A DNA stretch of 64,000 nt, from contig NC_058369.1 of the NCBI RefSeq assembly GCF_018350175.1, positions 6,076,001 through 6,140,000 of the forward strand, in the 5' to 3' direction. Numbering within the stretch: the first letter of the stretch is position 1; the number at the start of each line of letters is the position of its first letter. Position numbers and translations under genes: made by a program. The notes beneath the pieces were generated by a model. That model was given only the letters and a program-made list of their open reading frames with translations. It did not search any database and had not been told where the DNA came from. Source of the DNA: Felis catus. Its lineage: Eukaryota. Of this stretch, positions 1 through 64,000 are shown in pieces.

Positions 1-479
1 CCTGAGGGCCGTGCGCCGCGCGCGCCAGATCCAGGGCTACCAGTGGGTAGACGGAGTCCCGCTCAGCTTCAGGTGAGGGAAGGGACTTGGGGAGAGGGAC
101 GGGTCAGACCCCAGGGGCAGTGCTGTGGCCAGATCTGTGGGGATGGGCAGGCTGGACCCCAGGACCGGGCGGAGGGTTTAAATTCCGGGAGTTTAGAAAG
201 CTGTCTCCCAGGTGCACGCTCAAGTTAGACCCTCAGAGTGTCTAGGTTGGACCCAAGCAATAAACAGGATAGATCCTCAGGGCTGGACGCCAGGCCCGTC
301 CTCAGACTCCCAGAAACAGCCCCCCGACAAACCTCCGCAGCCACTGGAACCTGGGGGAGCCCAATGACTCTATGGGGCGCGAGGACTGCGTGATGATGCT
401 ACGCACTGGGATGTGGAACGACGCACCGTGCGACAACGAGAGGGACAACTGGATTTGTGAGAAGAGGCGCAGCTGTTGA
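1..479 (+). CDS. CLEC4G: C-type lectin domain family 4 member G (LSECtin), last two coding exons: join(<1..72,341..479)
   Basis: Exon 1..72 reads LRAVRRARQIQGYQWVDGVPLSFS, donor AG|GTGAGG at 73. Acceptor ccgcag|341, then HWNLGEPNDSMGREDCVMMLRTGMWNDAPCDNERDNWICEKRRSC* (TGA 477-479). EPN/WND CTLD matching the recalled LSECtin C-terminus; syntenic with FCER2. Confidence 0.93.
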
Positions 480-856
480 CCCCGCCCCGCGCCCCGCGCG
501 CCCCGCCCACCGCCCGGCGGGCGGTCCCCTGAGCGGTTCACCTTCCCGGCGCCGCCCACCGCCATCGATTTCTTCATTTTCCCCCATCCACGGCTACCGA
601 GAGCCATCCCGCCCAGTCCTGTCAGGTACAGGCCCTGGGACCTCTGCTCCAGCCTCACCGCCGGCCCTCAGGTGGTCATAACCGAGCGTCCACCCGACCC
701 AAACCGCGGGCGGCCCACTGTCCCCACCTCCCTCCCCGGCCCAAACCGGGCAACTCCGGATGAGCTGTTTGGTGTTCTTGCATTTTTTCCCCCCCAACTG
801 GGAAGCCTTACAGACGGGGGTTTTGTGAGCTGTCTTCGCAGCCCTTAGGAAGCATC

Positions 857-862
857 AATAAA
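857..862 (+). terminator. CLEC4G: CLEC4G polyadenylation signal AATAAA
   Basis: First AATAAA downstream of the stop, followed by GT/T-rich sequence. Confidence 0.7.
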
Positions 863-2183
863 TGCTTGAGAAATGAATCTTGGTTCATGGCTTTGGTGAG
901 CTGTTCAGCGTTTAATCCCAGAGACCCTGATATTTATCCCTGTGAGTGACCCTGACCTCTGTCAGTGACCTCCCGGTCCTATGGTGCCCCAAAACTCAGG
1001 GCGTAACGTGTACTGGGCCAGGACGGCTGTAGGGCACCGGGGACACTGGAATGACTCAGACCGAGTGCTCTGATCTAGCGGGGCACTGGAACAATGCTAT
1101 GATCAGTGACTCCAAGGAGTGGACAAGGCCCTGAGGCAGGTGGGAGAGGGGCTGCCCGGACCTGAAGAGCAAGCCCTTTCTGGCTTGGGCACCTAGGTTC
1201 GGTGACCACTGGTTGGAGCGATCAGGAAATACATTGCAGAGAACACGGCCTTTCGAGCAACAACGGGAGGACCTGGGAAGGAAGGTCTTTGCAAGCAGGG
1301 GGTGTTAAGTATGGCTGAACCCATTCTGGGGGGTGCAGGGTGCACCGAGCCTGGCTTTCGCAGCTGGGGACTTTTGATCTGAATTCACCCTGCACTCCCA
1401 AAGTTTCCTGCTCCTGTCCTGGAGACATGGGGGCTCTCCCAGAATTTCCAGTGGAGACAGGTCCAACTGAGGGGAAGGACAGGCTAGTGGCCTTTAGTCC
1501 TGGGCAGCTTGGGAGCTCCCAGACCCCCTGGCCAGGGGAGACCTCGCTGAGAACCCCGACACTTCTCTGGGTGCTCTCCTACTCTACTGGGTGCTCTGCT
1601 CGCCCAGAGTGAGGCACTAACCCGGCTCAGGAGCCACCTCTGTCCCCAACAGATAACCTACCTAGGAGACTGCTGGCCAGACTGATGAATTTCCAGGCAG
1701 TCAGCTCGGAGGGGTATGAGTGTTGTGGCGCTGCTGTAACTAATGACCGCCAGCTTGATGGCTTACTAACAACACCCATCCTCTTACGGTTCCAGAAATC
1801 TGAAGTCCAAAGTTAGTTTTCCTGGACCAAGATCAAGGTGTCACCAGAGCCAGGCTCCCTCTGGAAACTCCAGGGGAGAATCAGCCTCCTTGCCTTTTCT
1901 AGTGTCTAGACCTGCACCCCTCACACTCCCTGGCTCCTGGCCCCTTCTTCCGTTTCCAAAATCGGTGGGGTAGTATCTTGCTTCACTGACCACAGTGCTG
2001 TCCACGTCAAATCTCCCTCTGCCTCCTTTCTTACAAAACAGCTTGTGATTGCTGTTTAGGGCCCACCCAGATAATCCAGGAGGATCCCCTGGGATATTGT
2101 AAAACAGTTGTAAAACTAATCACCCTGACTTAGCTCAGATGCCACCCACAGGTGAAAGGTACAGTTCCTTTTTCTTTCTAAAC

Positions 2184-2351
2184 ATTTATTTATTTATTTT
2201 TGAGAGAGAGAGAGAGAGAGAGAGAATCCCAAGCAGGTGAACACCGTCAGTGCAGAGCCCGACGCGGGGCTTGAACTCACAAAACCGTGAGATCGTGACC
2301 TGAGCTGAAATCAAGAGTCGGACGCTCAACCGACTGAGCCACCCAGGCGCC
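2184..2351 (-). mobile_element. Can-SINE (SINEC)
   Basis: polyT + (GA)n + gactgagccacccaggcgcc, the reverse complement of the SINEC head. Confidence 0.9.
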
Positions 2352-2367
2352 TCCCCACCCACCTTTT

Positions 2368-2470
2368 AAAAATGTTATTTAATTTAAGTGATCTCTACAC
2401 CCAACATGGGGCTCGAACTCACGGCCCCGCGATCAAGAGTCGTATGCTCTTCTAACTGAACCAGCAAGGC
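2368..2470 (-). mobile_element. short tRNA-derived Can-SINE
   Basis: atctctacacccaacatggggctcgaactcacg...aactgaaccagc. Confidence 0.75.
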
Positions 2471-3449
2471 AAGATTGCCCTCACTGCAGATGCCAGCTGC
2501 AAGTTTGGGGTTGCCTAGGCCACCTGCTCTTTGAACTAACTGATTCTGACCGACTGATAGAAATTCAGAGGATCTCACAATCCCCCCTCTCCCCGGTTCC
2601 ATAATTCGCTAGAATGACTCATAGAACTCAGGAGAGTTTGCTACAGTTCTTACAGTTTTATTATAAGGGACACATCCAGACTGGTCCAATGAAGAGACCC
2701 ATGTGGCGATGGCCAGGAGGGTCCCAAACACACAGCTTTTGTGTTCAGTCCCCGGGGACTCAGGTCACGTCACTTTCCGGGCACAGTGATGTTTCCACCA
2801 ACCAGGAGGCTCCTCTGAGAGTTGGTGTCCAGAATTCTTATTGGGACTTCATTTTGAAGGCGTGGTTGATGGCATCAGAGGCCACACGATCCCGTCTCTG
2901 GAGCTCAGGCGGTCACAGCTGGTCTCTCTGGCATGACCAGCCCCCTCCCTGAGCTATCCCCTCCGTGTAACTCAGGTGTGGCCCAAGGGGCCCCCACAAA
3001 TGACAAAGACACTCCTATCACTCAAGAAATCCCAAGGGTGCAGATGATCCCTTGCAGGAACAAGGGACAAAGGCCCGCCAGATTCTGAAATACCTACATC
3101 TTCCCACCTCTAAATTCTTAGTCACATCTGCAAAATCTCTGTTGCCGTGTAAGATGACGGTCAAGGTTCCAGGGATCATGACGTGGATATCTTTAGGGAC
3201 CACTGTGCACCCTCGCACCAGACGTGACCAGCTGACAAACAGACTCGCAGGTAGGGCAGCAGCCAGAACACCTGCCTGGTGGCCCAAGTGCTTGGTGAGT
3301 GGGGTCAGCGATGGTCTGGAGGACAGACGCCCCGCAGCACAGACGGGCAAAGAGGCCCAGGTGTCTCTCCCGGGAATGGAGCTGAATGGGCACCGTGGTT
3401 GAGGCAGAAGGGGGTGGCCCCAGAGTTAAGCAGGAGCTGCCCCGGGATC

Positions 3450-3656
3450 TTTTATTTATTTTGTTAATGTTTGTTTATTTTTGACAGAGAGAGAGAAAGT
3501 GGCAGGGAGAGAGAGAGGGAGACACAGAATCTGAAGCAGGCTCCCGGCTCTGAGCTGTCAGCCCAGAGCCCGACACGGGGCTTGAACACACAAACTTCGA
3601 GATCGTGACCTGAGCCAAAGTTGGATGCTCAACCGCCTGAGCCACCCGGGCGCCCC
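3450..3656 (-). mobile_element. Can-SINE
   Basis: Reverse SINEC ending gagccacccgggcgcccc. Confidence 0.9.
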
Positions 3657-4281
3657 TGCCTTGGAACCTTTTAGAGACCCGGCTCCGGCTAGAGCAAGCC
3701 CCTCAGCTCAGACATTGGGGTCTGGGGCCTGAGGGCGCCCTGGGTAGGAGCCCAGACAAGGTAACTGGCCTAGAGCCCCCCCTCATGCCCTCTGCCATCT
3801 GCCCTGCCCCCTCCCGGTCAGCTCGCAGGCACTGCCTCCCCGCTGCCTGGCTCAAACCTGTCAGCATCCAGTTGGCACACGAAGACCCTGCATGAAAGGG
3901 TCAGGGTCAATCAAGTTCCCCAACTTTGGCTTCTTGGTCCCAGGCCCTCCCTCCTCCAAGATTCGACCTCCCTGGGAAGCAAGGTGTCCCTGGAGCCTAA
4001 TCCCAGAACAGACCTCGGCCTTTGGTTGGCTTTTGTTTTCCTGAAGAATCAGTCTTGCCGGAAAGACTAAATTCTAAAGCTGATACAGGCGGGGACCTGA
4101 ATACTGAGAAGCCCTGTGATGTCTCCCCCGCCGAGAGGCTGGCTGGGCCAGGCCAGCAGTCTTAAAGATGGACCTCCTTTCCTGGAGACCCCAGAGGCTC
4201 TGAGAGCCCCCGTAAGATCCGAAATACACCTGTAATGTGCCCGGGACATAACAGTAATTGCTCAGAACACCTGATAGGCCC

Positions 4282-5005
4282 GTAGCGGACAGAACAACAG
4301 TCCCCCAAAGATGTCCGTGTCCTAATGCCCTGAACCTATGAATATGCCGCCTTATATGGCCACAGGGACTAGGCACGTGTGATTGAATTAAGGGTTTTGC
4401 GGTGAGGACATCATCCTGGGTTGTCCAGGTGAGCCCGTTGTAATCACGAGGGTCCTCGAAAGTGAAAGGAGGAGGCAGGAGAGCATCGGGGAGGGAGACG
4501 TGGCTACGAAATTTTTAATTTAATTTAATTTAATTTAATTTTTTAAATCCTTATTTTTTTTTTTATGTTTTTATTTACTTTTGAGACAGAGAGAGACAGA
4601 GCGTGAGCAGGGGAGGGGCAGAGAGAGAGGGAGACACAGAATCTGAAGCGGGCTCCAGGCTCTGAGCTGACAGCACAGAGCCCGATGTGGGGCTCGAACT
4701 CCCAGACAGTGAGATTATGACCTGAGCCGAAGTCGGAGGCTTAAACGACTGAGCCACCCAGATGCCCCCAATTTTTTTTTTAATTTTAAAAATAACGTCT
4801 TAACCTCCCACCCACCCCCAAAAGGATAAAAAACCAATTTCCCCCCAGAGCCTCAAGACCAATGCCACTCTGCTGACACCGTGACTTCGGGCCAGTGAGA
4901 CTGATGTCAGACGTCTGCTTTCCAGAACCGTGAGATAATGAGTCTGTGTTGTTTTAAGCCACTAAGTTTGAGGTAATTTCTCACCACAGCCACTGGGGAC
5001 TAAAT
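4282..5005 (+). mobile_element. MLT1-type MaLR LTR interrupted by a SINE
   Basis: cccccaaagatgtccgtgtcctaat...gttgttttaagccactaagttt. Confidence 0.65.
4555..4769 (-). mobile_element. Can-SINE, with (TTTAA)n at 4512-4545 beside its tail
   Basis: Reverse SINEC. Confidence 0.9.
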
Positions 5006-5332
5006 AGGAGTTTCCCTGAAGGTCACCCATAACTCAGCGGTAACCAGCCCTCTGTGATAATCCTGCAACATACCTTAACATGTCTGTGGGTGCCTATACG
5101 CCCCCATAGAAGCATCTCGACTTCACAGAAGCCACTGGAAGCACCAGTAACAAACTTTGAGCACCCATAACATGGCAGTCACCACTTGAGATCTAACCGT
5201 CACCTCCCGTCAGCTGACAATACACATATACCTCCTACCTTGACTAAGGTGGCCACATGTCTCTATTTGTCTCATGTGGTCCTGGTTTGCACTTGCTCCC
5301 CATATAACTATTTTTAAAAAAAAATAATTTTA

Positions 5333-5520
5333 GAGGCGACTGGGCGGCTCCGTCGGTTGAGCGACCGACTCTTGATTTTGGATCGGGTCACGATCTCATG
5401 GTCACGGGATCGAGCCCCGCCTTGGGCTCCTGCTGAGCGTGGAGCCTGCTTAAGATTCTCTCTCTCCCTCTGCCCCTTTCCCCCCACTCCTGGTCTCTCT
5501 CTTTCTCTCTAAAAAAACAA
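5333..5520 (+). mobile_element. Can-SINE
   Basis: gaggcgactgggcggctccgtcggttgag...(CT)n, A tail. Confidence 0.85.
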
Positions 5521-5878
5521 ATTTCTGTAAATTATTTTAAAAATCGACTTTGTTGACGTGCAACTGATACACAATAGAACGTACCAACTTATCACACCCA
5601 TTCGGACAAGGTCTGTCAAAAAACAGCAACAACAAAACGGCAGGTGCCGGCCAGGATGTGGAGAAACTGGAACCCTCATGTATGGCTGGTGGGAAAGTAA
5701 AATGGGGCAGCCGCTGTGGAAAACAGTATGGCGGACCCCCCCCCCCAAATTAGGAACAGATTACCATTGATCCAGCAATCCCATTCCAACCCAAGCGTCC
5801 GCTGCCACATGAACAGATACACAAAATGCAGTCCATCTATACAGTGGAATATGACTCAGCCTAAAGGAAAGACACTCT

Positions 5879-6124
5879 GGGGCACCTGGGTGACTCAGCC
5901 GGTTAAGCGTCTGCCTCTCGATTTGGGCCCAGGTCATCATCTCACGGTTCATGCGATCGGGCCCCATGTCGGGCTCTATGCTGACGGCGTAGAGCCTGCT
6001 TGGGATTCTCTCTCTCTTTTCTCTGCCCCTCCTTCCGTTGGGTCTCTCTCTCTCCTGTCACTCTCTCTCTCTCAAAAAATAAACTTTTTTTTTTTTTTGA
6101 GAGAGGGTGTGCAAGTGAGCAAGG

Positions 6125-6161
<37 letters not shown>

Positions 6162-6284
6162 GGGGCTCACCCGCCGTGGGGCTCAAACTCATGAACCGTA
6201 AGATCATGACCTGAGCCAAAGTCAGAGGCTTAATGCCTGAGCCACTCAGGTGCCCCCCAAATAAATATAAACTTAAAAAAAAAA
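5879..6284 (+). mobile_element. Can-SINE (+) with an inverted Can-SINE (6083-6257, -) inserted in its A tail
   Basis: ggggcacctgggtgactcag head; the tail aaaataaac is interrupted by a reverse SINE and resumes at 6258. Confidence 0.85.
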
Positions 6285-6611
6285 GGACATTCTGACACCT
6301 GCTACAACACGGATGAAACTTGAGGACACTATGGTCAGTGAAATAAAACCGGTCACAAAAGGACGGATCGTGTACTATTTCACTTACGTGAGGTATCTAG
6401 AGTAGTCCAACTTGTAGGAACCGAAAGTCGAATGGTGATGGCCAGTCCCTGGGAGGGAGGGAGAAACGGACAGCTGTTGTTTCATGAGTATAGAGTTTCA
6501 GTTTTGCAAAATGAAAAACTTCTAGAGATTGGTTGCCCAACAATGTGAATATACTTAACACTACTGTTAAGTGTATGCACTATACCACACGCTTAAAAAT
6601 AGCTAAGACAC

Positions 6612-6782
6612 GGGGCGCCTGGGTGGCTCAATGGGTTACGCCTCTGACTCCTGCTTTGGGCTCAGGTCAGGATCTCACAGTTTGTGAGATCGAGCCCCAC
6701 GCTGGGCTCTGTGCTGACAGCATGGAGCCTGCTTGGGATTCTCTCCCTCCCTCTCTCTCTCAAAATAAATAAACATTTGTTG
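6612..6782 (+). mobile_element. Can-SINE
   Basis: SINEC flanked by target-site duplication (TSD) aaatagctaaga. Confidence 0.9.
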
Positions 6783-6849
6783 AAATAGCTAAGATGTGTA
6801 TTTTGTTATGTGCATTTATACCACGATCACAATTTTAAAAAGGTAACGC

Positions 6850-7380
6850 ACCCACTTCAAGCTTACAATTCAACAAGGTTCCAGAGGGAACATTTCCAAC
6901 CTCCCCTCACATTCCTTCCCGACCCCCTGCTCCAGGCCACTGCCGCTCTGCCGTCCATCGTGACTCGCTACGCTTGCTTTTTCTGGATGTCGTCTGAATC
7001 GAGCCCCACGGTATGTACCCTTTTGTGCCCGGCTTCTCTCTCCAGGCGTGACGTTTTTGAGATTCACCCACGCTCTTGTGTGTATCCAGTCTGTTCCTTT
7101 TCGTCTCTGTCTCGTCTGCCATCGCGTGGCTGGACCACAACGTGCGCATCCGTTCACCTGTTGACAGGTGTTTGTGCGGCTGCGATGGTAATTAGTATGA
7201 ATTAAGCTGCCGCGAACACTCCTGCACAGATCTCTCTACGGATTTCCGTGGTCGCTTCTCTCGGGGGAATCTCTCGGCGTGGGTCGGATGGTAGGTGAAC
7301 GTGAAAGTTGATAAGACACTTCCGGCCTCCCAAAGGGGTTGCGCCATCTTGGGTCCCCACGCTCAGCAATGTCTCGAAGC
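6850..7380 (-). mobile_element. old L1 3' fragment, CpG-rich
   Basis: tttttgagattcacccac, gttcacctgttgacagg, tatgaattaagctgccgcgaaca, ttcccaaaggggttgcgccat-like L1 motifs. Confidence 0.6.
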
Positions 7381-7716
7381 TCCGGCGGCTCGGGGAGGGT
7401 GTTTCTGACCCAGGAAAGCCTTCAGCAGTTCTAAATCCAGGTGGAAGAGTTTATCTAGAGAGGCGCAGGAAGGGAGGAAATGCTGCTGGAGGTTGAGGCA
7501 GATAAAGGGGGAAAGCAGGAAGCTGGTGGTAACATGTGCCTGATAATCCGTGTTCTCGTGGGAAGATAAGCCTGGGGACCGGGAAGCAGGAGGTGGGGGG
7601 GGGGGGGGAGGTCTCTGCTATTTGGTATTACAGCCCCTGAACCAAGACCAAGGAGGAGGTTGGTGAGCAAAGCTGAAGAGGAGTCAGATCAACTCTCTTG
7701 TGAGCAAGGAGCAATT

Positions 7717-7745
7717 TCATTCATTCATTCATTCATTCATTCACT
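7717..7745. repeat. (TTCA)n microsatellite, L2-tail type
   Basis: ttcattcattcattcattcattcattca. Confidence 0.85.
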
Positions 7746-9189
7746 CAGTGCAATTATTTCCCTACCCATAAACACTCCTCAGCATTTATGAAATGCCAGG
7801 CACAGGGATTCCAATGGAGAACAAGAGGTCAGGGTCTCTGGCCACAGAGGAATCCGAAAAAACAGGCAGAGCGGAAGCAGCCATTTGTGAAATATTATAG
7901 ACTTTACGAGCCCGTTTATATGAAATTATCGAAACGGGCAAAACTACTCTGGGGTAAAGGAGACGTGAGAACTGTAGCTATGTGGGAGCAGAGGCAGGGG
8001 TTGCTTAGGGAGAGCCATGAAAGAACTTTCCGAAGGAATGGATACGTCTTCCCAGGGATTTGGGTTCCACAGGCGAATGCATTGGTCAAAGGTCGAAGAA
8101 AACGCACTCGGGATTTGCACGTTTTATTGTTTTACTCAAAAGGAAAAAAAGTCAGAATGGCAAATATTGGACTCTAGTTGGTGTTTTGTGGGCTAGAGTT
8201 TTAGGGGGAAATGAGCTGATGTCTGCAACTTACTTTGAAAAATGCAGAAAAATTTAAGACGGGGATTGAGGGGCGGAGGGACGCATTGATGTGTAATATA
8301 CCAATTATGCAGTCTAGGGGTGGGTTTCTCATCCTTAAACTCCTTTTTTCCGCATGCTTGAAAATTGTCATAACGCAACGTTGGGGTTCAGGTTGTGGTC
8401 GGTGCCTTTCTGGGGCTCCCAGTCTGGTGGGCAGAGGGGCAGGTGATGAGGAGGGATAGAACATGGTATGCTCCCATGATAAGGTTGCAGGTGGAAGGTT
8501 CTGGAAAAGCAACCCCCCATACCCTGCACTTCTAGTCTGAGGGGGGAAGGCAGGGGAGGGAAATGAGGGTCTGTCTCCGAGGGGCCAAGGGGTCTTGTGC
8601 TGGGAAGCAGGGAGTAGGGGCATGGAGGGTACCCCCGGTGCCCTCTGACCCTTTCCCAGTGGGTGTCCCCACCAACAGCCCCCTGAGTGACACACGACCA
8701 CACTTTCTGGGGCTGAGTCAGCAAGTCAGTGGTGACCCTGAAGCCCAGCCAGGTTTCCTGGACAGACCGGCCCCACCCATCACCCCACTTTCCCAGGAAG
8801 TGACCTTGTGACAGAATAGACTGTTCTTTCCAAACTCCGACTGCCCTCCCCCCATCCTAGGAAACCCCCTGAGATCCCAAGGCCTCTTACCAGGTTGGCT
8901 GAGGTGTCTGGGGACTCCCCCAAGGTAGGGCAGGACACACTCTCCTCAAGCCCTTGCTAGCCCCTTCCCCATCTGCCTCAAACCCCCACCCCCATCCCAT
9001 CCCTGGCTCCAGACACAGATGGCTCCGGTGGGTTAGTCTGGCAGATGTCGACAGAAAGCCCAGAGTCCGAACCAAAACCTGTGCTTGCCACTTACACGCT
9101 GGGTGAGGCTGGGCACGTGACTTTCCTCCTCTGTGCCTCTGGTTTTGCATCCACCAAATGGGATGACAACAGCAACAGCATTTTCGACT

Positions 9190-9915
9190 AATGCGATCGG
9201 CTGAGTAATGGCTCCCAAAAGGTGTCCCTGTCCCAGTCCCCGGAACCTGTGATGATGTGGCCTTACATGGTGAAAGGGACTTTACAGACGGGATTCGTTA
9301 AATCAAGGATCTGGAGGTGGAGGCCATCCCGGGTTATCCGGGTGGGCCCAATGTCAGCATCACGAGTCCTTGTAAGAGGGAGGCAATCAGGGGGCGCCTG
9401 GGTGGCTCAGTGGGTTAAGCATCTGGCTCTTGATTTCGGTTCAGGTCATGATCTCACTGTTCGTGAGTTTGAGCCCCGCGTCGGGCTCTGTGCTGAGGGT
9501 GCAGAGCCTGCTTGGGATCCTCTCTCTCTCTCTCTGCCTCTTTCCTGCTCTCTCTCTCTCAAAATAAATAAATAAGTTAAAAACTGAAGAAGGAGGCAGG
9601 AAGATCAGAGTCTGAGAAGCAGATGTGACAACAGCAGCAGAGTCGGAGAGAGATCAGAAGTTCTCCGCTGCCGACCTCAAAGCTGGAGGAAGGGGCCACA
9701 AGCCAAGAGGTGTGGGCCCCTGTAGAAGCGGAAAGAACAGAAGGAAACCGATTCTCCCCTTGACTTTCCAGGAGCACAGCCCTGTGGACGCCTGGATTTT
9801 AGCCCAGTGAGGCCTGTGCTGGGACTTCTGACCTCCAGCTCTGTGAGATAATAAACTTACGTTGTTTAAAGCCGCCAAGTCAGCGACTGGTACTTCCTTA
9901 GCGCAGTCCTAGGAC
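9190..9915 (+). mobile_element. MLT1-type MaLR LTR containing a Can-SINE at 9391-9583
   Basis: taatggctcccaaaaggtgtcc...ggacttctgacctccagctctgtgagataataaac; SINEC inserted centrally. Confidence 0.75.
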
Positions 9916-11599
9916 GCTCACACGGCTGTGACGCCTCGTGGCGCAGCTACCGCGTGCCGTGTGCCGAGCCCTGGGCTGGGGACGCGGTGACAGTCCTGCC
10001 CCTCCCACTCCCGGAGCGCACCTTCTAGCGGGTACCGGTAACAAGCAAACCACACGCGTCCACACACAGGAGGTAGGTCATAGAGACCGTCCCAGGGGTG
10101 ACTGTCACCTCCCTCAGAGAGCAGACGCCTGGAGGACAAAGAAGGGCCACGGAGAGGCCTCGAAACCCAGAGAAGCCTGTGGGTGTGGCTGCAGCAAAGG
10201 GGCAACCGTGCAGGAGAAGGCGCCAGCCACACAGGGCCCGGCTGGCTGCGGGGGGCCGGGGCTTCCTTGGAGGGGCCTTCGCGGGGCGGGGTGTAGGGGT
10301 TACTCACGGGAGAGACTCCAGCGCTCCCCAGGGGCTCGCCTGTGCTGTGGGCTTGTCTCCGTTCGGCACCCGTGGAAAGCTTTAGGAGCACGAGGCCCTA
10401 GGTAGGAGGATCGTGCTTATTCCCACTTTACAGATGGGGAAACTGAGGCCCGAGAGGATACAGTCAGCCCGCAGGGAAAGGGGGTGGAGCTGGAACGCCA
10501 CCCGCCCTCTCCTCTGCCCACCCAGTGGGGGGTCGCCCAGTGGGGGGCAGTGACCAGATGTGTCCAGCAGGGGGCACACGCCTCCTGTGCCGGCCCAGCT
10601 GGAGAACCTTCCCGCAAAAGGGCCCGATGGAGTAGAAAAAGCACGCGATCTAGACCAAAGTCTTACGGGGCTGGGGGCCTGGGTCTCTGAGGGGCCGGGG
10701 ACCCGGGGCCTGGATTTCTGAATCCCTGAGGGGCTGGGAGCCATCCTTCAGCCTGGTCCCCACACGGTACCCTGTCCCCTCAAAGAACCGTGGACATTGT
10801 CAGAAAGAAATCCCCGAATCTCCCAGTGTGGGCCTGGAATGTTCTCAGGATTCCTGGGATGAGCTGGCTCAGCCCCCCAGTCACTGGGGATGTGCTGGGG
10901 TCTGGGGGGTGGTGTGGAGGTGCGGGCAGTGGGCCCCGGAAGGCCTTCCGAAGAAAGGATGTGGACAAGCCGACTTCTGGACCCCCTCATCCCGAGCCCC
11001 CCTCCAACCTCTCCCTCCATCCCAGCAACACACAGGAACAAAACCAGCTGGGCTCCAGACCCCCAGGCTCCAGGAAGATGAAAATGCAAAGCCAGCCTCC
11101 TCCTGTCCCACACTGGCCTTCCCTCTTCCTGTTGACAAGGTCACTGCAGGGGTGGGGGTCGGGGAGGGGAGCAAGGAGGGGTGTGAGTGAGTGGGGGGGG
11201 TGTGTGTGGCTGGGAGCTGGGGCTAGCCCTCTGGCCCCTCAGCTCCCAGTCCTGGGGAAGGTGCCCATTTAATGTAGGAGCTCAGGGCTGGGGAGAGGGG
11301 AGTGCAGAGGGCTGTGGGGGGGGGGGAGCCTCTGAGCCTGTGAGTGAGTGAGGAGTGAGTCCAGGACCAAATGAAGGTCAGGGGAGGGGGCTGGGCAGAA
11401 AATGGAGACATAGGAAGTCAGCAGGGGTTGGGGGTGATTGAAGCGGGGGGGGGGGGGGGTCATGGAGAGGCAGAGAGAAGTCCCTGAGGGGAAACTGAGG
11501 CGTGCATGGGGGCGGCAAGGAGAGCAGAGGCAAACGGGAGGGCTGTTAGTGGAGGAGAGCTACTTTTTCCCCATCAGCCTCTCCTCTGGGACAGCAAAG

Positions 11600-12000
11600 G
11601 GGACCCTCGTGCGTGTCTGTGTGACCGTGTATGTCTGTGTCTGTCTGCACGTGTCCGTGGGCCTGGAACGTTCTCCGTGTGTCTGTGTGTTTCGTTTCTT
11701 TGTATGTTTCCGTGCGTTTATGGGGGGGGGGGGGTTATGTTGGTACGTGCGATTGTGTTACTTGTGTCTCTGTGCACATGGGGTGTGTCTATCTTGTGTG
11801 TGGGGGGTGGCCACATTTGGACCTGTGTGTGTGTCCCTACCCCCGCGCCTACCTGTGTGTATCCCTCCTGTGATTCGTCGTGCGTGTGTGTGTCTGCGGT
11901 TAAGCCGCGTAGGGACCGTCGGTCTCTCTGTACCTGCGTGCCTCTGCCGATGACGGTGTCACGTCACCCCGTGTGTGTGCGTGCCTCTGTGTGCCTGCGT
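11600..12000. repeat. degenerate (GT)-rich low-complexity tract
   Basis: Imperfect gtgt/gtct runs. Confidence 0.75.
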
Positions 12001-12519
12001 GTTGGGGGCCCCCACCTGTACCCCTCACTCGGCTCTCACGTGAGCCCGACCCCGGCCCTGCAGAATTTCCACTTTCCCAGAGCACTGGGGTCCTTCCTGC
12101 AGGAGGTGATAAGGCTTCCGTGCCTGTCAGGGAGGCGCTGGCCAGGACCCAAAGCCCGGTGCCCTCCTCCGTCGGGGAAACTGAGACCCAAAGAGGGCAG
12201 AGGCTGTGGAAGCCACGTGGCCAAGCTGGGGGAGGCCGCAGGGCAAGCCCCTCTCTGGGACCTGGGGCCTCTGGGAAAAGAATGAATGGATTTCCCCTGT
12301 CTGGGAGGGGGCGGGGCACCACTCAAGGCTTTGAGGTTGCAAAGCCCCGGGAGAGGGCCTCCGGCAGCCAGCATGAAACAGAAGGAAAATGCAACCTTCC
12401 CGAGGGGTCTGCTCAGACCTCACTTCACGTCCCTCAGGTTCAGAACCCTCCAGTCTAAACTAGCCCTTCTCCCCCACCACCCCCCCCCCCCGCCCCAGCA
12501 CCTAAGACTGTCCTGCGGA

Positions 12520-12850
12520 TTTGTGAATTTTAAACTTTGTTTTTATGCTACATCGTGGATGAACCGTGAGGGTGTCGTGCTAAGTGAAAGGGACTAAACA
12601 CCAAAGCACAGACCCTGTAGGATCCCAGTTAGATGCCGTCCCTAGAGGAGTCCCCTTCGCAGAGACAGGAAGTAGATGGAGGGAGCCAGGGGCTGGGCGA
12701 GGGCAGGGGGAGTTGGTGTCTCAGTTTGGCAAGATGGAAAGTTCTAGAGACTGAGGGTGGGGATGGTGGCGTGGTGTGAGTGTGCTTAACGCCACTGCAA
12801 ATGATTCGAATAGCAAATTTTGTGTTCTGTATATTTTATCACGATGAAAA
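12520..12850 (+). mobile_element. old L1 3' end fragment
   Basis: atgctacatcgtggatgaaccgtgag...tcagtttggcaagatggaaagttctagagact. Confidence 0.65.
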
Positions 12851-13049
12851 ACCGAAACCTCCCTCGCAAGAACTGGGCCTTTGTTCTCCGAACCTGGCAC
12901 CCAGTAGGTGCCCAAATAGTGGTTGTTGAGTAAATGAAAGAGGAGAGGTCATCTGTCCCCAGCAGATGGAGGGACAGACAGAGACACAGAGAAAGCGTGT
13001 TCAAGCCCGAAGCCAGCACCTTCTCTTTGTCTGTAAATCATGCTTCAAA

Positions 13050-13274
13050 GCAGTGGTTCTCAACTGGGGGTGATTCTGCCCCTCAGGAGGCATTCGGCGA
13101 TGTCTGGAGACATTTTTGGCGGTCGTGACTAGGTAGAAGGGGGGACTACTGGCAGCCAGAGGCTAGAGGCCAGGGATGTTGCCAAAGACCCTACAATCTA
13201 CAGGACAGCCCCCCACCCCAACAACAAGGAATCATCCGGCCCCAGTGCCAACAGAACTGAGAATGAGAAACCCG
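13050..13274 (+). mobile_element. MER20 (hAT-Charlie MITE)
   Basis: cagtggttctcaactgggggtgattctgcccc...tgagaaaccc terminal repeats. Confidence 0.8.
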
Positions 13275-15006
13275 GTTTTAAAGCCACCTCCTCCTGCAAG
13301 CCCTTTGGGATTTGACACACCCACTTCCCTCCCGCCCACACACCCCCTCCTTCCTTTCTCCCTTTTGCAACACCAGGAGGGACCGATCAGGTGGGGAGAG
13401 CAGGGGGCTGGGCCACTGGGGTGGGGTTGGGGTCAGGGTGGATGTTCCTTCATCACAGTGGAATTGAACGCGGGGCCCTGTCCTAGGTGCTGAGGTTCTA
13501 AATTTAGAGGTTGAGGCTCCTCTCCGCACAGAGCACAGGTGAGAGGGTTGGGGATCCGAACACCCTTGGGGGTGAGTTGGGGTTGAATAGCGTCGGGCCG
13601 GGGCCGGGGCCAGGGTGGGGACCCGCCCGGGGATCGTTTGTGGTTGTTGCAGGACCCCTGACTCGTTCCTCCTGCGTCCAGATCCAGGTCTGTGCCGAGC
13701 GGGGGCCGGGGCGGGGGGGACGGGGGGGGGGGGGCTGCCCTGGGCTCAAGGATCCCAAACGTGAAAGAAGAACTGACACCCTCGATGGGGGCCCACATCC
13801 GCACGGTTTCCTGTTTTTCCCTTGAAGTGAACAGAGCCCTGGGTCGATACCACAGAAGGGAAGAGGGAGGGGTCAGTCGCGTGACAGGGTTTACTGCAGC
13901 CCCGAGTAGGGGGGTTGAGATGTCACCCCCAAAGCATCCTCTTGTCTAAGTTCAGTCTTGGCAGGGACCCAGCTTCGCAGGAGCCGTGGAACCTTCCGGA
14001 AGGACACGGTGGAGACGGTGGGCACCAGTGTGGACGGGGGCTGGGCACCTGGGCTGCAGAGCTCTCAGAGGCTCAGGAACACCAAACCTCATCCCCACCC
14101 CATCCTCGATTCGACACCTCCTACCCCGTCCTGTGTCTTCACTGCCACCCAGCGAGGCTTCTTCCCAAACTTTCTCCTCTTCCTTCCTGTGTCCTCAGCA
14201 CTAGGACAGCCCCGCTGTCTACCAGAGGCTGCGACTGAGACCCAGTCAATTGTTACAGCATCTTCCGGATGCCCCCCCCCCATCCTCACCCATCACCAAA
14301 GCCCGTCTCTTCTCAAACCCGTCCAGTCATTCCCACAGCCACTGCCCCAGACACCTCCTCTGGTGCCTGGACCTGGTGACAGCTCCCCAGTGTCCCCACC
14401 CCCACCTGGCCCCATGATGACACTCAGGGTCCCCCCCCCCCGCCGCCAGGGCTCCTGCCGCCTTCTGTCCACCCAGCAGCCCCAGTGACCTCTCTCTGGT
14501 GCCCACCTGACCACTCTCTTCCCTACAATGACCATCTCCTGTCCCTTGGCAAAACACGCCATGGGTTCAAGTCCCCGCAAGTAGCCCAGATCGAGTTGAG
14601 AGGGACAGTCTGGGCCCTGAATGAACAGCCTCAACCCAACAGTCATTCAGGCAGTACACATGTACTGAGGGCCACCCCTCCATGCTGGAAACACAGTGTG
14701 ACACATGAGGCAGCTTCGTGCCTGCTGTCCTGGGGTGCAAAGTCCAGGGGACATGTCGGGCCAGGCCCCTCCCCATCTGGTGGTTGGCCCAGATCGGTCC
14801 CGGTGGGAAAGTGGGACACAGGGGCCCAAGTGGGCATCTTCCAGAGTGAGAGGCAGAGCATCAAGCCTGGAGGACGGAGGCAGCCCTTCCCGGCGTGGGG
14901 ATTGGCCTGGGGTGTCCCCCAATCAAGAATGGGAAGAGGGTGAAGGATCAGAGGACACAGTTTAGGGAGGAAGGGCAGGGTGTGAGGTGTGAAGAAGTCC
15001 CCATAA

Positions 15007-15228
15007 GGGGCACCCGAGTGGCTCAGTCGGTCAGGCGTCCTACTTTGGCTCAGGTCATGATCCCACGGTTCGTGGGTTCGAGCCCCACGTCGGGCTCTGT
15101 GCTGACAGCTCGGAGCCTGGAGCCTGCTTCCGATTCTGTGTCTCTCTCTCTCTCTCTCTGCTCCTCCCCCCCTCCTGCTGTCTCTCTCTGTCTCTCAAAA
15201 ATAAAATAAAAACATTAAAAAAAAAAGA
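15007..15228 (+). mobile_element. Can-SINE
   Basis: SINEC with 15-bp TSD aagaagtccccataa. Confidence 0.92.
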
Positions 15229-15882
15229 AGTCCCCATAAATCCAAGGCTAGGCGCACGGGGGTTAGGGCTGCTGACTTGGGGCCTGCGCTGCCTGGGTTC
15301 AAATCCCGGCATTGCCATTTATGAGCTGTGCAACTTTGGACAAGTTACCTAACCTCTCTGCGCTCCACATTCTTCACCAAGAAGGCAGCATGAGGAGCAA
15401 AAGCATCTACTTCATAACATGCAAACGTTAAATGTTTCAATGCACCTGGGACACTGGGAACTGTCCCCCCCCCCCCAACTCTCTGGCACACACTGGTATT
15501 AAATTCAACCCTGCAACAAAATTGTTACTATTTGACCAGAATGTTATCTCATGGATCTTTCTGTTTCTTCCCTACCTCCGGGCTCCCTCCTTGCTCATCC
15601 CTCTCTCTTTCTCTCTCCTTTTCTTCCCTCTTCCCTGCCACAGTGGTATAATGACTTAGCCACGTTAGTTCAGTCCTGGCTCTCCCACTTACTTCCTCCA
15701 GCACTCTGGGAATGTGGCTTAGCCTCTCTGGACCTCAGTTTTGCTCACCTGCGTAATGGAGATAATAATAGGACGGACTTTACCCGGTGGTGGGGAGCAT
15801 CAGGGGAGGCCATGCGTGTAATATGGGTAACCAGGTGGCAAGCCCATAATTAGGCCTGTGAAAATAGAAGCCGTGGGTGGGC

Positions 15883-15998
15883 CTGCTTTCAGAAGAAAAC
15901 TGTCTCCCCAGGCCAAGGTCCTCACCACCGCCCGCGGCCCCGCCGGCCCCTCCAACCCGCCCCAGCGGACCAGGACAGCGACGCCGTTCGCAGCGCAT
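15883..15998 (+). other. FCER2: probable FCER2 non-coding exon 1 (CD23a), containing a STAT6-type site TTCAGAAGAA at 15888-15897
   Basis: Donor CAT|GTGAGT at 15999; CpG-rich; loose similarity to recalled human exon 1; start approximate. Confidence 0.55.
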
Positions 15999-16911
15999 GT
16001 GAGTGCGAGATACGTGCGAGTGGGTGGGCGTGCGACTGCGTGTCTGCGTGTGAATGTGGGAGCACACGCGTGTGACCCTCTGTGCGTGTGCGTGTGTGTT
16101 GGGGCCGGCAGTGGGACGTGGATGTTGAAGGTTCCTTGGAAGGAGCGGCCTCGGGGCTGGGTCTCAAGGGACAGAAGGGCGGTGGGCAGAATCGGCAGGC
16201 GTGCGGGGTCCTGGGTTGGGGCAGTTGAAGCCAGCGCCTGGCGTGACCGAGCAGAACAGATGAGCTTGGTGGGTGCACCGGGGGCCGATAGTGCAGACCC
16301 CGGAGGGCCGCGGAAAGCCGTCCGCAGGGCTGGGACCTCCTAAGTCAGAAAGACGGCCCGGCATCAGGACCCTGCCCCCTGGCACTCACTGGCAGACACC
16401 CATCAGGAGACCATGTCCCCAGGTGGTTGAGCGAATAGGCTCCGATGTCACCTGTCCTGGGTTCAAGTCCCCGTTCTACCATCGTGTGGCATGGACAAAT
16501 TACTTACCTCCTCGGGGCCTCAGTTTCCCCAGCTCCCCACCAGCAGGTTAACCGAGCGCCTGCTGCGTGCCACGCCCATCGTGCTTCATCCAGTGGGCTT
16601 GGCACGGTCACCCCTCGTTGACAGATGAGCAAACTTAAGTCGCTCGTCCTGGGAGAAGCCGGGACTCAGCCCCCAGTCTGTCCAGCTTGGGCTCAGGCAC
16701 GTTTGGCTGCAGGATGGCCACGCCTCTGGCCTCTTCCATGATGGCACAAGGTCCAGTTGGAGCTGCCGTTAATCAGAGCCTGGTCACTCCCCACACCCAC
16801 CTCCCCGGGGCTCAGAGAGGGGAAGCATATTGCCCATAGTCCTACAGCAAGAGAGGCAGCCTGTAACCAAACCCGCCCTCTTTGGCACAAAATAGATGCT
16901 CGAAAGACTTT

Positions 16912-17121
16912 GGGGCGCCTGGGTGGCTCCCTCGGTTAAGCCTCTGACTCCTGATTTCGGCTCAGGTCATGATCTCACGCTTCATGGGCTCGAGCCCCGC
17001 GTCAGGCTCTGCGCTGGCAGTGTGGAGCCTGCTGGGGATTCTCTCTCTCCCTCTCTCCCTCTCTCTCTCTGCCCCTCCCTGCTCACTCCCTCTCTCAAAA
17101 TAAACAAATAAACTTAAAAAA
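16912..17121 (+). mobile_element. Can-SINE in FCER2 intron 1
   Basis: ggggcgcctgggtggctccctcgg head, (CT)n, A tail. Confidence 0.9.
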
Positions 17122-17897
17122 AATTTTTTTTAAAAACTCAAGATACTTTAAAGATGCCTTGGGCACATTGCAGAAGAGGAAGCTGAGGTCTGGTGACGGA
17201 GTTTCTGCACCGCCCAGCAAGGCCTGACACACAGCAGGTGCCTGATAAGTGTTTAGGATCTGAAGACCCACTGTGTGTGCACGGCATCTTGCCAAGACAC
17301 TCACCTATGTTGTCATCTCATTTGATCCTACCTCGACCTCGTGAGTTGGGTGCGAGTGTCCCTCCCATTCTATAGAGGGGACCCTGACGCTCGGGAAGGT
17401 TGAGTCCCAAGCGACGTTGGCAACCGGCGGTGACAGCAGCAAGCTGATGATGATATTTGTGGGGCGACGGACCAGCCCTTGATCGAAGCACCTGACACAT
17501 CCGTGAAGGGCACGTCACCACCCTGTGGTGCGGGTGTTACTGGCGTTTTATGGATGAGGCGGTTGGTTTTGAGGTTCTGTCACTCGCTGCATTTATGAGG
17601 CACCTGCCGTGTACCCGGCCCGCGTCGGCTCTGGGGCGCCCACCTCTGGTCTCAGGCCTGTGTCTCCCAGTGAAATGCCACGCTGACTCCTGGTCACGGA
17701 CAAAACAAAATCAGCCAATGGTCACCGAGCTCCTCGAGTCCCAGACGCTGTCCTGCGCCCGTAACCAGAGCCTGACGTCTAACCTTAATGCTCCTCAGAA
17801 CCCGGATCCCGGCCAGAGCCGCGACGACACCCGCTAAGTGGGCTGCCTTGGGAGGTGGTGAGCAGCCTGTCACTGGGAGAATCCAAGCAGGGCGGCC

Positions 17898-20800
17898 ATG
17901 GAGGAACATGTCTACTCAGGTGAGAGGGCTCTCTGGAGCTGACCCTGGCAAAACCGAGCACCTGGCCTCCTCCCTTCCACCCAAGAGAGGAGAGGGGTTC
18001 CTGGGTCTCTCTCTGGGAAGAAGGCCCAGCAAGGGGTGAGGGGGAGGTGAGCCCCGACTGGCCTTCTGGGCACAGAGCCAAGCAGGAGGGGGAAGCCGCA
18101 GGCCCCTCCCTGCCCTGACTCAACGCCCTCCAACAAAAAAAATCGGCTCCATCTCCGGTGCTGGGAGACCGATAGATTTGGAAGTAGAACGGGTACTCAG
18201 AGCAAGTAGAATCCAGCACGATGAATCCTCACGGCCAGGGCGAGGGCAGGGGGCCCGGGCCCACGGTGGGGAGTCAAGGTAGAGTCCTGGGGCCCCAGGG
18301 GTTGTGGTGAGGCTCCGGGGGGTCTGACATCCAGGGAAAAGTCTGGGGAAGGGCTTGGATATGGAGGAAGAACACAGACCCAGCGTCCTGGGTTTAGAGA
18401 AGGGGTGCGGGGTGGAGGACAGCCACAGGGTGAGGGCAGGAGGTCCAAGGGGAAGGAGGACCCAGCTTCCCGGGCATGAGGCTGGAGCTCGAGCACTGGT
18501 GCGTGAGGGGGTAAGGGAAGAGGGTCACAGCGAGAGCTGGGTGGCAGTCGGCCACCTGATGGGGGACCATGGAGGGAGGGTCTCAGCTCCCGGCCCCCCA
18601 CCCCGGGCTGCCTTTCTGGACGGCGCCCTGGCCCCAAGTCAGGCTTGCTGACCACTGGGGTGTGGGCAGAAGGGCTGGACGGGTGGAGGGACAGATTCAG
18701 AGATGCACAGATTCAGAAGTGGATGGAGTCGGGGTGGGGGGGCACCGGTGGGGCACGAAGGCGGCATGTGGGGAAGGTGTGCGGAGTAGGCTGGGGGTCC
18801 ACTGAGACCCACGGCTTTAGTGTGGGCTCTGGACAGGCTCCCAGGACTTAGGGGCTGTGGGTGACGGGGAGACAGGCAGAGCCAAGCCCCGTCTCACGCT
18901 GCACCGCTTGGCGCTCCCCCCTCAACGCCCGGCAGAGTTCCCAAACCTTCCCGGAAGGCGGCGGTGGTGCTGTCGGCAAGGGACCCAGATGGCACTGTTG
19001 GGGCTGGTGACCGTCATGCTGTGGGCCGGGCTGCTGACCCTGCTCCTCTTCTGGCGTGAGGACACCCCCAGCCCCATGCGGCCCCTCTCCTGTGCTCTCT
19101 CCCAGAACCCCACTTTCAGATGCTGGGACGTCACGCCCCTCCGAGTCCAATTTCCCCATCGTGCCTCCCACCTTGTCCCCAGCGGCCCCCTCCCGAGGCC
19201 CTCTGCCCGCCCCCCACCCGAGAGCTCCCCACCCCGTCCAGCGTCTCTGTCTCCCATCCTTTCTGTGCCTCCCGAGTGGTATGTACCCAAGGCCTCCCTC
19301 CCCAGCTGACAAGTGGGGAGGTGTGGTCGGGGGCTCCTGAAAACCCGTCTTTGCCCCTCCTCTTCTCCCCTCCCCAGACTGGGACGCTGTACAGAACCTG
19401 AAACAGCTGGAAGAAACCGCCGCCCAGAACGGTAGGGGGGGAGGGGTAGGGGGGAGAGGAGGCAGGGAGGGGGGCTCTCGTCCTGCTTCGGCCACGGGCC
19501 ACTGTGGGACATGGGAGAAGGACTGGGCTCCAGCATCCCCTGCCGGGAAGTGGGGGTCAGCCTGCGTTGCCCCCTCCCCGTGGGGTGAAAACCCGGAGCC
19601 TCTGGGAGAGACGGGGGGGCTCCACGAGGTGTCTGATGGGCTGTTAAGTAATGGCTCCAGGCCTCGGTTCCCTCACCTGTAAAGTGGGCATCATTTCAGG
19701 GTGTCGAGGCAGAAACAAGCCGAGACTTGGTGAAGCATTTAGACCTGCCTCCAGTGAGCTTTCAGGAAACGCCGGCTGCTTTTAGGTTGCGTTCTGGGTG
19801 GGGGGAGGGTGCACGTGTTCATCCTATTCTTGCCTGCGTCTTCCTCGGTACCTTGTCCCCAAAATGAAAATGTGAGGGGACCCTGCACTCGGGGCCAGGG
19901 AGGGGAAGGATTTGAGGACGTGCCTTCCTGGTTCCTGAGGACACATCGTCTTTCCTGCGGCCCCAGTCTCTCAGGTTGCCAAGGACTTGGAAAGACACAG
20001 AGGGGACGAGATGGCCCAGAAATCCCGGGGTGAGTGATGTCAGCTCAGGTCGAGGAGGAGGAGTGGGGTGGGGGTGGGGGAGCCCGGATTAACATGTGGA
20101 CAGAGTGCTCTAGGCCACCTGTGAATGGCAAAGTGAGCAGGGGACCCCGAAGACAGAGGCGAGAAGGACAAAGGGGCCAGCGGGGGAGCTGGGGGGGGGG
20201 GCAGGGGCGGCCCTGAGGACCTGCTTACCACTGAGCCCCCTCCCCTGCACCCAGCTGCCCAGGTGTCACAGAACATGGAGGAAATCCAAGCTGAACAGAA
20301 AAGGATGAAAGCTCAGGGTGAGAGGCTGGTGGGGACGGGGGTCCTAGAGCTGGGAGGGACCGTGAGGCTGGGGGCCGGGCTCGGGGACTCCCAGCCCTGA
20401 CCCCAGCCCGGCCCCGTCAGACTCTGAGCTCTCCCGGAACCTGGATGGACTTCGTTCGGACCTGAGCAACCTCAAGTCCCAGAGTGAGCCTTGGGAGGGG
20501 ACGGGGTGGGGGGGGGGGGCGGGGGGGTGCGCTCCAAGCTCGTCTCTGACCACCGTCCCCCACCCAATCACCCGAGGCTTGAACGAGAGGCGCACAGCCT
20601 TGCACTCGTTGGAAAGGCTCCAGCAGGAGGTGGTAAAGCTGTGGGTTGAGCTCCACGTGTCCAACGGTGAGTGTGCTTGTGAGTCTGGGCCTGTGGCGTG
20701 CGAGCGACGAGACGGGTGTGGGGGGGTGTGTGCTAGAGGGCTGCACGTGACAGCGTGGACGGGTGTGGGCTTATGTGTGCGGCAGGGTCCATGGGGGACA

Positions 20801-23559
20801 TGCGGCAGTTTCTCTCTGAGTCCGGCCACCTCTCTCCACGGAACTGGAGCTGGGGGGGTGGGGGGAGCTCGCATGCTTTTTTCCCTCCTTCAGGTTGAAG
20901 CTTCCCTGTGTGTCACCATCTCTGGGTTCGCTTTGCTTCTCCTTCCTCTGCCCCTCGTGGCTCAGAGGAGGGTCATCAGTAGGACGCCCTCAGCCACAGC
21001 CCTCCCAGAAGATTGTCTGACCAGCCACGGGGCTCAAGGGGGCGGGTCCCCTCTGCAGAGACGGGGCAATGCTGGTGGTGACAAGGCTTGGGGTGAGGGG
21101 TGGCCCCGGCAGGCTTCAGGAAGAGCAGAAGTCCCGTCAGCGTGCCTTCGACCTGGGACAGGAACCCGGGCGCTCCCCACCCCCACCCTTGGTTTTTGAC
21201 TTTCCACCCCTGGGAAGCCCCTGCTGCCCTAGTTGGCGAAGAGAAGAGGAAGGTTCTGTGCTTGGTGTGGAGTGCAGCCCCCCGGGGACATGCCGTGGCT
21301 GTGGGAATCCCAGCCAGAAACCCGGCAGTGGTCCCTCTGGGGAGGGCTCTGGGCCACGTTCATGTGGATGGATGACCTCCCAGTTCCCACCCGGTCCCTG
21401 GGGTGACCTGGGGGCTGAGGCCAGCTCCAGGGCTGTCTCTTGATGGGGACACAGGCAGGGTACCTCCCTCCAGGTTTCCTTCAAGTGCCCAGCGATATCC
21501 TCTTCCGGTTTTAATGTTCCCCACCCCCCTGCACCAGTGGCCACATACTGGTTACTGGCCCATGTGTGAGAAACACATCCAGCTTTGATCCCCCAGAGTT
21601 TGGGGACCCCAGGTCTCTCTTAAAAATTCCTCCCAAGCTCTGGAGCCCTCTCTGCACGTCATTCCAAGAAAAGCTGTTTTCAATCAAGAGTGAGTCAAGC
21701 CAGTAACAGTGGGTTTAACCCCCCATCTGGGAGTCCTGGGTGGGAGATGTGGTGACAGTGCCTAAGAGTTTCTCCGGGATGTGGACAAGAGGAGACAGAG
21801 ACCAAGGCGGCCCCAGGTCAAGGCCATGCGGACCCAGCCCTCCCTAAGCTCTCCTGCTCGGTCCCTCCAACTAGACAGAAATCGTCGCATTCTCCCCAAA
21901 TCTGGTCAACAAGGCTGGTTTTGGGGGTGCCGGGAGCAATGGCCACCAGGGTTGTCACTGGAGCTGTTGGTGGGGACAATACAAGGGGACCATGATGCTG
22001 GCAACCGTGGCCTCGGCAGGTCGGCCCTGGTGATTAAGCCGTGGCTGGTGTGAAGACGGTGTTGGCCGTGCTGGTGGCACTGGAGAGAGGTTGCTGGCGA
22101 TCCTGGGTCCCCCCGGTGATGGCGGTGGGACTGAAGGTGCCACTGAGAGTGGTGGGGTTGGTGGCCATGGTGTTGGCGGTTGACACGCTTCTGACCGTGA
22201 ACGTGTTTGTGGTGATTCCGTTGGTGGTCGAGGGGTCACGGGCCACAGAGCTGGTGACGTGGTGATGCCGCGGGTCTTTTTGTGGGGCTGATGCTGGCAG
22301 AGGCCAAAGAGCTGCTGGCCAAGAGGTGTCTACGATGACGGTGTCGGTGACAGGCATTCTGGGGGGGGGGCGGGGAGGGGTGATATTTGTGGCAATGGTG
22401 CGGGCAGCCGAGGTGCTCCCTCCGGGTGGCTGGTCTGGCCGGGAAGAGGGGCAACCTGCAAGTTGGTCTGCTTTCAGCCCGGACCCCAAGAGTGACCCCA
22501 GGAGAGACGCTGCCACCCACCCTGCCTATTGTCCCCACGGTGCCAGCCACGGCGCCGGCCACAACGTCCGCCACCGTGCTGGCCACAGCGCCCGCCACGG
22601 CGCCGGCCACAGAGCCCGCCACGGCGCCGGCCACAACGTCCGCCACCGTGCTGGCCACGGCGCCGGCCACAGAGCCCGCCACGGCGCCGGCCACAACGTC
22701 CGCCACCGCACTGGCCACAGCGCCAGCCACGGCGCCGGCCACAGAGCCCGCCACGGCGCCTACCACGGCGCCCACCACGGCCGCACCCCTGAGCCTCTCC
22801 TCCGCCCCAGGCTCCACGTGTAACACGTGCCCCGAGAACTGGGTCAACTTCCAGAGGAAATGCTACTACTTCGGCGAGGGCGCCAAGAAGTGGATCCAGG
22901 CCCGGTTTGCCTGCAGCAAACTGCAAGGGCGGCTGGTCAGCATCCACAGCCAAGAGGAGCAGGTGGGCGGGGCTCTGCGGAGGGCGTGGCCAGCAGGGGG
23001 CGGGGATCCCACCGCGTCCTCTTGTGCGGTGGGGGCGGGGACCCCAGGCACAACCCCGCAGCCCCTGCAGCCCCGTCCTGCTCCCCAGGACTTCCTGGCC
23101 AAACGCGCCAACAGGAAGGGCACCTGGATTGGCCTTCGGGACCTGGACATAGAGGGGGAGTTTATCTGGATGGATGAGAACCCCCTGAACTACAGGTGAG
23201 GCCCAGACTCCGACGGGGGCGGGCGGGGGGTGCCTGTCCGCAGTGGTCGGGTTGAGGGGAGGGGATGTGGGCAGCCGGTGTCCCTGGGCTTGCAGGGCGT
23301 GGGGAGTGGGGAATCCAGGGATGGGGGGAGGGGCCCAGACCCCGAGGGATGCGTCTAGGCGGAAGGCAGTAGGGCTCCTGCCCCCGACCCCATCCTCTGA
23401 CCTGAAGTCTTCTGCTCCAGCAACTGGCGGCCGGGGGAACCCAACAACCAGGGCCAGGGCGAGGACTGTGTGATGATGCAGGGCTCCGGGCAGTGGAACG
23501 ATGCCTTCTGTGGCAGCCGGCTGGACGGCTGGGTGTGTGACCGGCTGGCCACATGCTGA
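17898..23559 (+). CDS. FCER2: Low-affinity IgE receptor CD23 (isoform a), 290 aa: join(17898..17919,18936..19055,19378..19431,19967..20029,20255..20317,20421..20483,20577..20666,22811..22962,23089..23195,23421..23559)
   Basis: Kozak gccATGG; MEEHVYS/EFPNLPGRRRWCCRQGTQMALLGLVTVMLWAGLLTLLLFW (TM)/HWDAVQNLKQLEETAAQN; three 63-nt stalk exons; 90-nt neck exon; CTLD CNTCPENWVNFQRKCYYF...WIGLRDLD...EPNN...WNDAFC...DRLATC*. All introns GT-AG; total 873 nt. Confidence 0.97.
18221..18239 (+). CDS. FCER2: CD23b alternative first coding exon (MNPHGQ)
   Basis: ATG AAT CCT CAC GGC CAG G in intron 2, homologous to human CD23b MNPPSQ; phase 1; donor reads GCGAGG (GC rather than GT). Confidence 0.7.
21940..22420. 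repeat. (GGT/TGG)-rich low-complexity tract in FCER2 intron 8
   Basis: ggtggtggggttggtggccatggtgttggcgg and similar runs. Confidence 0.6.
22546..22785 (+). repeat. GC-rich minisatellite: 20 x 12-bp units (GCCACNNNNNNN) in 72/60/72-bp higher-order blocks
   Basis: Units gccacggcgccg(A), gccacaacgtcc(B), gccaccgtgctg(C), gccacagcgccc(D), gccacagagccc(E) in order ABCDAE-ABCAE-ABCDAE, plus 3 degenerate units. Confidence 0.95.
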
Positions 23560-24085
23560 CCGCCCCTCCCCCGCCACCTCGGCCCCCTCCCTGGGGTTCC
23601 CCGGGAGGTCCTTGGAGACGCAGACCCTGATGGCCCCCTGCCCACCTGCCAGGTGCACCCCTGCGTTGCTCCCCCAGCTCTGACACAGGAGCAGCCGGGC
23701 CCACGGCGGGGCCCGCAGCCGCGGCCTGGATGCCTGTTTTGTGGCTAAGGCCCCAGCATCCCTTTCTCCTGCCCAAGAGGAAGAAGGGCTGTTGACCCCT
23801 CCCCGGCTCCTGCCAATGCCCCTGAGGGCCTGTCCCTTACTCCTCAGCCCAGCAGGCTGTCACCATGTCCCTGCCTTCAAGGGCTCAGAGTACCCACCTC
23901 GAGAACTTTCCAGAGAGCCTCAGACCCCTATGAGCTTCCTCTGTCGGGCCGCCCCGCAGTCTGCTGGAGTCAGGACCACACCCCCGCCCCACCCCTGGCC
24001 TCCCCAGAAGCAGCCCCCGTGTCTTAGCACCCCAGGGAGAAGTCCCCGGCTCAGGCAGCCAGCCCCCTTGCCCCCAGCCCATGTC

Positions 24086-24091
24086 AATAAA
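24086..24091 (+). terminator. FCER2: FCER2 polyadenylation signal AATAAA
   Basis: First AATAAA after the stop (about 530 nt downstream). Confidence 0.6.
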
Positions 24092-24633
24092 ATGGGGGCG
24101 AAGATGGCCCCATCTCAGAAGCCTCCAGGCGTGGGAGCCGGGAGTTCCAGAACCTGGTGCCTGAGTCCGTCTGAGTATCCAGAGCAGCTGAAGCAGCAAT
24201 TGTATCTCTCCACCGTTTCCCCTCTACTTTATTACAAGAAGCATGTACTAGACAGGGCTGGAGACAAAGACTCTGGGATCTAATGGAGCAGAGAACACCC
24301 TAGAGGCCTAAAAGTACCGCAGGGCAGGGCAGTGGGCTGGTCCCCCCGCCTAGGCTGCTGGCAGGAGGGCACAAGCTGACGCATGGGAAGTGCTGAATGG
24401 ACCTGGTATACAGAAGGCACTCAGTAAATGCTAGCAGGCCCAGGGTGGCCTGGCCACCCAGGTCCAAAGGTGCTGGTGTGACTCTGACACAGGTTTTGAA
24501 AGAAACAGGTGGCACCAGCCCTGCACCAGAGGCTGAGGAGGGAGGCGGGCCAGGATCTCACGCAGGACACCCCTCCTTAAACTCCTCGCCTACCCACCCC
24601 ACCCCCAGCTCCCGGCCTAGGAAGAAAGAACCA

Positions 24634-24843
24634 GGGGCGCCTGGGTGGCTCACTTGGTGAAGGGTCTGGCTTCAGCTCAGGTCATGACCTCACAGTTCGC
24701 AGGTTCAAGCCCCGCATCGGTTTGTGCTGAGGGCGGAGCCTGGAGCCTGCTTCCGATTCTGTCTCTGCCTCTCTCTCTCTCTGCCCCTCCCCTGCTTGCA
24801 CTCTCTCTCTTTCTAAAAATAAATCAACATTAAAAAAAGAAAA
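24634..24843 (+). mobile_element. Can-SINE
   Basis: SINEC with TSD-like aagaacca. Confidence 0.9.
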
Positions 24844-25279
24844 GGAAGAACCAGATGGCTCACGTGATTCTCAAGCCTCCTGGAGGGGAATCCGTGGGGG
24901 GAGGACCACACTGGACCACCTTGGACCTGGGAGTCAGGGGCCCGGGCCTAGGGGGCTGGGGAGGGCCCTACAGTGGCACCCAGGAGACCTGGGGCCGGGA
25001 AAGGGCAGGGATAGAGCTCGTCCTAGGTCACCTGTTACCAAGCCATTGTCCCTCCCCCCCCCCCCCCCCCCACCAATTTCGGCCTCCTCCAGACCCCTCC
25101 CAGCCCCCAGGCCAGAGCACAACTACCTACCTGAGCTCGGCAAAGGGGACTCCCAGCCCCACTCTGCAGGTCACCCAGGCCCATGTTGGGATGACAGTCA
25201 TCACCGGTTTCCCTCACCGAACCCTCCAAATCCTCAGGGAAAGCCATGTGCAGAATCTGTCCACTTCTCACCCCTCCAG

Positions 25280-25855
25280 CAACCGCCTTGGTATAGCCCC
25301 TGCCCTAGCTTGTCTCAATGTCTTCTTCACTGTCCCAGACCTTCCAGAAGTTTCCTTCTGGCTCAGGGTAAAAAAAAACCCACAATCTTACAGGGTGCTT
25401 TGCAATTGCAGAATCCCTGCAGCTTGCCTTGTCTCCCCAGCTTCACCTCCTTTCTGCCCTCCCCCAACCCCGGCACCTACACCAGCCTCCTCACTGGCCC
25501 TTACACATATAGGCTTGCTCTTTGCCTCAGGGCCTTTGCACATGCCCCCTCCCCTGCTAGCTCTTCAGTGAGGGCTATCCTGGGCTCCCCGACCTTCCTA
25601 TTTAAAATGACACCCCTGACTCCGGCTCCCTTTTACCTTTGATCTACTTTCTCACCACAGAACATTTCCCCTTCCAACCAAACTTGTCACTCCCGGATCT
25701 GTGTGTGCTCGCCGCCCCCCCCCCCCCCCCCCCCCCGCCATGCCCAGGGCTAGCATGTGAGCTTCAGGAGGGCAGGAGCATTGGTCTTGCTCTCAGCTGT
25801 GATCCCAGCAGCTGACACAGAGTAGGGGTTCAATAAATAGCTGTTGGATAATCAA
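25280..25855 (+). mobile_element. L2 3' fragments, including a C22 run at 25715-25736
   Basis: gcctcagggcctttgcacatgc, tgtgagcttcaggagggcagg, caataaatagctgttg. Confidence 0.6.
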
Positions 25856-26919
25856 TGTGTGTCCATGGGCAAATGACCTCTTCTCGCAGAACCCACTTTG
25901 TGGTCTGTTCAATGAGGGGGAGCCTCATGTCTGGCTGGCTCGCCGAGGGCTGGTGCTGGGTTCCCCCTCCTCACCCCCCACCCCCGGGCCCCCGCCAACC
26001 TGTCTGGGGGCTTCAGGACTTCAGCAGGGACTTTATTTGCAGCTCACAACCCCCCGCCCTGCATCCCGCCCTCGGGGACCAGCCCATCTCTTCCTCCCCC
26101 TGCCCTTTCTCTCTGGCAAACTTCACTGCCAGGCCTCTGGATGCAGCAGGCTGGGCCATCCCTGCCTCCCGCAACCTGCTCTTCACCCAGCAGGCCCTGC
26201 AGGCCAAGCTCGCCAGGGTCCCCGGGGGACCTGAGGCTGCTAAGCCCAAAGCCTCCCGCAGCTCCCCCTGAAAATCCGGCTTCCCAGGCACCAGGTGCCC
26301 TGCCCACTCCACCCAGACGGGCGGCACCCGCCACTGTGCTGACTCCTGGACTCCAGACCTCCGATCCTCCTTGGCTTCCTAGACATTGACCCCTCGCCCC
26401 CGATTCAGACTGCCACTGTGACCACCCCCTTCCCCAGGCAACAGCTATTTCCTGACCATGGCCATCCCTGTGCTATACACGGGAGGCGCCCCCAAGTTCC
26501 GTTTATGGACCACGTATCTTCGAGATGTGCCGACACCCCCCCCCATCACCCTGGTTGGAATTCCCGAAACTGCCCCCTGACCAAACCCGGCACCTCGGCC
26601 CCCCCCATGCCCGCCTCCACCATGCACCCCAAAAACGCAATGGGAAACCTGCATCCGTCCCGCCCTTAAACCCTCCATCAACAGTGAGGGGACCCAGCCC
26701 AGGGCACCGCCAAGTTCTCCTTCACATCAGGCTCACTGAAATCCGGGGGAAGGGGGAGGGGGAGGGAGGAAGAGACACTTGAAAAGTTTCCCCCCAAAAG
26801 TCTGGCAGGATGGACCCTGGGGAGGAGGAGCTCTCAGGAACCCCGCGAGGGTGGTGGGCAGAAGGGAAAGGCAGGGTTGCCTCAGGCGTCAGATTTTACT
26901 TTTTAAACAAGGCACACAC

Positions 26920-27035
26920 GGGGCGCCTGGCTAGCTCAGTAAGGTACGGCATGCAACTCTTGATCCTGATCAGGGTTGTGAGTTCGAGCCCCGTGTTGGG
27001 TGTAGACGTTACTTAAAAGTAAAATCGTAAAAAAA
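26920..27035 (+). mobile_element. short Can-SINE
   Basis: ggggcgcctggctagctcag...gttgggtgtagacgttacttaaaa. Confidence 0.8.
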
Positions 27036-27129
27036 CACAACAAGGATATGTTCATGTATCATCGATATCAACTTCAAAATACGGTAGGCGCCCCGAGATT
27101 TCGGAAGTGAGCCCATCCATTTCCCCAGG

Positions 27130-27610
27130 TCTCCAGGGGGGTAATTCTTAAAGTGCGGCCCCCCGGAGCATCAGCCAGTTCCTGGGAACTTCCAGAAATG
27201 CAAATCCTCAGCCCACTCAGATCTGCAGAATCGGAAACTGGGGGTGGGGCCCGGCCACCCCAGTTGGAACATACTCTGTGCCCTGGAGCACCGCTTCTCA
27301 AAATAGGGGACACAGGAATCCCCTGGGGATCTTGCCGAATGACACGCTGTTAGTGGGCCTTCGGGGGGGCCCGAGAGTCCGCATTTCTGACAACCTCCCA
27401 GGAGATACGGAGGCTGCCTGTCGTGGACCACACTTTGAGAGGCAAGGCTCTAAAGCAGGGGTCAGCAAAGGATCCCCCTCCGCCTGTTTTCTAGACACAC
27501 AGCCGCACCCAATCCTTGGCATACTGCTGTCTACACCGCGGAGCAGAGTGACTGGACAGAGACTTCTAGGCATAAACTCCTATCTGGTCCTTTACAGAAG
27601 AAGTGTGGCC
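27130..27610. mobile_element. cluster of hAT-Charlie MITEs (MER5A/MER5-like, MER58-like)
   Basis: ttcttaaagtgcggcccc...agaaatgcaaatcctcagccc; gcatttctgacaacctcccagg...ggaccacactttgag; caggggtcagcaaa. Confidence 0.6.
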
Positions 27611-27952
27611 GCCTGAGGGAGCCTCTCTCCGCCTGATCCCTCACCCCCCACCTCTCCGGCCTGGCCTCCAATCGTGATTCCAGAGAGGGTCAGCATCCTC
27701 CTGCCTCCAGCCACGCCAGCAGCTCCTTCTGCAGACTTCTCTCCACACTGCCCCCCGCATTCCCCCGGCCCCGTCTGGAAGCCCACCCCCACCGCAGCCC
27801 CACGGCATCCCAAACAGGCTCGGGTCCCGGCCTCCCTCACCAGCCTGAGGCAGGGACCTGGGTCGAGGCGTTGAGCGGATCTCTGAGGCCCCCCCACAAG
27901 ACACAAGACACACTTGGGAAGGGGGCTCTCTGCATCTTTATCTGCCGCGGGG

Positions 27953-28519
27953 TCAGCGGCCCTCCAGCGCCCGGTCTCGGGCTATGACGGCCTCCTCAAA
28001 CTTGATCATGAGCGTGGTGCCCTTGTGCCAGTGCGCCGTGACCTTAGCAGGAAAGCCGCTGTGCGTGAGCACCGCCTCCACGATGCCCGCCGTGAAGCTG
28101 GCGCAGTTGAGCGTGCTGTTCTCCTTGGGCACGGAGATGTAGGTGTTGATGAGCGGCTCCCGCTCTATGATGTAGAAGGTTCGCGCGTCGTCGTTGGCCT
28201 GCTCCAGCTTGTCGGCCTCCTTGCCGAAGAGCGCCTTCCACACGGCGCCCTTGACGAAGAGCAGGGCGCCCAGCACCTTGGTCTCGCGCCGGGCACCCTT
28301 TTCGCGGGCCACCAGNNNNNNNNNNNNNNNNNNNNNNNNNNNNNNNNNNNNNNNNNNNNNNNNNNNNNNNNNNNNNNNNNNNNNNNNNNNNNNNNNNNNN
28401 NNNNNNNNNNNNNNNNNNNNNNNNNNNNNNNNNNNNNNNNNNNNNNNNNNNNNNNNNNNNNNNNNNNNNNNNNNNNNNNNNNNNNNNNNNNNNNNNNNNN
28501 NNNNNNNNNNNNNNNNNNN
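27953..28519 (-). CDS. TRAPPC5: Trafficking protein particle complex subunit 5 (single coding exon; 5' part in the N gap, start inferred)
   Basis: 120 visible residues, LVAREKGARRETKVLGALLFVKGAVWKALFGKEADKLEQANDD...KFEEAVIARDRALEGR*. Acceptor tccccgcag places the exon start at 28531. The gap length fits 68 missing codons of a 188-aa protein. Confidence 0.93.
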   Translation of the reverse strand, partial: XXXXXXXXXXXXXXXXXXXXXXXXXXXXXXXXXXXXXXXXXXXXXXXXXXXXXXXXXXXXXXXXXXXXLVAREKGARRETKVLGALLFVKGAVWKALFGKEADKLEQANDDARTFYIIEREPLINTYISVPKENSTLNCASFTAGIVEAVLTHSGFPAKVTAHWHKGTTLMIKFEEAVIARDRALEGR

Positions 28520-28527
28520 NNNNNNNN
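28316..28527. other. assembly gap, 212 N
   Basis: Run of N. Confidence 1.
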
Positions 28528-29699
28528 CGCCCTGCGGGGACACAAGGAAACGCGCGTGTGGGGCGGGGAGGGGCGTGCGGAGAACGCGCTACCCGGTCTG
28601 TGTGCTCCACTGCTGACCTCCCGTGTAGGAAAAGAAGAGGGGGAAAGAAAGGGGGGGGGGGGGCGTCCGCCTGCGCGTAAAGCACGCCCCCTCCATGAAG
28701 CCTAAGCCCGTGAAGGAAGACGGGGAAAGAGGCAGGTTTGCCTCTTTGGGGGAAGGGGGCAGGTGGGAAGACACAAGAGGGGGAGGGGAAGGGGGCGCTG
28801 GAAACCACTCTTAAGTTCCAGGCGATTGCTCCTACGTGGAAAGGACCTCTGTGCCCTGCCCCCTCTGCCACCTGTGGGAGCACCTAGAGAACTAGTGCAT
28901 GGGGGGGGGGAACGGGACAAGGATGGGGGGCCGTGAGAAGACCCGGGTACTGTCCCCTGCAAGCGCTCCAGCAAAAACAGCGCTGACTTCTGCAGATGAA
29001 GAGAACATCCCCGCCTCTCCCGTGCGGAAAGCCAGACAAACGGGAGAAGGCAGTAGGGTGCGTCAAGACCCATGGCGGGGGTGAGGGGGGGGAAGGGGGC
29101 TGCGGTTTGGGGGACGAACAGAGGAGATGCGAGGGGCAAGCTAGGAGGAAACGGCTCTAGCAGCGCCCCTGTGTCAGGCACGAAGCACGCCTCCTTGAGA
29201 CGTGGGCGGGCCTGCGTTTGTAAGGAAGACTGCGGGGGGGGGGGGGGCGCACAGAAGGCGTTGGGAACCCCTCCATCTCCGCGCCCTCCAGAAATGTAGC
29301 TGGACAGTGGAGGACAAGGTGGAGGAGGCCGAGGCCGACTGTGAGACCCGAAGTTTGGGGGGCCCAGGAGGGGGCGCTGTGATCCTCCCATCCTAGCGCC
29401 CCAAGCCAGTGGTCAGTGGGGGAAGAGACCCGGAAAAGGCTGTTTTTGTAAACCCAGAGGGGGCGCTAAGATCTCCGCGGAGCGGATCTACGGTGGGGGT
29501 GTGGGGGACAGGAGCTGCTGGGGGGGATCCCCAGGGCGCGGAGACACCCTCCCTCCCCGCCCCCCGTCCTCGCCCATTCAAGTGTGAAGCCTCTGCCAAG
29601 GGTGGGGTCGAGAGGAAGAGCGGAGAACCCCCTTCCCACTACCAGGGAAGGAGCCAGAGGCCGGCGGGGTCTGGGGAGGATGGGCCTGCCCCAACGAAG

Positions 29700-30310
29700 T
29701 CTGCGTGGGCGGTGGGGTGGGTGGGAAGGCCAGCGGGGGAGGGGGTCCAGGGGCTCCGAGACGCCCCCCCAGGTGCGCAGCCAACTACAGGAGGGCCCAG
29801 AGCGTGAGACGGGGGGGGGGGGGGGGGGGCGTTGAGACCCCTCCACCGGGCTGTGATGGGGGCCAGTAAGCTAAGCTAAGACCCGGAGAGGCGGGGGCCC
29901 CAAGCCCCCCACGCCGGCGTGAACCCGGCAGAGGGCCGGGGAGGGAGACCACCCTCCTCAAGGACCCCCCCCTTGCGTGGGCCGAAGCGGACGGACCGGG
30001 GATCGCGGGCGCCGAGACCTTAGCCCGGGATCCCCAGGCCCACCGGGCGCGGGAGGGTCCGAGAACGGGCGAGGCCCGACGCGGGTAGGGGTCGCGGGCG
30101 GGCGGGGTCTCACCAGGGTACTGAGGCCTTCGGCTCGGCCGAGCAGCTTTACGGCGCCGTAAAAGGCCTTAAGTGCGCAGGCGCTGCGGCGGACAGGCTC
30201 GTGGGCGGGGCGCGCGCGCTCACGGAGATTCCAGAGAGCGGCCGCCTGGGGGCGCGCGTGTCCCGGGCACCCGACGGAGGGGTGTGGCCCTGAGGCCAAG
30301 GGCCGGGCTG
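29700..30310 (-). promoter_or_regulatory. TRAPPC5: TRAPPC5 CpG-island promoter and non-coding exon 1 (3' end 30114); NRF1-like TGCGCAGGCGC at 30174-30184; GC boxes
   Basis: High CpG density; minus-strand donor CTG|GTGAGA (plus strand tctcaccag). Confidence 0.75.
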
Positions 30311-30355
30311 GAGTGGGGTGCCAAGCGCTCAGGCAAACTGCACGGATGGCTACCG

Positions 30356-31080
30356 GCTCAAGGGCACACAGTTGACGATGGGCCCATGTCTCGGTCTCAG
30401 GGGCACATGTGTGTCCTTGGGCATACGTCTATTTGGCCTGGGAGCATACCTATGCCTTGGGGACACAGTCTCTGGTCTTAGGGACACGTGTATATCCTTG
30501 GGCACATGTTCTCTCAGGGACACACGTCTGCCCGTGTGCACATGTCCATTTGTCTTAGGGACAAACGTTTGCCTGTGGACACGTTCTCTTAGGGGACATA
30601 CGTCCACGAGCCAGGGCACAGTGCACTTAGGGGCATGCGCACTCACGAATACATGCTCAGTGGGCATATACACTCAGGAATAGTTACACCCGTGGGGACA
30701 TGCTTAAGGGTTCAGATGTATCTGTGGGTCCCCCTACACTTAGGGAGACATTGTTAATTTTTTTTTAATGTTTATTTTTGAGAGAGAGAGAGAGAGAAAA
30801 CGCGAGTGGGGGAGGGGCAGAGAGAGAGGGAGACACAGAATCCGAAGCAGGTTCCAGGCTCCGAGCTGTCAGCACAGAGCCGGACGCGGGGCTCGAACCC
30901 ACGAACTGGGAAATCATGACCTGAGCTGAAGTCGGACGCTTAACCGACTGAGCCACCCAGGAGCCCCACTTAGGGAAACAGTGTATATCTCGGGCCACAA
31001 ACCCTGCTGGGCACACAGTCTCAGACACGGAGACTGTTCCTTGCTGGGTACAAGTTCATGGGCACAAAAGGACCCATTCA
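30356..31080. repeat. degenerate ~35-40-bp minisatellite (ctyaggg(g)acac...ccttgggcaca...) interrupted by a SINE
   Basis: About 9-10 imperfect copies starting ctcaggg/cttaggg. Confidence 0.6.
30757..30967 (-). mobile_element. Can-SINE
   Basis: Reverse SINEC flanked by cacttaggga repeats. Confidence 0.9.
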
Positions 31081-31707
31081 GGGCATTCATGCTCACACAC
31101 ACTCGTGCCCCCAGGGCTCCTGGTTATCACGTCCGCGTGCTTGCTGTGTGACTTTCCTCATCCCTTAATACTTGCAGACCCTCCGCCACCGGGTCCCCAC
31201 CCCCACCCCCAGATGCTCCCAGGAACAGATCTGAAAGCCACATTCTTTCCCATTGGCCTTTATCGTCACAAATCACAAAACGTGAGTGCAGAAACAAGGG
31301 AACGCACAAATGTACCCGCTCTGCACACCCTCGGTGACATAATCAGTCACACACTGACACCCACCTGTTCACACAACACAGGGAGTGACGGGGTACACCC
31401 TCAACACCCGCAGTTACAGTGATGTAGGGGGTGCTCCACACACACACACGCACGCGCACACACACACACAGCTCCATGACATTCACACACAACATACCAC
31501 AGGACATTCACACGTGTTCACAGTGCAACACGTGTTACCAACACCCGCGCCCAGGCTGACACACTTCTGCGGTCCTTGCTGACACAGCCGCCCACTGTAT
31601 CATGTGTTATCGCTCCCGTGACACCATGAGGCACACATGCGGCCGTCTTCACGGGGAAGTGCAGCCCCGTCCTCCAAGCTGCAGCCTGGGTGTCAATGTC
31701 TTCTCAT

Positions 31708-33896
31708 TTATTGAGCTGTGGGCTCTGAGCAGGATGAAGACCCAAGGTCAGGCAGATCCCTTCCCCCCCCCCCCACCCCAGAGAGAAACCAGGGCCAGAG
31801 ATGTGGCTCCCTCCTCATCCACCTCCCTAGCCCAACTTACGTGGCTGCGGCTTCTTCTCTAGTATCTTGGAGATTTCATGTAATTTAGTCTTGATTTGGC
31901 TTAAGTCTGGGGGCAGGGGGACAGGAGAAAGCTGGTCTGGGCCTCAGACAAGGCCCTCACCTTTATTGGAAGCCTCTTCCCTGCCCACCCCGCCCCCGCC
32001 CCAGCCTGGGTGTTGCAGAGCCCATGTACTTGGCCTTCCCTTTTTAAATATCCCCGCCCAGAGGGTGACATCCATCACCCCCTAAACCCTGAGCACTGGG
32101 AGGGCAGACCCCTGCTGTCGCCTCCCCCAATCCCCCAGCGCCCAGCATGAGACAAAGCCCGCCCAGTAAGGGTCTGCAAGGGCACCTGTTGACAGCGTCT
32201 TCACTTTCTCGTTCCCGATGTGGACATTTCTCTTGATCATGTCAATGTCCTGCCTGGCCTCCGTGATGAGCTGCTGGACGCTGCTCCAGCCCTGTTTCTG
32301 CTCCTCCTGACACTGTTGTCCCGAGATGGAGACTGAGGCAAGAAACAGACACGTCTGAATCACCGCTGCCCACCCCGACCCCACGGGCCTCCCCCAGGTC
32401 CCACCCTTACCATTCTGGAGCTCCCTTTTCACGACCAGCAGCTCCTGGGACACCTCAGAATCTGTTCAGGAGGAGGGGCGGGGGAGGCAGGAACACCCTT
32501 GAAGCGCCCCCAGTTGGGCTGTCCTGGGAACAAGGGTGGGGGAAGGGAGAGCAACGAGGGAGAAGGGAGACAGGGTGGGAACACGGGGCCTCCCCCACCT
32601 CCCGAGGCCCCCCTTTACGCCGCCCCAGCCCCCTCCCCACCCACCAAAGAACGACAAAAAGGAAAGTGAAACCGAAGACCCTACTCACTCTTCACCAGGA
32701 CCAAGGCCAAGAGAACGATGCAGAACAGGGCAAGGAGGATGTACAGGCTCAGGGTGACTCTGTGCAGCCAACGAGGGACCTGGGCAGAGTCTGGGGCCTG
32801 CTTCGACCAGGCTGGGACTGGAGCAGAGGCAGGACAGGTGACCTCCAGGGCCCAACACTGCCGCTTAGACCGTCGGCACTGACTCTACACTGAGCTCCGA
32901 CTCAGAGCTGTCTCACCTGCTCCCACTCCTGCCGATACAGCCACTGCGACCACCAGCATGCACCCCGCCCACAGCCACCAGTAGTTGTCCGTAACGCTGT
33001 CACCATCAGGTCTCCCCCTTGCCCTCCCCTTCACCAGCACTCACAACATCAGCAGCAGCTGTCACTGAAGCCCATCCACCTCAGTGCCTGTCGTTATCAG
33101 CACTGTCCCCAGCAACAAGTCTCATCAGCTCTTGTCTAGGTGGTTCCTTCCTGATCCACTGCACGATCACCTCACCAACATTACCCACACTGTCACCAAC
33201 ACTCCCACCAACACCAGCACCACTCGCATCATCATCACCACCTGCGGAGCTACCCCTGCGACTGTGACTCACAAGCCCTGAGGCCACCACGCCCCACACC
33301 ATTGCCCCAGGCCTCCTCACGGTGCCCTTGTTCCCGTGATGTCCTACCAGGGGCCCCTCCCGAGGCTGTGAGGTGCGGGCTGGCAGGTGGCTGCTTGCCT
33401 CGATTCTTGGGTGGTGAATGGCTGCCCCTTGGTTGCTCCTGGTTTCTGAAGGTCAAGGTGATATTCTCATAGTCAGGGTCTGCACCTGTGGGTGGGTCAG
33501 TGAGACTGGAAACCTGCCTGGGGCTCTGGGGCTGGGGTGGGGGTGGGAGCGGGGCTCAGAGATCTTGGCTCAACCAAACCCCTGCAGATAACAGATTTCT
33601 GGGGATAAAAGAAGGAATGGGGAAACAAGATCTGCTTCTTGGTTAGGTGGAGAGGGCGTGTGTGAGTGTTTGGGGGGTACACGTACACACGTGCCTTTTG
33701 GGGTAGGGGAGGGAGCCCTGTGACCCAGCTTTCAGCCCCTTACCTCTCCCATCCCAACCTCTCCCTCCTGCCGTCTCCCCTCCCCACCTTGAGGTACCGA
33801 ACCTTCCTTATGGTCTGGGGCCCTCTGTTTCTTGCCTTTGAAGTCTGCTGCTTGCATCCTGACCTCCTGATTCAAGCAGAGTCCCTCAGACCCCAT
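31708..33896 (-). CDS. MCEMP1: Mast cell-expressed membrane protein 1, ~196-201 aa: complement(join(31708..31724,31841..31906,32186..32332,32411..32461,32689..32817,33399..33485,33803(or 33788)..33896))
   Basis: MGSEGLCLNQEVRMQAADFKGKKQ.../GADPDYENITLTFRNQ (YENI motif)/TM SLYILLALFCIVLLALVLVK/NSEVSQELLVVKRELQN/VSISGQQCQEEQKQGWSSVQQ.../QPTAQ*. Syntenic between TRAPPC5 and RETN; intron 2 has a GC donor. Confidence 0.9.
32940..33310. repeat. (CAC/CAT)-rich low-complexity tract in MCEMP1 intron 2
   Basis: caccatca/accaacac runs. Confidence 0.6.
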
Positions 33897-33949
33897 GGTT
33901 CCCAGTCTGCCAATTTGCCCACACACACCCCACCCACCGGAAGGTGTCG

Positions 33950-34280
33950 CGGCAGATGAGGAAATCTCTGGGTTGAGGGTGGGGGGAGGAGAGGTCAGCC
34001 TCCTCTCTTCAGTGATCTGGGACCCTCTGACCCTGGGGCATCCTCTCCTCCCCTCCCAGATCCAGAGGGTCTTAGGAGTCTAGAGGTCTCACGGAGGGTC
34101 AAGCAGAGAAGCCCATGGACCCAGAGACAGGACAGAACGGTCAGGAACCCGTGGCAGTCATCCTGTTGCAATACACAAATGTATCATCAGGCTTACACAA
34201 TGTGACATGTCAATTATGCTCAATGTAAATAAATTCAAAAGAATTTAAAGGATGATCAGGAACTTTACAGGAAGCTGTGT
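33950..34280 (-). promoter_or_regulatory. MCEMP1: MCEMP1 proximal promoter with PU.1/ETS- and C/EBP-like motifs
   Basis: GAGGAAAT ~33958, TTGCAAT 34166, TTACACAA 34193, ACAGGAAG ~34267; motif matches only. Confidence 0.4.
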
Positions 34281-34899
34281 GTGTGTCTCCCCAAATGAAC
34301 TTTGTCCCCTGCCCCTCTCAGGAGAAAACCTGGGGCACCTGGGATCCCCACCTTTTAGGTTTGAGGCAGCCGGGCTTGGAAGCAGGATTCCTGAGCCTGC
34401 CGCGTCTTTCTCTTTCTCCCCCCCGCCCCCCGCCCCTGGCCCCAGTCCCACCCCTCAGCTCCACCCCAAGAATTCTGCTTCTTTAAGGCCCCATGGGAGG
34501 AAAGGAACGGAATTAAGGCAAGAGGACCAATTACTGGAGCCCCACCCACATCTGGGACTGAAGCCAGACCCACGCCTTGACCTAACCCTGGATGTGGTGT
34601 CCCCTCTCCCCGGGTCCCCAGACAGAGACTAACTGGAAACACTCACTCTCATCCACACATCTGCTCATCTACCCACACTCACACACACTCCCAAATACCC
34701 TTACGCATCTGCTCACGTATTCACATGGCTTGCTCATTGGCATGCCTCTACATGTGCTTGCCCTAGAGAAATATCCATATTCATGCACTCACAGGGTGGC
34801 ACTCTGTCTAGATGTCTTAGAGCTCTCTTTGTCTGTGACCTTGAAGACTGGTGATAAAAATGAGACAACGTGTACAGGGAATTTTCTCTTTAACTTTAG

Positions 34900-35455
34900 A
34901 ACAGTGCCTTCTGGTAGAAATGTAATGTAAACCACATCTCCAGTTTAAAATGTTCTGGGGGCGCCTGGGTGGCTCAGTCGGTTAAGCGTCCGACTTCAAC
35001 TCAGGTCACGATCTCGCGGTCCGTGAGTTCGAGCCCCGCGTCGGGCTCTGGGCTGATGGCTCAGAGCCCGGAGCCTGCTTCAGATTCTGTGTCTCCCTCT
35101 CTCTTCCTCCCTCCCCCATTCATGCTCTGTCTCTCTCTGTCTCAAAAATAAATAAACGTTAAAAAAAAAAATAAAAAAATCATCTTAAAATTTTCTAGCA
35201 ACCGCATTAAAAAGATAACAAAAAGACAGACAGTTAATTTTAATAATGTATTGTACTTAGCATAGTACAATTATCACTTCAGCATGTAGACGAGACTAAA
35301 AAATTATTGAGATGTTTTTGGTTTTTAGATCTTTCGGTTTTGGCTCTGAGACCTTTTTTTGGTACTAAATCCTTGAAAACAAACGTGTCTTGTGTTTACA
35401 CTTAAGGCACATTTCAAGTATTTGATGGCTGCCTTACTGGACGGCGCTGGTCTAG
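34900..35455. mobile_element. MER33/MER3-like hAT MITE interrupted by a Can-SINE (34957-35179, +)
   Basis: tagaaatgtaatgtaaaccacat...ttaattttaataatgtatt...cacatttcaagt; near-consensus SINEC inside. Confidence 0.65.
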
Positions 35456-35460
35456 ACTAT

Positions 35461-36166
35461 TGATGAAGTTTTGGGGTGATGGGTCCAGAGCCGACGGCCA
35501 AGAAAGAATTCTTAAAGATGTCTTGGTGCAAAAAAAGGTGATTTTATTAAAGCATGGGGACAGGACGCCTGCGCAAAAAGAGCTGCGCTGGGGTTGTGAC
35601 AGGTAACTCAAATATGCCCTCATTTGGGAGGGGATCAGGGATGGAGTAAGCCTCTAAGGAATTTTGGAAGCAAGGGTTCCAGGACCTTGCGGGGGTTGGC
35701 TGTTGCTAGGGAAACACCATTTGTTACTGTTTGATAAAACCTCAGTCACGAGACCCTTCAGATGAATATGGGGGAGGGGCCAGAAGCTGGGAGGATGGTT
35801 GCCAGCATATATCTTGGGGCGGTTGAGATAAAGGAAGTTGATTTACAGGATCCTTGAGGTAGGGATCGTGTTAAGCTAAGGTTTTTTTTTGCCCCCAGGA
35901 AAGTGTCATCCTTGAGGCAGCTGAGCTCCTAGAGGGAGGTCACTCTGCTGGTTTCAAGGACTTATCAATGGGCTGTAGGCAGTAAGCAGATTTGATTTTC
36001 CATTTGCCTTAGTTTCCCACATCACCACGGCAAGCACTTAAACCCCTTTCCTTTGCTCTTGGGTAGCTGGGAGTGTCCAAGGAATATCACACAGATCCCA
36101 CCTGGGTGAGAGGAGGGGGTGGGGGGGTGCTAGCTTGTGCTCAGCCTGCCTCATACTCTCTCATCA
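35461..36166 (-). mobile_element. solo ERV LTR, 706 bp
   Basis: Inverted termini TGATGA...TCATCA; near-perfect 5-bp TSD actat/gctat; minus-strand AATAAA (plus tttatt ~35543). Confidence 0.8.
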
Positions 36167-36329
36167 GCTATTCTAGTTTCCTCCCTTTGGAACAATAAGT
36201 AAAAGAGAATGTAAAAGATTTTTATGTGTGTGAAGTATGTTTTAGCTCTTAAATGTGTGATTAAACTGTTCTCTAAACTATTGCCAACCTTGTCTGCTCA
36301 GAGATTGGTTTAGTAGTGATTAGATGGCA

Positions 36330-36552
36330 GGGGCGCCCGGGTGCCTCAGTCGGTTGGGCCGGCCAACTCCGGCTCAGGTCATGATCTCATGGTTCATGGG
36401 TTCGAGCCCCGCGTCGGGTTCTGTCCTGAGAGCTCGGAGCCTGGAGCCTGCTTCGGAATCTGCGACTCCCCCTCTCTCTCTCTCTGTCCCCTTCCCAGCT
36501 CATGCTCTGTCTCTCAAAAAATAAATAGACGTTAAAAAAAAATTAAAAAAAA
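36330..36552 (+). mobile_element. Can-SINE
   Basis: 16-bp TSD tagtgattagatggca. Confidence 0.92.
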
Positions 36553-36859
36553 TAGTGATTAGATGGCAGCTCCTCCCTCTGACCTTAGAAAGAAGTCAGC
36601 AACTGAGAATTCAACTCCCTTTCCTGATGTAACAGCCGCGGAGGAGCCGGACCAATGGGCAGCTGGCTCTGCTGTGATGGACAGGTGCAGGGGGTGGGGC
36701 CGCAGCCCCGCACATTACGGAAGGTCAGTTGAAGCCAAGACCAGACTCCAGCCCTCTGGCAAAATGGTAGCTGTTAGACTGGAGGCCCACAAGCGGTCAT
36801 GAGAGGGCTCTGTGGGGTTCCCTGACCAGCCCCTGCCATGGAGTAATAGTCTCAGTTTT

Positions 36860-37335
36860 CTCTTAAGAAAGAATATGCGTCTCAAGTCCAACCGACCGTA
36901 AACCAGAGGTTGGTTTAGAGTGGGCATATGATCCAGGCCCAGCCAATCAGAGTCTAAGATTTGACACAGGGGTGGGCAAATGAGCCAGAGTCAGCCAATG
37001 AAGCTCAGGCCCGGGACTTTGGTTGCATTTACCAGGAAAAAAAGGCATTTCGTCTTTTTTTCCTCTCCACTGGGACTCTCAGAGACTGGGAAGACGTAAG
37101 CCTGGAGCTGTGATGGGGAAGGACCTGCTGAGAGAGAAGCCAGCACTGAGGAAAGCAGACCGGAGAGGCAGTCGGGTCCTGGAGGCATCATCTGATACCT
37201 GGATCCAGCCATACCTGAATCCATTGTTCTACCCTGAGCCTCTCAGTTACATAACCCAGAAATTTCCTTTTACTTTTGCTCACACTAGTTTGAAGTGGCA
37301 TTTGTGGCACTTGCAACTAGACCAATCTTGGCTGC
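36860..37335 (+). mobile_element. ancient MaLR/ERVL LTR fragment
   Basis: gggcatatgatccaggcccagccaatcagag...ctggatccagccatacctgaa...cacttgcaact. Confidence 0.55.
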
Positions 37336-39222
37336 CTCAGGGGGCTGGACAGTTGGCAAATGAGGAAATGGAGGCTTAAGAAAGGAGCTTGCCTGTCCAA
37401 GTGTGCACTGTGGGACAGAGAATGACTGTGTTGGAAGTGAATTCTCTGAAGAGTACCTTCTTGGGGTCCAGATACAGGGGGGCGATTGAGTGGGACTTGG
37501 AGGTAAAGACGCCTTCTGATCAGAATCTGGGGACAAAGGAGGGCACCCCCTTCCACATGAGTGAGGGGGCGGGACAGGCCAGGTACTAGACTCAACTTCT
37601 CTCCTCCTCAACACACTTCTGACTCAGTGGTCCCACCTCAACCCCATGGCCGCCGTGGGGTTAGGAGGGAGGACCTAGGAGAGGAACCTCTGGATTGGGG
37701 TCTGGGTGGGCTCCAGGGGCAACAGGAGTGTTGTGATGTCAGCTTATGGCCACCAGGAGCAGACAGGAGGCTGTGGCATCGTAGGAGGTGGGTGGCGGTA
37801 GAAGGAGAGTCCAAAACATCTTGAAAACCAGGATCCCACCCCATTGCCCATTCCCAAGTCCCTGGAGCGTGCTGCTGGGGACTGTGACATTTGAGGCCGG
37901 GGTCCCTTTCAAGACCAGGCACCCAGTGTTCTGAAGTCTGAGTCTGTGTCTTTCAAGGGACTGGGTTTTAAGATAATTTAAAGCTATCTTAACTAATAGG
38001 ATTATTATTTGATAATAATAACAATAATAATAATAAATTAGGATTAGGAGTCCCAGGGAACTGGACTCTGAATCACCAGATTTGTGCCCCCAGGAAGCTG
38101 TGCAGGGGTCACACGTGACTCATCTTCTGGGTCAGAATTCAGACTGAGATCGCTGTCATTCCAGGCTGGGATGCGGACTCTGTCCAGGGCTTAAATATGT
38201 CTATGTGTCTATGCTCCTCTTTCCACGGGCACACCTTTGTGATTCAGGGGTGCCTCCTTGTGCCTACGTGTGTGTATGTGTGTGTGTGTGTAGGCATGGT
38301 GTATCCCTGTGTGACCATAGTAACTGGGTTGTGTACTGTGTGTACATGGCCATGTGTAACTGTGTCTGGACATGGAGGGTGTGCACCTGCGTGGGGTATC
38401 CACGTGTGTATGTGGTTATTTATTTAACAGACATTTCCTGAGTGCCTACTATGTGACATGCTCTCTTTGAAGCGCCAGGGATACACCAAAGAGCAGACAA
38501 GTACCCTGCACTCTGTTTTCATATTCAAGTGTCCGTGAGGGTGTATATACCGCGGGTTGTTAACTAACCCCTCGAAACTGCGCCTGCAAGTGTGAAAACG
38601 TGAACTCGCGGTTCGTGGCCTCAGGTAAGAGTTCTCAGCCGGCTCCGGTGGAGATTCCTCCCTGTCCACGGCCTGGCTTTGCCTGTGCCTTGAGGAACCC
38701 TCAATGAGGTTGGGGAGTGACGGACGGGGGCTCAGGACTCTGGGCTGAGACGTGATTCAGGGGTCCACCTTGACCCTGGGGCTACTGGGGGCTTGGGGGG
38801 CCTGGAGTGTATGAGGGATGGCGGGGCGGGGGTCCCCGTGCCGTCCAGACCTAGACCCCCGATGAAGCCTCGTTGTGGGGGCTGGGGCAGAATGAACCAG
38901 CGCCTTCCTGGAAGGCCAGAGACCCGAGGGTGATCGTCAAAGTGGCCTCAAAGGTAACACCCACTTCCCCTCCCGAAGGAGGCCATGCTCCTTGGGTGTG
39001 AGTGTCCTTATAGAGGAAGTTGAGGCCCTCTTCTCCGAGGCAGAGGTGGGGACAAACATGGCAAGAGGGGGATGGCCAGAAGACAGCCACGGGCGCCGCC
39101 CCCCCGGCCACCGCCTCCCTCCAGCGTCTACGTGCCCCGCTCTTTTCGGAGACGCCAGCTCTCTCCCCCAAACCTCAGCAAGACAGCGGGGCGCCCAGCC
39201 CCTCGCCGTCGTCTTCTCAGGG

Positions 39223-39228
39223 TTTATT
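39223..39228 (-). terminator. RETN: RETN polyadenylation signal
   Basis: tttatt on plus, ~85 nt past the stop. Confidence 0.75.
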
Positions 39229-39311
39229 TCCAGCCCCGCCCCATCTGAAGCCCGTCCCCGCCCCGCTGAGGCCTGGCCACGCCCCCCAGCCCGAGCCGCG
39301 CTCGGGCGACC

Positions 39312-40526
39312 TCAGGCGGGGGCCTGCACGCGACAGCAGCGAGCCCCCGTCCAGTCCATGCCCGCGCACTGGCAGTGGCAGGTGGTCTCGGCGCGCACGT
39401 CCCACGAGCCGCAGGCGGAGCCACAAGTGCAGGCGGTGACGGCGAAGCCTGCGGGCGAGAGGGGAGGGAGCTTGGCCCCGAGCCGGAGGCTACGGGCCTG
39501 GGGGTCGGAGGGGGCTGGCGGCTCCAACACCTGGGAATGGGGGCCGCAGTGCTTGCGGCAGGGAGGCCGGCGGCTGGGGGGCCTGGACTCTCCAGTGTCC
39601 TAAGGAAATGCGGTCCCGGAGCTGGGGCGCGGGGAGGGCTGGGACTGCAGACCAGGACTCCAGGGAAGTGGACTCAAGCAACCGAGGCTGGGGGCGCCTG
39701 GGGGGGCTCAGCTGGTTAAACCTCGGACTCAGCTCAGGATCCCAGGGTTGTGGGATCGAGCTTCGCGTTGGGCTCCTGCTGAGCCTGGAGCCTGCTTGGG
39801 ATCCTCTGTCTCCCTCTCTCTCTCTGCCCCTCCCTTCCTCTGTCTCTCTCAAAATAAAGAAACCTTTAAAGGGAAAGAAATAGAGGCTGGTCTTAGGGGG
39901 AGGGGGTACGGGGTACTGGGAATATAACTGAGAGCCTGGACAAAGGACTTCTGTACTCACCTAAGGGGCAGGTGGCCAAGTCACCCCTGGAGGTGACGGT
40001 TCGGCAGCTCAGGCCGATGGTCCTTATTGTCTCAAGGACTGTGGGAGAAGAAGGGACCGAATGAGACCAAGCTGCCCCTCCCCCACTCTCATGCTGCCGG
40101 GGTGGTTTGGAGACCCGCCCAGGGGGTCTGGAAAGCGCTTTGGAGGAAGGCCCAGGTGGTCGGGGGCTCTGGTGGAGGGGGCCCTGGTGGAGAGCGAGAG
40201 CCGTGGGCGGGCAGCTCACCGCCTCCCAGGCTCTCATGAGTGTTTTAGAGGAAGGAGGATTTGGGGCTTCTGCTGAAGGCCGAGCTGCATGGGGGCTGCG
40301 GTTGGGTCGGGTCTGGGGGTGAGGTTTGGTTCTAGTTAGGGCTGGCTTCATGGTGGCTCTATGTCAGGAGTTAAAGGGGTTTCTGAGGCCCCTGCTGAGG
40401 GTCCTCACTTGAGCGGGTGCCGTCCTGGATCTTCTCATTGATGGCTTCCTCCACCGGACACAGAGACCTGCCACACACCAGCAGCCCCAGGACAGGGAGG
40501 AGGAGGAGGAGGGGAAGAGCCTTCAT
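39312..40526 (-). CDS. RETN: Resistin precursor, 110 aa: complement(join(39312..39448,39961..40038,40409..40526))
   Basis: Signal peptide [19 protein letters not shown]; [14 protein letters not shown]; RELM cysteine signature C-X11-C-X8-CXC-X3-C-X10-CXCXC-X9-CC; GT-AG introns; total 333 nt. Confidence 0.97.
39690..39880 (+). mobile_element. Can-SINE in RETN intron 3, antisense to RETN
   Basis: ggggcgcctgggggg head, (CT)n, TSD-like gaggctgg. Confidence 0.85.
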
Positions 40527-40718
40527 TCCGCAGGCACTGCAAGAGGGAACCAAGACGCCCACAGCTGGGTCCGGGGAGGATGGGGCCTACAGAGCAGGAG
40601 GGATATGGAACCCTGGGTCCCTGTGGGGGATGCAGCTGGAGTCCCCGCTTTGCCATGGCCCCCTCGGGCTGGGGCTCTGGGCTGAGCCAGGGCTGGGCTC
40701 CGGGCAGCCGTCACTTAC

Positions 40719-40825
40719 CCTCTGGATGGACTCAGCAGGCCAAATCTCGGACACTGATTTCGTGCCCCTGCCACATGTCCCTCTTTAAAGCTTCTGAATG
40801 TGGAGCTTCCTGTCTTGGCAAAGTT
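40719..40825 (-). promoter_or_regulatory. RETN: RETN non-coding exon 1 (40719-~40754) and core promoter (TTTAAA 40784-40789, ETS ACAGGAAG ~40805-40812)
   Basis: Donor AGG|GTAAGT; exon text gtgtccgagatttggcctgctgagtcc resembles recalled human exon 1. Confidence 0.7.
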
Positions 40826-41295
40826 TCTTGGCCCCCTGACCCTCCCATCCCATATCCGGGGCCAAGAGGAAGCCCCCCGGCCAGACTCCAGGGGCCTAGG
40901 GGTGGGAAGCCCTGCCCCCCTCTCCCCCTGCCACGGTTTCCCCATTCAAGAGCCCCCCCCCCCCCTTGTCACATCCGGGCTGGGGCTGGTCCAGGAGGTA
41001 GTGCCTGGGGCATAATTCCAGAAGCCCTGGTTCCAGACGCTGGGAGTTTGCATGCAGGGGTGGGGAGTGCAGGCATGTCCAAAATAACCTCCCCGTGTGT
41101 GAACTGCATAGGAGGTTCATACCCGGACGCCCATCAGCAATGGAATGGATACATTCATGGTTTATTTTCCTTCAATGGAACCATCCGCAACAGATGGTGA
41201 CAAACGACAGCCCATGGGACAGATTTGGCCCACTGTCTATATCTGTGCAGCCCAGGAGTTAAGCATGGTTTTACGTTTTGGGTTTTTTTGCGTTT

Positions 41296-41351
41296 TTTTT
41301 TTTTTAATTATTATTTTTTCAGGGCGAGAGAGACAGAGCGTGAGCGTAGGA

Positions 41352-41393
<42 letters not shown>

Positions 41394-41526
41394 GCAGAAT
41401 TCGAAGCAGGCTCCAGGCTCTGAGCTGTCAGCACAAAGCCTGACTGGGCGCTCGAACTCACGAACCGTGAGATTATAACCTGAGCTGAAGTCGGACGCTT
41501 AATTGATCGAGCCACCCAGGTGCCCC
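41296..41526 (-). mobile_element. Can-SINE with (GA)n
   Basis: Reverse SINEC. Confidence 0.9.
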
Positions 41527-41529
41527 AGA

Positions 41530-41770
41530 ACCTCATTCCTTTTTATGGCTAATATTCCTCTGTATACAGGCCACCTTGTGTTTACCCATTCTTCTGTTAG
41601 TTGTCGTGTGCATTGTTTCCACCTGTTGGGTGTCGGGAATGATGCCTCTGTAATCATTGGTGTATAAACATCTCTGAATCTCTGCTTTCAGGTTTCTTGG
41701 GTATATACCCCGGAGTGGGATTGCTGGATCATATGGCAATTCTATGTTTAACTCTTTGGGGGGCTGCCAA
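41530..41770 (-). mobile_element. L1 3' fragment
   Basis: gggtatataccccggagtgggattgctggatcatatggcaattctatgtttaac. Confidence 0.8.
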
Positions 41771-42149
41771 AGAGTTTTTACATTTTTAAATCGTTGGGGG
41801 AAAAAATGTAATCCTTAGTGACATATGAAACGTATATGAAATTCAAATCCCAGCGCTCATAAATAAAGCATTCTTGGAACGTGGCCATGGCCACTATTTT
41901 ATAGATTATCTGACGCTGCTTTTCCTAGGTCAGTGGCAGAGTTGAGAGGTTGTGACAGAGACTGACTCTATGGCCTACAGAGGTGAACCTGGCTATATCG
42001 GGCCCTTTACAGGAAAAAAAAAAAAAAATTGCCCACCCCGGTCAACAGAAATGAGTATGAATGAGAGATCACACTATATCGTTTGCAGCTATATGCAACA
42101 GTCTGGAAGATTCTCACCATTATAATTGTGAGCAAAAGAATCTGGGCCA

Positions 42150-42830
42150 GGGGTGCCTGGGTGGCTCAGCTGGTTTAAGTAAGCATTCGACTTCGGCTCA
42201 GGTCGTGATCTCACAGCCCATGGGTTCGAGCCTTGCTCTGTGCTGACAGCTCAGAGCCTGGAGCCTGTTTCAGATTCTGTGTCTCCCTCTGTCTCTGCCC
42301 CTCCCCCGCTCATGTTCTGTCTCTCAAAAATAAACATTAAAAAAAAAGTAAAAAGTAAAAACAATCCAGACGCAAAAAAGAATATACCACACAATTTCAT
42401 ATACTAAAAAGGACCAAAAATGGGTGCCTGGGTGGCTTAGTTGGTTGAGTGTCCAACTCTTGGTTTTGGCTCAAGTCAAAATTTCACGGTTCGTGGGTGT
42501 AAGCCCCGCGTGGGGCTCTGTGCTAACAGCATGGAGCCTGCTTGGGATTCTCTGTCTCCCTCTCTCTTTGTCCCTCCCCTGTTCACACGATCTCTCTCAA
42601 AAATAAATTTGAGGGGCGCCTGGGTGGCTCAGCCAGTTGAGCGACCGACTTCGGCTCAGGGCATGATCTCACTGTTCGTGAGTTCGAGCCCCGCGCCGGG
42701 CTCTGTGCTGACAGCTCGGAGCCTGGAGCTTGCTTCGGATCCTGTGCCTCCCTCTGTCTCTGCCCCTCCCCCACTCATGCTCTATCTCTGTCTCAGAAAT
42801 AAATAAACATTAAAAAAATTAAAAAATAAA
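42150..42830 (+). mobile_element. three tandem Can-SINEs (42150-42350, 42421-42608, 42612-42830)
   Basis: Three SINEC heads and tails. Confidence 0.88.
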
Positions 42831-43335
42831 TTTGAAAAATATACATTAAAAAAAAACAAAAGGACCAAAAAAAGAAGAAAGGAAAAAAAAAGCACAACGA
42901 ATCTATGCTGTTGGAGGATGGAAGTTTCCTGGGGAGTCTGATGAGAAAAGGGCAGATGGAGGGTTTCTGGGAACGGAGTGAAAAATTTGAGCTTACGCTC
43001 AGATCCGCACCCGTGTCTTTCTGTATGTCGTATTTTGGTGAAAGTGATAGGTGTGTGTGAAATCCCTATGTAAAAACAGCCGTGTACACGAGCCAAAGTA
43101 TAGGCGATGCTTATTGAGCACCTACTATGTGCCAGATGTGACGCTATGCACGTGCGTGTGGTGGGGAGCAAGGGGACACCCCTCCCCTCCCACCCCGCCA
43201 TGCACTTTGCCCTGTCGGAAGAAGACAGACACCAAGAGAGTGCTCAGTCAGCCTCAACCCCCACCAGTCACTTGTGCCCTGAAGGACAGGAACCCGGTTC
43301 TGGGAGAACTTCTGACATTAGAATGTCCCACCCAA

Positions 43336-43518
43336 GGGACGCCTGGGTGGCTCAGCTGGTTGAGCGTCTGACTCTTGATTTCGACTCAGGTCATGATGCC
43401 ACGGTTCATGGGTTCGAGCCCCGCATCGGACTCGGCGCTGACAATGCAGGATTCGCTCTCTCTCCCTCCCTCTGCCCCTCCTCTCCCCCTTTCAAAATAA
43501 ATAAACTTAAAAAAAAGA
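43336..43518 (+). mobile_element. Can-SINE within L2 fragments (~43090-43930)
   Basis: gggacgcctgggtggctcag head; flanking ttattgagcacctactatgtgccag L2 motif. Confidence 0.8.
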
Positions 43519-44050
43519 AGAACATGGCCCCCAGTGGAAGAATCCAGGGAGGGTTTGTGGAGGAAGAGATGGCTGAGAAGAAATCAGAGGATGAGACAAG
43601 TTACGCAAAAGAACCAGTGAGGGAAGGCTTTCTGGGTGGAAGGAACAGCATGTCCCAAGGCCCTGGGGAAGGACAGGGCGCACCAGCTTTGAGGAACTGA
43701 AAGAAAACTAGGGGGGCAGGAAGACAGAGAGCTTGGCTGGGATAAGCAATGTCACGGGCTCCCTTCCTTGAAGGGACAGACACGGCTTGGGCACAAGGGT
43801 GACTCAGGAGGCAGCAAAAGTCATCGTTTGAGAGTTCTGTTTCTTCAAACCCTTTGGTCTCAGAACTTTTCAGGTAAAAGCTTTTGAGGGGCACAGAAGT
43901 AGGCAGCTCTGACTTCAGGTTGGGTGAAAAGCAGGGGGAGTATGAGGAACCCCTAGGATTCCTTGGGATCTTAGTTTGAAAACCCTTAGTTAAGGAACAG
44001 GAAAGGGCCACAGGCCTTTTCATTGTCTCTAAAGAAAAATAAAATATTTT

Positions 44051-44803
44051 CGGGACGCTTGGCTGGCTCAGTGGGAAGAGCATTCGACTTTTGATCTCTG
44101 GGCTGTGAGTTCCAGCCCCACGTGGGGTGTAGAGATTACTAAAAAAAGGCAAAGTTAAAAAAAAAAAAAAAAGAAAAGGGGCACATGGGTGGCTCGGTGG
44201 ATTGAGCATCTGACTCTTGGTTTAGGCTCAGGTCGTGATCTCAAGGTTCATGGGATGAGTCCCTCACCAGACTCTATGCTAATAGCACGGAGCCTGCTTG
44301 GGATTCTTCCTCTCTCCCCACCCCTCCCCCACTCATGCATGGGCTCTCTTTCTCTCTTTCTCTCTCTCCCTCTCAAAATAAATAAATATTTAAAAAGAAA
44401 GAAAGAAAGAAGATAGAAGTGCCTGGGTGACTCAGTCGGTTAAATGTCTGACTTCAGCTCAGGTCATGATCTCTGGGTCTGTGAGTTCGAGCCCCACGTC
44501 AGGCTTGCGTGGGGCTCTGGGCTGACAGCTCAGAGCCTGGAGCCTGCTTCAGATTCTGTGTCTCCCTCTCTCTCTCCCCCCCTCCCCCGCCCACACACAA
44601 ACACGCTGTCTCTCTGTCTCTCAAAAATAAACGTTAAAAAAAATCTTAAAAAAAGAGAAAATGTTTTCATTATCCCTGACTTCCTTTTTTTATCTATTTA
44701 TTTTGATAGGGAGCGACAGAGAGAACTCAAGAGGGGGAGGGGCAGAGAGAGAGGAGGAGAGAGCCCAAATCAAGAGTCAGACACTTAAGCGACCAAGCCA
44801 CCC
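44051..44803. mobile_element. four Can-SINEs (44051-44175+, 44177-44400+, 44417-44645+, 44685-44803-)
   Basis: SINEC heads and tails. Confidence 0.85.
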
Positions 44804-45159
44804 CTTTTTACCCACCCCCCAGATTTCTATCAATGAAACTGAGTTCTAGTGGCCTCAATTTTGCATCAAATGCTATCAAATAAAATTCCAGAGCCAGGCC
44901 TTTAAAATGTATAGTATGGCAATCACACACTTTATTGAGGTATGATTTTCTTTAAATAAACCACATCTATCTTAAGCATTCAGTTGGATGCATTTTGCAA
45001 ACATATATGCCTGCAGGCAGCACGAATGTTTTGTTTTTCCCAAGCATTGTCTCTTTGAAAAATAAGGTGTAATTTACATAAAGTAAAATTCATCCTTTTT
45101 ACTGAGGTCTATGAGTTTCCACAAACGCATAGAGCTGTGTGATTATCAATACCAAATGC

Positions 45160-45371
45160 TTTTTTCTTTTAATGTTTATTTATTGTTGAGAGAGAGAGAG
45201 ACAGAGTGTGAGCAGGGGAGGGGCAGAGAGAGGGAGACACAGAATCCGAAGCAGGCTCCGGGCTCCGAGCTGTCAGCCCAAGGCCCAATGCGGGGCTTGA
45301 ACTCACAAACCATGAGATCATGACCCGAGCTGAAGTCGGACGCTTAACCGACTGAGCCACCCAGGCGCCCC
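45160..45371 (-). mobile_element. Can-SINE
   Basis: Reverse SINEC ending cccaggcgcccc. Confidence 0.9.
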
Positions 45372-46351
45372 CAGCACCAAAGTCTTCTAACTTAAATGAT
45401 GGTTGGAAAAAAAGGAGTTTCCCAACAATCTGAAGGAAACCTGTGTCCTGAAGTCTACTGCCGACGGAGAGGACTTTTGTGCCCCGTACAACTGGTTTTC
45501 CTGGGTGGGGCAGCAGATCCTGGAAATATTCACAACTGTTAGCGGCTTGTGCTCGCCTCGGTTACTGTACATGTGCCCTTGAAGGATTGCTTTGCAGGCA
45601 CGGAGCCTGGGGAACTGACCTCTAGAAGCAACATGAGCTTCCGGTTGGTTGCTCGCCTCCCTGGGCAACAGACAGCTTGCTGTTCTGGTGACAGAGCTGA
45701 GCTGACAGGTGGCTGAGCCAAATCAGGAAAGAATCATTGACACTTGCTTCCTGTCCCGCATGAATGACAGGAAAGTAAAAGCCTCGGAAGGCTGCCCGAT
45801 TTCTTCAAGCGAGAGCTGGCGAGCCTGGCTTCATTTATAAACGCTTCTGACCTGGTGGGGGAGGGGTGGGGCGGGCGGGGAGACTGCAGGGCAGAAGGGG
45901 GAGTCTAAGCAGCGGCCAGCAAACAGCACAGGTTTGGAGACGATAAGCTGTGGGCTCTGGCAGGAGCTGACCAGGCCAGGCTGTCCCCTGGGGCAAGGAA
46001 CAGAGAGAGCCTGGAGGCCGGGTGGTAAAGATCGTGAAGCTTTCTAGTGTTAACTCCCTGAGATTATCCTTTGCAGAGACCTACTCCCGCCTCCCAGCGT
46101 CCCTGGCTCGGTCCCTTGGGCCTGTTGCCTCCTTCCGGAATATTTTCCATCGTGGAGGCTCCTCAGGGAGCTCTGAGGTGATCCCATCTACTGTTTGTGG
46201 AGAAATTTACACATGTGACCAGCATCCTGTCAGGCAGATGAGGTTATTATCTCGACACAAGGGGTTGTTGAGGCTCAGAGAGGCTAAGTGATTTGCCTGA
46301 GGTCACACAGCAAGTTGTCCACGCTTTCCTTAAAAAATAAAAAGAAGGGTA

Positions 46352-47345
46352 GGGGCCCCTGGGCGGCTCAGTCGGTTAAGTGTCTGACTCTTGATTTTGG
46401 CTCAGGTCATGATCTCAGGGTCGTGAGATGGAGCCCCGTGTCAGGCTCTGTGCTGAGTGTGGAGCCTGCTTAAGATTCTCTCTCTCCCTCCTACTCCCCC
46501 TCTTGCTCGAGCTCTCTCTCTCTCTCTCTCTCTGTAAAATTTTTTAAAAATAATAACAATAGGGGCGCCTGGGTGGTGCAGTCGGTTAAGCGTCCGACTT
46601 CAGCCAGGTCACGATCTCACAGTCCGTGAGTTCGAGCCCTGCGTCAGGCTCTGGGCTGATGGCTCAGAGCCTGGAGCCTGTTTCCGATTCTGTGTCTCCC
46701 TCTCTCTCTGCCCCTCCCCCGTTCATGCTCTGTCTCTCTCTGTCCCAAAAATAAATAAATGTTGAAAAAAAAATTAAAAAAAATATTCTTTAAAAAATAA
46801 TAATAACAATAAAAAAAGAGAATATTCCTACAGCTTTTCTTTTTCTGTTAAATGACAGAAGGGGCGCCTGGGTGGCTCAGTTGGTTGAGTGTCCGACTTC
46901 TGCTTAGGTCATGATCTCACAGCTTGTGAGTTCGAGCCCTACATCTGGCTCTGAGCTGTCAGCACAGCTGAGCCTGCTTTAGATTCTGTTTCTCCCTGTC
47001 TTTCTGCCCCTCCCCTGCTCACGCTCTGTCTCTCTCTCTTTCAAAAATAAATAAACGTTAAAAAAATTTTTAAAAAGAAATGACAAATAAAACATCCGTA
47101 TTTAAAAAGGAATTCAAAGGGGCACCTGGGTGGCTCAGTCGGTTAAGCGGCTGACTTCGGCTCAGGTCATGATCTCGCACTCCGTGAGTTCGAGCCCCGA
47201 GTTGGGCTCTGTGCTGACAGCTCAGAACCCGGAGCCTGCTTCGGATTCTGTGTCTCCCTCTCTCTCTGCCCCACCCCCCACTCATGCTCTGTCTCTCCCT
47301 GTCTCAAAAATAAAAATTAAAAATTTTTTGGAATTAAAAAATTAA
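46352..47345 (+). mobile_element. four tandem Can-SINEs (starts 46352, 46562, 46861, 47118)
   Basis: Successive SINECs inserted into A-rich tails. Confidence 0.88.
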
Positions 47346-47839
47346 AAAAAATAAAAGGAATTCCAAGAATACAGAAGTTTATAAAATAAATGTCCCCCAT
47401 ATTCCTACTCATGCAGAGTAATCAAAAAATGGGGGCGATTACAGAGCAACCTGCACCCCCCCCTTCAGCTGAGGAATATGAATATAAGGGGATAGAGGGG
47501 AGGTCTCATCTGGCCGGAGCCTCCACACCTCGCCTCCACCACGGCCCCCCGCGCTCCCTACGACTGCCTTCCCAATTCTCCAAGCAGCCATGTGAAGTTT
47601 TGCAAAACAGGAAAACTCACCTGGGTGAAGTCGATCACTTTCAAAGGGGAGATTTCAGGCTCAGATTTGCCCAATGCCAAAGTCTTCCCTTTTAACTAAG
47701 GCATGTTCCCACCCAAGCCATGGGGAGTGGGGTACATGGACCAGGGAGGGGGTGCGTGGAGAGCAAAGTCAGGGGGGTAGAAAGAGTTTTGTAGAAACTG
47801 CCTCCATCCAGCCTGGCTTTTTTAGATTTCACATACTAA

Positions 47840-47872
47840 TTTTTTTTTAATTGTTTTTAATATTTATCTATT

Positions 47873-47909
<37 letters not shown>

Positions 47910-48312
47910 CAGAGAGAGAGACAGAGTAGGGGAGGGGCAGGGAGAGAGGGAGACACAGAATCCGAAGCGGGCTCCAGGCTCTGAGCTGTCAGCACAGAAC
48001 CTGACATGGGGCTCGAACTCACAGACCGTGAGATCATGACCTGAGCCAAAGTTGGACGCTTAACCAACTGAGCACCCCAGGCGCCCTTCAATCTTTTTTT
48101 TTTTTTTTTTTTTTTTAGTGCTTATTTATTTTTGACAGAGAGACAGAGAGCGAGAGAGAGTGGGGGAGTGGCAGAAAGAGGGAGACAGAGGATCTGAAGC
48201 GGGCTCAGCGCTGACAGCTGAGATCCCAATGCGGGGCTTGAACCCATGAACCACAAGATCATGACCTGAGCTGAAGTCAGATGCTTCACGGACTGAACCG
48301 CCCAGGCGCCCC
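47840..48312 (-). mobile_element. two tandem Can-SINEs (47840-48087, 48095-48312)
   Basis: Reverse SINECs. Confidence 0.88.
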
Positions 48313-48632
48313 TAAAATAGCTTTTATAAGGAAAAGCAACTGAAATGTTAGTTTCATTATGCTCATCGACTCTGGGGCTGTGAAAGATGATCGTTTTGCA
48401 AGGTCCTCCAAAAGTCCTAAAAATACAGAAAATTCCTTAACAGCTGTAATCAGGTCATAGAAAGTCCTAAACCATTTTACCTTTCCCTGGCACCCTATGG
48501 CTGTGGAAAATGCCTCCCGCTATCTTGCATAAACGTCATACGCTCATCTGGACACTGGACAGTTTACCAAAGTAAACAGAGGAGAGTAATAAAGTGCAGC
48601 AAATAGTGTCCCATTCTCTAGGAAGGTGTTGT

Positions 48633-48808
48633 TTTTTTTTTTTTATGTTTGTTTATTTTCGAGAGGGGGAACAGAGGATCCGGAGTGGGCTCTGTGCTGA
48701 CAGCAGAGAGCCTAGGGCGGGACTCGAACTCGCAAACCTGTGAGATCATGCCCTGAGCCGAAGTCAGATGCTTAACCGACTGAGCCACCCACGTGTCCCC
48801 CATGCAAC

Positions 48809-48845
<37 letters not shown>

Positions 48846-49280
48846 AGAAAAAAGAACAGATAGGTGGTTGTCAAGGCGGTTCGGGGGGAGGGGTGAAGGT
48901 GAAGGTTGTCAAAAGGTCCAACTTCCATCTAGAAGATGAATAAATTCTGGGGACTACAGTTAACATTACTGTATTGTATATGTATTCTTTTAAGTTTGTT
49001 TATTTTTTCCGAGGGGGGAGGGGCGGAGAGAGGAGGAGAGAGAATCCCAAGCAGGCTCAGTGCTGCAAACTGCCTTATAAGAGAATAGATTGTAAAAGTT
49101 CTCACCACACACGTGCACACACGCACACACACATTCACACACGGTAACTATGTGTGCGGTTGGATGTGTTAACTAACCTATTACAGAAATCATTTTGCAA
49201 TACATCCATATATCAAATCACTACCTTGTACACCTTACATTTATACAGTGTTATATATCAATTACATTTCAGTAAAGTTG
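48633..49280. mobile_element. Can-SINE fragments (48633-48800-, 48990-49060-) and an L1 3' end (+)
   Basis: Reverse SINEC; L1 tail gtaactatgtg...ggatgtgttaacta...tatcaattacatttcagtaaag. Confidence 0.7.
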
Positions 49281-51554
49281 GAGGGAGAGAGAGTCCACAC
49301 ATGACGGCAACCATACAGTGTTTGTCTTGCTCCTTCTGACTCACTAAGCGGGGCTTCACATGGATCTGCAGAACCATCCAGAATGGGGCACCACACAGAG
49401 TGACTGCTTCGTATGTGTTGCCTTTCCTTACCATTATTCCATTATTTTCCCCAGAATTTCCCCAGCTGCCGACAGGGATTGAGGTTCTGAGTGGTCTCAA
49501 AAAGCACTGTGGTCACTAGAGGCAGGGGGTGGGGGGTGGGGGGTGGGGCAGAGCCCCAGCCGGGACCTCCCCGTCCTGTCCTGTCCCCACCGGCACCCCA
49601 GCCCTGATGACTCCGTCCGTCTCTGGCCCCCGCTGGAGCAGAAACTTCCCACTCACAAGACAATTTCTTCACTCCAGATGCCTTTTCACAATATTCTTGG
49701 CAGCTGTTGGTTAACTTGCGTTTTAAGATTTTGAGTAACTTTATAACAACAGAAAAGGGAAGCTCGCCTCGCCTCCTCACTGTCTGGGCTCCCGTGGAAC
49801 AGATATTCTCCTTTGACGTGCCTCCCTGCCTGGAGGTTTCCTTGGCTCACTGAGTCACACTCACTTCTCGTTCCTGCGCTGGGGCCACGGAGCCCCTTCC
49901 TACCAAGCAAGGTGAAGGCGTGGGGCATTCCTTCCTCTGCCCCTTCCTCTGCGGGGGTCCTGCCTGTCCCCAAGTGGCCACCACCCCTCCTGCCCAGCTG
50001 GCAGCTCCAGCGAGCCCTGGAGCCTCATGTTTGCTGTAAATTGAGCAAGTTCGAGACCACAAACCTTTCCCTTCCTTGTATGACTTGGATGAGGTATTAT
50101 TCTAGAAGAGGCCCCCGGGCACGGCAAGGGTGGAGAACTCCCACTCGGTGCATTTCTGATGCTGAGAACCTTAGTCCTCACTTCGTCTGGGGCGGGCCCT
50201 CAGACCCTCCAAAGCGCTGATGTTAGCCTGATAAATCCTTTTTTGCTCCCTTTGTAGGGCCCTCCTTCTTAGCCTGCCCAGGGCTGGTCCCCATTAGAGT
50301 GTTAAATAATAATAATATTGTATCAATAATGTATTATTATGATGATCATCATTAAGGCAGCCAGAGTTTCCTGGATTCTTCCTAGTTGCTTACAATGTGA
50401 CCGTCCATCACCCTGAGGTCTGTCTCCACCCCAGACCTCCCTGATAAACTCAGATCCTGCTGCCTCCTGGGGATCCTGGGGAGAATACTGAAGACAATGT
50501 ATCAGGTTGTTACTTTCTGTGGCTTTCTATGTCCAACTAGTTGCCGAGGGAAAGGTCATTTGAGAAGGATCCCAGCTAATTCCAGTGGAAGGATTAATAA
50601 GGTTGGAAATAAGCCTCAAGAGATCATGGGTCCAGGCGTTGAGACTTCATAGCAGCTAACACCTTTATGGGGAGAACTGGTGGGGACAAGGGGGCATTTG
50701 CCCCACTCCCCCCAACCCACAGATCAATTGAAGCATCATGACATTATGGATCCCCTGAGAAGGTACAAGTATCCAGCTCCACCAGGGAGAGAGGATTCTC
50801 ACCTACAGCTTAAGCTGATCTAGGCTATCGTGCTAACCACCTGTTGACCAAGGAAACCGCACGGTGGGGATGGTGGGGACAGACGCTAAGGAACAAGTTG
50901 CATAGGGTCACGGAGAAGCAGCCAGCCAAATCCAGAATGGGGGCCATTCCCCAGGACAGGAAGACAACCCCAAAATGTCCTAGTTGGGATAAATGTCCTG
51001 AGGAGATAAGGCACCGTGACATTTGAGCTAAAACGAGAAGGAGGGAGGGATATGGAGATTGGGGGAAAGAGTATTGTAGGCAAAGAGAACAGCAGGTGCA
51101 AAGGCCCTGTGGCTGGAACAGCGTGGTATGTTTGAGAGACAGCAGCACGTCCAGCCTTGCTGTGGCTGAGGGAGCCAGTGGAGTCACGGAGGGACCTTGT
51201 TAAAGGAGAGAGAGGGAGGTTGGATAGTATTCCCATAGGAAGGTTTTGAGAAGTCTGAGTAATGCCTGCAGAGGGCTTGGCATGATGCCTGCAACACGGT
51301 CAGGGCCTGACACTGCTGGCTGCTGTGGCCCAGAGGGGTCTGTGAATATTTGTTTGAATCAAAATGTCCTTAAGTGGGAGACGTTACAGCATCTCCCAGG
51401 TACAGATAAGGGGCAGAGGCCGGTGTAAGCAACAGTTTTGTTGCTGCGGGGAAGCACGGAGTCACCGCTGGCTTACTTCTTGTCGTTTCCAGCCAGGGCC
51501 ACCCAAACTCCAGGCGCAGACTGGAAAGTGCGAAGAAACCGAAAAATTGGGCCA

Positions 51555-51572
51555 CAGCGCCCCCTGGTGCTC
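51555..51572 (-). promoter_or_regulatory. CTCF motif (GCACCAGGGGGCGCTG on the minus strand)
   Basis: Near-consensus CCACCAGGGGGCGC. Confidence 0.7.
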
Positions 51573-52056
51573 GCAGTGCTCACCTGCTTAAGCGACTTCC
51601 CCCCGGAAAGCGAGTTTAAATATTAAACTGTGAAACTATCTCCCTCCCGCTCTGGCTCGGCCAGTTAAAAGGCTTCCCTGCCGAGGCCTGGCGGGGAGCC
51701 GCGCCTCCAGGGCGGGCGTCTCACCGCCACCCCGCACCCCACGCCCTCGACGGACCCTGTGCATCTTCCCGCCCTGGTGGGAGTTTCGTGTAAACCCTAG
51801 AAGCAGAATTGCGGGGTCAGAGTGTTCAGCGCTTCTCCAAGGCCCCACCTGCAAAACTGCGTGTGCGATTTTTTCTGGGGAAAAAAATGTCCTTAGATTT
51901 CCCCGAATTCTCAAAAGGATAGGGGGGCTTAAATCAGGGCCACGTCCTCCAGGGCTGGTGAGGAAGCGTCCTGAGCGTCCTGCCTCTGCCCATGCCTTCC
52001 CGGTCCCAGTCTTGGACGGGCCACATCCCGAGGTGATAGAATGGAAATAAGCAACG

Positions 52057-52074
52057 CTCCACTGGGGGGCGCTG
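52057..52074 (+). promoter_or_regulatory. CTCF-like motif CCACTGGGGGGCGCTG
   Basis: One mismatch from CCACTAGGGGGCGC. Confidence 0.55.
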
Positions 52075-52334
52075 TACCCACCCACCCAGACGCCCTCCCC
52101 TGGCACCCCTCCCAGCGGAACCTCTTCACCAGCGTTAGATGCGGTCCCCACCTGTCCTGGCTCACATCCCTTCTGTAGTTTCCCACTGCACCAGCAGAGG
52201 CCAAATCCTCACCCTGGGCCCCCAGAGGCCCCGTGTGGCTCTCAGATTTTATTACCCCTTAATATCTCTTTTGCTCCGTCTCAATCTCTTGCCTTTGTGT
52301 CCAGGTGCCCTCCCTCCCTCCCTTCCCTGACTCC

Positions 52335-52528
52335 TTTTTTTTTTTTTTTTATGTTTACTTTTGAGAGTGTGAGTAGGGGAGGGGCAAGGGGGTGCTGCTG
52401 GACAGAGGATCTGAAGCGGGCTCCGCACTGACGGCAGAGAGCCCGATGCGGGGCTCAAACCCAGGACCCACGAGATCACAACCTGAGCCGAAGTCAGACA
52501 CTGAACTGACTGAGCCACCCAGGTGCTC
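52335..52528 (-). mobile_element. Can-SINE
   Basis: Reverse SINEC with TSD-like cctgactcct. Confidence 0.85.
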
Positions 52529-52737
52529 CTGACTCCTCCTTCCATTCTCAACTCAGACTTCCCCTTCCTCCAGGAAGCCCTTCTTGACTGCCCCCAGACT
52601 GGGTGGATTAGGGTATCCTCTGGGCTCCCACAGCCCCCTCTGCTTGCTGTCCACCTGGCTCTGCATCTGTGCCCCAGAGAGAACGGTCACCACGTGTCCT
52701 ATTCACACTGTGAGACCCGTTTCTCCTTTCGGCTGAG

Positions 52738-53097
52738 TGTTACGGGCTGAATTGTATCCGCCCAAAATTCATGTTGAAGTCCTAGCCCCCAGGACCTCAG
52801 AACGTGACTGCATTTGGAGACAGAGTCTTTTACAGGATAATTAGGTTAAAATGAGGTCATTAGGGTGGGCCTTAATCCAATATGACTGGTGTCCTTATAA
52901 GAGATTAGGACACTGACAAGCAGGTGAATAACCATGTGAGGACACAGGGAGAAGACGGCATCTAGGTATCTACTTGTCAAGGTGCGAGGCCTCAGCCGAC
53001 ACCTTGACCTCAGACTTCTACCCTCCAGAACCGCGAGAGAATACATTTCTGGTGTTTAAGTCACCCAGAATGTGGTACTTGGGTATGGTGGCCCTGT
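52738..53097 (+). mobile_element. MLT1A/B MaLR LTR
   Basis: tgttacgggctgaattgtatccgcccaaaattcatgttgaagtccta...gtttaagtcacccag. Confidence 0.8.
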
Positions 53098-53692
53098 CAC
53101 ACTCGTGTACCCTCTGAACACCCCGGGCGGGGGGAGGACGATGAGCAGAGTTCTAACTCCGGGGTGGGAAGCAGGTACGAATTGCTGTGTGCCTGTCCTC
53201 CCACCGAAGACGACTCTGATCCCAGGAGCTGGAGAAGCCCCCAAGCCTTGTACGGCTCCAGGTCTCAGGAAGACAGTTCCCGGGGGGTGGGGGGTGGGGG
53301 GCAGGATGCAGGGTCCGTTCTGCTTAATAACACTAAGAGTCCCATCAGAGCCGCCAAGATAACTCTAGTGACAGTGGAGGAACAGCAGCTGTCACACTGT
53401 TTTGCTATCAGCTTTCTGGCCCATCCTTTATCTCCTCTGCAAAGCTGCTGCCGTCACTGGCCCCGATTTTTGGATGCACGGAGAAGCCAGCAGGTCGGCC
53501 AAGGAGCCAGTGTTCAAACCGAGCCCAATCCTTAACCTTGGTCCCGGCTTAAGATGCCATCTGGCGGGATGAGTCCTGGGTCCTGGGTCCTGAGACACAG
53601 GTCAGGGAGGCGGGCCCACAGGAGGCTGGCCCAATACGGCTCCCTCGGAAAGAAGGCGAGGTGGGCACTGGCTGGCAGAGAGAAGGGAGGAT

Positions 53693-53698
53693 TTTATT
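53693..53698 (-). terminator. STXBP2: STXBP2 polyadenylation signal
   Basis: tttatt on plus, ~32 nt after the stop. Confidence 0.75.
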
Positions 53699-53729
53699 TC
53701 TCTGGAAGGGGAGGGGGAGGGGGAGCGGG

Positions 53730-61964
<8,235 letters not shown>

Positions 61965-63229
61965 CTTCCCCCAGGGGCGCCACGGCCGCTTCCGGGTCTG
62001 TCCCAAGGTGGGGGCGTGGCCCCGCGCGTCACCCACGTGGACCCCGCCCTGCTGGGCCGGCCCCGCCCCCCCCTCGGTCCTCGGGGAGGAAGGTGTGTAC
62101 CTCGCCGAGCCGGCAGGTGTGTCCCCCGCAGACGCGTGTGAAGTCCCTCGAAGGGCACACCCCGACGACGCGCACCGACGTGAGCTCAGACGCACCTTCC
62201 CTGCTCGTGTGCGGCGAGAGCGCGGGATCGCCGGGGAGCAACGCTTTAATCCTCCCCAGACACAGCCACCACCCTGCCAGAAGTTTCTCCGTGGTTGACG
62301 GATGCTGTGTGCCCAGCCGGCGCCGCGGGGGCCATACGCCTGTGACCCACTTGCCTTCCGTCCCCCAGAGTACAGCAGCCGGCTGGACAGCATTTGATAA
62401 AGTCAGGAGGAGGCCTGGAGGGAGGCTTGAGGCTAAGCCAGCACCTACTGTGTGCCAAGGGCCCGTGCCAGAGTCTCACCCAGTCCCCTCAGAAACCCTG
62501 ACGGTGGGGAGTGCGGTATAGACGGCGAAGCTGCGGCTCAGCAGGGCCCTTGCCCAAGGCCACGTGACGAACAGGCCCGCTGGGATCTGAACCCCAGGAC
62601 TCTGTCCCGGGAGGACTGCCTGTCACATAGCCTGGCCCTCACCAGGGGCACTCACACCCTCATAGGCTGCTCGTCGCATTCATCGGCTGATGACTTCGTG
62701 GGTTTGGAGGCACGCTCAACCCCTTGCACGCTGACACACACACGCGATTCACACGTGACCTGAAATTTCGCGGCCTGCTCCTGCTGTGCGCCAGCGAAGG
62801 GCGGCCACCTTGTCACACAGAGGGCACAGGCAGCAGCACCCGTGCAAAAGAGGTCCCGGGCGTCAAGAGTGATGCACGTGTGTGAACGCAGAGTCCAGAA
62901 CTGGGTCCTTCATTTGGCCGTGTTTCTCGAGGCTTGGTCTGGCGCCTGGCCCTTTGCCACTTACACGGGAAAGGCGGCAGTGAATGACTCTCGGGTCTGC
63001 CAGGTGGCGCTTAAAGTTGAACGGAAGGGGGAGAGAAAATAACTCTCTCCACCAGAGGGGTACCCTGACAGGGTGGCCTTTAGATTTAACCTGAACGACA
63101 TCACAAAGCAGCTCTGCAGCGGTCCAGGCAGAGAGAAGCAGGGGGTGTGTCTCGAGGGGCAGAGGGAGGGAGGTGAGCTTGGAGGGACTGCAGAGGGCTC
63201 GACTTGTCACTTGTCGTGGGACAAGATAG

Positions 63230-63335
63230 GACTAAGCCAGTCCGATTTGCCTGGGATTGAGAGGTTCCCCGGGCACAGGACTTCCAGCCCTAAAACTGGG
63301 ACGGTCTCGGGCAAACCAGGATGGCTGGTTACTCT
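63230..63335. mobile_element. MER96-like hAT-Tip100 MITE
   Basis: gtccgatttgcctgggattgag...aaaactgggacggtctcgggcaaaccaggatggctggttactct. Confidence 0.55.
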
Positions 63336-63764
63336 ATGTGGGGCTTTGGGGCTTTCTTTCATTTTTTCCTCCCTCTGTTCCTTCCTTCCCTGTTCTCTTT
63401 TTCTTTCTTTCAAAGCTTTATTGAGCGATCATTCACCTACCACACACGTCAGTCACTGAGACTGGACAATTCAATGCCTTGTAGCAGACGCAGAGATGCG
63501 CACCCACCCCCGATTTTAGAACATTCCATTACTCGGAGGTGTTTTGAGTTGTCTCCTGAGGACAATGGAGGCCAAGGTTGAGTTCTGAGCAGGGGAAGGA
63601 GGGGGTCCCTGCAGCTCCGGAGGGGAAGGATGGATTGCAGGGGCAAAGGGAGTTGTTGGGAGACCAGGAGACCCCCCCACCCCAGCCTCTCAGCCTGTCC
63701 CCTGGGGGTGAAAGTCTGTAGGGCCTACCACCCCCTACTCTACACTGTGAGAGTGACCAGGGTG

Positions 63765-64000
63765 CTCGGCTGTTTATGGGCTGCATGGTATCCTGTCCAC
63801 CTTCCGCCACCAAAAAAGGTTGAAGCCCTAACCTCTAGTTCCTCAGATTGTGACCTTATTTGGAAATGGAGTCGTTGCACATGCAATTAGTTAAGAGGAG
63901 GTCACACTGCAGTAGGGGTGGGCCTTTATGCAATGTGACTGGTATCCTGTCTTATGATGGCCTTGTGCAGACAAGGACACAGAGGAATGTCGTGTGATGA
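63765..64000 (+). mobile_element. MLT1 MaLR LTR, truncated by the window end
   Basis: ttgaagccctaacc...tgtgaccttatttggaaat...atgtgactggtatcct. Confidence 0.7.

Follow-up and report, generated by a model that had tools for sequence, protein, structure and literature searches.

The FCER2 locus and the extension of exon 9

The window, by which we mean the whole stretch of 64,000 nt of cat DNA analysed here, carries on its plus strand the exons of FCER2, the gene for CD23, and their translation yields the cat RefSeq proteins. The features around exon 9 are the following.

20577..20666, plus strand: FCER2 exon 8, end of the coiled-coil neck, with a phase-1 donor common to both forms (placed by its boundaries and by the joints from 20666)
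22458..22477, plus strand: long-form (upstream) splice acceptor, AG at 22476-22477, with 11 pyrimidines (7 T) at -20..-3
22478..22810, plus strand: alternative 5' extension of exon 9, 333 nt, adding 111 aa and matching the RefSeq insert
22478..22542, plus strand: non-repetitive lead-in of the insert, conserved across orders
22500..22501, plus strand: second in-phase AG, weak pyrimidine tract, no use seen in 4 runs
22535..22781, plus strand: 12-nt (4-codon) minisatellite, 20.6 copies, with a 72-nt higher-order unit (3.3 copies)
22791..22810, plus strand: short-form (normal) acceptor, whose pyrimidine tract also forms the last codons of the insert; joint 20666->22811 in 4 of 4 runs
22811..22962, plus strand: exon 9 core, start of the C-type lectin domain (PF00059 match)

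The donor of exon 8 reads AACG/gtgagt at 20666. Three upstream AGs, ending at 22462, 22477 and 22501, are in phase with the normal acceptor, whose AG ends at 22810. The best pyrimidine tract among the three belongs to 22477 (11 pyrimidines, 7 of them T, against 5 and 9 for the other two), compared with 14 pyrimidines for the normal acceptor. A preliminary description of this DNA, made from its letters alone, had portrayed the 333 nt before exon 9 as an intronic stretch without stops in the exon-9 frame, preceded by two phase-matched candidate acceptors ending at 22477 and 22501. Translation bears out the open frame: 110 stop-free codons at 22480-22809 run on in frame into GSTCNTCPENW, and the junction codon, formed by the last G of exon 8 and CC, encodes an alanine that brings the insert to 111 aa. 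Its 110 whole codons specify 32 Ala, 30 Thr, 22 Pro and 6 Ser, and neither cysteine nor any aromatic residue. Pro, Thr and Ser together make up 52% of the insert and Pro by itself 20%, arranged in a tandem 4-aa unit. It thus has the high Pro/Thr/Ser content, the tandem repeats and the lack of cysteine and aromatic residues of mucin-type (PTS) sequences. The Thr/Pro/Ala-rich insert between neck and lectin head that had been foreseen is confirmed, and its residues are identical in RefSeq models.

The open frame alone is weak evidence, because 43% of 10,000 base shuffles of the insert stretch are also stop-free and two of the three plus-strand frames are open; the preliminary description was right to warn that such a repeat opens cheaply. 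With regard to base composition, the repeat at 22545-22785 is rich in CpG (observed/expected 1.09 versus 0.41 across the rest of intron 8), and methylation of these sites could bear on acceptor choice.

Two acceptors of exon 9 in assembled RNA

Logan contigs of four runs from four studies (24 were listed) served as the RNA sample; their RNA status was guessed, and they come without tissue labels. A joint with GT..AG borders leading from 20666 to 22478 is present in three of the four runs (X2, X11 and X13, from three studies), and the short joint 20666->22811 in all four. Two acceptors are thus in use at FCER2 exon 9, and the long isoform is real at the RNA level. The junction proposed for the acceptor ending at 22477, in phase with the exon-8 donor, was accordingly found in the assembled contigs of three runs, and because these 20666->22478 joints exist, the label "intronic" does not hold for some of the transcripts, in which exon 9 begins with this stretch as an alternative 5' extension. 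The second proposed acceptor, ending at 22501, is in phase as stated, but its tract is weak and none of the four runs contains a 20666->22502 joint; we have dropped it.

Contigs with the long joint had depths of 25.8, 55.3 and 76.1 in X2, X11 and X13, and those with the short joint 48, 108.9 and 31. By this rough measure the long joint accounts for about a third to two thirds in these three runs, contig depth being a poor measure of transcript level. In run X3, which had the deepest short joint (1834.5), only that joint is listed, and one of its contigs is continuous over 20638-22575 and thus unbroken across 22478. The absence of the long joint from X3 hints at sample-dependent use, though contigs lose rare variants. 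The other FCER2 introns also give GT..AG joints in the four runs. Since the segment 22478-22960 matches the cat genome only once, no retrocopy was found, and a retrocopy or paralog as origin of the joints was rejected. The contigs are short and none of those listed covers the whole gene; a full-length long mRNA is implied by the RefSeq models and by a buffalo protein from Logan assemblies (P0167). No indel within the repeat is listed in the four runs, whose contigs are fragmentary across it.

Long unspliced contigs over intron 8 (20667-22361) occur in all four runs at a low depth similar to that of other FCER2 introns, which we read as pre-mRNA or retention. These contigs, together with database models that are read-through predictions (P0013, P0015, P0069), are what one would expect if the database isoforms were an annotation artefact, or a product of intron retention, built from unspliced reads. 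This explanation is contradicted by the GT..AG joints 20666->22478 in three runs of three studies, by the single genomic copy and by the same N-A junction in distant species, and we find it hardly credible.

Three further observations concern other parts of the gene. An alternative first-exon joint, 18276->18934 (GT..AG), is present in two of the four runs, next to 17916->18933 in all four, and fits the CD23b-type start of the 302- and 413-aa cat models. A non-canonical joint, 20089->21088 (TA..GC, with 20 letters on one side), is seen in two of the four runs with loose ends nearby and is probably due to a short repeat common to another locus. Finally, run X13 shows a 9-nt deletion at 24047 and several substitutions in the 3' UTR region, which are probably allelic.

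Distribution of the long form among mammals

Two cat models in RefSeq, XP_023100449.1 (401 aa) and XP_023100444.1 (413 aa), contain an insert that is letter for letter the same as that of the window. The novelty that had been assumed for the isoform is lowered accordingly. From two homolog searches, one representative search and three look-ups of clusters we retained 317 FCER2-like proteins (92 long-type, 215 short-type, 10 unclassified), after multi-lectin matches, two non-CD23 lectins and the window's own translation had been left out; the set is without marsupial CD23, the representative search being crowded by multi-lectin proteins. Long models of the junction type come from 39 species of seven placental orders, a tally over retrieved and nearly all predicted models: 13 carnivorans (Carnivora), 2 pangolins (Pholidota), 2 horses (Perissodactyla), 6 bats (Chiroptera), 14 artiodactyls (Artiodactyla), the tree shrew (Scandentia) and the armadillo (Cingulata). 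The orthologous frame is kept in the predicted long models of relatives, as the idea of a coding extension had implied, with the proviso that only in-frame versions would get annotated as such isoforms.

Insert length ranges in eutherians from 39 aa (armadillo) to 131 aa (camels), and within felids from 83 aa in the cheetah over 106 aa in the jaguarundi to 111 aa in the cat. Bovine long forms are found in RefSeq (XP_010805182.1) and in GenBank (AXP98869.1, titled "transcript variant X8"); the latter entry suggests that a transcript has been handled by someone. One camel model enters within the repeat, and pig has an additional variant with 8 aa more at the junction. Database records thus differ within the dromedary (91/107/131 aa) and within the pig (8 aa), possibly as a result of assembly collapse.

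Every retrieved named primate, colugo, mouse/rat, rabbit, afrotherian, whale and seal model is short at the junction, and the long form is not among the human and mouse records retrieved, for which 15 members were listed per cluster. Absence from annotation is weak evidence, because several felid X1 models (lion, tiger, jaguar, bobcat, leopard cat) are short too. We infer that the human and mouse absence weighs more, both species being deeply annotated. We considered whether the long form and sugar binding were lost together and rejected a tight link: mouse CD23 retains its sugar site (PMC6791321), and the mouse and rat models are short.

Some models deviate at the junction. That of a mole-rat (P0079) has a non-mucin read-through there. 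A single record with a rodent-like lectin start (P0099) carries a motif resembling the lead-in followed by non-mucin residues, and judging from these residues it may be a decayed remnant of the long exon. In the platypus a short model stands beside models in which a Pro-rich insert of 21-22 aa occupies this junction, and the echidna likewise has such an insert (P0345, P0349-P0353); the platypus models also include variants shifted by one codon at the junction. Homology of the monotreme to the eutherian inserts fails against shuffles, since in all four comparisons the alignment was no better than with shuffled sequences; a common origin is for this reason unproven.

Conservation of the insert

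Twenty-nine long forms were aligned, and for 12 selected taxa the mean identity to cat was taken. Over the first 20 residues of the insert it is 0.73, the same as for exon 8 (0.73), compared with 0.66 for exon 3 and 0.86 for exon 9; for the lead-in, the values are 0.69 in pig and 0.75 in vicuna. As controls, peptides from elsewhere in intron 8 were compared with cat, giving 12/37 identities in pig and 16/30 in camel, below the lead-in values of pig and vicuna, and 24/31 in bear; these controls are small and were aligned locally. The peptides in question belong to predicted cassette or read-through products of camel, pig and bear, to which 20983-21155 and 21752-21844 of intron 8 align.

A search for the insert pattern caught 46 distinct inserts and missed that of the armadillo; subtracting 3 monotreme and 2 read-through sequences leaves 41. 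All 41 distinct eutherian inserts contain 45-63% Pro+Thr+Ser and no cysteine, and the repeat unit varies by lineage. Insert lengths modulo 4 fall into all four classes (25/9/6/3 of 43, the two read-through models included), and therefore in-frame indels besides whole 12-nt units have been kept. Conservation of the insert's tail need not reflect selection on the protein, because the same nucleotides serve the normal acceptor as its pyrimidine tract.

It is conceivable that all of this reflects tolerated leaky splicing, in which an old cryptic acceptor leads into a GC-rich repeat that is usually open and harmless, and the long protein has no role. Openness is cheap, as the shuffles show; parts of intron 8 can be aligned between cat and pig, camel or bear even though they are non-coding, and pig and camel have other minor intron-8 cassette models (P0182, P0014). 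Moreover, the deep run X3 is without the long joint, and human and mouse records manage without the long form. Harmless leakage would, however, have to account for a junction at the same position in seven orders, for a lead-in conserved as strongly as exon 8, for a mucin-like composition retained with differing repeat units and through in-frame indels that are not whole units, and for long-joint depths of the same order as those of the short joint in three runs. We consider it unlikely.

Predicted properties of the long protein

The short cat protein has an N-G-S sequon at residue 158 that is missing from the long protein, as had been predicted from the junction, while the long protein retains N65 and the lectin-domain sequon. 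The lectin domain PF00059, the only Pfam domain above cut-off, is intact in the long form, and within the insert there is no Pfam match at cut-off. The EPN and WND motifs of the sugar site are found in the cat protein. In a structure model of the long cat protein, one helix spans residues 21-160 and ends at the start of the insert; for residues 161-285 no secondary structure is predicted. The model as a whole is poor (mean pLDDT 49.5, with the lectin domain itself below 50), and its low confidence in the insert is for that reason uninformative.

A separate block 5' of the long acceptor

A further feature, separate from the parts of the isoform, lies directly 5' of the long acceptor.

21870..22434, minus strand: triplet-periodic block, Thr-rich on the minus strand

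Associated with it are a minus-strand stop-to-stop ORF at 22034-22525 and a minus-strand acceptor-like tract near 22434. Its strong triplet periodicity (0.09) was reached by none of 500 shuffles, and among 315 windows only two, which lie on the mucin repeat, exceed it. The idea that the block is an exon of an antisense gene found no backing: the block is single-copy in the genome, none of 2817 candidates scored, there is no Pfam or Atlas match, and no RNA joint leads into it in the four runs. Rodent and camel read-through peptides seemed similar to it, but the similarity did not exceed that of shuffled sequences. We rejected an RNA hairpin in which the G-rich block would pair with the C-rich repeat and so hide the acceptor. 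Compared with 20 shuffles, the fold of 21880-22830 has z = -0.12; the inverted pairs present are all short and imperfect, and the reverse-complement alignment scores 31 against a shuffle mean of 34.5, with 149 of 200 shuffles as good. The simplest reading is that the block is a decayed GGT-type triplet repeat; it may also be a dead or inverted mucin-type exon.

Discussion

Our preferred interpretation is that the long form is a functional, O-glycosylated spacer between the coiled coil and the lectin heads, and we put its probability at roughly two in three. Exon 8 joins either 22811 or 22478, and choice of the latter adds 111 Thr/Pro/Ala-rich residues that are likely to be translated. Glycans of the GalNAc type, suggested by the composition, would stiffen the stretch; at the approximately 0.25 nm per residue of a glycosylated chain it would measure roughly 25-30 nm. 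The three heads would be freed from the fixed geometry of the neck, which might allow them to reach microbial sugars or IgE complexes that lie far apart, and they would be shielded against proteases near the head; avidity would change as a result of their uncoupling. Shedding would persist, with the spacer leaving as part of the shed fragment, because the ADAM10 site of human CD23 is membrane-proximal (PMC7218085); the soluble CD23 released would be longer and glycosylated. The share of the long form is likely to vary with cell type or tissue.

A different function of the long form is conceivable as well. Its O-glycans might themselves be bound by selectins, siglecs or galectins, or might form a shield; alternatively, the insert might weaken cooperation between the heads and make the long form a low-avidity, dampening version of the receptor. 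The more than threefold range in length (39-131 aa) argues against a fixed geometry, yet variable length is also usual for spacers. Uncoupling of the heads could lower IgE binding, because trimers give CD23 about 100-fold avidity for IgE and the stalk itself may contact IgE (PMC10089267). Taken together, we regard such a function as quite improbable.

Several known systems bear comparison with the proposed spacer. A globular head on a mucin stalk is the plan of CX3CL1, CD8 and TIM-1, and in CD45 the O-glycan exons RA, RB and RC illustrate how splicing tunes such a stretch. In CXCL16, the binding domain is kept off the membrane by a Thr/Pro-rich O-glycosylated stalk (PMC7218085). All of these are type I proteins whose stalk is membrane-proximal or that use cassette exons. 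By contrast, the cat insert belongs to a type II lectin, where it sits atop the trimeric coiled coil, and is added through an alternative 3' splice site, and it has no sequence relationship to those mucin stalks (no Pfam match). The preliminary description had likened it to the neck repeat of CLEC4M (CD209L, DC-SIGNR). This analogy is sound insofar as CLEC4M is a related type II C-type lectin in which a tandem repeat sets the distance from membrane to head. In CLEC4M, however, the repeat unit is a helical coiled-coil segment of 23 aa, which oligomerises and is polymorphic in humans (PMC7822156), while the cat insert lacks helical coiled-coil units, consists of a 4-aa Thr/Pro unit and lies distal to the coiled coil. 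The comparison remains loose, because a helical coiled coil is set against a non-helical stretch that is spliced in by acceptor choice.

The described isoforms CD23a and CD23b differ by 6-7 cytoplasmic residues, and they are the only two named in the available text of the reviews (PMC10089267, PMC13501459). The long form shares with them the gene, the type II topology, the coiled-coil neck and the C-type lectin domain. Whereas CD23a and CD23b differ in the cytoplasmic tail, the long form alters the ectodomain, adding 111 aa between neck and head and dropping an N-glycan sequon. Its closest counterparts are the predicted long isoforms in RefSeq and UniRef, in which the cat insert is identical and other species agree in junction and composition; these models are automatic and named only "isoform X1/X2" or given as a variant record. 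No description of the isoform was found in open PubMed Central and bioRxiv text. The available portions of PMC3751673 and PMC4467842 do not describe it, and the words "mucin" and "O-glycos" do not occur in the main text of PMC6791321. The isoform is thus already in databases and apparently undescribed in the searched literature. Since the sequence could already be found there as a predicted isoform without a name, what is gained is the recognition of the isoform and of its distribution.

CD23 has a controlling role in IgE levels and antigen capture and, except in simian primates, also in sugar recognition (PMC6791321). The long form was probably present in the ancestor of placental mammals, and primates and murids have probably lost or silenced it. 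More tentatively, and at somewhat less than even odds, we propose that it represents an ancestral, regulated second architecture of CD23 in placentals, and possibly, in view of the monotreme insert at this junction, in all mammals, that is switched by cell type and was lost in primates and murid rodents. Such a switch would reset how avidly CD23 binds IgE and glycans, and what kind of soluble CD23 is produced, in cats, dogs, horses, pigs, cattle and bats, with the length-variable repeat tuning the effect. If the spacer interpretation is true, a glycosylated ectodomain spacer of about 40-130 residues that is common in pets, livestock and bats would change the view of CD23 geometry, of its shedding and of the antibody reagents directed against it, and would be relevant to veterinary allergy and parasite immunity. 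Human and mouse CD23 would then be the reduced case, and the long form would have been lost in the two groups, primates and murid rodents, that underlie almost all CD23 biology.
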